Positions 1 through 64,000 of a stretch of 64,000 nucleotides of DNA are shown here, one piece after another. The position numbers and the translations under genes were made by a program. Position 1 is the first letter of the stretch; the number at the start of each line of letters is the position of its first letter. The stretch is from Utricularia gibba. Its lineage: Eukaryota > Plantae > Magnoliophyta. Under the pieces are notes generated by a model that saw nothing but the letters and a program-made list of their open reading frames with translations, was not told where the DNA came from and did no database searches. The stretch covers positions 992,001 through 1,056,000 of the forward strand of contig CM007991.1 in the NCBI GenBank assembly GCA_002189035.1. The letters run 5' to 3'.

Positions 1-90
1 CCAGGTATCGATAATCCGTAGCAGCGTGCTGTAATTCTCATTTGGGTTTCAGAAAAATCCGAGAGAAGGATCTGACGAAGGTTTCGGGAG

Positions 91-1048
91 ATGGTTCTTA
101 GGTTCGTTCCGGATCATGTTATTCTCGGTTATGATGTTGATTCGGGCTCTCGATTCCATGGTTTCTAGGGATGTGATTTTCATTGATTCATTTTAGTCGG
201 TGTAAATGAAGTTCTTTGGTTTTGGGATTGTGAGATAGGGAATTAATGGAGTTCGTGATTCTTAGGACGGAGCTTTGCCGCTTCAGTGGCGCCAAGATAT
301 ATCCTGGAAAGAGCATAAGATTTATACGTGCAGATCTCTCAGGTGGGCTGCAATGTGACGGCTGAAATTATTGATTTTTCGTGCAAAACTCCATTTCCTT
401 TACCCGTTGGTGACTGATTTTATTCGGGGTCATGTAGGTTTTCCTGTTTGCGAACTCGAAATGCAAAAAGTATTTTCACAACAGTTTGAGACCTGCCAAC
501 CTGCCGTGGACAGCTATGTACCGAAAAAAACACAAGAAGGCAAAATCCTTGTGTTCTCGTTTTTTTTTTTTTTTTTGACTCGTGTCAGAGATAGTGAATA
601 AACTGGCTGAGTGTCATGGGGACTTTTCTAAATGACCGGTCATGAATCTGTGAACTGATACGTAGGATATTGCTGCTGAAGCGGTTAAGAAGAGGCGTAG
701 AACTACCAAAAAGCCGTGTTCCAGGTCCATTGTTGGTGCCACCTTGGAAGTTATCCAGAAGCGAAGAGCTGAGAAGCCTGAGGTCCGTGATGCTGCTCGA
801 GAAGCTGCCCCCCGGTATCTCCTGATATTCTGATCGCTGGAAGTATTTGCTCGTGAACCCCCTTACATGGTCTTGTGACTGTTTTCTGTCTCATTGAAAT
901 CAAGGAGAGGATCAAGAAAACTAAAGACGAGAAGAAACCCAAGAAGGCTGAACTGATCTCCAAGCAGAAGATCACCAAGAGCAACGTCCCTAAAGGTGCA
1001 GCCCCAAAGGGCGGGCCAAAGCTTGGAGGTGGCGGTGGTAAACATTCA
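91..1048 (+). pseudogene. RPL24: 60S ribosomal protein L24 paralog, disabled
   Basis: Exons 91-101, 266-342, ~438-539, ~666-814 and 895-1048 read [18 protein letters not shown]..., [15 protein letters not shown]..., [16 protein letters not shown]..., [14 protein letters not shown]...GGGGGK. Compared with the intact copy at 46736-47854: exon 2 is 77 nt instead of 76 (+1 frameshift), the exon 3 donor is GC (540-541), the last acceptor is AT not AG (893-894), and the stop TGA is TCA (1046-1048). Confidence 0.9.
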
Positions 1049-1446
1049 TTTTTTTCTGCTCTCATTTGCTCTTTCATTCCTGGTTTCTGCTCTCATTTCC
1101 CACGTAGTACTTCTTCCTCTCCTCGTGTGCTGATGATGTCGGGATTGAGCCGCATGATTCTCGTGCGCATTTAAATATATTATTTGTAAACATTTGTATT
1201 CATACAATTATAGAAATAATATTACAGAATTGTAGGGTGGGAGTTGGCCAGAAATTTTGATATTTAGTTTAAATTATTTTTAAAATAAAAAACCTGTAAT
1301 ATGTATTTGCTAAATAATTTCAAAATCTAACATTTAATAATCAATTAATTGATTTTAGAGTTCAAAAATAATATAATTAAGACAAGGTGGATGTGGTCGG
1401 TTATATAACGGGTGGCCGTAGACTGCCTCCAGACACTGGAGCCCCA

Positions 1447-3204
1447 ATGGAGATTGTCACCGTCTTTCTCTTGCTCCTGGTTCCCCTGATCCTACTCCGG
1501 ATTCTCAAACCCCGAGCCGCCCCGGAAACTCCTCCGGGACCGGCGGCGCTTCCGCTCATCGGAAACCTCCACCAGATCGGTGACTACCCACATATGAAGT
1601 TCTGGGAAATGTCTAAAAAGTACGGTCCCCTTGTGTACCTCAAGATCGGCTCTAGGCCAGTGGTCGTAGCCAATTCTGCAGCGATGGCGGAAGTGATCTT
1701 GAAGCATCAGGATTTGGTTTTCTGCAGCCGTACACCTTTTCTCGCTTTCATGAAGCTTTCGTACGGCGGATTGGACTTGGCGTTCTCCCCTTATGACGAG
1801 GGCTGGAGAGAAATGAGGAAGGTCTGTATGACGCATTTGTTGAGCGCCGTCAGAGTTCGATCCTTCCGCCATATCCGCCAAGGTACCCTTCGCGCTGTGT
1901 GCTCTGTTTCTTACAGTATGAATTGGGGGGAAAACTTCACTTGGTCCAACAATTGGATTACTGAACAAAACCAATGTTATACATCCTCATTCATTCTTCA
2001 AGATTTTGTCTTTCAACAGGTGAAGTCTCCGCCATGGTGGAGAGAATTTCCGGCCACGCTACGAAATCGGAGAAGGCGAACTTGACGGAGATCATCACGT
2101 TCATGACCAGCACTGTCATTTCTAGGACAGCATTCGGGAAGAGATACGAGCAGGACAGCGGAGAGCGCCGGCAATTTAACGAAATCATACGCGAGTTTCA
2201 GACTGCAATAGCTGGGTTCCATTTCGTAGATTACTTCCCATGGCTAGCTTGGGTTGATCGGATCACGGGCAGGCTTCATAAATTGGATGAAATATTCAAC
2301 AAATGGGATGCTTTCTATCAGCAGCTGATCGACGAGCATCGCCGGGAAGATCGGCCGAGCTCGATGAACGGCGACGTCGTCGATATCATGCTGAAGTTGA
2401 AGGATGAAAATGCGACCCCTTTTGAGCTGACCATCGACCGCATCAAAGGAGTTTTGGTGGTCGGTAATCAGCTAATCGCTTTTCATCAACAAAATTTTAA
2501 AACCGAAACCAGTTTTCGGTTTCTTATGATTTTTTAGTTTAAATTTCGAATCTTGATCCCTGTTGCAGGACGTGTACTTTGCATCAACTGATACGATAGC
2601 AACTACTCTGGTATGGGCAATGACGGCCTTGCTCAAGAACCCAGCCGTCATGAAGAAGGCACAGTTGGAGCTCCGGTCTATCGGAGCGAAGCAAATGATC
2701 AGCGAAGAAGATCTGATCGCCACGGAACTACCATACTTGCGTTCCATCATACGAGAAACTCTTCGAATGTACCCAACTATACCTTTACTCGTCCCCCGGG
2801 AAACCATCTCAAGAACCACCATTAACGGGTACGAGATTCCGGCCAAGACGACGGTCCATGTTAACTCGTGGGGGATCGGTAGAGATGAAGAAATATGGGA
2901 GAATCCAAATCAGTTCTGCCCGGAGAGATTCATGGAAAACTTGAAAAAGTACAGTTTGGACTTAAACGGGAAGAACTTTGAATTCATCCCATTTGGCGGC
3001 GGCCGGAGAGGCTGCCCAGGGGCTACGATGGCCGTGGCGATGGTGGAACTCGCGTTGGCGAACCTCATCTACCATTTCGATTGGGAACTTCCTGCGGACG
3101 CAGACAGAGAAAACCTCGACTGCGACATCACCATGGGATTGTCATTTCACAAGACCAACCCCCTCATCTGCTTCCCCTCCTTGCACAACTCGGCGGCCAC
3201 CTGA
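1447..3204 (+). CDS. Cytochrome P450, CYP71 clan (CYP71AT/CYP83-like), 503 aa
   Basis: Exons 1447-1882, 2020-2459 and 2569-3204 join in frame (1512 nt). N-terminal membrane anchor, PPGP hinge, LPLIGNLHQ, KLSYGGLDLAFSPY, I-helix ASTDT, ETLR (ExxR), PERF and heme motif FGGGRRGCPG. TATA-like TATATAA at 1402-1408. The subfamily call is from memory of motifs. Confidence 0.93.
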
Positions 3205-3584
3205 GAACCCCATGAGAACTCGACATGGGCATCCCTGGTGATCACAGCATGTTTGCTTCTCTACTCAAGGAAGAAAATGAACACCTTGTAGCTATGGCCA
3301 TTCAGACGATAATCCACAATTTCTGTACCACGTTTCATTACAATGATGTGCCCCATAAACATAGCAATAAGCACAAGGGCAATGCCTAAATGAATGCTGT
3401 CAACTAACTGATTTTGCTGATGAACCAAATTATCTGGGTGTGCCTGCACCTGCAGCATGTCATGATCTTCTCGCTCTGGATGTCTGGTTTTGACGCTCTC
3501 TCTGAGTATCAAGATCCATCTACTGAGGAGCAGCGAGGATGGTTAGCATTTCAGATGAAAATGGCCACATTAAGAGGAAATGAT

Positions 3585-6500
3585 TCAGACAATGGCATTG
3601 AAAGGATCTACAGTGATGTTAAGAAATGATTTGATGGAGAGCATTTCGTGACGTTGCTTAACAAAACTCAAATGATATGTTCAACAACACATCTTTTATC
3701 TTCCCAAACTGTCACCTCCAGACAATGGCATATGTGAGCTATGCATGAAAAAGCTGGTTGAGAATACAATAAAACTCACCTTCCTCACAGAGCCTATCGA
3801 AGCGAGTGACTATGTGCTTCCCATATGTGTACTTCTTCAAAGTTGGAAGATGGCTTCTGATCATGGTACGCAACAACTCCCCCTGCTCAGTTGAACACTT
3901 TTCAAGAATCCTCTGAACTACGTAGTTAGCAAACTTGTCCTTCATCATAATCTGAAGCATATAATGGAAAATGATGAATGGAACACACCATCAAGTAGCA
4001 AACAGCTAATTGATTTTTAAGAATTAGCATCACATTGGAGATCTAGAATCATGTACCAATAAATTATCGTTCTGAGCACCGTGGCCGATAATATTTTGTA
4101 TCAGCAGTTCACTAGTTGCAGCATCACTGTATTCTATGCACCTTTCAATGACATTTGAAGCAAATTTATGCTGGCTCAGCTGTACAATAGAACCTGCTAA
4201 TCTTTCAACAATTACTTTTCTTTCAAGTGGCTTCCCCTTCACCAATACCTGCTGTTGATTAGCAAAGGGAATATTAGAGCAACAAAGTCAAGGCAACGCT
4301 TCCTGATTGTGCCTCACATATTCTTCTAAACGGAGTAAGAAAATCTACCTGTGCCACATAATTTCCATACTGATCTTGAGCAAGTGTGTAGACTGAATCC
4401 AATATCTCATCCACAATGAACTGAGTTTCCTTATCATTGCTACAACGTTCCAGGATCCTCTATTGAACCAAATAATCATGTATGTGGTTGTTACCAACAA
4501 AAAGAATCAAAGAAATAAAGACCTTGTAGGACTTGGGACACAAGAGAGGTAAAATACCTGTATGACCCGGCAGCCATAAGGATGCATTGAAAGATCCTTA
4601 ACGTGCCCACGAAACGAAGAAATGACAAATTGTATATTTTCTGTGGGTATACACTCAATGCATTTTTGAATGACATGGTTCCCATTTTGATCATAGACAC
4701 ATCTCATAACATGACCTTCCAGTTCCCTTACAAGCTTGGTTTTCTCTTCTAAATCAATGACGTCTAAAACCTGCAGCAAATGGAAAACACAGAAGAAAAG
4801 TTCACGACTTTATCGTACAATGATATAAACTTAGTTCACACTAACAAGCATGCAATTAAATCTTAGAAAGTTGGAGAAAGAATAAAAAGTATTTGTGCAC
4901 GAAAGAGAAAGTTCTCCATGGTTCATTTTTCTGATATATTTACCTTTTGAATCACACGGCATCCGTACATCTGCAAACTCAAAGTAAGTATTTCCCCTTC
5001 CAGTTGATTCGTAAGATATTTTCTCTGATGTGGGCTTCCATATTCGAAAAGCTACAGGACAAGGTGAATGGTATTGGCAGAAGGATCGCAAACAAAATTT
5101 AACTAGAGATTAAAAAAAAGTATTCAAGATGTAACCCAAAAAAGATATGTTGCCAAACCTTTTGAATAACGTAGTTCCCAAAAACATCAGTTATCAATTT
5201 GGAAGCATGCGGAATGACCTCCTTCAGAACAGATTCTTTCTCTTCGATGCTGCAAGTTTCCAACTTCTGCTGGATAAATCTACTACCATGTTGATCAACG
5301 CTGAAATAAAAAAAAATGAGAAAAACAAGATGCAAAAAGTAATGCTTATAAATGAAAGAATAGGGTGTGCAGAAGCTTACCTGAACTCAACAATATGCCC
5401 AGCTATATCAGGCAGCTCAAATCTTTGACCTTTACTTGATTTCAACTCTTCGAGAAAACAGTATGCGTTCGAACCATCCCAGACCTGAATTTGCTCATTA
5501 GTTTTATTCCGGATACCATCAGAAAAGTGACATTGGTTAATGCCATGTCTCACTCCAGCCAAAGGTTTCACAAATCCAGTAGGATTCTGCCCTCTAGAAT
5601 CAGTATCTTTTTGGCTTCCTGAGTTATAATGACTAGGAGCATTCCTCCTCCTCTGACTTGCATTGCTATAGCTGGTGTCACCTAACTGAGAAGATTTACC
5701 AACTAACTCTGATGGTCTTCTTGCATTGAATGAATTTATCTGATTTACATCAGCACTGTCACTCGACGTTTGATGACCATAATGACAATAATAACCATAT
5801 GGATGTTGAAAAGCAGGTTGGAAATAATGCATTCTAGGATGAGCGTTCGGGTGAATGCCCACTTGCCCACTGTATTTAGGAAGATTTGCACCATTTGGAA
5901 CTCCTGAATTCAGAAACGAAGTACCACCTAAAGCAAACGGGGAAACAGCTTGGTGAGGATATCCGGAGGGTATAAAGCAGTATTGAGATGATATCCACCC
6001 ATGTGTGGTGGAGCAACATAGCCAGCAGACTGCATATATGGATAAAAGTTAGGTGAAGCCATGTACACAGCTGCATTAGCATACAGTGGAGGTGCGTATC
6101 CAGATGCATGAAGTATCGGTTGAATATTAGTCACTGGAACCCCAGAAGAAGCATTATGCAATTGGCTGGAAATACCATATGCACTTGTTATGCCTGGATG
6201 GCCATATGTACCCTGACCCTCAGATGGGTAGGTTTGTTGACGTCCAACCCCATGCTGCAGCATCTTGTTTTGGGGCGAAGATTGCTCTTCCTTGCAAGGA
6301 TAGTGGGATTCGGAATTGGACACAAAAGGCCAAGCTGCTACATCCTTAGAGCCATCAATAGATGAGATTTGACTCATATTATCAGAGCAGGGGGTATCTG
6401 TGCCAACAGAGATATTGTGAGCATGGGAATCAGCATCAAAAACGAATGCTCCTTGTCTGGATTTAAAGTTGTGGGGATTATTCTGATCATGTGAAGGAGG

Positions 6501-7034
6501 TACACAGCAGCAAGAATCCTCCTGCAAACGGATATTAAGACAAAGGACTTTATTTTGAATTATAACACAGGCTAGGCGAAAAGAACTTATCTTCATAAGA
6601 GGCAGATATTACCTTCAACACAGTAGCCTTTTCCACATTCACGGAACCACTCTTGACAGAAGACCTATCATCTTCCGACTCCTCATCATGAACAGGGAGA
6701 CTTCTCGTAGGGAACCGGTAAGAGTCACTGGTATTAGAATGCAGTTCATTCCCAAGACTTGGGGGTGCACTTTCACATACTTCATCATGATTCAAACCTG
6801 ATCCTTGGAAAGAAGGAGCATTTCTCAATGTTCTCAATGCAGCCGTGGAACCTTCCATGCTTGGGGTGCACTTTCACTCCGAGATGGCATAACCTCCTTT
6901 TCAGGACTTCGAAGAAGAAGACCAATTTCTTCAAGCAGTAATTTTCCTGATGAGGATTTATACCTGGTAGATTTCTTTGGGAGCGGCCATCTCTCTGTGC
7001 TTTCAATCATCCTGATGGGGCATTCTGTTGCCAT
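3585..7034 (-). CDS. Pumilio/PUF RNA-binding protein, APUM5/6-like; apparent -1 frameshift near the N-terminus
   Basis: Starts MATECPIRM at 7034 with an RSESAP(P)SMEGS motif. Eight PUF repeats over several exons: [76 protein letters not shown]. Inferred last exon DPFNAIV* ends at 3585. The frame breaks at a G4 run (6863-6866). Confidence 0.9.
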
Positions 7035-8319
7035 TGAAGAAGAGCTAATCCTATATAATCTTGAACGAAATGAATCAAGAAAATCCTGCATAAAGCGGCA
7101 ACATTTTCAATCCACTCAACTATTCAGCAAGTTAAGATTCACAAAAGATTTCAATCGTTTTGACATGCGTTTCATGAAGAATGGTCTAATCTATAAATCA
7201 AGCGAACACTAGCAACACAAAAAAGAATTCACATAATTTAAAGTCAAAAGACGATTGGACTTCACGTGCTTTCAGAATTTCCCATCTTTGGTTCGTGCAA
7301 GAGTCACCCTTCCCGAAACTTCATAGAAACATTATCCAATAACCCATCAACAAGAAACCCCACAAAAATCCGGTTTCTACAGATACCTTCTTCTTACAAC
7401 AATCAAAAATCAACTGAAATCGAAAATTGAAAAAAGTATCCAAGAACTCCTAATCACCATCAGAAAGTAGAAAAAAAAGAAGGGGGACGAAACCAAGTCC
7501 ACAGCTTTAACCCTGCAGTCAACTCGGAAAAGACTTCAACTTTCAAATTTCCCAAAAATTCAGACCAACAAACAATGAACTTGGCCGATTACCTTCGTCA
7601 GGGAAAAGTCCCAGGGGGATAAGAGAATGGGTTCTTGAAGAACTTTATCCCGCAATACACAGAAAGAATCATCAAGTGCCGCAAGGGAATCTCATCTCTG
7701 ATTCCCACTGCCACGTTAGCAGTATCAGAAAGAAAACCCTTGTTTCTTTCCAAGGGTGGGGATGAAATGATGAAAAAAAAAGAAAAAAGAACTTGGAGAA
7801 ACAACCATAAAGGAGTTAGTAGCGCTTGATGCTGGGGTGGCGTGTGGGGAGGAAAGCAGACGAAAACGAGGCGAGGTGGGGTTCTTTCTTTTCTCGACAA
7901 ACACAAAGAAAGCTACTAGAGGCCAAACTTCTGCGGGCCATAATTCCAGAAATTATCTCAAGATTCATCATACAATGACCACAATATCTAATCTTTGCCT
8001 GCGGTTTTTCCGCAGACTGCAACAACCTCCACCATGTCAAACCCCAATTTCTTCGACGATTTGCGGTGAACATACACACGGATGATGCTCGGTATCTACC
8101 CCAAAATACGTCAACGTCAGCATCGGGACACGTTGAAATATGTGAGACAATAATGCAAATACCCTAACCGCGCAATCCCAAATCCCAATCATATTCGACT
8201 GCAGGCGCAGTCGACGAACCGCATCTTCCACCCGCATCACCCCAAAAGATTCAAGATTCCAGTTCCTAGATTCTCTTAACGAGAATGTTTATTTTTTTAA
8301 GAAGAGTATAAATAAATAA

Positions 8320-8326
<7 letters not shown>

Positions 8327-8400
<74 letters not shown>
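8327..8400. repeat. (TA)37 microsatellite
   Basis: Uninterrupted TA dinucleotide run. Confidence 0.98.
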
Positions 8401-8404
<4 letters not shown>

Positions 8405-9697
8405 TATATTTTTCACAATAGAATTACGCATTTTTCGTATTTCTTTAATATGATAAAATGATTATAATCAATATATTCCTTAAAAAATAATTTTTAATTA
8501 ATTCTCTTAGATTTGTATTTTTCTATTTATTTGCCAGAGCGGTCATTCCCATTTCCCATGTTGGGCCTCTTCCTCAATATCATCTGGACCGCAGAGTCTC
8601 TCCAGGCCCAAATGCGTATAATAATTTTCCTTTTTAAGAAAATATAAATATATTCGCCATTTCAAATATAATCAACTTAATATTACAGAAGCATATGTCA
8701 AATTTTTATACAATTTAATTACTTAATAGTAAAAATTGTTCAAAATATATGAAAATAAATCATCTATAAAACACAGATCAATTTTTAATAAAATTACTTT
8801 TAATCGCATTTATAAAAATAATGGGATCCGATAAATTGAATTGAAACCCAAATTCAATCTCGAATTTTAAAATAAAATTATTATAACATGAGGTACATCG
8901 TGGACTTTTTTATCAGTAAAAAAAAAGGTACTCGATTAAATAACATTTTGTACGGTCGACTATTTATATATGCCTTTTTAATTTTTTTTTCAAAAATCGC
9001 ATTGTTCAACTCGTTGACCATCCCATTTTACCAAAAAAAAAATCATTTTCAAAGTTTATTAAATAGTAACTACAAGTTTATCCAAAAAGAAACTAGCAAA
9101 CAAGTCCACTTTATTAATTTGTAATAAAAAAACATCTATAATTTGATCTAAACTTGAGGTAAATTATGTCAATTTTATAAGACTTACTCAATGTTCGAAA
9201 TTAAAAAAATTTCGGATTTCGAATTTGTTCCAAATCGAAATTTCGATCAAATTTCCTAAAATTTCTTCAAAATTTCAAGCATCGCTATTAAGACATGCAT
9301 ATTTTGTTTGAATCATACCCATGTTAAATTCTTTGCAAATTTTATTTTAATTGAACTTAACAACAAAATTTAACGAAAACGACGATTCAATTGAAGCTAT
9401 CCACAACAATGTATTCTCATAATGAATACATAAATGATAACATTTTTTGTTTGTATTCCCTACTTTTTGCCTTTATTGTGCATCTCCCTACATTCTTTTT
9501 GTATTGGCTATAGCACGGCACCCTTGAATGTCCACCGTTCAAAAATATTGGGCATGTGACAGTGGATGTTGTGCAATGTCACGAAAAGATGCTTCTAGTA
9601 ACTTCATTGTTGTAGGCCTCATCCCCCAAGGCATCGAACTCTGAATATTATAGTCTAATTGAAGGGGATAAATGACAAAATATTTACGAGAACGTTG

Positions 9698-9730
9698 TGA
9701 TACCAAATTGTAAGGACCCGACCCGAAACC
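9698..9730 (-). mobile_element. Remnant LTR-retrotransposon 5' LTR/PBS junction (Ty3/gypsy-like)
   Basis: The minus strand reads GGGTCGGGTCCTTACA-ATT-TGGTATCA: an LTR-type ...TTACA end, a 3-nt spacer, then the first 8 nt of the tRNA-iMet primer-binding site. No gag/pol sequence or second LTR recognised. Confidence 0.5.
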
Positions 9731-10519
9731 TCCCCAAAAATGGTAAAAGTCAACTATTGAGTAGAGGGGGTAATTCACAAAATTGGTCATATCGCTTTAT
9801 ATTTCATGCATTTAGGTAACAAAAATTAAACATAGGTTGCTCTCATAATTCAGACAATATCTGACATATCCTCAATTTTCTAATTCATGTTGAGTAGAGG
9901 ACATTGTTTATTCAATGAATGTTATTTTATGAACCTATTCTACGATTTGCTTATAATTTTGGGTTTAATACTTTTTTATTATATATTTCATTAAATTTAA
10001 ATAAGGCGGATCATTTTTTAAAATGGTCATTTCCCATTATATTTCATACATGAAAAATAATTTTACAGTCATTTTTATCATATAGTGATCAATTTTGTGA
10101 TTAAACGGTGGGAGCTGACACACAAAAAGGAAAGTTGTAAAGCGTTGGGGTATATGGAATCCGACGAGCTGCGATCGGCCCCCCTCCCCGTTCGTGCATT
10201 TCACATGCACACTCCGACGTGGAATGCACACACCCACATATGTTTATTTACGCAAAAAAAAAAAATTAAACATCCGGTTGGAGTAAGGAAAATGGCACCG
10301 GAAATGCTTTTTTTTTTTATGTGCACGAATTAAATAAATGGTAAAGCCGTCATCTTCCTCGTCCCCAGTCTATAAATGTGGCCTCTCAGGAGGAATCTAA
10401 TTTACTCCTCCGACATTTCTCTGAATCGTTTAGGTGTTTTTCTTCAGCTTTGATGCCCAGCCAGCCTCGGACTCTCGGGAGCAGGGTTCTGCGTTTGATT
10501 TCTGTCGGGGCGATCGGAG

Positions 10520-13500
10520 ATGCCGGCCAACGGAGGGAAAAAGTTTCAGAAAACCTACTTCGACGTACTGGGCCTCTGCTGCACCTCCGAGGTTCCGGTC
10601 ATCGAGCGGATTCTGACGTCGCTCGAAGGCGTACACGACTTCTCCGTGGTCGTCCCGACGAAAACTGTGGTTGTCGTTCACGACCCGCTTCTCCTTTCTC
10701 CGGCCGAAATAGGTATGCAATTTCAGCTTTCATGTCAAAGCTTCTTTGTTCTGTGGGTGCGACTGCTATACCTTTAGGAAAGGCGGGAGGGGAAAGGTGG
10801 GGTTTTGGGAAAGCTGGTTAGGATTACGTTGGTGAATCTTTTTAAATCTTTTTCCGGGTTGCTGCCGTGTACGGCGGTTTCTGTTGCATACACGTCAGCA
10901 TACGTTTGTTCCGGCGTGGGTGTCTGCTGAATCACGTTTTCAAAGATTTTATTTTATATTTCAGAATTAAAATATAATTGTTTATGGCTCATATACCTTG
11001 TAATATATTTATTTTATTTGAAGACAAGTTTTTTTATAAAACCTTCGGTTTTAATAAATTATGTTTAGTAATCAATTTTATATATCATTTTTTTCACTAT
11101 AATTTAAAATTGGATTTTGACTAAGTTTGTGTATATATTATTCTAAAGAATGATATACTTAAATTTATTATATAGTTATTTGTATAGTAGTTTAGATTAT
11201 TTTAAATTAGTATTTTTAAAATAAAATCAGTAAAGTTGGAAAAAAAAATGTTCATTTAATTTATACTATAAAGGATTAGAATTTTGTATCAATCACAATT
11301 TAAAATCAATATTTCAATTTTATTTGTTGACCGTTGGTGAGAAAAATTGTTGACTTTCATGTGGGGTTTTGTTGACTTCCGGTTGCAGCAAAAGCTCTGA
11401 ACCAGGCGAGATTGGAGGCAAACATCAGGCCAAAAGGAGCGAGGAGCCACAAGAACAGGCTTCCGAGTCCATACGCATTGGCCTGCGGCGCTCTTCTTCT
11501 ACTCTCATTCCTCAAATACGCTTATCGCCCATTCAGATGGCTGACGATCGGCGCAATCGCAGTCGGCATCATTCCGGTGCTGTTCAAGGCAGTTTCTGCG
11601 ATTCGCAATCTCACAATCGAAATCAACATTCTCATTCTCATAGCGGTTGGAGGTTCGATTGCACTGGAGGATTACTGGGAAGCGGCCACCATTGTTTTCT
11701 TGTTCACAATCGCTGAATGGCTCGAATCCAGCGCCAGCCATAAGGTCTGAAATTGAATTCAGGCTTTTGCGTCGATTTAGGGTTTCGGTTTTCTTGTAAT
11801 CGCTGTTATGGAACAGGCAACAGCTGCAATGTCGTCACTGATCGACGTTGTGCCTCAGAGAGCGGTTATAGCTGAAACAGGGGAGGAAATCAATGCTGAT
11901 GAAGTGAAGTTGAACACAGTTCTAGCTGTGAAAGCTGGGGAAGCGATTCCAATTGATGGGGTTGTTGTTGACGGAACTTGTGAGGTTGATGAAAAGTTCT
12001 TGACCGGCGAATCCTTCCCCATAGCGAAGACCAGGGATTCTCCGGTTTGGGCGAGCACAATCAATCTCAATGGTAAGTATCTCCACTGCAACATCACGAA
12101 ATTAATTTAATAATGAGTACTTCACGAAGTTCTGGTTACTGTCTCATCTTATTATGCGCACACTTTTCAGGTTACGTAACAATTCGAACAACAGCGGTAG
12201 CCGAGGATTGTGTTGTTGCCCGGATGGCGAAACTTGTGGAAGAATCACAGAACAAGAAATCTAAGGTCCAGAGGTTCATGGACAAGTGTGCTAAGTACTA
12301 CACTCCTAGTGAGTAGCGCAATATCGTATTCTTTCATTAATTCTTATCGGCATATTAGAATTGCACAACATTTTCGACTTACGGCATTAAAAAAAAATGC
12401 AGCAATCGTCCTGATATCGGCAGCAGTGGCTTTAGTGCCTGTGATTTTCCATCTTCATAATAAGAGGAAGCTTTTTCATTTGGCCCTGGTTATTCTAGTG
12501 AGTGCATGTCCATGCCCACTTCTTCTTTCCACTCCAGTCGCAATGTTCTGTGCCCTATCAGAAGCTGCAAGACTTGGGATTCTGTTCAAAGGAGCTGAAC
12601 ATGTTGAGACTCTGGCAAAGATCAAGATCATTGGATTCGACAAAACGGGAACCATAACGAAAGGGGAATTTCATGTTTCGGATTTCAGTTGTTTACTGGA
12701 TGATATCACAGTAACTGAGCTTCTACATTGGTACTATTTGCATTCAAGTTCTCTTGATTTTTCTTGCCAAACCTCTAGCTGAACAATGTGTGGTTTATTA
12801 TCCAGGATTTGTAGCATGGAGAGCAAATCAAGCCATCCCATGGCTGCTGCGCTGGTGGATTATGGTCGTGAACACAATGTTCAGTCACTCCCTGATAGCG
12901 TGACTGATTTTCAATCTTATCCTGGTGAAGGGATCTCTGGCCAGATTGACGGTAGATATCTATTTGTTGGAAATCGAAAAATTGCATCAAGAGCACGGTT
13001 CACAGGAGGTAAACAGTTTTTTGGTCTCACTTGTTTCTTCTTTGAAGTCTGGTATTACGTCAAATTTCATAACCCCAATATCATATAAAAATCAGTTCTT
13101 TATGACTGAAATGGAGTGGGCAAGGAATTTACGGTGCATGATGATTATTATAGGCTCTTTAGACGGTTATGGTAGAGAAGGCATGTCAACTGGCTACGTT
13201 TTCATTGGTTCATCTCTCGCTGGAATATTCCACCTAACGGATTCTTGTAGAAGCGGAGCAATGGAAGCTCTGAGGGAACTGAAATCAAACAAGATCAAAA
13301 CTGTAATGCTCACTGGAGATTCAAAAGCGGCAGCTGATTACATTCAGGCTCAGCTAGGAGGAATTCTAGACAATGTTCATGCTGAACTTCTACCTACAGA
13401 CAAGGAACATATCGTGAAAGAGCTTCAAGTGGAGGGCAGGACGGCAATGATTGGGGACGGTGTCAATGATGCTCCAGCTTTGGCTGCAGCAGATATCGGG

Positions 13501-14987
13501 ATATCAATGGGAGTCTCCGGCTCTGCCCTTGCAACAGAAACCGGTGATGTGATTCTTATGACGAATGACATTGGGAGAATTCCAAAAGGTATTAAGCTAG
13601 CGAAGAGTACTCGGAGAAAGATCATTGAGAATGTGATTCTATCCTTTTTGACTAAAGGGGCGGTTCTAGTATTGGCCATCGCGGGCCATCCGCTAGTTTG
13701 GGCAGCAGTGCTTGCCGATGTTGGGACATGCTTGTTGGTTATCTTCAACAGCATGTTACTTCTGAAAGGAAATTTTCATTGCAATTATCCTCGCCGTGGA
13801 CATAAATGCACAAAGCCCCCTGGTTGTTCCCCTAATGGGAAAACATGTTGCTCTAGGAATCAACCGGCAAACAGAGGATGTTGTCCACTTGAGTCTCATG
13901 TTCCGGCTAAAAAATGTAGCAGTAGAGGCGGTTGTTGTGCAGATTGGGAGTTAGAGAAGAAGTGTTGTAATCTCAAATCATCCTCCGGCCACACCCATGG
14001 CGGAAAAGTGTGTTGCTCTGAAGATAGACCTGAAAACAAAGCATTTCTTCCGCCAGAGCCTCATCTTCCTGCCAAAAAGTGTAATGACGGAGGCGGTTGT
14101 TGTGGGGGCTTGGAACCAGAGAAGCAGTGTTGTCATCCCAAATCATCCTCCCATCACTCCCATGGTGGAAAATCGTGTTGCTCCGAAGGCCATGCAGAAA
14201 ACAGTGCCTGTCACCCGCCAAAGTCTCATCTTCCTGCCAAAAACTGTGGCGATGGAGGCGATTGCTGTGCAGACTTGGAATCACAGAAGAAGTGCTGCAA
14301 TACCATATCATCTTGCGGCCCCTCCAATGGAGAAAAGCTGCCTTGCCATGAAGATCAACCTGTAAACAAAGTATTTCTTCCCCCAGAGTGCCATCTTCCT
14401 CCCAAAAAGTGCAGTGATGGAGGCGGTTGTTGTGCAGACTTGGAATCACAGAAGTGCTGCAATACCATATCACCTTCCAGCCCCTCCCATGGTGAAAAGC
14501 TGCCTTGCCATGAAGATCAACCTATAAACAAAGTATATGTTCCCCAGAGTGCCATCTTCCTCCCAAAAAGTGCAGTGATGGAGGCGGTTGTTGTGCGGAC
14601 TTGGAATCACAGAAGAAGTGCTGTGATCCCAAATCATCGGCTGGCCAAGCCGCAGAAGATGCAGACTGCGCCCGTCGTCCTCACGGCCACCGTGAAGGAC
14701 ATTCTCACGAAAGGAAAACTGATAAAAGCCTCCAACCACCGGGTAAGTGCTGTCCCACTAAATCCTCCTCCTCCTGTCATCACAAGCACGGCGGAGGTGA
14801 ACAACATAGCTCCCCCCATTGCCACGCCACTGGAGATGGAAAACATTCCGATCATGACCACGGTCACCAGCACGGCGATCCGCCGTTGGCGGTGAATCAG
14901 CAACACGATTGCTGCTCAAGCCATGATCATGAAAATCTTCAAACTGTGCGAAGCGAGATACACAAGAGTAGCTGCATCCATTATTAG
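10520..14987 (+). CDS. HMA2: P1B-2 heavy-metal (Zn/Cd) ATPase, HMA2/HMA4-like, with a long Cys/His-rich C-terminal tail
   Basis: N-terminal metal-binding domain [15 protein letters not shown]6 [12 protein letters not shown] phosphorylation site, SSHP, TGD and GDGVNDAP. Seven coding exons (exon 1 10520-10712, exon 2 from 11389). The tail continues to TAG at 14987 once one C is restored at 14542-14545. Assignment to HMA2 versus HMA4 is not resolved. Confidence 0.93.
13831..14651 (+). repeat. Five tandem ~165-bp coding repeats (55-aa Cys/His-rich unit) in the HMA tail
   Basis: Unit starts at 13831, 13996, 14161, 14326 and 14488 (spacings 165, 165, 165, 162). Consensus approx. HGGK.CC.E..P.NK...[28 protein letters not shown]... 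Confidence 0.95.
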
Positions 14988-15056
14988 GAATAGCCTGATT
15001 TGGTTGGTATCCTTGACTTTGGTAATTTATGATCCATATTCCAAATTAAAAAAAAC

Positions 15057-15080
15057 ATATATATATATATATATATATAT
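15057..15080. repeat. (AT)12 microsatellite
   Basis: Perfect AT run just 3' of the HMA stop codon. Confidence 0.95.
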
Positions 15081-15565
15081 TAGTATTTTTTTGAAAATCG
15101 ATTTATAGGCATCTGGATCAGAATTATTATTAATATAACAGATACTTAAGCCAAGCGTTACACAAAAGCGATAGGTGAAAACTGTAAAAATATTATTTGG
15201 TTGAAGATTTACTGCGGTGAAAAAAAAAATATATTGAATTAAATGACGACAATGGGGTCCCATTAAGCGTATCTTCAAGATATGGGGGGCCCAAGGGAAA
15301 AAGGTTTGGAGGGAAAGGGAAGCAGCACAGCTGGAAGTTGTGTCGGTATTTTGTTTTTGTTTTTTTAATCACCACAATAAAAAGAAAAAGAAAAAGAAAA
15401 GATGATGACGTGGCGATTAGGCGATGCTGGTTTTGGAAAGTTGACCTGACAATATAATATTTAATTCCCAAAAATGCACAATAAAATCTCCATCCCGTGT
15501 TCCATTTCCAGCAATGGGAGGCGCCTTCTCCCTCCAAGTATTAGACGGGGAGAGGCTTGCATGCG

Positions 15566-15674
15566 GAGGAGGAGAGCGGATTGCAGCCAAGGATGATTTG
15601 CCGGCATCCCGCAGCTGCCGGCGGCGCCCTGCGTGCCCGGCAAGTTGTCCTTGGCTATAACTCGCTCTTCTCTC
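15566..15674 (+). ncRNA. MIR169: MIR169 precursor hairpin
   Basis: Mature arm CAGCCAAGGATGATTTGCCGG (15584-15604) differs by 1 nt from miR169b/c CAGCCAAGGATGACTTGCCGG. Star arm GGCAAGTTGTCCTTGGCTATA at 15639-15659. The lower stem GAGGAGAGCGG pairs with CTCGCTCTTCTC. Confidence 0.93.
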
Positions 15675-16655
15675 ATCATGCCAGCCTCTCTCTGCCGCCG
15701 ACCATCGGAAACGCTGCACTGCATTGCCATTCAGATCCGGATGAACCCCAAACTCGATCCAATCTCGTTTCGCAGGAATGCACTATTACATCATTCAGAA
15801 CAATGAAACTGTTAGTCATCCCAATGCACTAATCCACCCTGCCGGAAACTTCCCAGACCGTCGTCGGCTCGGCCACCAGCGACGATGCAATGGGATTCCG
15901 TGTACATATAGATAGGTACACACACCAGGCCCTGGTTACATTGCTTCTTTTTTTAATACGCAAATGGGAGGATTGGGATCTGACTCGACAGCCTGGAGGA
16001 GAAGCTATCCGCTGTTCTTGCCATCTTCCCCCTGCCTGTCCTCACTACTTTTCATCTCATTTTTTGGTGCTATTCGTTATGTGCTGATTATATCACTCAC
16101 AGTAGTTTTAGGGTTTTTTTTTCGTGATCACATACTTATTTTCGGGAATTAAATAAATATCCAATTTAAATTGTCGGAACAACAGACGCAGACCAAGTGG
16201 AGGAGGCGAGCTGTTTCTGGCGAGCATCACATGAACTCAGACCCCTGCCTATATTTTATTTGCACCTTTCAAATATTTATTTGCCTTTTTTTTATTTTAG
16301 TGCGTATCATTGACAGAAGGAAAGTTATATGAGTTAACATCTCCCGATGCTATGTGAATACATAGCACGCTTTAAGTATAAAATATTTTATAAAATTTTA
16401 ATTTAATTAAAATTAGTTCACACATAAAAAAAATACTAATTCACCTATTCAAAAATTTAAAATTCATATGTAAATTGATACTCTTGCTATTGCATTCAAA
16501 TTTTCAACATCATTTTCATCATTATAATAATCAAATTGTAATATCATAGTTACCAAAATTATAAAGAATAAGATATTATTAGTATTTTCAGTAAATTAAC
16601 TGTTTTTCTTTGTCTGCTTAATATTATTTTCAGCATTTTATATATGTATATATAT

Positions 16656-16747
16656 AAAAAAAAAGCAATTTGAAACCAAAACGGATCGAACTTGGGATCC
16701 TTGTCATTCTAGGGGGAATATTGCCAAATAGGCTAATGCATTGAGCC
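16656..16747 (-). mobile_element. Possible tRNA-derived SINE or tRNA-like relic
   Basis: Minus strand: A-box-like TAGCCTATTTGG (16735-16724), B-box-like GTTCGATCC (16691-16683) about 32 nt later, then a T9 run (16664-16656). No complete cloverleaf can be drawn. Confidence 0.35.
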
Positions 16748-16908
16748 AATGAAATTAATGACAAGTTTAGTGATGTCGAACGCAAGTAATCACACCACAC
16801 CTAAATTATTCCGCCACGCGATTTCTTAGTAAAAAGTTTCCAAGAGATTTAGTGGTTTGGTTAAAAGCTACCTACACATCTGTGATGTTAGTTCGGGGTT
16901 GCTTTTGG

Positions 16909-19900
16909 CTATTCTGCACCTGGATCCTCGTTTCGTTCTCCACCTGGAAAACGCAGATAGTTGGATTTATGAGGTGGAGGTGGAGATGCCAAGTAGGGAA
17001 CTATTTTACCTCTCCTCCCGCAGCGACACACATTGAAGAATTCTCCTAGAGGTCGCTGAGGGACTGGGATCAGCTTGCCGATGGCGGCCAGGGGCCAGCT
17101 GTGTGGAGAAGATGAAGAACGAGGATATAAACAGTGCACCTGATATAAACAGTGCAATGCGGGGATGATATAAACAGTGCACCTGATAGCACCGATGATA
17201 AGGGAGACGAGCCACAGCTGCCAGCTGAGGCGAACCGTTGTGGCGAACTTCCCGAGAAAGAAGATGATCATAACCTGTGCAGGAGTTGAAAAAGGAAGGC
17301 AAAATGTGGCGCAGAGTGAGGATCGCAACAAAGACAGCGCTGCTGCTGCTACTTGTATTAAAACAGCAGAACAATACCTGAAGCACCACTTCCAGTCCCA
17401 CTATTGCCATGAAGAGATGGTTTTTAGTGACTCCCTTGAAAACATTGATTTCATCCGGCTTGCGAGCGTTAAATTCGTTGAACACCTATCATGGAGACAC
17501 ACCATATATGACCGTTGAAGAAGGTCAAATAGAAGAGCACAGAATAAGGTTTGCTGGGAATCAAGGATGTCCAATAGGAGTTTTGCCTATGGGGGCTTAC
17601 CTGACAGAACACAAATGCATTGAATATCAAAGTGTTCCTCACTAGAAAGGCATGATCAATAGAATGGTGCTGCAGATGCAAGATCCTTATTCCCGCGAAA
17701 TTGAGGACTAGCAGAATTGCCACTTGATAGACAGCCTAAAAATAAGAGTTAGTGTCAACCATTCGGATCAATAGGAAGAACAATGAGCATTATAACACGT
17801 CAAAAAAACCAGAATAATCAACACCTGTATTATCAAATTCCTCCACATGATATTGGTTATAAGGGGCTCCCTGTACCAGACAAAGAATTCTGGGTCAGCA
17901 CTAGATGGGTATTCAAACAAACAACAAAACGCATGGAGGTCCCCCTGTAAATTTGAACCACCAAAATAAAATGCAAGCTAATGCTACCTTCTACCAACTG
18001 GTGGCCTCTGCATGAGACGATCTGTAGGTGGCTCTGTTGCTAGTGCTAGAGCTCCTAGAGTGTCCATAATTAGATTCACCCAGAGAAGCTGTGGAGACCC
18101 CAAATTTAATTAGTCTTTCGGAAATGGATTAGTTCATCATTTTTTGAGAGAAAGAAATTATTAAATTGAAAGAAAGAAAGGGCATACCTGCACTGCGTTT
18201 AGAGGAACATCGCCGGCAGAAATGGCTGCAACAACATTGATAACTAAAGCAGCAACATTGACTGTCAGCTGAAACTGTATAAATTTCTGAATATTTGCAT
18301 AAACAGATCTACCCCATCGCACAACCTACATTCACAAGAATCAAACCAGTGGACTAGGGGTTGAAGGAGGGGAAGCTTTCTAAGCATGAAAGAGCAGTTA
18401 AATATGCAGACTGCAAACCTTCACAACTGAAGAAAAATTGTCATCCAATATAATAATATCTGCACTCTCTTTTGCAACCTCGGTGCCTTGAATACCCATA
18501 GCCAAACCAATATCAGCCTACATACATAGCAGAATGGGCATATGAGAAAAAATAGTGATAACCCAAATGAAGAGGGTAGATTTAAAAAAACGCATTACTT
18601 ATTTTTTCCTGGCAGGACAAACATGTAATTTCAGCATACAAAGATGATATAACAAGTCTTTTAGGCGGAAAGCTGATACTAATATATCATTCCAAGTAAT
18701 AAAAGCCAACCATCACGCAAATAAAATTCCTATTTAAGTTAAACATATCAAAATCCTAAAACATTGACGAGAGCACGCCACAGAAGTGATGTTGCAAGAT
18801 CCATAAAGTGGACAATGAAAACAAAATAAGGAAACAAAACTCACATTTTTCTTATCAAAGACAAAAAAAAAAAAGAAACAAAAAAAATGTAGCGTTTCAA
18901 TTTGAGTACAAAAGAAAAGGGAACCTGCATATCTATAATTCTGGTTAATCTAATTCCGACGGAAATCTAAAACAACATATGTGGTCAAAATTGAAAAAAG
19001 TATACAACATTCTCGAACAAACATTTTGACACAAATCAAGAGAATACAAACCTCGTGAAGTGCAGGAGCATCATTAGTACCATCTCCAGTCACTGCGACC
19101 ACATGCCCTCTCTTCCTTAGAGCCTGTACAAGCAGTAGCTTATCATTGGGCGAAGATCTACCCATCACCTGTCACATAAAAAGGTGTTTCCACTATTCAG
19201 CAACTAGAACAAACAGTAAATGTAAAATAAATATTCAACTCCTACCGAAATCTTTTCAGCCACTTCTAGCCTCTGTGCCTCGGACATATTCCGAAATGTC
19301 TTCCCTTCAATAAGATTGGGCTCAGTAGCATCTGCATCTGACTCTAATATCCCGCATTCAAGTGCTATTGCTCTAGCTGTTTGAACATTGTCTCCAGTAA
19401 CCATGCGCACCTAAATGATTTTTAAACTCCATCATCATCAGACAAACCACACACAACTATTTCATATTCAAGATCAGGAAGCCAAAGATTGGAGGAGAAA
19501 AATTGAAGTGCCACTCAAATTGAATAAAGAAAAACCTTGACACCAGCACTCGTGCATAACTGGACTGCATCCCTTACTCCAGGTCGACAAGGATCCTATG
19601 GAAGAATGAATACACATAATTAATGCATTTTACACAGATCATATAATATGTTAAGAAGAGCGAATAAGCACCTTGATACCAACAATAGCAAGCAAAATGA
19701 GATCCTCCTCGGGTAAAGCCCAATCCTCAAGCTCCTCATCAGAAGCCGGAACTTCCTCACTTTTGCACGTCGTGTAAGCAAGTGCAACACAACGGAGACT
19801 TCCAGCTGCCATATCTTCTATTGCTTTCTTATAATAGGATAACTGAAAAAAAAAAATTGAAGCTCAACACCTTAGTTAAAGCCATAAGATACATTTACGG

Positions 19901-22900
19901 TAAGGTTTACATGAGGATTAATTCCATCACTTTGAAAGGTAAGTTCTCATAAAGCATCAAAACAAAAGAAACCGGAGATAAGTAACCTTATAGCTGTCCA
20001 TGGTAACAACACTACCAGTTGCATCGAGATAGCTAGAGCAACAAGCAAGAACAATTTCTGCAGCACCTTTCCAGTGAACGTGAAATTCAGAATTTGGCTG
20101 CCAACAAATAATAATCACATCAGGCTACTTAACCCAAAAAAAAAAAACATCAATACTAGGGAAAACAGAAATAATAGAAGTCTGAACGACAGAAACTTGC
20201 TTTTTTTAAGGCCACGCCTCCACGCTTTTTCTCTGAATTAAAGGGAAAGGCATGAAGAATCACCGACTGTGATCTAATATCAGCGAAATCCATCCCAAGC
20301 TAATAACAAATAAGAAAAATCAAGAACAAGAAATGGAGATGCAACGAAATAGGAATATTCAGAAAAATAAAATCAGGAAAATACACTTATTCCCCATTGC
20401 AGAATTGCCTTCTCTGTTGGTGACCCTGAAATCTCCAGAGTATTACCCTATTTTGAAACCACCCATGTACAATTTTAGATAACAAATCGTGTAAAAGAAA
20501 TAAAATTAACCTCAGTGCCAGACAAGCAGTGAACACATAAGTGAACCCATCAATTAAGAGTGGCAAAGTGAGTAACAAACACACAACCCCTGCATTTGAT
20601 ATCTCAAAATAATATTATAATAGAATACAACCTCAGATAAAAAAACGCTTCCGGTGGTGTTCTGTGCAATGCCCTCAACGAGCAAAGATAAAACCCTATG
20701 TGGAAATGCGGACTTGTTATCAGGAGGATGCACCTTCTGTCCACAAGCATATGCCTCAACCACTGTCATCTATTCAGAGTATTGCCAAGGTCAACTAAAA
20801 TACGACTTGCTTTATTACCCCCCCCCCCCCCCCAACAGATACATACACCCAAATGTGGAGTTAGATGGTAACCTGATTCAAAGTTAAAGTTCCAGTTTTG
20901 TCACTGCAAATTGTCGTTGCCGAACCCATTGTCTCACATGCTGATAGTCTTCTAACCTGGTACCCATATAAAAAGATGAAGAGAAATGCATTTTGATTCT
21001 CCTGTTGGGATTAATGCAGTATGCGTACCAATGCCTTATCAACCATCATTTTTTTCATCGAATATGCCAACCTATGACATAATAAATGAAAGAATCAGAG
21101 ATTTCAAATCCCAGAAGAAAATTAATAGGTCGTATGAAATATGTTTACTATAGTCTATTGCATATCAAGCCTGATTATCAGACGTTAAAATAAGAACAAA
21201 CTTACGTTAGTGTAACAGCAAGTGGAAGACCTTCTGGAACAGCAACGACAACTATGGTGACCTGAAAATTTTTCGAAATTATACAAATAAAAAGATGGGA
21301 ACAAAAAAAAAAAGATTAATGAGAAGTCAATACGTACAGCAACTGTGAAAATCCTTATGAAGCTGTTTATTGCATCACCAAATGAAGTCCTTCCAGCCAC
21401 AAACTGAACACTGCCGTCAGCATTTCTAGTGTGTCCTGTGAAAAGCCTGCAAGAATACAAGCTTTACCAATGCAATGGCCTCACCAGATTTAACCCGAAG
21501 AAGATAACCCATTACACCTGCAACTACCTGATAACAAGAACTACTAGAACTATAACAGCCACTGCTAGGCCAACTGTACCAATAAACGTGGCCACACCAT
21601 TTAGACGCACCTAAATAAGCAAACATGTAATTAGGATCAAAATACACCGAGCGTGTTGCAAAGCCACAACCATACCTGCAAAGGTGTTTCTTCACCATTA
21701 TCCTCAGATATACTTGCCATGAGCAGGCCCCACTCCGTGTTGATTCCCACACTCGTGACCTGCATCAAAATCAAGAAACTACTGAATACAAAGTTACATC
21801 CTCTCAATTGGATACAAAAATAAGAAATGTGAACATGTTTACAAACCACAGCCAAGACATGAAAATGCATCTTGAATGAAAAACATCATGCACAAATCCT
21901 ACTGTGAAAAATACCAGGAAACAAAGCAGCGCTGCAACAACTTGGAAGGAACAAGGTGTACATGAACCTTTGACAAGACCATCGATGGGTGAGAGTGAGT
22001 GTCGTAGCACACCATCACAAAGAATGGAAATCAAGCAGAGCTCCCAGACAGTGGACTTGTCATGAGGAGGTCTACTTAGTACGGTTTGTGTGCAACTATA
22101 TTCATTGGGTAAAACCAGTACATGGCTCCGTATGAAGTGATTTCAAGACGTAAAGGTATTGGGGCCTGACTTGATCGCAAGGGAGAAAAGATGATACAAG
22201 TTAGAAAAGAGATTTGGGGAAAAACAGTGATGGAGGTCAGAATACTTCCTGGAAGACGACCAGGTCAACCTGCCATGGTCTCCTCGGATGGAAATGTGTT
22301 GAGGGGAGGAAGTTCTGACACGTTTGGATCAAGTCCCATCTGAGCTAGTTGGGCACAAGAAGCGGTTGGCGAGATAGAAGTCTGGATTGAACTACTTATG
22401 TGTAGGAAAGCAGAAGCGTGGTGAGACTTGAGACAGTTGCGAGATGTGATGTGGTCATGGTATGAGACTAGCAGATGTAAGGAGCACATTCGGTAGTTAT
22501 CGTGGGCTATGGAGTAACAACTTCAAGGAACTAAGTGACATCCACGGTATAGGTGAAGAGGGCAAGGAAGGACCGTAATGGGTGTGACGCTTTGCCTAGT
22601 GCCAGAATGGGTGAGCAGTGGAGGAGATGAATGGAATAAGGAGGTAATAACCATAATACCTAGGGGGCATCAAGTGTTGATCCACACCATAAAAGGAAGT
22701 ATCATAGCAATAAAAGGAAGGCATGTCTACTAATGATAAAATTCTAGTGAATCATAACGATAAATTCAGTAAGCATGAGGGTTATTAAATGAATTCGCCA
22801 AATTAGTGCGCAATCACGAATTTAAACAATACCAGCATGCTTCCATAACCATCAGCAACCTTGCAGCCTGACATAAGAAATGGAGCTCGTATTGGATCCT

Positions 22901-25039
22901 TGTGGACCTAACAGTAAACGATATCCTTCAGCATAGTGATCGACAAATAAAAAAATGCAGCTATTGGGGCGTACAATTTTACTCTCCCCGGTCATACTTG
23001 ATTCATCAATTGAAAGAGAGTGACCAGATACAACAACTCCATCTGCAGGTACCTGCAGCCAATAAAGCACAGTAGAAAAAACCAGACAACACATGACACA
23101 CCTCCTCCAACAAGCATATACATATCTAGACTATACCTGATCACCAATTTTCAGAGGAACAATATCCCCAACGACAATTTCAAATATAGAAACCTTTATT
23201 CTGCGTCCACATCTAACGACCTGTGAATAACAAGGAAATTATACACGGAGAAAAAGGAAGTGTAAAAAAAATTTGACAATCTTATACCCACCTCCATCTG
23301 TATATTTTGCTTTTCCTCATTCAGGTTTTGGAATTGAAGAGATTGTTTGTAATCACTCACAGCTACAGACAAACAACAACAGTGAGCATCATTAACAATC
23401 TGAAAAATACAAAAGGGGAATGATTCAAAATAGCAGCTATCATGATTTCAGCTAAAATAGGCTGAAATCATCATCAACACTAAGGGTATTTAAAATTTCA
23501 GTCCAAGTTCACAACCAGAATAATAATGCTAAGATTAGGATTTATTAAAGATTCGTGGAGTTAAAATTGCAGGTCCCTCAAACCTAGAGGCAACATTGGA
23601 ACTTATATAAGCATAATTCAACGCAAAGATGAGGCTATACCCGTAAAAAATATAACAATAAAAACAGCCAGGGCAATGCTTCCTCCATCATACCAGCCTT
23701 CTTTTATTCCCTGAAAATGGATAAATATTTTTAAAGAAAACCATGGCAAAATCATTTATCCACACTGCCCTTTTTTGGCTTGGGACATATACTCTTGGAC
23801 AACAAACCAAGATCCTAGGAACAAGGCAAAAACCTCAATAAATAAAAATGAATCAATGGAAATTATCCAGCATTGTTTTTCCTCTTACCTCAGTCTTAAT
23901 ACCTAGGGCTAAAGAAGCAGCTGCAGCCACCATCAAGATAATCAGAGTTGTATCCCGACATGCATCCCAGACAAAACTCTACAAATAAACCATGATAGAA
24001 CAAACTAAAACAATAAAAGATCCTCTTAATAATAATAAAAGAACTAGACTTTTATGATAATAAAGGTTACCAGGAAACTTTTTCCTTTCTTCCGTGGGTA
24101 TGTGTTTGATCCAAAACCAGACTTTCTCTTCAGGATGTCATCTTCATCACCTGGTATACCATTTTCCGCATTTGACTTAAGCTTCTCAGCTAGCCCTTTA
24201 ACCTGACGAAAAAAGCAGAAAGAATTGGATGAAACATGGAAAAACAGATGTAAATGTGGCAAAATGTGCACAAAGATACAGCTGCATTAAACTTGCCCCG
24301 CCACTTTGCTGCAAGAAAGAAAGATCATTCTCCTTGCACATGGAAACTAGGTCATCAGAACTGACACCAAAATCTCCAGTTGGCGTTGAGCTTGTTGGTA
24401 ATTTTGCGCTACCAGGAACTGTAATAAAATGTTCACAGTTCAATCATATCTAAAATGGTAAACAAGCGACAAACAACTAGAATAGACTACCACTTAAACC
24501 TTGCCCAGATGCAGCAGCTTGGAAAAGAAAAGCAGCCTACTCAAATTTCATTCATCATCAATCATCAATCATCAATAAATGATGCAAATGCATTTAAGAA
24601 AGAAAACTTTTAATGTATGTACCCGAATGACTTGAGCATGAGTTCTAATCTTGGCAATCAGCTGCCTCCTCTCTTCTTCCTTCTTCAAGTCCAGTGTATA
24701 TCGAAATCGCCTTGATGCATTCAACACCAATGCCGCTTGCTAAATGATTAAGCATAAAAAACGTTTAGGGTTTAGGAAACGCTTAGAAGTACAAGTCCAA
24801 AGCACGTTTGAATCATGAAGAGGAACCAACTCAAAAATCCAAAGTTAGACAGAATCTTTTACAGCTCTTTTAAATTCACTCACCCTCCACCTACGCAACC
24901 TATCAACTGGAGCACTTTTAGTTCTCGGGATGTCAAAGGGGCTAGAAGTTTCATCCTCGTCCTCTTCGTACCCTTGAATTCCAGCCTCCACATCGTTCTT
25001 GTGGCGTCTGTAAGGCGAGTGGCGAAAATCATCCTTCAT
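16909..25039 (-). CDS. ACA10: P2B autoinhibited Ca2+-ATPase, ACA8/9/10 clade
   Basis: N-terminus [12 protein letters not shown]...[19 protein letters not shown]|[18 protein letters not shown] (CaM-binding region), [53 protein letters not shown]. About 30 short exons. GC donor at 24296-24295. Assignment among ACA8/9/10 is uncertain. Confidence 0.93.
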
Positions 25040-25786
25040 TATGGATTATTCGCAAGAGAGACGGCACCTTTATCTACAGAAAAAAAAAGGAAGTTTGAGC
25101 AACATATTATTAAACTGGATCCATTCTGCAAGTTGTTTCATGCCATAGATAAACCTAAACACTCAAGAAATCCGTTGGACAAGCGGATTCACATCTCTTA
25201 CAACGAAAAAAAACCTCTGTCCTTGGAACCGAAGCAATTTGGTTAACTTTACACTCACACCAGGGTATCATTTCTAATACGGACACGCTACCACACATTG
25301 AGCATCATAAAACATCGGATCTATACGTTGTAATAGAGAGAAAAACATCATAAACTTGCACAGACAACAGAAAAATCACTAACAACAAGAAAGCTATTGA
25401 AATATTCTAGTTCATCACCAGATCGGCAACAACAAGAAAAAAAATGCTGCATCACCATAAGAACCATTTTCGCGATATCAAAACTACACCCACAGTGAAC
25501 CCCGTCCCCTTGTAACTACAACAAAAACCCTCACATACACAGAATCTCTCATTCCCCTGGACGGTATGCCGGCGTGAGAAGGCAACGACAACAGCACGCG
25601 AAGTTGCGAGAAAGATGGAGACTAGAGAGGAAGCCTCCAGGAAATTTCGCTCGAATCTTGTTTTTTCAAACTTCCCATATACTATTGATGTGGACTTTTA
25701 TCAAGTGAGAGCGCCCTTTTTAATACTTCAAATTAATACTCTTTCCTTATTTGGAAGCGAAGGGACAAGGACACACCTTATATATT

Positions 25787-26111
25787 GCATATGTTTGGTT
25801 GATGAAATTACATGTATTTAAAAATAGAATTTTAAAATGTAGTATATTTAGTTGATACATTTAAATAAAACCCGAAGCTTCACCAAGAAAGTTGATATAT
25901 TCAATCTCCACAATTCTACCACAAATTTCAACATTATATGGATTTTTTAAAAACCCAATTACTCCTTTTTATTTTATTTAAAATCAATTAATTTAATTTT
26001 TAATCTTAATAACAAAATACTGTCTAAAAAAATTAATTTCAGTACATCAACTTTATTTATACCCAAGTAAATTAAAACCATTTTATTTCATTCTCATTAA
26101 TCAAACATTGC
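25787..26111. mobile_element. Tourist/PIF-Harbinger-like MITE
   Basis: Ends GCATATGTTTGGTTGATG and CATTAATCAAACATTGC form an imperfect TIR (1 indel, 2 mismatches) around an AT-rich 325-bp body, with TTA immediately 3'. A similar end (GCATATGTTTGAAATGAAATT) occurs at 48121. Confidence 0.5.
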
Positions 26112-26506
26112 TTATAATTCTATTTGAAATTTCCTAATCAATTCAAATTTAATATTTTCTGTCCTATTCTTTATTTTTGTTTTCATTTTTTTCCACGAAT
26201 ATAATTAGAAAATATACTCCACTACAAAATCGCAACATAAAGTGTATTTATAGGGCTACAAAACAAAACACGAAAAAAATACCAACATTTGCAAATATCA
26301 GTAACAATGGAGTGCATAATTCACTTCTACTATCACAAACTAGATATTCTAAACACGATTACCAAATACATGCATAAAACTTATTTACTAAATAAATTTT
26401 TGAATTCTATAACTCAGAAGAGAAAGAAATGTATTCCATCGGTTAAAAGAAAAAGAGAGAGAGAGAGAATGGAAGAAGAAGACTTGTCGGAATGAAACGC
26501 GAACAA

Positions 26507-26613
26507 ACCTTACAGAGAAGAGTCTCTCTGGAGGCAGGGCAGGACTGCTGGAACCGCGGAGAGTTATACCCAAGGCTCACTCCTCCGTGACGAATGACGG
26601 CAGCGTGACGTCA
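26507..26613 (-). promoter_or_regulatory. Putative distal promoter and short non-coding first exon of the ACA gene
   Basis: Three TGACG motifs (26588, 26595, and 26606 within the palindrome TGACGTCA), TATAA at 26568-26564, and a short leader ending in the donor AAG|GTTTGT (26508) followed by a pyrimidine-rich intron-like tract. Confidence 0.45.
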
Positions 26614-28517
26614 TGGGTAGGATGAAGGGAAGGTGGTGGGAAGCTTCGCCACCAGTCCATAATATCACTTTCAACTTCACATTTACACTCTTTTACTTTT
26701 TAATAAGCGTCTCCACAAGCTGTTCAATAAACTTTACAAGTACGAAATTGCAATATTTCAACTCTGTTTGGAACAGATTTTGTTATTGCATAAGCATTTC
26801 ATAGCCCTCCTCGTTATTGCTGTTGAAATTTAGGATTTGATGATATAAGTATACCAAAAACATATATTATATTAACAAAAATTAAATTTAATATATTAGT
26901 AATAATTTATAATTTTTTTATATATAATATTTCACTCTTAAATTAGTATTGTTTGTTTGAATAATTGTTGCACATCGATGAAAGGCGCCTTGGGGGGACA
27001 AGCAGCGGCATGCCTCCCCAAGTGTTAGAACTGCCTGCGAGGGAGTAGAGATCACACCACTTGCAGGTAGGTGCTGCTGCTGCACTTATTCATCCAATGA
27101 AGTAGGGTTTGATATTTGGGATGAGCAACTAATGACCTCTCTTTTCTGGTCCCATGCGCTGCTATGCTAAAGTAAACCGAGGATGGCGTAAGAGTGCATG
27201 CGATCGTGGACGGATGTGTGCCTAGAAAATATTACTTTTTCTTTAGACCCACTTTTTACAGTCAGTCAACCACTACACCCACCGCCCCCGCCGTGAAACC
27301 AATAAAAAAAAAAAGGCTCAAAGAAGCTTGAGGAATTTGTGGCATTATTGGACTACCAGAATCAATCATAAAATTATTTAAAAAATTTCATCCTAGGTTT
27401 TGTTTATGTACTCCCTCTATTTCATCATGGATGTGGAATATGGATGTGTTTTGAGCCTCCAGGTATTATTCAGAGTCTGGGCCATGGCCCAATTGACTTG
27501 AATAAACTGTAATGGGCCGCACCGTTAATCGAGCCCGGAGAGAGGGACGCCTAGGGGGTTACTTAGCCCATACATTTGGGCCTCTAATGCACGTGCCCCA
27601 TAACCAGGCGCGTGTACGGTGATCACCACTAATGATCTATCTATCTATCAGATCCGGTGATCCCTATCTATCCCCCCCCCCGCGGTGCAAAGCCTACCTG
27701 CCTGCCTGCCACGTGGCCAGTTAGACGAGGCCTTAATTCCATACACGCCAGGGCCGTGAGTTATTGTGGGGGTGATCTCTTTGAATGACAGGACTGTTGG
27801 GTTATTATTACTATCATGGTACCCGGCCCGACCCGGACGACAGAAATGTTGGTTTGGCCCACCCGTTTCGTGATATTAGGAATGGGTCTGGAGAAACATT
27901 TAAAACATGCCGTTTCAGTCTTAACTTCAACTGCGATTGTCCTTTGCCCAACCTCACACTTCACTCCATTATCACATCCCATTCGTGCGAACCAACTCTC
28001 ACACACGCACGCAACATCCATCCATCCATCCGGTTCTGCGCTGCCTGCTCCTACTTACTACACACCTTTCTTGTCTTCACAAAATGTAGAAAAATTTTGT
28101 TATTAATATGTGAAATAGAAAATAACTATTTTTCTAAATGACCCCTTTTTCACATCTGTTTCAATTTGAAGTAGATAAACACACGTGATGTGTGGTTCGA
28201 ATGAAAAGTAACAAATTTCAATATTTAAACACCCAAAATAGACATGCCATGAACCTTTAAGACAAGCGACAAGAGGGGGGTACATTAGTAATTTCTTGGT
28301 TTCAATTTTCACTGAATTTTTGGCTACATTTTTTCTCGTCTATTTTGCGCCAAAAATGCCGTGAAAATTGTGGCCTTCGTTCCCCACACACGACTTTCAA
28401 ACGCTAAACATGCTTATGACGACTAATTACCTAGTTAAACACACGGACTAGGCGGGTGGATCCATACCCGACCCGGATTATGCTACATAGAATCAACACT
28501 AGGGGAGCTTTTCCCTG

Positions 28518-29102
28518 TTAATAATAAAAGTCACGTGACGGCACCACATAATTATAAAGGGTCGGGTCACCGAATCCAGAGCCGGACCCGGAAGCGGGCG
28601 GCGCGTGGGCGTTGTGGACACCGTTCCAGATCTCCGTGAAAGCCCTGACGATAATTCCGTGGTAGTAGGGCGAATTGAGCTGCAGGAAGCAGTTGAGAAG
28701 CTCCTTCAGCTCCTCCTTGGTGTAAATCTCCCTTTCCAGAATCATCTGCAGCATCGACTGCCGGAAATCGAGGTACGGGTCGTCGGAATCCTTCTCCACC
28801 GCTACGCTGCCGCCGCCGATCTTGTTACCGAAGCCGCGCACGGTTCTCAGGCTGTGGACGTCGGAGTCGGTGTCCGACGAGTACCACCGCGTCGGAGTGT
28901 CCGTGTCCACCGCGGAGAACGTGGTGCGAGTGCCGTTGTCCCACGAGCTCGACGACGCGCAGTGTCGGCGCGACATCGATGAGCCCCGGCGGGGCCCCGG
29001 CTGGAACGCCGATGACGCCCGCGGGCGCCGGCAGCCGATCCCGCAGCCGAGGGCGGCCGCGAGCGTGCTCAGAATGCGCTTTTTCTTACTCCCGGCAGAC
29101 AT
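28518..29102 (-). CDS. OFP6: OVATE family transcriptional repressor, OFP6/OFP19-like (194 aa, intronless)
   Basis: OVATE domain AVEKDSDDPYLDFRQSMLQMILEREIY...LLNCFLQLNSPYYHGIIVRAFTEIW. The first ATG (MSAGSKKKR) is at 29102. Confidence 0.92.
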   Translation of the reverse strand: MSAGSKKKRILSTLAAALGCGIGCRRPRASSAFQPGPRRGSSMSRRHCASSSSWDNGTRTTFSAVDTDTPTRWYSSDTDSDVHSLRTVRGFGNKIGGGSVAVEKDSDDPYLDFRQSMLQMILEREIYTKEELKELLNCFLQLNSPYYHGIIVRAFTEIWNGVHNAHAPPASGSGSGFGDPTLYNYVVPSRDFYY

Positions 29103-30017
29103 TTCCTCTCCCGCCGGCAGCAACTGTGTGTGTGTGTGTGTGGAGTGTGTGAAGAATGAAAAGGAACTCTAGCTTTTGTTTCCGTATGGGCACGCTGCAC
29201 TTCCGAGATGTAACCCTTGTCCTATATAAAATCATCCAGTCTCCAGTGGGCCCCCTTCATTTGTACGTAATAAAAATGAATAAAAATATGTGGATATTAG
29301 CACGAGTGAGAAAAACAAAAAAAAACAAACATATTTTCCAAATTACCGCAATTATTTTCTGAAAAAGGTATTACTTAAAACAAGATAGCAAGGCCGTACA
29401 GGACTTCCCTGGGCCCTACATTCGGGGCAGCCTGATTTTAATTAATTGGCCTGACACGGCTTAGGGTTCGGTTTAATAGCGATTTGACCCCCCAAATCCA
29501 AATCCGTCTTAAATAAAAGAAGATATCGCCAGATTTATAAAGATTCCCATGCCATAAATATGGGCCACGAACAAAGAGACGACGTCGTTTTGCACCAAAA
29601 TTGTTGGATTTAGTTAATTACCACATATTTTGTGGATAAATAAGTATGCGTGGTGTAGGGTCCCAGCCCGGGAGATGGAGATGGAGATGGAGCGGGGCAA
29701 TGATATCCGACAGCGGAATGCTTAGCCCTCAATTATTCTGCTCGTAGGGGGTTACATTTTCAATTCCGATGTCTTTGTTGTGATTGAGACCGAACCGTGC
29801 CGTGACATTGAACCAAGTACATTAATGAAGCTCCCAGCCACTCCTCTTTATAACTTAAGGCTTCCATTATTATCATCCTCCCATTTTTCTTTACTTACTT
29901 TTATAATATGATATACCGACTCGGAACGAGCATCGAAACTCATGGCAACAATTATGTGTACTAGTGCATCAGGCGTCATTAGGGATTAAATCGATGTATC
30001 TACTTATATGATATTAA

Positions 30018-30306
30018 GGGTGTAGTTTGTGCGACTTAATCAATAATTTTTATTTAATTCATAAGTAGAAGTTATTGTATAAGTAAATGTAAAATAAGTA
30101 AAAGTAATTTATTTGAAATTAAGTAACTTACTTTTTAAATAAATCATATTTTTCTCAACTTATGTGATAAATAGATAAAGTAATTAAAATTAAAATAAAT
30201 TAAAAATAAAGTAGAATTAAAAATTAAAGTAAAAATATTCTGTAAAACACTTAATTTTATTTTTACTTTAAGTCATAAATTATAAAATAATTCATACAGA
30301 CTATAA
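30018..30306. mobile_element. Degenerate Tourist-like MITE remnant
   Basis: Begins TAA-GGGTGTAGTTTG, has an AT-rich body, and the far end (...CATACAGACTATA) is only about 13/19 complementary. Confidence 0.25.
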
Positions 30307-31321
30307 ATGTTATGTTATTAATACTCAATTTAATGATTTTATATTTTCTTAAAATAATTTAATATGAGTATATTAAATTTTTAGAGTTATTATTATGGAA
30401 TTTCATTGTTCTCATGAAAATGTGATGTGCAATCATTTTATTCAATCTCATTCTCTATTTTATTCATAATATTTGCCTAGGATGCTTTCATACTTCTTCG
30501 GGTGGGGGCTCACACACTAGATAATAGCTATGCTCCTGGAGGAAGATATGAGAGACCACGCAATTTGGGCCTTCATGCACCTTGTTGTTGGGTAATGGGC
30601 TTTCTCTGCTCACAAAAGATATAGAACAGAAATATGATGTTATTTAGAGAGTTTTATGAAAATAATTTTTTTAAAAATGAGAATAAAAAATAGAAGTAAA
30701 CTGAAAAAAATGTTTTATATGTAGAAATTGAAAATTATTTTTAGAAATAAATTATAAAATGATTAATTTCTATTTTTTTAAGAATTAAAAATATGAAAGT
30801 TGTGCACATAACATTATGTTAACGGCATTGAAGGCAAGGCTGTTTCTGTCATTTAACAACAATCAAATCAGAAACGTTCGGGCATTGCGTTTCGAGATCT
30901 GTGTCCGCACCAATGTTGTAACATTATGCATTTAGATCGAGTATATATGATTTTTTAAATTGGAAATAACTATTTTTATAAATAATATTTTATACTTTAT
31001 GAAAAATAATTAAAAAATAATCAATCCAATCGTCGCGTTTGGATTCTGTCATAATAAAATACAGGAATATAATTTATTCTGATTTAGGTAAAATTTGTGC
31101 ATTTTTAGATCTAGAAGCTTAGGGTGTAATAATTATATGATTGTAATTATTCTACATCATGGAGTGCCAATGCAATTAATGCTTTTGGTAGATATGGTTG
31201 AAGTTGCTAGTTGACTTTCATGTGATCAAACATAACTTTGGGCACCTAACTAACCATAGTTAAAATTTACCCATGGATGATCATAAACTGACGTCATTTA
31301 TTCAGAAAAATGAGTTAATAA

Positions 31322-31879
31322 TTATAAGTATTGATTTTTTTGTTTAAATATAAATGATTTATTCTTATAATTATATAGTTGGCGGTTGAAATTCTCCATG
31401 ACAAGTTCACCCCTGTCAGTGTCAAGGAAAAGACGGGAATACCCCGGATCAACGACGCCACCGATGCGTCTCTTCCAAGGTACCATCTTCACGCTTTGCT
31501 TACTCTTTGAAACAAAAGCTCTTTTCCGAGAAGTTATCTTGAATCCTACTGAAAACCCACCGCTTGAATCCACCTTTTTTTTTCCTACATTTGTAATGTA
31601 TACAACCGGTATCCAGACTACAATGGCAACGAATGCACATACAACCACGCAGAAGCAACGTTGAAAGTCTTTTTTTTTTTCTTTTTTTGTACAAGTAACT
31701 TCCGTTTCTTGAATGGTTTGAAGGTCTGAAGTTTCGCAAGACACGTTTTTCTCATCTGGGTTCTCTGTTTTGGTAAGGGTGAGGATTCGGGATGAGATCG
31801 TTGCGTTCGTTGATGGGTGACAATTGTTTTGTGGATTTACATTTCCATTGAAAGGAAGTGATTCTAGTGCTGTGTTCAT
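31322..31879 (-). CDS. Orphan 185-aa ORF: disordered N-terminus, one hydrophobic helix and a bulb-lectin-like fragment
   Basis: True ATG at 31879 and 558 nt open in AT-rich DNA. Hydrophobic stretch CFCVVVCAFVAIVVWIPVVYIT, then SSGGFSVGF...KMVPW...SRLFLDTDRGELVM. It overlaps the probable HVA22 5' leader on the opposite strand. Confidence 0.4.
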   Translation of the reverse strand: MNTALESLPFNGNVNPQNNCHPSTNATISSRILTLTKTENPDEKNVSCETSDLQTIQETEVTCTKKEKKKDFQRCFCVVVCAFVAIVVWIPVVYITNVGKKKVDSSGGFSVGFKITSRKRAFVSKSKQSVKMVPWKRRIGGVVDPGYSRLFLDTDRGELVMENFNRQLYNYKNKSFIFKQKNQYL

Positions 31880-31919
31880 ATTTGATTGATTTGTTCATGT
31901 AGGATAAGTTTTCGGGAAG

Positions 31920-33241
31920 ATGATTGAAGAAGCGATCACGAAGAGTTTGACGTATGCTCTCTGTGAAGGATACTAATGGTTTTAATCAACGCTTTTACTT
32001 CGTTATTTCGGATCTGATTCTCATTGTGCTTCTGGGTTTTGGTGTTAGACTGGTTCTGGGGTATGCTTACCCTGCATTCCGATGCTTTAAAAATGTAGAG
32101 AAAAACAGAGTCGAGATCCCCGAGCTTCGGTTCTGGTGTCAATATTGGTGAGTTTCTTACATCCCCCCACCCCTCCGCTAATTCTAGTTTACAGTGGTTT
32201 CAGTTGGTTGATTGCAGGATAACCGTTGCGGTGATCACCGTCTTCGAGACAGTCGGAGACATTCTGGTTTCGTGGTAAGATTTTCGAAACGTGATCTTTG
32301 TCTGTGGATGTTCATGCAGATACACTGGGTTGAAAAATCGCATCTTTCGTTGTCTGAAACGAAATGCCCTTCTGCGGCAGGGTGCCGATGTACGGTGAAT
32401 TGAAGCTCGCCCTTTTCATCTACTTGTGGTACCCAAGAACCAAGGTGACAGACACATCTCGTACCGCTGCTGGTTGATTTGCCGGGCCGGAGGATCAAGT
32501 GAACTGAAATGGGAAAATTGCAGGGAACAGGGCGGATATACGAGTCGGTTCTTAGGCCGTATGTGCTTAAACACGAGACGAGTATCGATCGGAGCTTGAT
32601 TGAGTTCAGAGAACGGGCCTGGGATCTGGCTGTCTACTACTGGGAAAACTGCACCGAGTTGGGATCCACCACAGTTCTCCATTGTTTGCAGTACGTTTCT
32701 GCTCAATCCTCCAGGCTTCTCCTTTCTCAGGTATGCAGATTTCCTTTCGTTTCTCCTGGTTGGATCAGTTGAGCAAAATCATTTGCAAGCTGATCCAAGT
32801 AAATTGAAAAAGAAGAAGAATCTTCGTGGGAATCGTTTGCAAAGCAAAATCATCTTTGCCTCGTGTCTTCAGCCTGAAGCAAAGCAAAAGCTACAGAGCA
32901 AAATGGAAATTGACCGGTTGTTTCCGTTTGTTATGCAGGAAGTGCCTAATGAGCAATCACTGGAAGTCGCGGCGCGATCGCCGACGAGCGCGTCATCGGG
33001 AGGAGTATCCCGGTGGTTCAAGAGGCGGGCGCCGGGATCCGGATCAACGCCTCGTCGTGAGCAAGCGACAAAATCGGAAGCGATAAAAGTTACGCTCCAG
33101 AAGCAGAAGCAGGTCATTCGCCCGGAAGATGTTCTGGTGTCGGACTCCGGCGTCTCCCCCAAATCCAGAGAAAAATTAGACCGTGATCACGACGTACTGA
33201 GCGCGAAGCTCCGACTACGGCGGTTCATAGATGGAGAATAG
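31920..33241 (+). CDS. HVA22: HVA22-like (REEP/DP1) protein, HVA22i/j group
   Basis: Exon 1 MIEEAITKSLT (31920-31951) splices to LVLGYAYPAFRCFKNVEKNRVEIPELRFWCQYW, followed by PMYGELKLALFIYLWYP and GTGRIYESVLRPYVLKHETSIDR. The C-terminus ends KLRLRRFIDGE*. Confidence 0.9.
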
Positions 33242-33434
33242 TGAGTAGAGCGAAATTGAATCTGTGTCATTTTATGAAAATTGAATTGAATATAAATGCA
33301 TGCAAGGGGTGAAAAATTATAATTAAAATAAATATAGTCCAAATTAAATCTGAAAAAAAAAAAACAAAAAACAGAAGAGAACGACCCATGGAGATGCAAA
33401 GTGCAAAACCTGATCCCCTTGAGAAAACAAACAA

Positions 33435-36099
33435 TCAGCCAGAATTCTCACCGCCATCAAGAAGCGCTTCTGCTGCTGAATCCAGATCTTGTGGAAAGAA
33501 GACTCTGCACAGAATATGTACAAGACAAAGAGAGGCAGTATATCATGCCCATGTTTCTGATACGGCGACAAAACATGAATGCACAGGTGGTGTGGAGTTC
33601 AATCTCCAAAAGTGGCGTGCAAGCACAAGGGGAAAAGAAACAACCACTGCTGAATGGATCATGGAAATTTCTGAAGTATTCATTTCTAGGCAAGGGGAGG
33701 TTAAAGTGAAAAGGGAGAAAGGAAAGTAGTACCTGCATGTATTGTGGTACAAGGTTTTGCTGAGATGATTGAGATCTGAAATGCCTTTACACCCAGCTAT
33801 CACCTCCAATACTTGCCTTTTGCACAGAATTTTGTAAACAAGGGAAAGGTTATTACATTTGCACAAAAAGGTTCCAAGGCAACAAAGTGCATCAAGGTTA
33901 AGGAGCATCTTTGAAGACTCAAGTTTTATATCTGAAGCTAGTTTTCAAGAAATGGGAAGGCTGGTGCTAGTCATGCTTAATTTCTTTTTTTTTTTCGATG
34001 TTGGTCTTCGTTCATCGAAGTTACCTATGCATTCTTCAAGGTTTCTTTAGCAGTCAATAAATATGTTGTATTCTCACGGATGAAATAATTTTTTCCCCCT
34101 TTTTAGTTAAGTGCAAAATAGTAGACTCACCGCACCAAACATGGCTCGTTCCGGCCTTTGACAATGCATTCTGGATCATGCTTTTCCTTCTTCTTAGAAG
34201 GCCACGAAGATTTCACAAAGCCAATCCCCGCATGAGTGTTCTTGATTTCGCAGTATGGGGAATCCGTTTCAATCATCATTCTTTCAAGAGGAATTCCTTT
34301 GACAACATCAAGGTTCTCCGCAGTCTTAAGAGAGCATCCGTTGATTCCTGTAAAATGAAAGGCTTCAACAACTTTTAAAGAGAAACACAAATGTAAGGAC
34401 AGAAAAATCAAAATCCATAAGATTTACCAATGAAAATATTATTGAATGACAGAAGCTGATCACGATCTTCTGCGCTGCCGGTAAAAGAGTGAACAACCCC
34501 TGAGCAGAACCTGGATGCAGAATAAGTGGGAACCAGATATAAGCATACATAAAATCATAAAATATGTATTGAAAAAGAGTAAAATCAAAACCCATGTCCA
34601 AGCTTCTCTCGAAAAATCTCAGTTTTTTTCAAAAAAATTATCTCCAGTGATTCAAATCAAAATTGGCAAATATCAAAACTCATCATGTCTTCAATCTTAC
34701 ACATGCTTGTTATGCTCTAGAATGTTGCAGAAATCCTCTGCAGCAGCACGCATATGGAGAAACATTGGCAACTTTGTGGCATATGCAATTTCAAATTGCT
34801 TCGTAAAATACCTTGTTTCACACATAACCAAGAGGAAGAAATTAGAGCTGGCATCATTGGAGCTTCAGCAGCAACTGGAAAATGAAATTAACTTATAACA
34901 TACTTCCTTTGAATATCAGCAGAACAGAAGTGAAGACGATCATAGTCTAATCCACATTCTCCAATAGCCACCACCTTGCTTAAAATGATATTGGCATCAA
35001 ACGTAGCTTCCAGTAAGATCAAAGAAATTGCATAATGTGACACTTTCTACATGACAATATAAGCATACTTTTCCTTTGGCAATTCCCTCCTTAGCTAATG
35101 ATAAAAGAGCCTGTACATGTCCTTCCGGATCTCCACTCTCTTCAAATTCCTGATCAGAAAGTGCATCAATCTATTAAGATTCACACATTGATTGGCATAA
35201 AATTCAACTGCATCAATCTATTAAGTTTCACACATTGCATCTTGTTGGGTGCACACCAACCGTGCAGAAGAGCCTAGCTGCAAGCAAATTGAAAGAACAT
35301 GCATTAGCAAAGTACCAAATTTTATATAATGGAGCACTCTAAACAAGCGCCAACACCCATTTATTTGAATAACATTACATGAAAAATGCAGTACCATCAG
35401 TTTGGGCAATAGCAAGTGCTTCCCTGGACTCTTCGAGAGAACCACCAGTCACCTGAAATTGATCACAATAACAACCTTAAATACTCATAAAACCAAATGG
35501 TATACATGAAAAAAAGGGCAATATCATTAGTTGAGTGCTGCCCATCGCCTCATCACCACAATTTCTCATGATAATTGCCATACTTATGATGAATAATAGA
35601 TAGTTCTCTAGTTTCCATCATACTTGGCATCGTCCCAATGCATTTCCCCAAGAGTTAAAATCGAGTACATACATTTGCTAAACCTACAAATTCTTAAACT
35701 TCACAGAGGAAAACAAAAAAATTAAAAGCATGAAATGCGTAAGCCACAGAATTTTACAATAATTCTCTCCACGCCCGCGCTCCAGGCCCGGCTTAACACA
35801 GCTGCAATATCGGCGGCATGATAACGCTTGCCATGGTACACTCCCTTGAACATACCATCTGATAAATGTCCAAAATTTAACACGAAAAAGCATCAAATAT
35901 AACCAACACAAACATCTCCCACACATCTTACCTGTGAAATTAACCGCAATATCTGCAGTAAACAACAACAAATCGATGTGAAAAAAACACCGTATAAACA
36001 ATCATAGACAACAAAAACCTCAATAAAAAAAAAACTAGCTTCAGCGCGCCGGTAGCGGCTCTACTTGCCAATCATTCGCACGCCGCCGCCACGCGCCAT
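33435..36099 (-). CDS. TATDN1: TatD-related DNase (TATDN1-like)
   Basis: Exon 1 [10 protein letters not shown] (GC donor G|GCAAGT at 36068), then [56 protein letters not shown] and a last exon [22 protein letters not shown]. Confidence 0.92.
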
Positions 36100-36450
36100 G
36101 TAGGAAGATCTACCCAGTCAATCAAGAAAATGAAAAAAGTTGAATGTTTTTTTTTTATTACATCTAATAATATTATTAATTAATTGATATAAATATCGAA
36201 TATTACTATGATATTAAATTGGCACCATATATTTAAATTTGGAACGGAATATTTCCAAAATTAGCCCAACACCCTGCCTGTCCAGGTCACGCAAATGGGT
36301 ATCTATTTTGGTAATTTACATTGTCACTTACTCCAATTGTAGACAAAGGGCATTAATTAGGGATTAAGTAGCCGTACAGAATAATAGAAATGTATTACTA
36401 TATGTACTTAGCCGGCCGTCCTCCCCTTGCAATATCCGCGCACCATCACC

Positions 36451-37089
36451 ATGGCGGAGTCGGAGAAAGAAATGGAATGCTACCACAGCCGCCACCGCCA
36501 ATGCCGCCGCCGGAGAAAAATCCTAGTGCTGGCCGGAATTTCGATATTAGTGGCCGCCTCGCTCCTAGCCTTCCTCATCACATGGCTCGTCCTCCGGCCG
36601 ACAAAGGTTCAGTTCCTCCTCCAGGACGCCACCATCTTCAGGCTAAACGTCCCCGCCCCGAACGTCCTCTCCCTGACTCTCCAGCTCACAATCTTCGCCC
36701 GTAACCCGAACAGTCGAATCGGGGTTTACTACGACGACATCGACGTCTACGCCGCCTTCCACGGCCAGCAGGTCACTATATACACCGAGATACCGCCTGT
36801 GTACCAGCCGCAAAAGGGGTACAACGTCTGGTCCCCGTTCCTTTACGCCGAAAATCTTCCGATCGCGCCGTTTAACGGCGTGACGATCAGCGAGTACTGC
36901 GCTGCTGGCAGCGTCCCATTGGATATTCATATTGATGGCCGCGTCCGGTGGCGCGTGGGCATCTTTATCTCCGGCTGGTACCACCTCCACGTCTTCTGCC
37001 CCGCCGTCTTCCCCATCGGACACCCCGGCGGCGTCAATGGCACGGCGATGAAGTTTCAGCTGGATGAGAGGTGCAGCGTAAGCGTTTGA
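36451..37089 (+). CDS. NDR1/HIN1-like (LEA_2) protein, 212 aa, intronless
   Basis: TM segment followed by LVLRPTKVQFLLQDAT, ARNPNSRIGVYYD, VWSPFL and IDGRVRWRVGIFISGWYHLHVFCPA. Confidence 0.92.
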   Translation: MAESEKEMECYHSRHRQCRRRRKILVLAGISILVAASLLAFLITWLVLRPTKVQFLLQDATIFRLNVPAPNVLSLTLQLTIFARNPNSRIGVYYDDIDVYAAFHGQQVTIYTEIPPVYQPQKGYNVWSPFLYAENLPIAPFNGVTISEYCAAGSVPLDIHIDGRVRWRVGIFISGWYHLHVFCPAVFPIGHPGGVNGTAMKFQLDERCSVSV

Positions 37090-38198
37090 CAGCCCTTCAA
37101 TTTTCAATTACCTAAGAATAAATTATTCCATTTTATTTGGAATATTATATTAATATTTATAATTCCCTCCAATGTTACCTTGGCCACGTTGCAAGGATTA
37201 CACCTTCAGCCTTCATCTTTCTTTCTTCCGTACAAAATTACTCCGAAATGTTTATTTTTTATTATAAAATAATAATAATTGAGAATGGAAATCGACTTTA
37301 GGTTAATTCTACTGCAATTATAAGCAATAGGTTTATAGGCTAGAGGCTCATGATTCAGGGCGTAGGCAACGACCTTTAATGCAACATTATTGGACTTTGT
37401 GTTTCTGTTCATAAGACTTTATCAATGGGATCCGGGGGGCCCGCATTTGGCTACCAAATTCGTAGAATAATTTAATTAATAATATATTTGAATTATTTTT
37501 ATTTAAATAAATAACTATAAAAGTTTATTTAACAAATAGATTATTCATGTATATTTAAAATAAATAATTCATAATAATTAATATAATTTTTTTTCCATTT
37601 CATTAATAGATTTTACTTATTTAATTAAATTAATCTAGAAAATAAGTTTTGAAATATTTAATTCATAAACTTACCAGTTGATGGAATTAAGAGAATAGAA
37701 GTTTAAATTATATTACATTTAATAAAAGAAGATTTTACTTAATCCCATGATGGAAGATTTATTTAAATCTATATTCTACTTAATTTATTTAATTTCGAAT
37801 GTTTTAGTTCATAAATAAAAAATCTATTAAATAAGTAATAATTTTACATCACATGTATCTAATCTCAAATAAATTAACACTTTTTTATCCCAATTCCCTC
37901 ACTACAAAAACCCTAAAATCGATCATGATTCAGTTTTGGGCCAAACAGAAATGAAACCTTCCTCCAAAGATTAAAGGAATTGGGCCTATTTAAGGGATAT
38001 GACAGAAATAGCCTCAACCTTCATTTATGCAATTCTACTTTTACCCCTTTCTTTTTCATGTGCATTTTAAGTTAATATGCCTTGAGAACACAAGCACCAT
38101 GCCAAAAGTATGAGCAACAGAATACACTTCATTTGCTTATTGAGAATGTGACATTAGGTACCTCATGCAAAAAACAGTCCCAGAAGAGAAACTCCTGT

Positions 38199-39803
38199 TC
38201 AGAGTGCAGCAAAGTATTCCTTGCTTCCCTTGGGGTCAGGCTTCATGGACTTGTCACCTGGTTTCCATCCGGCCGGGCAGACTTCATCTGGGTTATCTTG
38301 AACATATTGCAGAGCCTGGGAAAACAATGCATATACAGCCATCATAAGAGATTATGAAGGTGAATGAGATGAAGAGGAAGGGAGTGTACTTGGAGTGTTC
38401 TAAGAGTTTCGTCGACGCTCCGGCCGATTGCTAAGTTGTTGATGGTAGAATGCTGAATGATACCCTCCTTGTCGATGATGAAGAGACCCCGCAATGCGAT
38501 GCCCTGAAATATGAGAAGTGGATGAGTATATTTGGAGTTGATTGTGTTGATACATTTTTGTATTGCAAAAGCTTCATGATCAAGGTTCTGGGTGGCAATG
38601 GAGCCAGTTTGAACCTGATCAGGGATCAGTACGCCGAAGGATTTTGAAACCGACTTGGTCACATCTGAAACTAGAGGGTATTTCAGATCGCCCAGTCCAC
38701 CGGATTTCCTGTCTGTTTGAACCCATGCAAGGTGGGAGAACTAGAGAAGAGTTTGTAAGAAAGAGAGCCATGATTAGAGGTTCTCCAAAAGAGTGACAAT
38801 AGCAATTGAGGATGATCTTCTGCTGACCATAGAATGCAGAAAAGAGAATAAAGGACTAAAAGCAGCTGCAGATTGTAAGCTACACTTACCACGCTGTCTA
38901 TAGAGACACCCAACACTTCGGTATTCAATTTCTCAAATTCTTCATAACGATCACTGAAAGCAGTAATCTCTGCAACGCAGAGGAACAAAAAGAAATGATT
39001 AGAAGCAAGTTAACATAGATTCCATTGGCGGTTCTGGTTTCAATCTCACCTGTGGGACAAACAAAGGTGAAATCCAGTGGGTAAAAGAAGAGGATTACAT
39101 ACTTTTTGCCCAAATAATCAGAGAGATTAACCTGCAAAAAGTATGCATAGTGTACTTGTATCAGTTGCAATACGCAGGAGCCTCTCTAAGCATAGCACAA
39201 GAAAATGAATTCCTCGAAAATAACAGCACAGGAGTCCCAAACTAACCATTCAACGATTCAAATCGGTACATAATTAAGAAGCAACACATCTATATTTAAT
39301 AATAATGGCACCTTAATGAACTCCTGATCAAAAACTGCCTCAGCTTCAAAATCTGGAGCCTTGTTTCCCACCAGTGGTAGTTCACTCTGCATAACAAAGT
39401 AAAGATAATGAAAAAAACCATTCTCGCCTCTTCCTCAGTACATTATTAAAAAAAATCATCTTTCAGGCACATCAAGATAACGTAATTCCAAAAAAACAGT
39501 AAACCAAAAGTTTCGCACAACCGCAGCATATAAATCAGATCTACATAAACCCCACAACCAGGGAGGGTCAAGAATGGAAGTGGAGTAACTTACAGCTCGA
39601 ACGATCAAACTGCGGCGCCTGGCGGAGGAAGCAACCTTGGAAGACAATGAGCGAGGGAAAGAGGCGCCACCGGAGAATGACGAGCCAAAAGCAGCGGAGA
39701 GAGGAGAAACTGATTTCTTGATAGGAATGCGGGCTTTTGGGTTGAGGCTCGAGTTAGATGAAACTAATGCAGACATCGGAGCGGCAAAAGCAGAGGAAGC
39801 CAT
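38199..39803 (-). CDS. BAS1: Chloroplast 2-Cys peroxiredoxin
   Basis: Ser/Arg-rich transit peptide, [19 protein letters not shown] (peroxidatic Cys), [24 protein letters not shown] (resolving Cys) and SKEYFAAL*. Confidence 0.95.
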
Positions 39804-40169
39804 GGCTCATCCAAAACCACAACACTCGACGGAGAACGAATGAATGGCGACGCTCTCAAGCTCGCTCCTGAGTGGTGCCGTGGTGTGGGATTTTGAGAAC
39901 ATTGGGATAACGTAAAACGACGCCGTTTTCTTTAGACTTTCTATTTCCATATTTTTTGGTAGAAATCCGGAAGAAAAAAATAATAGTAATAAAAGGAAAG
40001 CGTCTTTAGGGCTAGGTGTTTTTTTCCATCATACGACATACAAGGGCAGTAGGTTCCAACTCTGACCGGGTTACAGGATCCGGAGCATAAGGATTCCGTT
40101 ATTGTACAACATGGTAAAGCGCTTGGCCATCCATAGAAAGAGATCACCGTACAATGTACATGAGCAGCG

Positions 40170-43100
40170 TCACATGCAGACATGTGGAGGTATAAGCTTT
40201 CCCGGATTCATGATGTTATTGGGATCCAATGCAGTCTTGATCTTCTTCATTGTCCTCAGGGCTTCTATCCCATGCTCCTTCTCAACATACTGAAAGAAGT
40301 GCAGTAAAAACAATAAGCATGGCGCTGTTCGTCTCATCAACATCTTAAGCCAAGCCAGTGGAAATGGATGGAGGCGGGTGGTAGTTCGAGTTACCTTCAG
40401 TTTACCTGTGCCGACTCCGTGCTCGCCGGTGCAAGTTCCTGTAATGAACACCAAGAATAAGTAATGGTTTTGGTGAATGATGATGGTTGATGAGGCTTCT
40501 GGCAATGAGGGAAGAAAGGGGAGATGAGGAGAGAAGTACCTTCCAGGTCCAGAGCAGCATGGACCATGAAATGGCTCAATCTCTCAGCTTCCTTGCATTG
40601 TGCGTTGTCATTAGGATTGAAGAGGATCACCGTGTGGAAGTTCCCATCACCAGCGTGAGCGATAACAGTGCTGTTACAGGATAATATGCATAACAGGGCA
40701 CGTGAATTATCACATGAAGAAACAAAGAGTTCTTGCTTTAGTGGGAAACAGCATACATACCATAGTAAGGGGGAAGAGTCAATTTCTTTCTTGGATGCTG
40801 AAATGAGGTCAGCGAGGCGCGACAGTGGCACGCATACATCCTGTAATATGCGAAATGTGAAACAGGTAACAGAGTGCAGGAATAATCAACGAAGGGCAGA
40901 ACTTAGTGGTATGCATGCAATGACAATGGAGGGCAAGTTACAACGATGCTAAGAGCCACGTACCAAAGCTTACCGTAGTCATTGCTTCACAATCTGGTTT
41001 CAAGGCAAGGGAAGCCCAAAGTGCTTCTTTTCTCATCTACCATAGCCGACAGACGATAGAAAATCAGAGCACTACATTTGCGTTGCAAGTAAAAAATTAC
41101 AAGACTCGTTCTTTTCGCTGTACTTACCCTCCAGAGCTCCTTTTTTGCCTCAGGATCTTCCTTGAATACAAAATCAGATCCGTTATGCTCAGAAACTATC
41201 TTTTGAACTATAAGGGTCTGTTCACGAGAGTAAGCTTCTGCAAATGTCCAAATTGAGACACCATTATCAACCAAAAGTCATTAGCCAGAATTAGAGATGG
41301 CAATGCTGTAAAACAAATAGATAACTGCTATACAAATAAAAGTTAATATGTGTGCTATCAATGGCGAAAGGAAAAAGAGAAAAGTAAGTATCACCTGTGC
41401 CAATAAATTCAAACATCAAAGTTGGGAATTCAGGAAAATTTTTCCCGTTGGCATAGTTGATAGCCCTCACTTGAACTTCATCCAGAAGTTCAACCCTTGA
41501 TACCTTCAATATGGACCACATTACAGAAGTTTCTTGCTACGAGAACTTCAAGAATATTGATCAACAGAGTTAGGAAAGCTACAGATTTCCATACCTGTAT
41601 TCCAGACATCATGGTAGCAATAGCAACATCCGCTGCATCTTTGATGGTAGGAAAGCTACACATAGCCACCTAAAAAAGACTGCATCCAGATGACACGAGA
41701 CAGAAATCCAAACATGCATCCAGGTGACACATTATATAAATTTTAATGGAATTAGCTCTTTTATCAATTATTAGTGACGGAAAACAAGTTTAAAGTGGAT
41801 GAAGTTTCTCCCCTGATACGAGAAAACAGTTTCATTCATTCATAAAGTAAGACAAAATTACCACAGAGTATTCAGGAATCCTTTGCAGACGCAATGTGAC
41901 TTCTGTTATGACTCCCAATGTTCCCTCGCTGCCGATGAATAAACGTGTTAAATCGTACCTGTGAAATAAAACACCTTGACTTGAAGACATCCTTCAAATT
42001 GTGTTCAATGCCCAAAACATGAAATAAGCAGTACAGAGACATCACCAATGCCACAGAGAACAATGCAATGGAACGTCTAAGCAATGTACACAAGAAAAAC
42101 TCCAGGAGATCCATATAGATAAGGGGTAATAACACATCAATATGCTGGGTTTTGAGCATATAGCTTACCCTGAGGAACTTTTTCGGGCACGAGAAGCGGT
42201 CTTAACAACATCTCCATTGGGAAGAACAGCCTGAGAGAAAATAGGGATCATGAGCACCATCTGATTGATGACAAATGCACGTGTTAGGTATCACAAACCT
42301 TAAGACTGATAACATTTTCGCGCATCGTACCGTATCTGCATGAAACAATGACTTGGGTAAAACTCCATTCAAAAGACAATGGAAAAAGCTGATGCAAAAG
42401 ACTACATACTGGAAAGTCTCTCAAACTAGAATAAGCTACAATCTTCTATTAAATGACACATAAAACTAATGCAAGTCTCCTGCATGCCAGTTACCTCACA
42501 GCCAAAGAACCAGAACAGCGAGTAGCACACATTCCACCTATGGTTGCCCCAGGTCCTGAAAATTGGTTTTGATGATTAAGTAAACCGGAACTGGCTAAAA
42601 AGATTAAAAAAATAAAACTCATAATAATCCTTTTAGGACATGCTAAAATTCCATAGACAAACTTAATAACATCACTAAGCTAGATGAAAAAAGGTTCCCA
42701 GGATCTTTGAAGAGAAGAATAAAATCAGGAAACTCGCCTGGGTCCAAGGGGAAGAATAAACCATAAGGTTGAAGATATTCATTTAGCTCCATCCACCCAA
42801 TCCCAGGTTCAACGACAACATCCATGTCCTTAATATTTAATGCTTTGACATGCTGTGGTTGAGCATTTTGAGAGAACTCGATGTCAGAATAGGTTGTCAC
42901 TAAAACACAGCAGCACAAAATTCATCATTTTATGCACGTTTAGGAGTTGGAGCCGTGAGAAACGAAAAATAAAAAAGATAAAAAAACATGCCGTAGTGCT
43001 TCACAGATATTCATACATTCATGTTTGACATGTCAACGGAAACTCCACCATTAGGACACAAGGTATGACCTTCAATTGAAGTAGCTCCACCATAAGGTAC

Positions 43101-44135
43101 AATAGGTACCTATCATAGTAATTATCATGGCATTTTACACCTTAGATATACATGATGTATCTTCAAAAAACCGTGAAAACGACACACACACAACAAACCT
43201 TGTTCTTGTTACAGGCTGCTACTACCTTAGACACCTCCTCCTCGGACCTAGGTATATTGAGAAGCAAATATCAGAAAGTAATAACTATTTCAAAACCCGA
43301 GTGCTCGTATTTTCTCCTTAAATTGCCTTAAAAGCTGGGAAAACGATTAGTTTTACCATCAATCTTATCACTTACAAGGATCCAATTCACAGAAATTGCA
43401 CAAACTGCAGATTTTATCTCATTACATATAAGACCTTGTGCCATACAGAAATATGCGAAGATCAACATGTGCAAGAAACAATAGTGAAATTCGGAGTAAG
43501 AAGCCAACAAAACCTTGGGTAAACAATTACATCTGGGATGTTCACTGCCTTGTGAAAGCTGTGTTGCGGCTTCCCGTGGAAGTACCTTTCGTCATAATCT
43601 AGAGTTATGTTACCCTGTTGGAAACATCATATTCCATCATCTTTTTTACATACCATTCCCAGCAGCATTATGGTAGACCAAAAACCTTACAAATGGCCCT
43701 GAGTTCTTCAATAAGCGATTTTGACACTTCCGCGTAAGAACCCTTCACCAAATACTCCGTGCTAACTTTCCCTCCTGATGTATCATCCCTAACGCACCAC
43801 GCAATCAGAAAACATTCCACATTCGAAATTTGAATAATAAAAAAATGGTAATCCAAGAAACTTGACCCTTACGATTGATCAAGATTTACTGATTCACAGT
43901 AGGCTGTGCCGTTATTTCCATATGAATAGCAACTCAATGATCCCGCGGAGACGGCAAGAGCTAAGGGAAGCAAGGATGAGGCCCAAGATGAACCCAGAGG
44001 ACTCCTCGAAGTTTTTTCCGTTTCTTTAGTGACAAGACTTGAAAAACCCGCTGTCCGCTGTTCTGCAAGAAAGCTTCTAAGTTTTGGGTGAATGTATCTG
44101 ACGGACGAACGAAAGCGAGAGAAGAAGGCAGCCAT
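40170..44135 (-). CDS. D-LDH: Mitochondrial FAD-linked D-lactate dehydrogenase
   Basis: Presequence [56 protein letters not shown] and [23 protein letters not shown]. Confidence 0.93.
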
Positions 44136-44513
44136 TGTCGAAGAGCTTGGAGCCGGAAAGACAGTCACCCTTTCGTGCCAGGTGGAGAAAACAAAAACGG
44201 AAAGGGAAACAAATCCCTGAAATGAAATATCTTTGTTTTATAATTGTAATTATTTATCAAAAACAAATATGTTGCATTGCCAATTTTACCCCCATCATAT
44301 TCCTTATCTAGTTTACCACCAATCAGGTCGAAACGATGCCACGTGTACGGTCGCGATCATCTGACCACGCCATGGACAATTCACTAGGTTGGACATGATG
44401 CAGGAAGCGTACGGACAAAACAAAACGTGAAGTAAAAAAAGATGGCTCATCATCATACTGGTTTTTTCTGAAGCAGATGATGACTGAAGAAGGTGAGAAG
44501 CCAACTCAGTGGT

Positions 44514-44684
44514 GATAGCATCTGATACATTTTCCCGGATATCGATGAGCTTCGTAGCACCATACCCAGAACAACACGAGGCCGCCGGAAATGCTCTGCA
44601 TATTCCGCCGGAAAAAGAGACAGACAAACGCAAAAAACCACCGGACACTTTGAGCAACTCAATGAGTTAGCATAAGTGCTTCTA
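44514..44684 (-). pseudogene. Decayed third OST-HTH/LOTUS domain downstream of the NYN gene stop
   Basis: Reads *KHLC*LIELLKVSGGFLRL / LFPAEYAEHFRRPRVV / SGYGATKLIDIRENVSDAI and aligns to the two intact LOTUS domains. It has two in-frame stops (44684-44682, 44669-44667) and compensating +4/-1 indels. Confidence 0.8.
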
Positions 44685-44770
44685 AGAAGTTCTTCATTGA
44701 TACAGCAAACAAGGAACATGCCACGAAAGAGAAAGCACAGAGGTCCAACACAACTCTTTCCTGCCGGATC

Positions 44771-46003
44771 TTACTTCGTTCGGCGTGACCGAGGGCAAAC
44801 GGCCCTGTTATTGTAACGCCTTCTAATGACGATATCATCTGATATCATTTCAACAAGATTGATTAGCTTTTTAGCCCCGTATTCGGAAGCAACAAGGGGC
44901 CGTTGGAAAAGTTTTGCATATACTTTCGGAACTTTGTCAAGTGGCAGACGCCCACCTGACAACTTGAGCAACTTCAAAACTTGGGACTTCAAAGCTTTTA
45001 TATCCCGTGGCTGCTCAGGCATCCCAAGGGAACAAGAAGGCGGCTCAGTTGACGCAGACCGAAGAAGGTAGGCGGCCTTGTTATCGTTTTTTCCTGTAAT
45101 GCCGATGGCATCAGAGAACTTTTCCAACAGTTGGATGAGCTTTTCAGCCCCGTACTCAGAATAAGTAAGGGGTCGATGGAAAAGCTTCTTGTATTCATTT
45201 AGGATATCGTTCAGAGGCAAACAACCATCTGCTAGTTCCAGCAACTTCACCAGCTGGCACTTCAACTTATCTATGTCTCCTTGCTGCACAATAGTTGCTT
45301 CGCTCTTATCAGTAGAAGGCTGATCTGTAGCTGATGTTCCAGGTAAGGAAGATGAGATCTTAGCTGATTGAGAAGCTTCAGAACTGAGAGAAGTGGTCTT
45401 TGAACTACAGCTGCTTTCAGATAGAGATTTTGGTTCTTCTTGAATTTCCACGCACTTTTTGACAGAAGAACAACAAACCTGAGCTGGAATGTAACAGGGG
45501 ATCACAAAACCTTTCCCATGAGCCAAACTCGGCCAATCCCAAACGAATCTGCCGGGATTCCTCAGTGCAGATGAAACACGAACGCCTGTTGGAATGACAA
45601 GAATCACATTGTACCCACGCTGGCCCAAAATATGAAGTGTGGGAGCAAAATCAGCATCTCCGGTTATAAGCATAACAGATGATGGAGGACGGTTGTCTAA
45701 AGCGAAAAGGAACATGTCGACCAAGATTGCCTTATCTGCTGCTTCTTTTCGATTGTTTGGGACATCAACAATCTTGACTCCAGTTCTGTAGAAGCATTCT
45801 CTAAATCGTGTCGAGAAGGACACTAAGTCAGCAAATGCTGAAAACAGGGTGACTTCTCCCTCGATCATGGCATTGTTTTTTATGGCCGTCCTGATGTTAC
45901 CAGACACATCTTCAGGCAAAACATCACTAGGCACACCACAGTTCTCTATATCCCAGAAAATCCCTATGGGGCCTTTTACCGAACGCTGATCGGGTGCAGA
46001 CAT
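44771..46003 (-). CDS. NYN (PIN-fold) ribonuclease with two OST-HTH/LOTUS domains (limkain-b1/MARF1-like), 410 aa, intronless CDS
   Basis: IFWDIENC, AADKAILVDM and ITGDADF (conserved NYN Asp residues). LOTUS copies at ~45277-45065 and ~45004-44795 (LKxQLVKLL..G.LPL...EY..LF.RPL..SEYGA.KLI.L). Confidence 0.9.
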   Translation of the reverse strand: MSAPDQRSVKGPIGIFWDIENCGVPSDVLPEDVSGNIRTAIKNNAMIEGEVTLFSAFADLVSFSTRFRECFYRTGVKIVDVPNNRKEAADKAILVDMFLFALDNRPPSSVMLITGDADFAPTLHILGQRGYNVILVIPTGVRVSSALRNPGRFVWDWPSLAHGKGFVIPCYIPAQVCCSSVKKCVEIQEEPKSLSESSCSSKTTSLSSEASQSAKISSSLPGTSATDQPSTDKSEATIVQQGDIDKLKCQLVKLLELADGCLPLNDILNEYKKLFHRPLTYSEYGAEKLIQLLEKFSDAIGITGKNDNKAAYLLRSASTEPPSCSLGMPEQPRDIKALKSQVLKLLKLSGGRLPLDKVPKVYAKLFQRPLVASEYGAKKLINLVEMISDDIVIRRRYNNRAVCPRSRRTK

Positions 46004-46377
46004 CTTAACTCCCGATGAGTGGCTCCTGCTTTCCTAAGACACCCCAAATCCTCCTAAACGGCAAAGATTACCGTTGTGCAGAAGAACAACATCAGATCAC
46101 CGACGGCGGTTCGTCTACTTCCCCGGCAGGTTCAAATCCCCTTGACACGCGTTAACTTGTGATTGATCGGGGAAACTAAACGACACGGGTCGTGTTCGAG
46201 TTCAAAATACCAACTTCACAAAAAAAAAAAAAAAAACGGTAGAAAACCCAACAATAAAATAACTATAGGAAATATTGAAATCAAATCACAATAAAAAATA
46301 AAACACTTTTTATTTTCTAATTATAAGTTCCATAAATGGGAAAAAAATAAACTCCATCCCTAACAAATAATTGAAAT

Positions 46378-46518
46378 TAATATGGACCGATTTAAGCCCT
46401 AAACCCCAAAATTTAAAATATTAAAACTCTAAATCCTGAATCCATAAATCCTAAATCCCAATCATAACTCCCGATTCCCAATCGATTTAACTGTAGTTTT
46501 TAATATGGACTGATTTAA
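46378..46518. repeat. Degenerate telomere-like (CCCTAAA) tract bracketed by an 18-bp direct repeat
   Basis: TAATATGGACCGATTTAA (46378-46395) and TAATATGGACTGATTTAA (46501-46518) flank CCCTAAA-CCCCAAA...CTCTAAA-TCCTGAA-TCCATAAA-TCCTAAA. Confidence 0.6.
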
Positions 46519-46735
46519 ATTTGGTTGGATCATGCTGCAGGGTTTGAACAATCACCATCAACAGTTTGGTTTGAGATATACTCTGAAGACCTAATCCCCA
46601 ATCCAGCCACAAATACGCATTCAAAACTAAGTTAAAGTGAAGTTGTGATAATGTCTTCAACCTCAAGGGGCGGCAAAACATCAGTCTAATTTGAAAGGGA
46701 GGTATCAGATACTGAACAGCGAATGGGAGGAGAAA

Positions 46736-47854
<1,119 letters not shown>

Positions 47855-47882
47855 GGCTTCAAAACTCCACCACTCTGAACAC

Positions 47883-47976
47883 AAACCCTAGATCGAATAT
47901 ATATTACCACCAATCGTCAATAACTGGGCCTTGAGCTGTAATCTACCCAATGGGCTTATTCACCTGCTGATGGGCT
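47883..47976 (-). promoter_or_regulatory. Telo-box plus three site II elements (ribosomal-protein promoter)
   Basis: AAACCCTA at 47883-47890; TGGGCC/T at 47925, 47951 and 47971, immediately upstream of RPL24. Confidence 0.7.
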
Positions 47977-48282
47977 GAACTTGATATCAAATTACCTAAA
48001 AAAACAGACTCTATTTGAATATATTTCTTGAAAATTATTTTTCAAAAATTAAATTAAAATAAAATATTTTTAAATTTAATTTCTTTAAAAAAAATATTAT
48101 AAAAACACTAATTTAATTCCGCATATGTTTGAAATGAAATTCATAGTTACCATATGTTATAAGGGATTAATATCTTATATTGTTTTTGCAACACATTTGA
48201 CTACTTGATGATTGTGTGATGAAAAATTCATAAAATATGCTATCCTTCTTATGATGCATTATTTTGAAATATATGCTTCATA

Positions 48283-48466
48283 TTTTATTAGAAAATGATG
48301 CATTATCCTATAACATAAGGTTTTTAAATATATATCCTTAAAACATTATTTGTTAGCATTCTATTCGCAAATGCGAATCGATTTTTATTAGAAAACGATG
48401 TGCTATCTTATAAGATAACTTCTTTGATACTTGTCCTTCAACATTATTTGTTGGCATCATATTTGC
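48283..48466. repeat. Degenerate 2 x 100-bp tandem duplication
   Basis: TTTTATTAGAAAAyGATG...AACATTATTTGTTrGCAT occurs at 48283 and again at 48383. Confidence 0.65.
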
Positions 48467-49205
48467 AGTGATTCTCATTTGCATGGTGAGGGTCTCCATT
48501 TTAAAGGTTAAAAAAGTAATTTGATGCATGTGTAGCAATTGATAAGGACATCTGGGCAGCCCGATTTAATCGGGTCATCCGCCGACCCGATTGCGGAAGT
48601 ATTTGGTTGGGATCAGTTTAGGAAACGATAACGACAAGTTTTTTCACGGTCTCTATCGGTCTCCCGCTCCTCGTTTTGTCGTTGCATTGGAATTCGATTT
48701 CTGAGGCAGCGGATCTTGAGTTTGAATTATCTCAAACAATTCATCCAGGTGAAGCAGCGGCGGCGGTTGAATTCCCCTTGCCGCCGCTTTCCCCGGCGAG
48801 ATCGTTGACCCTTCATACCTGGATTTCCGGCCGACAAAATGAGGTCTATTTGTTGCCGAGGCATGGGTGGATAGTATTCGCCTCTGAGATTCGCGCATCG
48901 GTAATGCTTTTTTGAATGTGAGATGATGCATGAGGAATTTTTGTGTTACGTGGAATGTGAATTCTGTTGCGTGTATTTCCAACTTATCTCTGTTTTCGGT
49001 GACATGATGTTGTAGGGAGATCGAGGAATGGAGAAGGGAATCGTTGAGTTTATGCTGGGATGATATATTTGATGAATTGAAACGGGACTGTGAGATATGC
49101 AATCAACTTCTAGGTGCTTCATGTATTCTACATTTTTGTGCTTAGTGGATTGAGTATCGCCCCCATTCAAGTTGGGCTTGTGACTGTCTTTACGGCTCTG
49201 CTATT

Positions 49206-50885
49206 ATGGACTCCATTTCGGACAGGTCTGTGAAATGTGAACACGATGATTTTGAGGGAGATGGTCCATTAGTCATCGAGGAGTGCACCGTACCTCGTGT
49301 GGTGGTAGAAGATGAATGCGCTGCTCTACATGAAATGGTCACTAAACAGCAGCTGACTATTCAGAACCTCATGTCTGAGTTGGAGGAAGAGAGAAATGCT
49401 GCTGCTTCGGCAGCCAATGAAGCAATGTCGATGATTCTGAGGCTTCAGAGAGATAAGGCGGAGGTGCAGATGGAAGCAAGGCAGTTTAAACAGTTGGCAG
49501 AGGAGAAAATGTCACATAATCAGCACGAGACATCAGTTTTAGAAGAGATGCTGTATAAGAGGGACCAGAAGATACTGTCTCTCTCATGCGAGGTACAGTC
49601 GTATCGTCAAAGAATGTTCACTTATGGTGCTTGTGACGCTGGTGGGGGTGCTGGTATGAACCGGAGTGCTAGTTTGAATGATTTTTCTCAAGGGCTAATT
49701 GATTATCCTGCGTATGAGATTTATCCTTCACTCAGGTGTTTCTCAGATGGATCTCCTTCAAATTTGAATGGTGATCATTTACACAGTGACATGGAGAAAT
49801 TTGCATTTTCTGAAAATGCACATTCTCTGGAACAATTGAAAGACTTGGAGTCTCGAATACATGAACTGGAGAATAATCCAACTCCTGCTTACCCTGCTGA
49901 AGAACTACCGAATCCAAAAAGTACACTTGGAAATGTAGTAGTTGGCCATTCTCCTGGAAAGCTTAAGCCTCTGAGGAAGCTTTCCCTGGACAGCATGAGT
50001 TCACCTTATGCCGTGAATAAAGAAGTTTGTTCTGATTTCTTCCTGAATTCAAGTGTCAAGAAGATGGAATTTTCGGATATAGAGGAGAGCTTTGATTTAG
50101 ACAAGATGGATGATACATCAGAACTCGAAGATGACATGGCTGATAGAATCTACACCGTGGATTCTGTTTTCCACGGACCTTCTGTTGCCTCTCCTAGAGC
50201 ATCGTTCATTTTTCCTGATCCTAGAGACCTGGAAATTCAGAAACTGTATGCAAGGGTTCATGCTCTCGAAGCTGATAGAGAATCCATGAGGCAAGAAATC
50301 ATCTCTGTTAGCTCCAATAAAGCTCAAATGGTATTGTTGAAAGAGATAGCTCAGAATTTATGCAAAGAAATGTCCCCATCAAAAAGAATAGCTGAGAGGA
50401 GGCAGCCTCGAAGCATGACTTTTTCCTTGAAATCAATTTTCAAGGTAACGATATTTTTAAAAATACAGTCCTACTATTAAAGAGAAACCATCCTTCATTG
50501 ATATTGATCTTCCTTTACGCTTGAGCTGACTTCTGTTATCTCATTACTTGCTGGCTGCCACAACGTACGTTCCCTGAAAATTTTTTTCCCCAATTTACAG
50601 TGGTTGGTCTCTAGCATTTGTTTCTGGAGGAAAAAGACACACAGATGCAGGTGCGATACCAGATGACCATAACACAGACACAAGTAGCTAATTTTGTTAT
50701 CTTCTCTTGTTTGTTTGAGGATGACAAATGTGCTTCGTTGTATTAGGTACATGTTTGAGGAATCGGCATACAATCTGTTGGGGTTGCTGATTCTCCTCGA
50801 GAAGAGTCATGGTCGAAGTTCTCATGAGTGGAAGTTCATCTTGAAAACACACCTGTTGAACAGGCCTCTACGAATAACTGTTTGA
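49206..50885 (+). CDS. MYOB7: Myosin-binding protein (DUF593/GTD-binding), MyoB7-like
   Basis: ELEEERNAAASAANEAMSMILRLQRDKAEVQMEARQFK; DRIYTVDSV; EIQKLYARVHALEADRESMRQ. Three exons ending ...RPLRITV*. Confidence 0.9.
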
Positions 50886-51366
50886 TGTCACCAGCAGTTT
50901 TTAGACCACATCCCTCGGTGGATTTAGCCATGGGACCTGATCGAGTGGAGATCCATATAGAACTGTGAATCACTGTGTGATCTCGATGGCATCAGCGTAG
51001 CATTAGCACTTTATCTTTTGCAATTCCACTTCTAGCCTCTTTTTCAATTGTAACAAACGAGCATGCAGTGTTAGTTGTATGAATCATTTTTCGCATGCTC
51101 GTGAACTTGGTCCAATTGTTCTTTGTATAAATCATGATACCTTCATCTCTCCGCTTTTTCTGTTTGCTAATAAGATGATATGAATGGATTACAGTTACCG
51201 CCTACTGTGCTCCACCCAATGCAAAAAGTTGTTCGGGGGATGAGCAATACAGACATGAGCTGCACAATTCATAACTGAGATTCAAAGCAAATCCAGCACA
51301 ATGGTGATCTTTATGCAGAGATTTGCAAGGGAACTCGGCTCCCTTCTCTCCATCTAATGGAGCTAA

Positions 51367-54300
51367 TCAATCAATAGGTGAAAGCGTAGCAGTGTAGGAA
51401 CCATCACTGTAGTTTAACCCCTTCAAATAAGCACGTCGCTTTTGAAGGGATAGGCTTGTGTTCGGAATTCCGAAGTGCAGGGTGTCTTCACCTTCATTTT
51501 TGCAAGCACTTGAGTCTGTGTTGTCAATGGCGATGTTCAAGCCGATTGACATGGGTTCCGTCACAAAGCTGCAAAAGGGATATTTTTAAGGGCAGCCACT
51601 TAAAAAAGCTTTGAATTTACTTTCGTGCTCAAACACAATAATCTAAACGGCAGAAGACATGAGACCGGCATTTAACAGTAAAATGGGAATACCTGGCCTG
51701 AAAGTCAGCTCCATTGGCGCGCATCGTATCACAAATTCCACAAATCACCCAGGGTGGAAGAAGGGCATCCTTGACTTCAACACTATAGCAGATGCCAGCA
51801 GCAGATGTAGTCCCAGTTTCAAAAACTGAAGTATGGTCCTTTTGCTGGGATGGCATGCAACCAACCTTTCTCACCTGCTTGCATTTAACCTGCACAGGTG
51901 CAAGTGGTTGAAAGTAGTAGAATTTGGAAGCATGAATGGCGATATGGTCAAATCTTTCCGATTAAATAAAGCTCCTTTGCAAATGCACGTGTCGCCATGT
52001 TTTCTTCATAAACAATAAATATCTATAATTTAGAATGCCCGAGTATGAAGGCTAATATTTCAAGAAACATCATGATTTTTGTCCATAGCTTTCATATATG
52101 CAACACCAGAATTAAATGTTGATGAACTGACCTCGGGAGCAGAAAGTGCAGCATTCTCAAAAGGGACCGGTGAGTGTAGAACGGGTACATCACCACCAAT
52201 CAACGCGGTCAAAAAGAATCTGAAAGCAAAGCAAATGAAAACTTAGATTCGAATGGATTACACATTCGCAGAGAAGCAAAGTTCTGGAACCAACCTATAA
52301 TTTAATATGAAGTCATACAACGCATGTACATTTTTTTGTCCAGTAAACATCAACAAGGATTGCGGGGTGCTATCAACACCAGGGATGGACTCTGAAACTC
52401 GAGCCTGGCCAAGATTATGTCTTTCAATCTCAGAAAGTTCAACAAGGTCTTCTGCAGTTCCTTCTTCCATTTTAGAGCAGCAAAGGGGCATTGAGAAAAG
52501 AACATCCTGAATCAAAATCAAACAGAAAATGTGGCTAGCTAAATTACCTGAGTTTTAACGTGTACACTTTGGGTAGAAAGCAAAACTTACATGCTGTTTC
52601 AAAAGTGATCTTAAATTTCTTGTAGATTGAGATATATAGGCACAGCACGAAGACTTCTTTTGGGTTGGGTAATCAGATAAAGTAAACATTACTACAAACT
52701 GCGAGCTGCTTACTGCATACAAAAGGTGTGAAAAACTTAAAATTAATAGTCCAAATAACGAGCTACAATAAATTGCAAGATGAAACATGGAAGCAGATGA
52801 CGAGGTAGTTGGAATAATATTTCCTAGAATCAAAATAATTCAAATCTGCAGAGCATGAGAAGCGTTCAATTTCATATTCGTGGCAATAGGCAATACCATA
52901 GAAGACGCTACAAATTCTCTTCCGCCAAATGTAGTAAAGACTTCGAAATGAATCTTCCCATGCATGGTACCGTTTATCAAGAAAGTCTATTTTTCAATGA
53001 TAGAAGATGTAAGAATTTCTGAGAAGCACGCTTTGTAGCAACATAAGAATGGAACAGTGATAAGGAGGATAATCATTAAAAATAAACCTCCTGGTGCAGA
53101 TGCCAATGCAGTTATAGCTTCATGAGGAAGACGAACTTGAGGGTGCACCCATGAATGTAAAGACCCAGGGAATAATTTATTTTTGGGGTTAGGTTGACAA
53201 TCTCCATATGGAAACAGGCTTATGCAGTTAACTGTAGCAGAATTTATTGACCGGTGAAACCTGTCAACAAAAGGGGAGAATATTCAAATATGTGAAATGA
53301 AATATTAAGATTGCCCGAACAGTTGGCGCTAAGAAAAGGAAGAAAGGTTTTACTAAGAATGAACCATAGTTACCAGCTCACAGAAGATGAGGACAGCAAA
53401 TGCACTTTAGTTTTAAGGGCGAAGTCAAGAGGAATTCCTTTGGTAGACACAGACAATTCTGTGGAAAAAGGTCGTAAATTACTTCTTGATTTCTCAGACG
53501 TCTCTTTAAATGTTGCTGGAGCAAAGTGAGGTTCACGTGAAACCAAGCCCTTCAAAGCTGTACCCTATAGGCATTGAAGTATGATCAGAACTCACTCTTC
53601 TATTGGCAAGTTCAATCAAAGAGAGTTACCATATCCACAAACAATGAGCAATCTGATTTTTCATCACGGAGTGATAACTCCCGCACAGTTTTGAATGTAC
53701 CATTATTGAAATTCTGTGTGGAGCTTTTAATCGTAACTGAAGCATTTCCAATCTCAGAATTGGCGGTCTCCTCTCGACTTCAAGAACGTACACACAAAAT
53801 TTTGAGTCAGTCCAAAACATAAAATACACAGAACTTAAAAAGTGCAAGGGAGATGGGGTATACCACAAATTTGGTTCTTGATTTTCGGACATAATACCCA
53901 ATGGGGCACTGGGATGCAACTCGTAGCACCCAAAATCTTTAGAAACTGTTTCCTGCAAAAGTTGACAAAAATAAGGGCCAGAGTATCAACTAAACCGATC
54001 TAAAAGCTTTCTAACCTTTGAGGAATCTGTCTTTCTGGAAAGCAGTCTACTGATTTTAGTGATTGGATAATGTTCATCCATCCTTGTAAATCGTGGTCCT
54101 TTTGATAAATCACATGTCTTGCTCCTATAAGGGACTTAATAATGAGCGAATAGGAATACAATACCGACGATTATGGCATACTGATACCTCATGTCGCTAG
54201 CGAAAGTTGGTGATTCGTCCATGGTTTCCATTGAAAGCCTTTTCCTCAACAATTCTCCCTGTAACATTAAAAAATAAACAACACATTCCATAAATAAAGA

Positions 54301-54641
54301 CAATCATTCTATAATAAAGACGTAAAAAGGCAGCATTCCAAACAGCAGCACATTTATTTGTTTGGGATTAGGTATCAAACTGACAGTTATTCCTCGACTT
54401 CGAACTAGCTCACTTTCCACAGCGTAATACCAACACAACACTGTTATAGAATTTTCATTAAGTGAATAAAGAAAAAAAAAACATTCATATACGGGGACAG
54501 TAAAGGTACCCTCAATTCAGATGGAGTTTTCCGCTTCAAGTTCTTCCCGGTAACCATCGAACTCCTGTTTCCAGAAGCCACTGAGCCAAAATTCAGAGCA
54601 TTACCCACAGGCAATTCACCGGCAGTGGCAACCTTTGTCAT
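51367..54641 (-). CDS. DONSON: Protein downstream neighbor of Son (DONSON) homolog
   Basis: MTKVAT...LKRKTPSELR|GELLRKR, STPQSLLMFTGQKNVHALYDFILNYR, LLPPWVICGIC, TEPMSIGLNIA and LKGLNYSDGSYTATLSPID*. Internal exons were only partly traced; an in-frame ATG also lies at 54659. Confidence 0.8.
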
Positions 54642-54897
54642 TTTAAGGCCTGCGAACATCCCAACAATCTAAAGCAGCAGCGTAAAGAAATCAAACAAAA
54701 ACAACAACAACAGCATCTGTAATAACCTGAAAATCGATGAAACTTCCCAAAATAATCTATAGTTTAGCAGCCATGTTTTTGGCTGCCTCGAATTCAACGG
54801 CCCGGTACCGATGCGCGGAAGATGAAAGTACCTTCGCGGACTGCGGAATGAATGTTTCAAAAATATTTGGGTTTTCCCTCGCTCGGGTCTTCGGCAT

Positions 54898-54981
54898 ATT
54901 CGCCGTCTAGCGCCGTTAGTCGATTCACGGACGTTACTAATGCATTTGGGTTGGGCTTCGTCAACCATTTATGGGCCAGCC
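54898..54981. promoter_or_regulatory. E2F-consensus site plus site II motifs in the DONSON/MRS2 bidirectional promoter
   Basis: ATTCGCCG (WTTSSCSS) at 54898-54905; TGGGCT, TGGGCC and AGCCCA nearby. An E2F site is plausible for a replication gene. Confidence 0.35.
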
Positions 54982-56323
54982 CATAACATTTCACTTTTAA
55001 GTCCACTAACTTAATGAAATGTGCAATTTGAAGCCAAGGAAAATTGCAAAAAGGCCCCTCCTCTTACCCATTTTTTCCAATTTCTCCCCGTTCGTCGGCA
55101 TATGTTGCACCAAGTCTAACCAACTCGGCGTCACCGCCGCTGCATGATGCCGGAAACTCCGACGCTGATTTTGTCGCCATTTCCGCCTGCAAGACTTCAT
55201 CGTTTCGAATTTTTTATAATTTGGGGCTATCGTTGCGCTGTGGGTGTTGCAACAAGTCCCAATGGTTTTCTCTTTTGTTAAGGGTAAGGGATTTTATCGT
55301 GTTTTCTTGGTTCGTAACTAGAGCGCATGTTTTTCTTCCTTTTTGCTTTATGACAACGACATAGTTCCAAAAGGCTTTTTTGTGTGCCTAGTGAGATTGA
55401 AATCACTGGATGTTTGTGCACTTATTTTGTGTGGTTTGAGTTGCAAAAGTACAAAACAAATGTCCTAGTGTTGTATGCGCTATGCAAACAAACATTCTGC
55501 ATGATGGTTTCATTAATTTCTCCGTTTTTAATTATTCATTTTGTATAGGAATGAAACCTGAAGATTCATTACCTTCTGCATCCGGTGTCATGGGAACTGC
55601 TTCTGCCGCTGTGTGGCAGGTAACATTCCACCTTGTAAATTAGCTCTGTGAATGCAGATAATTTGACATTTTGACTGTAGGAACATCCTTCAATGGTAAA
55701 AAAAGAAAGAATGATGTCACTTTATCAAGTCAACTTTGCATGCATTTTAGTATGATGTCACACAGCATTCCTACTCTCCAAATATTTTACCAGGTCCTTT
55801 CACTTTACTTACCACAACATCTTTTTTCGCATCCCTTTGCTTTAACTACCGTTAAACTGAGCGTTCGAGGATGGTCTATGAATACAACTGACAATCCGAT
55901 ACCTAGGTCTATACTACGCAATTCAGATTAGGTCTCTCCATACAACTGACATTCCAATGAATTGAAGAATTCTATCAATAGAACACTATTCAAGATGATA
56001 TTTTTCATTTTGAATTAGCTTAGTCCATAGAGCTTCAAGTCGGATCCACCTGACCTGATCTTTAGAAGATCTTGACACAAGTGGTGATAGGATTGTCACT
56101 CTATGTACTGTTCATATTCTATGTCATTGCAGGATAAATCTGGGTTGTTTTGGGTAGAGGTCAAGTCATTATAGATCGTTGCTTGATGATGATAGCAAGC
56201 ACACCCGAGCACTGGAGTTTGCTAACAACTCCCAACCAGTGGGACATCCACTTCTCAGTTGTTTATTAGCCCATGCATTGCATTATTCATGAGCTTTTTC
56301 TTCTTTCATTTCATGAACTAAGA

Positions 56324-58403
56324 ATGAGTGTTACAGAAGATGAGAGTGGGCTGAGGAAAAGAGGGGCTGGTTTAGGCAACTGGATTCGGATCGACTCCTC
56401 TGGCCAAGAAGTTGTTATGGATGTTGATAAACACATGTTCATGAGCCAGCTGCGGATACACGCCCGGGATCTCCGCATAATCGACCCCCAGTTGTCTTAT
56501 CCCTCAGCCATCCTTGGGCGCAAGAGAGCAATCGTAGTCAACTTGGAGGTAAATCCTTTGAGCTCGTTGTTGCTAATTTGATTGGATTTTGGATCAAATC
56601 TGTGTTGAGGTATGCTCATGTCGTAACATAGAACTGTTAGAAAAAACAAAAGATTTTTATCCCACAAAAATCAAGACAATATAAATCATAATTTTGAATT
56701 TCGTTTCTTGGTGTTTTGAGTAAATTTGTTTTAAAAATTCCAATTTTACAGCCTTTTTTTGTTGTCTCCTCCACAGCATATCAAGGCGATAGTTACATCA
56801 AGAGAGGTTTGCTTGGGGATCTGAATCTCCACAGTACAAGTGACGCATGCCTTGCTTCTGCTAACCAGTTCAGCATTCATTATTTGTGTTCAGGTTTTTC
56901 TCCGCGACCCATCGGACGACGACCTTTTACATGTAGTGAATGGCCTAAGGAGCTGCGTGAACCAAGCTGAAGAGAAGAGTAAGTGTCCTTCACCAACTTG
57001 TAGATGAGATTTGAACCCCATCTTTAGGCTATGCATCTCTGCAGATTCCTCCCCATTCGAGTTTCGGGTGCTCGAGGTTGCACTTGAAGCCATCTACGCT
57101 TATCTTTCCACTAGTGCAGCGGAGTTGGAGGGAACCATTTACCCGGCTCTAGACATCCTCACTTCAAAGGCAAGTTTTCTCTCCACCATTTAAGCATAAT
57201 TTGTGAATGAGCCGTAAGTGAAACACTATGAGAGTAACTAATGAGTGTTTTCATCTTCATTTTCCATTTTTCAATTATCTAGCCTATTCAGCTGAATGCC
57301 ATGTGTTTCTTATGAAGCCGCATTCAATCTTACGTTGAAGGTCTCAATCCGGAACTTGGAACGCGTACGGAAGTTAAAGAGTCAAATGACGAGGTTAACT
57401 GCCCGTGTGCAAAATGTACCCAGTCATCTTTACTCTTTGCAGCTCATATCCTTTCTTACCAGTTAGTTATCTCATCCCGCGGTGAAAATCTGGTGTGTCC
57501 AGGTTAGGGACGAGCTGGAGCATCTGTTGGATCATGAAAACGATATGGCAGATCTTTTCCTCTCTAGAAAGCCATCTACCACATCCTTGCAGTCTGGTTC
57601 TGGCTCTGGTCTCAGTAGCCGGTTCGTTGAATCAGGTCGTGTGTATGAGAAGAATGTGGAGCTTGAGCAACTACTTGAGGTACTCAGCTTAGGAAACAAT
57701 TGAAAAAATAATTACAGGGGCACCGGAGGATCATTGATCTGTTTTGGCTGCAGGCCTACTTCATGCAGCTGGATGCCACACTGAACAGATTATCCATGGC
57801 ATGGAACTCGACTCATTTCTTTTTCCTAATGGTGGGTTCAAGATCATGACTTGATTCCATCTTCATATTCGCAGCTTCGTGAACATAGTGACAGCACAGA
57901 AGGCTTCATCAACATCCAGGTAAACATGAATCACCATGGATACTTCTGCTTTCACTCACAGGAGCACCATCCGGGCTCAAGATGCGAACCTAACTCATTG
58001 CTTCACGTTGCAGCTCGAAAATCATCGGAACCAGCTCATTCAGGTCTCCCTTTTTCATTATTCTCATACTACCTTAACCATTGCTTCATTTACATTTTCG
58101 GGCTCATCTCAGATCGAGCTCCTGCTCAACAATGCGACGCTGTGCCTTACCCTTTTCGCGACGATTCCGTCGCTCTTTGGCGCAAACATACCGTATTCAT
58201 GGAACACGGGCCACGGATACATGTTCAACTGGGCGAGTTCTTGACATTGAACTGTGGTTTACATCAGTTGTATGGCAAAGGAGAAGCTAACCTGTGCTAT
58301 GTGCCTTCTGCTGCAGGTACTTTTTGTCACCGGGGCCGCCTGCGTTTTCCTGTTCTTGGCCATAAATCGCTATGCTCGTAGCAAAGGCGTCTTCCCGTCA
58401 TGA
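56324..58403 (+). CDS. MRS2: MRS2/MGT CorA-family transporter (MRS2-2/7/I clade), 347 aa, with GMN->GAN
   Basis: Eleven exons join in frame (1044 nt): [36 protein letters not shown]|[79 protein letters not shown] and GHGYMFNW. Confidence 0.93.
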
Positions 58404-59903
58404 AAGTGTTTGATCCTGGAAATGCGATTTCCGTACGAAATAACTGCCGGAATGAGGATGTTTATAAAATAATAATACTAATATATTTCAATAATTTATA
58501 TTTAGATAAACATGAATCATTAAAATTTTAATTTTTATTACTACATATGGACATAAAAAATTATTTAGAATAATATGGTTTTGTTTTCTAGATTAGGTCT
58601 TTGATTATGTATGCTTATTTTAAATTTTGTTTGAGTTAAAATTGAGATTTGGAATTTTGAAAAGTTACCTATTTAAATTTAATTATAAATGAAATACTTG
58701 TGCTTGATGTTTCATCCAAAGGTTTTGGTACTCTCTTTGGCCCTTTCTCAAACAACTTTATTATTACAAAAAAATAAAAGATAATAATGAGAAAATTAAT
58801 TTATTATTATGTATTGAAAAAATGGATGATCTGAGGGTTAATCAGTAATTCCATATCAAGTATTACTGTAAAAACACACAAAGACAGCAGCAAAATAAGG
58901 GTTTGAGTAGATTTTTAAGTAAGGTAAAAAATTTTAAATTAAGTATGCCTATTTTTTTCACATATTTTATAAAATATGTCCAGATTTGTAGTACACTCGT
59001 TTGACTACAGGAGTAACCCCGAAGGAGAGAGTCAAAGTATGAATGCAAAAGATATTGTAGGCGGGATCTGGGAGGATCCAAGGCTATGGTTTAGTGGTGA
59101 TCTTTGAGGTTTTTTCACATTGTCTGGTGTGCAGGAAAAAAGAAAAACTTGATTTCTCTGCGCATGCGCCTATTTATGGGCGTTTTGTCATCCCAGCATT
59201 TACTTTTCTTCCCCACCGTTCTTTAATTTCGAGGTTTGCCGGAGAATGAATTAATTCCTGTTTCTGGATTCTAGGAAATCTCTACTGTTTTGTTTTCACA
59301 ACTTGTTCTTTTTTTGTTGGGGGGGTTTTGTTTTTTCTCAGGTCGCACGTTTCCACATTTTCTGCTCTGGGCCATTCTCTTCCTTCAATGGAGGTAATGT
59401 AGTCATGAAAAGATTTGATCTTATGGTATTTTGCGCTTTGATTGATTTCTGGGTGTGTTCTCAGCGAGTGGTAGGGACCGTTTTCCTTCGATTTTGTATT
59501 GCTTTCCTTTAATGTTTCGGACAATTGCCCATTCCTATCAGATTGTTGGATACCGTGTGCGTGATTTTGATGTTTCGATATTCGTTCCGCGAACTGGGGA
59601 AGCAGTCATGGCCTTTCATAGGTGGCTGGTTCCGGGGTTTCACCGATCAAGCATCGGTTGGAATCGGGCTTTGAAAAAACTGTTTGTTTTATTTCAATTT
59701 ACGGAATCATCATTATAATCTAGATTGTTATGTTAATGAGTTCTTGATTGGTATAGCATGTTCCATTCACGTCCTAATCTTTTGGAAGTGCAGATTGTGT
59801 TTTGTCTTGTTTTCTCCCGTTATATAATATTAAGGTTTCGTCTTTTGTTGTGATGTGAATTAACTTCATTTCTATCGTCTTCTCTTGTTTGAAGGTTGGG
59901 GGA

Positions 59904-62038
59904 ATGGAGGTGGCCAATGGCGCAAAGATTCACCTAACATCAGCTGCAGCTTTTGTAGAAGGAGGAAGTCAAGATGCCCTGAGTGATGCTTGCAGCATTT
60001 GTCTTGAGGCATTTTGTGATTCGAACCCATCAACGGTGAAATGAATGATAGTTGATGATCTTTGAAGTGTAAGATCTTTCCAGTTGATTGAACGTTTGAT
60101 GCTTTTATATTAGGTGACGAATTGCAAACATGAATTCCACCTTCAATGCATCCTTGAATGGTAAGATAATATGTCACTGAATCCGAGTTTTCCTTTACAC
60201 CATCAAGTGCCTTTGTTAGGATTTTCAGGTACATCCTAGTATTCATAAACGTGGGTGATGGATAGGAAGGACCAGTCTTTCACCAATTGTGATTAGGAAA
60301 CACATTGTTTTCCCACCTAAACTTTCTGAGTTAAATGCTAGAATCTTTTGGTAGCATGCTATATGCCAAGAATTCTCCGGCCCCACAGTGATTTGATTCT
60401 GTTTGTGAAACGTTTTTCGCACATTCTATCACTATGGGTGCAAAGCGAATGTGATGGTGTTTTTTTTTTACAGGTGCCAGAGAAGCTCCAACTGTCCAAT
60501 GTGTTGGCAAGCCATCAGTTTAAAAGATCCTTCCAGGTTAAGTTTTTGTAATGGACCAAGCCATTGCTCAGGATGTCTGCTGGCCCTGGTTTCTCTTCTG
60601 CTTTACATGTTTTATTTTTTCTTGTCCATAATGGTCCACCTAGGGTGCCACCTAATCCCATCCCATCCCCTCCTCGCGCTTCCTAAAGAACCCATTCCCC
60701 ATGTTGAGCTTGCTGTGCTTTTTTTTTTTTTTTAATTTTTGGAGGGCACCCAATGTTTCTGTTGTCCCTCCACTTATGGGCCAGTCCTCGTTCGCTACTC
60801 AAAGGATAATGTTCTCAATCAATGATTGGTATTCTCAGAGTTGGGTGCTCGATCTTATGTTTTCTCCTTCTGGAATTATTGCTGTTTCATCTTACACTCA
60901 AGTCATCCATCCCTTTAAGACATTTTTGTCCTTTTTTGAGTTGATAGAAAGTTTGGTCTTTGTTACAGTCAAGAGTTGCTGGAGACAGTTGAAAGGGAAA
61001 GAATCCGGCGGTCAAAGCCAGTAAGGAACAGAGCAGTATTCCATCACCCATCCCTCAGTGATTTCGAGTTACAGCATGTTCGTGTGGTTTTTACTATTCA
61101 TCTTTCCCGTTATAATACCATTCCTCGGTTCTCATGAAACCTTCCTCCTTGCCCAGCTGCCCGTTGGGGTTGATGCTGCTGAACTTGAGGACCGGATAAT
61201 GCAACATTTAGCAGCAGCTGCTGCAGTGGGGAGGACTAGGCGTCTTGCCCTTGCTAGGAGGGAGGGACCGAGGAGTAGTTCGTCTGTTCAGACTAATCCA
61301 CAGCTCATTATATCCTCAGAGAATCCTTATGAACCCTCCACTACGCATGTTTCAGATGCATTAAGTGAACCTGCTTCAACGGTGAACAACCACCCCCAAC
61401 CCATGGGACCCTCAGCATATGTTAACCAAACAATCCAACCTGTGTGCCCCAGTGACCCTGCCGGACCCTGGGGAGTTTCTGGCAGCAGTAGTAGGTAATG
61501 TCATTACATCCTGGAAAGCTGTATCGCCCATGTGATTCTCATTTCAGTTTTATTCCTGTTGCCTCTGATTCTCAGAAGACGTGCGAGTGAGCCATCCACA
61601 ATGAATTCAGACTCAGCAGGGTCCTCAGAATTACAATCCATTCCAGAGAAGTGGAAATCACGATTCAGCTCAATGTCCATGAAGTAGGAACCAACAGCTG
61701 ATAAAGTAATCGAACTTGCTCTTTGCTTAATGATCTCATCCTAACCTCGTGGTTTTCAATTGTGCTCAAGATACAAGGAGTCACTCTCAAGAAGTACCAG
61801 AGAATGGAAGGAGAAGCTATTTTCTCGAAGCCCAACCATGTCTGGAATCGGTTCTGATGTCCTGAGAGAGGTCAATGCTGGTGTTGCTTCTGTATCCCGG
61901 ATGATGGAACGCGTGGACACCAGGGGAAACCAAGCAGCACCCAGAAATCCAACAGCTCAACTCAGTAACAGCAACCAAGGGGGCAACATTGGACCAAACG
62001 TTGGTCGCCCTTCTTTTTTTGCAGCAACTGGGACCTGA
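59904..62038 (+). CDS. RHF2A: RING-H2 E3 ubiquitin ligase, RHF2A-like
   Basis: HLTSAAAFVEGG, CSICLE...CKHEFHLQCILEWCQRSSNCPMCWQ, ELEDRIMQHLAAAAA and REVNAGVASVSRMMER. Confidence 0.9.
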
Positions 62039-62531
62039 AACTCCAAGATGAATGCATTCCTTGGCATTTCAAGGTTTGGGGGTGCTTCCCTCTTTGTCTT
62101 GTGTTACTGGTATTTTTTTTTGTTGTCTGATGTTCACTGAGCAGCTCTAAGCATGCCAGAAAACTTGTTGGAATTGTGTATGTTCTCTTGTTTCCGCGTA
62201 TAATGCCAACAAAGTTCATCTACCAGACTACAACCCTGGACATGCTTCCTTTCTAAGTGATAGTATCCCGTCTTGCAAGATTGATCGATGCAACCTGGTG
62301 ACATTATTTAACAAGAAGGCATGTGTTATTACAAACCTAAATGCTGTGACTGTGACCGTCTTAACAAGTCATTATATCCAACCCCAGTATTAGCATAAAT
62401 AGGAAAAGCACATATATATATGTATATTCACATGATCACAACACAAGTTTGCTCTCACATGGAAGAAGCAAATAGCATTCGAAATTTTCCAAAGCATCCT
62501 TCAGCTCGGACAGTAACGATATCACCAGAAT

Positions 62532-64000
62532 TTACCCCGGAATTTGGCTTTCAATTCCATCAGGAGATCTCCTTTCAGGGTCTTCCTCCTGTGCTTCATC
62601 TTTGTTATCAGAAACCGCCAGCGCAGCAGACAACTCATTTTCATCTGATTTGGCTACAGGGGGTTTCTTCTCTTGCTCCTCTGCTTCATCAGGTTTCCCC
62701 TTTTTTGGATTAGCATTTCGAGTATGGGGTTTTGAAGGGGAGATTTTAGTCAACTTCTTTGCCGCAGCATTGTCTTTAGGATGAGGATTCAGCTTAGAAG
62801 CAGAAGAAAGATCGCCATTTTCCACGGGTTCACTGACCCTGGGAGACGTTCCCTTGCTCTTTCCAAGCTTGGGGGATTTTGGGCGTGTAGTTGGGATCTA
62901 AGCAGATGCAACGAACTGATCGTGAAAACAGAAGATTCCACAAGTTCGACAAGCAAGCATATTATCTGGAAGTTACCTTCTTCAATTCGACTTTCGGTGG
63001 AGGTTCCCTGTAAAAAGTTGGCATTGGAGTGGCCTTGAACGCCAAGCTCTTTCTCAGTTGCTTAATTTCCGCCTCTTGACTTTCCTGTAAAACGCAGAAT
63101 GTGAACATTGACAAGAAAACACCCACCAAATATAATAAGCTTGACGAACCTTGGATTTTGCCTGTAAGTTCGTTTTTTCAGCTTCCTTGGCCTGTATTTT
63201 CTCTTCTATCTTTGAGAAGAACTGATGCGCGATACAAGAACTTGGTATCAAAACCTTGCAAGATAGCCAAATGGCATGGTGGAACTCAGAACTTTACCTG
63301 TTTTCGCTTCTCAGCACGTTCTTCCAGCCTGAAGGAAAATGTTGAGACGTTGATCCTCTGCCTGCAGAGAACAAATACAGCTTTGACATCAATGATTCAA
63401 GGAATCATACAACAATGAACAGGATGATCATACGAGGAGCGGTCCTCTTCTTCTTCCTCCTTCACGCTCACCGCACCATTTCTAGGCAGGGCTGCTGGAG
63501 ATTCTCCTTGATTCTTAGCCTTGTGACCATTCACAAAACCCTTGATATTTGCTCCTAAATGACTTTTTGATTCAGCATTTCTACAATTTTTCAGGGATTC
63601 CGTGGCCTTTCCAGGGAAAACATCGGAGCTTCGCTTGATGGCTTCGGCATGAGTGTCCCGGGTAAAAGGAAAGGAGAGGCTCTTCGACATGTCTGCCTTC
63701 TTACGGCGGTTCAATGTAACTGACGCCTTGGTATCAGATCGATTCTTCACAGATTTCCCATTGGTTTTACCATCGTTTGATGATTTACTCCAGGATAACG
63801 CCGCCGGCGAATCCACGTCCCTCGCGGTGGAATCAACGGCGGTCACGTCCTTGATCCCATCGTCAGAAACTTGAGTTTCAACGGTGGAGTGCTCGAAACT
63901 GTTACTGACATTCTCCTTGTTCACATCCACAGATGAACCTTCAGAGTTGGAATTCTCAAAGACAACACGCTTCTCATCTTCAACTGAAACCCCATTTTCA
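62532..64000 (-). CDS. WDL: WVD2/WDL TPX2-domain microtubule-associated protein (5' end beyond the window)
   Basis: [24 protein letters not shown] (KLEEK variant), [17 protein letters not shown] and [11 protein letters not shown]; ends ...GIESQIPG* at 62532. Confidence 0.88.

Follow-up and report, generated by a model that had tools for sequence, protein, structure and literature searches.

A putative Zn/Cd pump of Utricularia gibba with a C-terminal tail of tandem, lineage-specific di-cysteine units

How does a metal pump of a Utricularia species come to end in a series of nearly regular Cys/His-rich repeats, and what might such a tail do for the pump? The question is raised by a stretch of 64,000 nucleotides of the U. 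gibba genome (the window, on which all positions given here are counted), in which a first-pass annotation had described an HMA-type Zn/Cd pump with five tandem units of 55 residues in its tail. HMA2 and HMA4 pumps control the movement of Zn and Cd from root to shoot and bear on biofortification, on Cd in food and on hyperaccumulation.

The structure of the gene was determined from Logan contigs of two RNA runs of different studies, X1 and X6, which show that the gene is expressed. It lies on the + strand, comprises seven exons and encodes an ATPase of the HMA2/HMA4 type (P1B-2); the repeat array is located in the last exon. The exons are as follows.

10520-10712, + strand: exon 1, start codon and N-terminal HMA metal-binding domain with CCTSE (Pfam HMA, PF00403, E 1.8e-6; splice joint in RNA contigs of X1 and X6; GT-AG)
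11389-11744, + strand: exon 2, first transmembrane helices (joints in RNA contigs; GT-AG; frame continuous)
11817-12072, + strand: exon 3, actuator domain with TGES at residue 246 (Pfam E1-E2_ATPase, E 4e-19; joints)
12171-12308, + strand: exon 4 (joints in RNA contigs; frame)
12403-12730, + strand: exon 5, TM6 with CPCx4SxP and the DKTGT phosphorylation site (motifs at residues 350 and 394; joints)
12806-13008, + strand: exon 6, nucleotide-binding domain with SSHP at residue 432 (joints; motif)
13154-14987, + strand: exon 7, coding part, with the end of the P-domain, TM7 (Nx7K), TM8 (ADVG) and the entire C-terminal tail (Pfam Hydrolase, E 4.5e-21; RNA contigs)

All six introns (10713-11388, 11745-11816, 12073-12170, 12309-12402, 12731-12805 and 13009-13153, boundaries given after cut shifts) are of the GT-AG type. 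RNA contigs cover 13152-14361 and 14567-15042, so that the exon 7 transcript reaches at least to about 15042, and no intron was found in the tail within these two spans. With five of its six introns (10713-13153) measuring 72-145 nt, the gene is very compact. An (AT)12 microsatellite is located at 15057-15080, just beyond the 3′ end of the transcript as given by the RNA contigs, and another long microsatellite of the TA/AT type is found upstream of the gene at 8297-8431.

Pfam domains were assigned to 10520-10720 (HMA), 11808-12110 (E1-E2_ATPase) and 13102-14538 (HAD-type hydrolase). The spliced protein has all core motifs of P-type ATPases (TGES at residue 246, DKTGT at 394, SSHP at 432 and GDGVNDAP at 592), and its N-terminal HMA domain carries CCxxE in place of CxxC (CCTSE, residue 20). 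The P1B-2 subgroup is reportedly marked by the transmembrane signatures CPCx4SxP (TM6), Nx7K (TM7) and DxG (TM8) (Arguello 2003). These signatures are present at residue 350 (CPCx4SxP), residue 651 (NVILSFLTK, Nx7K) and residue 679 (ADVG), which completes the hallmark set of the pump from CCTSE and TGES through CPCx4SxP to Nx7K and ADVG.

The best database matches were HMA2/3/4-like proteins of the Lamiales, with 72-75% identity even in the conserved core. Among the best 120 matches, the top of the list and all named proteins are cadmium/zinc-transporting ATPases HMA2, HMA3 or HMA4, many others being entered as 'hypothetical protein' or unnamed; the Pfam hydrolase domain was detected in 120 of 120 and the E1-E2 ATPase domain in nearly all, with E values down to 2e-90. 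A FastTree phylogeny of 101 cores placed the gene at the base of the core Lamiales clade on a long branch. The long branch together with the compact gene suggests a fast-evolving lineage of the Lamiales with a small genome. The species' own protein was not among the database proteins in the length range searched, and tblastn with the spliced protein as query revealed no second HMA gene within the 64-kb window. The signatures, the Pfam domains and the HMA2/3/4-named relatives bear out the initial assignment as an HMA Zn/Cd pump. Judged together with the reading of its tail developed below, the gene is likely to be an intact, expressed P1B-2 Zn2+/Cd2+ export ATPase of a Lamiales lineage, with transport activity predicted from these motifs.

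Downstream of TM8 the gene encodes a Cys/His-rich tail that falls into the following parts.

13765-14984, + strand: Cys/His-rich C-terminal tail, cytosolic, 405 aa when frame-corrected, with 16 CC pairs
13831-13995, + strand: unit 1, 165 bp, 9 Cys and 4 CC, the oldest and most diverged
13996-14160, + strand: unit 2, 165 bp, 7 Cys and 3 CC
14161-14325, + strand: unit 3, 165 bp, 9 Cys and 3 CC
14326-14487, + strand: unit 4, 162 bp, one Lys codon lost, 7 Cys and 2 CC
14488-14651, + strand: unit 5, 164 bp as assembled (one base short), its end grading into the unique His-rich region
14652-14987, + strand: unique His-rich end with two further CC pairs and the stop codon, in frame only with five C residues at 14542-14545 (covered by RNA contigs of X1 and X6)

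TRF detected an array with a period of 165 bp at 13925-14638 (4.4 copies, 79% matches, score 773) and, within it, a younger sub-array with a period of 162 bp at 14227-14615 (2.4 copies, 91%). The 13-nt motif GGCG[GA]TTG[TC]TGTG recurs at 13927, 14092, 14257, 14422 and 14583, with spacings of 165, 165, 165 and 161 nt. At the protein level, an ungapped lag scan with shuffles showed that self-similarity of the tail peaks at lag 55 (score 490 versus a shuffle mean of 44); blastp of tails against themselves gave the main diagonal only. The five tandem 55-aa Cys/His units with two to four CC pairs each that the first-pass annotation had described are confirmed. Its unit lengths of 165/165/165/162/~165 bp were measured as 165/165/165/162/164 bp, in phase from 13831, and its count of 16 CC pairs in the frame-corrected tail is exact. 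The 405 residues of this tail (X at the break) include 50 Cys and 38 His, and 14 of the 16 CC pairs are located inside the array. That a His-rich end follows the array also holds after repair of a 1-bp frameshift in unit 5; as assembled, the reading frame there is the wrong one.

Units 4 and 5 are indeed the most similar pair, but to call them nearly identical, as had been done, overstates a nucleotide identity of 88.7% and a dS of approximately 0.19. Older pairs of units are 65-77% identical, with dS values from 0.36 to 0.96. The suggestion that the array is still expanding is not supported either, given the dS of its youngest pair and the finding described below that a related organism already carries units 2 and 3. 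Tuning by copy number in this species, also suggested at first, is likewise unsupported, as short-read contigs break inside the young units. The dN/dS values between units range from 0.35 to 0.7, so the units are constrained, though not strongly. Sixteen of the 55 columns are invariant across the five units, six of them Cys, and follow the frame H-x-P-x-K-x-C-x3-G-x-CC-x3-E-x2-K-x-CC. Since this frame is invariant, the array multiplies di-Cys sites.

To which sequences is the unit related? No Pfam family, metallothionein families included, matched the tail or the 55-aa unit at E ≤ 0.01. When the tail (ORF residues 296-538) was compared with the proteins of 361-1148 aa in a set of 5.8 billion, nothing was found at E ≤ 1e-3. 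Among 1.84 billion representatives of any length, no plant homologue was found and two weak matches appeared (E 8e-7 and 6e-5), both short proteins with an N-terminal hydrophobic leader and Cys-bearing repeats of about 59 aa, which were judged from their sequences to be unrelated. An HMM built from the five units and run against 120 orthologues gave no HMA protein below E 0.03. The earlier remark that the unit is not a described domain therefore agrees with both the Pfam and the HMM searches.

A short core of the unit was nevertheless recovered in other pumps. There, the motif D[ILVW]ES[QE]K after a Cys pair, mostly in the form CCxD[IL]ESQKKC, occurs as a single copy at about residue 40 of the tail, in Sesamum, Paulownia, Primulina, Henckelia, Penstemon and Solanum dulcamara. 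The Utricularia tail contains three exact matches to CCxD[IL]ESQKKC, in units 3-5, while units 1 and 2 carry diverged versions. Because the core is single-copy in relatives, the array is a lineage-specific amplification of an ancestral tail segment.

We also asked how regular the tails of other HMA pumps are, the first-pass annotation having started from the premise that they are usually not regular repeat arrays. This premise has to be given up. In 100 orthologue tails of at least 100 aa, strong tandem repeats, defined by an off-diagonal ungapped score of at least 200 compared with shuffle means of 26-56, were present in 22, with periods of 12-108 aa, and a repeat tail has been published for BjHMA4R (PMC6394093). 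Examples from the scan are listed below by the length of the tail unit.

Impatiens glandulifera: 47 aa, about 5 copies, two CC each
Salix, Populus and Dovyalis (Salicaceae): 22 aa, about 7 copies
Primulina and Henckelia (Gesneriaceae): 56 aa
Mikania: 59 aa
Lonicera: 62 aa
Abeliophyllum: 103 aa
Theobroma and Solanum dulcamara: 108 aa
several Asteraceae: 12-36 aa

These HMA2/3/4-like proteins of eudicots share with the Utricularia protein an architecture of conserved pump plus tandem Cys/His units, but each lineage has a unit of its own, and the HMM of the Utricularia unit matches none of them. A common origin with the Gesneriaceae unit of 56 aa was considered and rejected: hhalign gave a probability of 0.5%, hmmsearch was not significant and only DLxSQ aligns. 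As the two units are not detectably related, the amplifications are independent. Taken over all tails, the pattern looks like a recurrent independent amplification of HMA2/3/4 tail units across eudicots, whereas in the literature searched tail-repeat amplification in HMA pumps was described for Brassica only. The number of 16 CC pairs ties the maximum among the 112 tails examined.

We propose that repeated unequal crossing-over amplified a segment of about 55 residues, built around the ancestral single-copy element CCxD[IL]ESQKKC, and so would have enlarged the cytosolic C-terminal extension; the latest event would have left the 162-bp, 91% sub-array. The tail would then most likely offer additional high-affinity thiolate sites for Zn and Cd beside the pump. 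It could act as a cytosolic chelator or sensor that donates metal to the pump, regulates it or does both, roles also proposed for HMA4c, and it perhaps helps in targeting. By analogy with Arabidopsis HMA4c and Brassica HMA4R, the tail is most likely a disordered, multi-site domain that binds Zn and Cd with high affinity, and from the same proteins we infer metal binding, its stoichiometry and a regulatory effect for the Utricularia tail. AlphaFold2 run on the tail as a single sequence gave a pLDDT of 39 and no confident fold. Neighbours in the ESM Atlas were Cys/Pro-rich compositional look-alikes only (keratin-associated, cornifin-like and cornified-envelope proteins), and recognition was low. 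Disorder of the metal-free tail would fit both model results, though neither is proof of it. As a whole, an expressed P1B-2 pump with a di-Cys tail amplified by crossing-over and predicted to bind metal is the explanation that we consider likely.

Alternatively, the repeats might have arisen neutrally, by slippage or unequal crossing-over in a tail that is disordered and constrained in composition; only the overall content of Cys and His would then count, and the number of units would be of no particular consequence for function. HMA tails evolve fast and carry unrelated repeats of many periods (12-108 aa) across families, and the Utricularia unit is without detectable homology to the 56-aa unit of the Gesneriaceae (hhalign 0.5%). 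The dN/dS of 0.35-0.7 amounts to moderate constraint only, and AtHMA2 is almost fully functional without its tail (PMC6255694). However, six Cys and ten other columns have stayed invariant across units in spite of dS values up to approximately 0.9, and the di-Cys motifs of HMA4 are required in planta, fewer motifs binding less Zn (PMC6255694). On balance, we regard a purely neutral origin as doubtful, though it deserves to be kept in mind.

The proposed amplification of a di-Cys segment could also be carried a step further. Such amplification might be a recurrent, independent and selected way of resetting the metal-binding capacity or set-point of the pump, used with unrelated units in at least eight eudicot families. 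The Utricularia locus would then be a live case, in which the number of units or the length of the tail, the C4/C5 difference in unit 5 included, varies between accessions and affects the handling of Zn and Cd. This extension is speculative and we think it improbable in its full form.

The frame break in unit 5 bears on the length of the protein. Two homopolymer runs are relevant here.

14542-14545, + strand: run of four C (C4), site of the frame break in the assembly; the paralogous place in the preceding copy has C5
10507-10510, + strand: run of four G in the 5′ leader, read as G5 in the RNA run X1 and the DNA run X9

As assembled with C4, the ORF continues out of frame to a stop at 14895 and encodes 1071 aa. 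With one more C it extends to 14987 and 1102 aa, so that it encodes the remainder of unit 5 together with the His-rich end. An RNA contig of X6 has the extra C behind 14541; X1 and X9 have no contig across this position. The reading of the G run is informative in this respect. X1 is otherwise identical to the window over the listed contig pieces (approximately 3.2 kb), and the assembly of the window demonstrably under-calls the homopolymer at 10507-10510, which makes other single-base frameshifts in this genome assembly suspect. The corrected frame downstream of the break is open for 147 codons and has a sequence typical of the tail. On the basis of the priors and of this open frame, the frameshift in unit 5 is most likely a homopolymer under-call as well.

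If the reference accession instead truly carried C4, the pump would have 1071 aa and end in 118 out-of-frame residues. It would lack half of unit 5 as well as the His-rich end, and with them 4 of the 16 CC pairs, which would represent natural within-species loss-of-tail variation. The window itself reads C4, and in-frame indels in the tail, as seen in X9, likewise distinguish the accessions. Six sampled words around the C run gave an ambiguous look-up: X3 and X22, runs from the study of the window-matching X1, hold the maximum of four of the six, compared with two in the C5-bearing X6, and the additional ones could span the site. Yet no run holds the complete set of six, an under-call is proven 4 kb upstream in the same assembly, the downstream frame is fully open over its 147 tail-typical codons, and a frameshift polymorphism is a priori rare in a constrained gene. 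A real C4 allele is therefore rather unlikely. The X9 indels consist of a CCA insertion behind 14821 and loose ends in a TCC repeat at the Ser run 14763-14775; both are polymorphisms that alter the length of the unique His/Ser-rich end but keep the frame.

Independent contigs were also used to examine whether the array exists as assembled. In the RNA run X1, in X6 (RNA from another accession) and in X9 (DNA from a third accession that differs by 17 SNPs in 3.6 kb), the stretch from the ATPase core to 14361, which takes in units 1-3 and the start of unit 4, is covered by single contigs. Separate contigs hold sequence specific for unit 4 (14406-14523, X9 DNA) and, from 14567 onward, the transition from unit 5 into the unique end. 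The contigs break at 14362-14405 and 14524-14566, because the stretches common to units 4 and 5 exceed the word length of the assembler, and the count of units 4 and 5 is thus unbridged by independent data. The depth of X9 showed no excess over the array. A 212-nt contig of X16, from organism B, corresponds to 14114-14325 and shows five differences from the window; the array, or at least its units 2 and 3, is therefore older than the split from that organism. In an X9 contig, three clustered changes at 14374-14377 (T>A, T>A, C>G) lie at the end of sequence of the unit 3 type and bring it nearer to the paralogous place of the next unit; they could reflect gene conversion between units or a contig of the neighbouring unit aligned one unit off.

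An assembly artefact in the array or in its number of units, for which the breaks inside the two youngest units and their unbridged number might speak, is hardly credible in view of the single contigs from three independent runs, the independent sequence specific for units 4 and 5, the normal X9 depth and the differences in sequence among all five units, which largely refute it except for the count of units 4 and 5.

The breadth of independent tail-repeat amplification across eudicot HMA pumps is perhaps a more useful result than the locus itself. Of the orthologue tails examined, about a fifth consist of tandem repeats peculiar to their lineage, suggesting a general evolutionary route for these pumps. 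The locus, on the other hand, provides a clean natural series of modules with two to four CC pairs, which could serve to measure binding capacity as a function of unit number.

The closest known counterparts are the HMA4 tails of Arabidopsis and Brassica. HMA4c of Arabidopsis thaliana and A. halleri is likewise a plant-specific cytosolic tail behind TM8 of a P1B-2 pump, and each of the two, with a length of about 400-470 aa, has a His-rich end and many di-Cys motifs (16 in Utricularia, 13 in AtHMA4). Lekeux et al. (2018) showed that the di-Cys motifs of HMA4c bind Zn in the nanomolar range and are needed in planta, with less Zn bound when motifs are fewer, whereas the His stretch is dispensable (PMC6255694). 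HMA4c diverges fast, the tails of A. thaliana and A. halleri being 64% identical, and the roles of the tail in Arabidopsis are disputed; AtHMA2 works almost fully without it (PMC6255694). There is no detectable sequence similarity between HMA4c and the Utricularia tail. The His-rich end of the latter consists of interrupted HxH clusters in place of the His11 stretch of HMA4c, and unlike HMA4c it has 14 of its 16 CC pairs in a clear periodic array of 55 aa. The number of CC pairs is high, but not exceptional, since TcHMA4 has 16 and BjHMA4 17 (PMC6394093), while 13 and 6 are found in AtHMA4 and AtHMA2 (PMC6255694).

Metallothioneins resemble the Utricularia tail in being rich in Cys and probably disordered without metal, and metal-thiolate sites are expected in both. 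They differ in that there is no sequence relation, that CC rather than CxC or CxxC dominates here and that the Utricularia array is fused to a membrane pump.

BjHMA4R is a region of four CC-bearing repeats near the last transmembrane helix of Brassica juncea HMA4, described by Wang et al. (2019; PMC6394093). It is built on a conserved CCGDKK, occurs in 1-10 copies among Brassicaceae genomes, to which it is reported to be restricted, and binds Cd in yeast and E. coli (PMC6394093). As in Utricularia, a CC-bearing segment near the last transmembrane helix is tandemly repeated around an ancestral motif, CCGDKK in the one case and CCxD[IL]ESQKKC in the other. The CCGDKK motif is absent from the Utricularia tail, and the two units, from Brassicales and Lamiales, are unrelated, being set apart by description and not by direct alignment. 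Each repeat of BjHMA4R has one CC pair, compared with two to four CC pairs and seven to nine Cys in the Utricularia unit. From these comparisons, BjHMA4R and the Utricularia array appear to be of the same kind but of different sequence families. The explanation of the Utricularia locus is an ordinary one, and the locus is a new, lineage-specific example of a known and recurrent phenomenon rather than a new principle.

Follow-up and report, generated by a model that had tools for sequence, protein, structure and literature searches.

Introduction

In human MRS2, Asn side chains and Gly main-chain carbonyls of the GMN filter make up the outer site Mg-1, with the Met not serving as a ligand, and the next site, Mg-2, is a ring of Asp residues (D329) located just under an Arg ring (PMC10404273). 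In TmCorA, the GMN Met and flanking aromatics reinforce the hydrophobic interior of the filter loop (PMC3629940), and reviews report that single GMN substitutions lead to loss of Mg2+ transport in both CorA and Mrs2 (PMC4613352). The strictness of GMN and the role of its natural exceptions are an open question for the CorA/Mrs2 family, and the plant AMN and GIN variants are poorly understood. The named cases among plant MRS2/MGT proteins, i.e. OsMRS2-4 and OsMRS2-5 (AMN), OsMRS2-8 (GIN), ZmMGT6 (AMN) and TaMGT1A/B/D (AMN), each have one filter residue replaced, and their function is reduced or unknown (PMC4613352, PMC9948656): the non-GMN rice proteins (AMN, GIN) do not complement, and maize ZmMGT6 gives partial complementation of a Salmonella mutant (PMC9948656). 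ZntB and other 2-TM-GxN proteins with GIN or GVN likewise keep the G-x-N frame around another middle residue, which in ZntB-type members is taken as a mark of other cation preferences (PMC4613352, PMC9948656, PMC6972854).

Here we describe a gene of Utricularia gibba whose predicted channel protein carries GAN in place of GMN. It belongs with the natural non-GMN plant MRS2s, a class that is already known. Whereas the named members of this class are monocot proteins of other MRS2 clades in which the Gly is changed or the middle residue is Ile, the gene described here is a lamiid MRS2-2 derivative with a middle Ala; and whereas ZntB-type proteins are bacterial, anciently separate and have an architecture of their own, it branched off recently from a clade of Mg2+ channels. 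We found no relevant report of GAN in the MGT/MRS2/CorA papers searched, and no structure is known of any filter containing Ala. The solved Mrs2 channels (human 8IP3 and fungal 8Q8P) are mitochondrial and distant (E about 1e-18 to 1e-21).

Results

A GAN triplet at the end of TM1

Independent splicing of the window, i.e. the whole stretch of 64,000 nucleotides that was analysed, yielded 11 exons at 56324-58403 that encode 347 amino acids, in the same frame as an earlier sequence-only reading of this DNA. In this frame the genomic letters 58179-58187 (+ strand) are GGC GCA AAC and specify G302-A303-N304 at the end of TM1, in exon 10. The proposal that GAN is genuine and not a sequencing slip is borne out by RNA contigs from four runs of three studies that cover exon 10 with the same letters and not a single difference at 58179-58187, and this agreement rules out sequencing or assembly error as its source. 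The gene thus retains G-x-N at the end of TM1 and departs from the strict G-M-N of Mg2+-selective members, the middle residue being Ala in the genome and in the RNA of three studies. Its parts, as defined by the splice model and the RNA joints, are as follows.

55104..55283, + strand: leader exon A, untranslated, with upstream ATGs at 55144, 55147 and 55262; in an X1 contig, with joint 55283>55549 (GT..AG)
55549..55619, + strand: leader exon B, with ATGs at 55551 and 55590; joints 55283>55549 and 55619>56337 in X1, X2 and X3
56324..56336, + strand: ATG of the 347-amino-acid model and four further codons; intronic in the main transcript and retained only in a minor X1 contig
56337..56548, + strand: coding exon 1 as spliced; contains a tiny upstream ATG (56340) and the first ATG in frame (56417, context gttgttATGG)
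56777..56806, + strand: exon 2, 30 nt as in Sesamum and Coffea
56894..56978, + strand: exon 3, 66 nt under the Sesamum length; short acidic loop
57045..57169, + strand: exon 4, followed by GC donor gcaagt at 57170; joint 57169>57341 in X1 and X2, cleanly spliced with intron depth 0
57341..57415, + strand: exon 5, from the splice model and RNA joints
57503..57679, + strand: exon 6, 48 nt under the Sesamum length; Ser-rich loop
57754..57798, + strand: exon 7; its GC donor (gcatgg, 57799) is weak, and about 30% of contigs are unspliced
57875..57919, + strand: exon 8, a diverged segment where the canonical sequence is LREYIDDTEDYINIQ
58014..58043, + strand: exon 9, with Glu at the position of human MRS2 D329 (Mg-2 site) and the Arg of the R-ring retained
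58113..58232, + strand: exon 10, TM1, filter and loop, followed by GC donor gcgagt at 58233; partial retention
58317..58403, + strand: exon 11, TM2 and stop TGA at 58401-58403

Two C-terminal hydropathy segments (residues ~277-305 and 314-339) align with TM1 and TM2 of canonical relatives. Matches to Pfam PF22099 (MRS2-like) scored 24.6 bits (exon 1) and 12.4 bits, both under the cut-off of 27, in a scan of single exons. A profile of 114 canonical orthologs, which themselves carry PF22099 and PF01544, gave the GAN protein 441 bits, compared to 791 for Sesamum, 583 for a hornwort ortholog and 245-423 for other MRS2 clades. A tandem copy within the window is excluded by tblastn, which returned one copy only, and a retrogene or processed origin is excluded by the ten ancestral introns that are present and spliced. 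Other open reading frames of the window include a Zein-binding frame (49206-50477) and a NYN-LOTUS frame (44774-46003), neither of which had an exact match in the protein collection.

A fast-evolving derivative of lamiid MRS2-2/MRS2-I

With exon 1 as query we recovered plant MRS2 proteins, and the best full-length relatives were MRS2-2/MRS2-I proteins at 53-56% identity, headed by those of Lamiales (Sesamum, Salvia, Penstemon and Erythranthe). Identity to AtMGT9-type members such as Sesamum indicum MRS2-I (P0276) and Arabidopsis lyrata MRS2-2 (P0223) is 54-56% and runs end to end. A maximum-likelihood tree placed the GAN gene inside the lamiid MRS2-2/I clade with support of 100/97, at the tip of an end branch of 1.96 changes per column versus a median of 0.14, about 14 times that of its relatives; keeping Lamiales together was not rejected by a tree test (p-AU 0.38). 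The MRS2-2/I genes of Sesamum and Coffea have 11 exons with boundaries and phases identical to those of the GAN gene, but all of their donors are GT whereas the GAN gene has three GC donors. It further differs from the MRS2-2/MRS2-I genes by a long leader with upstream ATGs, by an ancestral ATG that is spliced out, by three loops or ends that are 11-22 residues shorter and by an amino-acid rate 8-16 times theirs. The GAN gene is best explained as a live, lineage-specific, fast-evolving duplicate of a plant MRS2-2/MRS2-I (MGT9-type) Mg2+ channel gene.

Alignment with the 114 canonical orthologs also bore on the changes that the sequence-only reading had described around the filter. Where the relatives read DDTEDY, LDN and GMN, the gene reads DSTEGF, LEN and GAN, and some 19-22 residues are missing from the acidic loop after exon 3, so that each of these departures from the usual pattern is real. 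Of the remaining TM1 residues about half are replaced, for the most part conservatively, and the loop between TM1 and TM2 is well retained, including FG-x-N-IPY-x-WN; the Glu in TM1 is kept as well. The stalk, TM1 and filter of a canonical plant relative align without gaps, from the acidic ring to GMN, with the human (8IP3) and fungal (8Q8P) Mrs2 channels, so that the Gly, the Asn and both rings, acidic and Arg, could be mapped onto the GAN gene. By this mapping the Gly and Asn of the filter are retained, the Met is replaced by Ala, the inner acidic ring has Glu for Asp, and the R-ring keeps its Arg.

Filter states among relatives

A survey of the motif across relatives, as the sequence-only reading had proposed, revealed GAN in none of 369 collected sequences; the scan recorded 198 GMN, 10 GVN, two GVS and one GMS. 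GVN occurs in ten otherwise canonical MRS2-2 orthologs that are 83-85% identical, from Populus, Castanea, Alnus, Durio, Tetracentron, Spatholobus and Coffea (C. arabica). The middle filter codon is ATG in canonical genes, GTG in a paralog from Paulownia and GCA in the GAN gene. The count of three base changes between ATG and GCA, which had been given as an argument against error, is correct, yet the path can be taken in easy steps: since GVN is natural in canonical orthologs and the Paulownia paralog has GTG, ATG>GTG>GCG>GCA is an accessible route.

The Paulownia fortunei protein (KAI3459454.1, P0089) has the filter GVS, and its gene has another divergent MRS2-like gene as tandem neighbour. 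Like the GAN gene, it is a very long-branched Lamiales MRS2-2 derivative (end branch 1.76), and the two have several derived states in common: TLCLTL in TM1, LFG before the filter, LE-HRN, the loss of DDTED with Tyr replaced by Phe, and KWVL/NWVL. They differ in the filter itself and are 39% identical overall. In the best tree the GAN gene, the Paulownia GVS gene and its tandem neighbour form a group with weak support (66/0), a grouping that may possibly reflect long-branch attraction. The Paulownia GVS query returned, after itself, only canonical MRS2-2/I proteins and no close kin in the database. An ortholog with GAN was found neither with exon 1, nor with the read-through frame, nor with the Paulownia GVS protein, all of which are partial or proxy queries that were used in place of the full spliced protein. 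The read-through query (57930-58241, i.e. exon 9, intron and exon 10) returned no candidate among proteins of 57-182 amino acids, a result that is a blank and not evidence of absence.

Transcription, splicing and the start of translation

All 12 joints, comprising those of the ten coding introns and of the leader, were found in RNA contigs from three studies. The main transcript (X1, X2 and X3) starts about 1.2 kb upstream, contains two leader exons and joins 55619 to 56337, an acceptor that lies 13 nt beyond the ATG at 56324; this ATG is therefore intronic in the main transcript. The main mRNA contains six upstream ATGs (55144, 55147, 55262, 55551, 55590 and 56340), of which 55262, 55551, 55590 and 56340 share a frame that ends at the TGA at 56352-56354 and is out of frame with MRS2. 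Its first in-frame ATG is at 56417 (M32), in good context, and would give a protein of 316 amino acids. The gene had been described as intact with 347 amino acids: its 11-exon open frame stands, but its start codon does not, as the first possible in-frame start of the main transcript is M32, for 316 amino acids.

In a minor X1 contig the acceptor lies before 56133; this contig retains the ATG at 56324 and carries further upstream ATGs, such that six to ten upstream ATGs precede the frame across both isoforms. With 8 of 274 letters unlike the reference, it probably represents another haplotype or another copy. Within codons 1-31, all three differences between the reference and the variant contig are nonsynonymous, consistent with translation from M32. 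Codons 5-31, on the other hand, are still 71% identical to canonical sequences, which indicates translation over most of the history of the gene. In Sesamum and Coffea the ATG is inside exon 1, which corresponds to the exon that holds the ATG at 56324, and the N-terminal coding part of canonical genes is not interrupted by an intron.

GC donors are present at three of the ten introns (57170, 57799 and 58233), and all three are spliced in RNA; joints printed as AA..TG and GG..CA become GC..AG when their given ambiguity of 1-4 letters is taken into account. The usual rate of GC donors in plants is about 1%, so that three in ten would be very unusual. If GC-AG introns made up about 10% of those in this genome, three of ten would have a P of about 0.07, and we would read them as a trait of the genome and not as decay specific to the gene. 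At intron 7 (joint 57798>57875), spliced depth was 41 versus a depth of 16 for an unspliced contig (57769-57903) in X1, and 9.7 versus 4.7 in X2; at intron 10, unspliced depth was 5.3 versus 12.4 spliced (X3). Retention of either intron leads to a premature stop. On the basis that depth is about 0 in the other introns, introns 7 and 10 are truly retained in part and do not reflect carry-over of DNA. The same runs also contained a transcript of a canonical-type MRS2 paralog, with loose ends at 57374 and 57418.

Long-term selection and signs of relaxation

The sequence-only reading had named dN/dS near 1 without expression as the pattern of a decaying duplicate. This is not what we observed, as dN/dS is about 0.16 versus Sesamum and expression with full splicing is seen in three studies. 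In numbers, dN is 0.279 and dS 1.80 between the GAN gene and Sesamum (ratio 0.155), compared to 0.051/1.278 = 0.04 for a canonical pair. A three-taxon split assigned a dN of 0.263 to the GAN branch, versus 0.016 and 0.035 to the other two; because dS is saturated, the ratio on this branch is only bracketed, at about 0.2-0.4. The branch has accumulated about 272 raw nucleotide changes and zero stops, whereas the frame stayed open in only ~0.1% of 5000 simulations with random substitutions (P about 0.001). Differences at codon positions 1, 2 and 3 number 104, 68 and 176, respectively. The four changes in exon length (-33, -66, +3 and -48 nt) are all divisible by three, and all 20 splice sites are usable, with changes at essential positions confined to three T>C substitutions at donor +2, the substitution that the spliceosome tolerates. 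From M32 to the stop we detected no stops, frameshifts, lost splice sites or lost introns; the sole lesion-like feature is the upstream ATG lost from the main isoform. Together, dN/dS, open frame, in-frame indels and splice sites show that the gene has been under long-term selection.

Variation between runs in the membrane exons is in line with selection: of five SNPs in exons 10-11, the four of exon 10 (58166, 58172, 58175 and 58208) are synonymous, and the remaining one is V>I. By contrast with the hornwort ortholog, which keeps 210 of 243 near-invariant positions, the GAN gene keeps only 173 of 236 (246 columns of the clade alignment are at least 95% invariant); 63 (27%) are changed, including about half of TM1. 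If the duplication was recent, the amino-acid rate would be close to the near-neutral expectation.

Discussion

The observations support a retained, divergent channel gene. As to what it makes, the reading that we favour, and to which we give slightly less than an even chance, is a channel subunit of low output that is under selection and has a loosened G-x-N filter. Judged from sequence, the product most likely is still a pentameric 2-TM-GxN cation channel subunit, made in small amounts. The ring of Asn304 side chains and the Gly302 carbonyls that hold the hydrated ion would be intact, while the Met, which would merely pack the hydrophobic interior of the loop, may have shrunk to Ala through the Val intermediate that is common in the clade; Glu would stand in for Asp in the inner acidic ring, beneath a retained Arg ring. 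Such a pore would be expected to remain permeable to divalent cations and to be weaker in Mg2+ selectivity, conductance or stability. A dramatic change in selectivity is less likely because the Mg2+-binding Gly and Asn are retained (PMC10404273, PMC3629940) and because Val is common at the middle of the filter in normal orthologs. Translation probably starts at M32, which would leave the N-terminal domain without its first strands, and output is presumably held down by the six upstream ATGs and by ~30% retention of two weak GC-donor introns. The candidate subunit might act by itself or mixed with the canonical paralog, whose RNA occurs in the same samples.

Alternatively, the gene may be an expressed duplicate in early decay, long selected but deprived of its function recently, with GAN as one of many changes that are no longer policed; its missing start codon, its upstream ATGs and its partly retained introns make this a serious possibility. 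We consider it less likely, though it is the strongest of the alternatives. In its favour, the main isoform has the ATG at 56324 within an intron, the frame of either isoform is preceded by six to ten upstream ATGs, the haplotype differences in codons 1-31 are nonsynonymous without exception and the retained introns 7 and 10 introduce premature stops; moreover, the branch is about 14 times longer than those of relatives, 63 near-invariant positions are changed and the Paulownia GVS relative is without close kin in the database. Set against these features are an open frame of 316 codons with working splice sites and indels that are all in frame, and the recent SNPs of the TM exons, four synonymous to one conservative. 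Leaders rich in upstream reading frames, too, occur in functional plant genes.

Nor is it necessary that the filter change alters transport: if the clade tolerates Met, Val and Ala at the middle position, the gene could encode an ordinary Mg2+ channel in which GAN changes little. The GVN of ten orthologs that are otherwise 83-85% identical, the retention of both liganding residues (Gly and Asn) and the partial complementation of a Salmonella mutant by the AMN-bearing ZmMGT6 (PMC9948656) are in line with this possibility, but it is made improbable by the changes in the remainder of TM1, in the DDTED stretch and in the inner Asp ring, by Ala being far smaller than Met or Val and by the reported abolition of Mg2+ transport through single GMN substitutions (PMC4613352). 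The least probable of the readings that we weighed is a non-conducting regulatory or dominant-negative subunit, which would join the pentamers of a canonical paralog and lower or tune their flux. The RNA runs do contain a canonical-type MRS2 transcript, proteins of the CorA family can assemble as hetero-pentamers (PMC6972854) and a low expected output would suit a modulator; yet the interaction is pure inference, and a start at M32 may weaken the protomer contacts that assembly needs.

We also entertain, as a distant prospect only, that MRS2-2-derived channels have radiated in this genome, with selection diversifying their filters, and that GAN is one selected state reached via GVN. If so, the radiation would amount to a mutational scan of the CorA-family filter carried out by nature, and its members would be adapted to non-Mg2+ cations or to regulatory roles. 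Returning to the selected, low-output subunit that we favour, its value as a model is limited by an output that is probably low and by a function that is at the level of a candidate. As a natural case of filter change the GAN gene is clean: of the three filter residues only the middle one, which is not a ligand, has been reduced to Ala, and the gene is both expressed and under selection. A plausible Val intermediate occurs in normal orthologs, and the gene may bear on how far the middle residue serves selectivity and not loop stability.

Variation at the filter in the MRS2-2/I clade

We compared the filter of the 11-exon GAN gene (58179-58187) with that of the relative proteins collected. Ten otherwise highly conserved MRS2-2/I orthologs (P0165, P0167, P0174, P0207, P0212, P0261, P0263, P0264, P0269 and P0360), originating from Castanea, Populus, Alnus, Durio, Tetracentron, Spatholobus and Coffea arabica, carry GVN in place of GMN, and we also found GVS in the Magnolia isoform P0344 and GMS in the relative P0098. 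The middle filter residue varies naturally in the MRS2-2/I clade.

On a stretch of Paulownia fortunei CM033115.1 (L002), two divergent MRS2-like genes are arranged one after the other in tandem:

L002 10001-17557, first tandem gene
L002 21823-27557, second tandem gene

The first has the filter GVS and two identical copies of exon 4, separated by approximately 1 kb; exons 2 and 5 are missing from its annotated protein. The filter of the second lies past the end of the DNA covered by the analysis.

Transcript structure of the GAN gene

RNA joints confirmed all three GC-AG introns of the GAN gene (donors at 57170, 57799 and 58233); the orthologous donors in Sesamum and Coffea are GT. At the weaker two of these GC donors, RNA contigs revealed intron retention of approximately 30%. 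The leader (55104-56417) contains two UTR introns:

55284-55548, first UTR intron
55620-56336, second UTR intron

It also harbors six upstream ATGs, four of which share one short frame that closes at a TGA (56352-56354) 62 nt 5' of the main ATG.

Contigs assembled from RNA run X1 included variants with 97-98% identity to the reference:

56129-56402, X1 record 2
58109-58233, X1 record 5

The variant contigs differ by one nonsynonymous change each at codons 3, 8 and 17 (347-aa model) and only synonymously in exon 10. They probably stem from another haplotype or from a very recent duplicate of the GAN gene, in which GAN is retained too.

Loose ends of contigs from RNA runs X1-X3 share 45 nt (57374-57418) and then continue into canonical-type MRS2 codons (SSRNLDRIRK, RDELEQLLDD), and therefore a canonical MRS2 paralog is expressed in those samples.

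Genomic surroundings

Elsewhere in the window lie two long single ORFs:

44771-46003, reverse strand, NYN and LOTUS domains (PF01936, PF12872)
49206-50480, forward strand, Zein-binding domain (PF04576)

Exact look-up of their exact products in the gene-position collection returned no record. The window is rich in genes (approximately one per 4-5 kb), and introns within the coding part of the GAN gene are very short (66-228 nt versus 86-1641 nt in Sesamum). The closest relatives are Lamiales, and the genome therefore appears to be a compact lamiid one.
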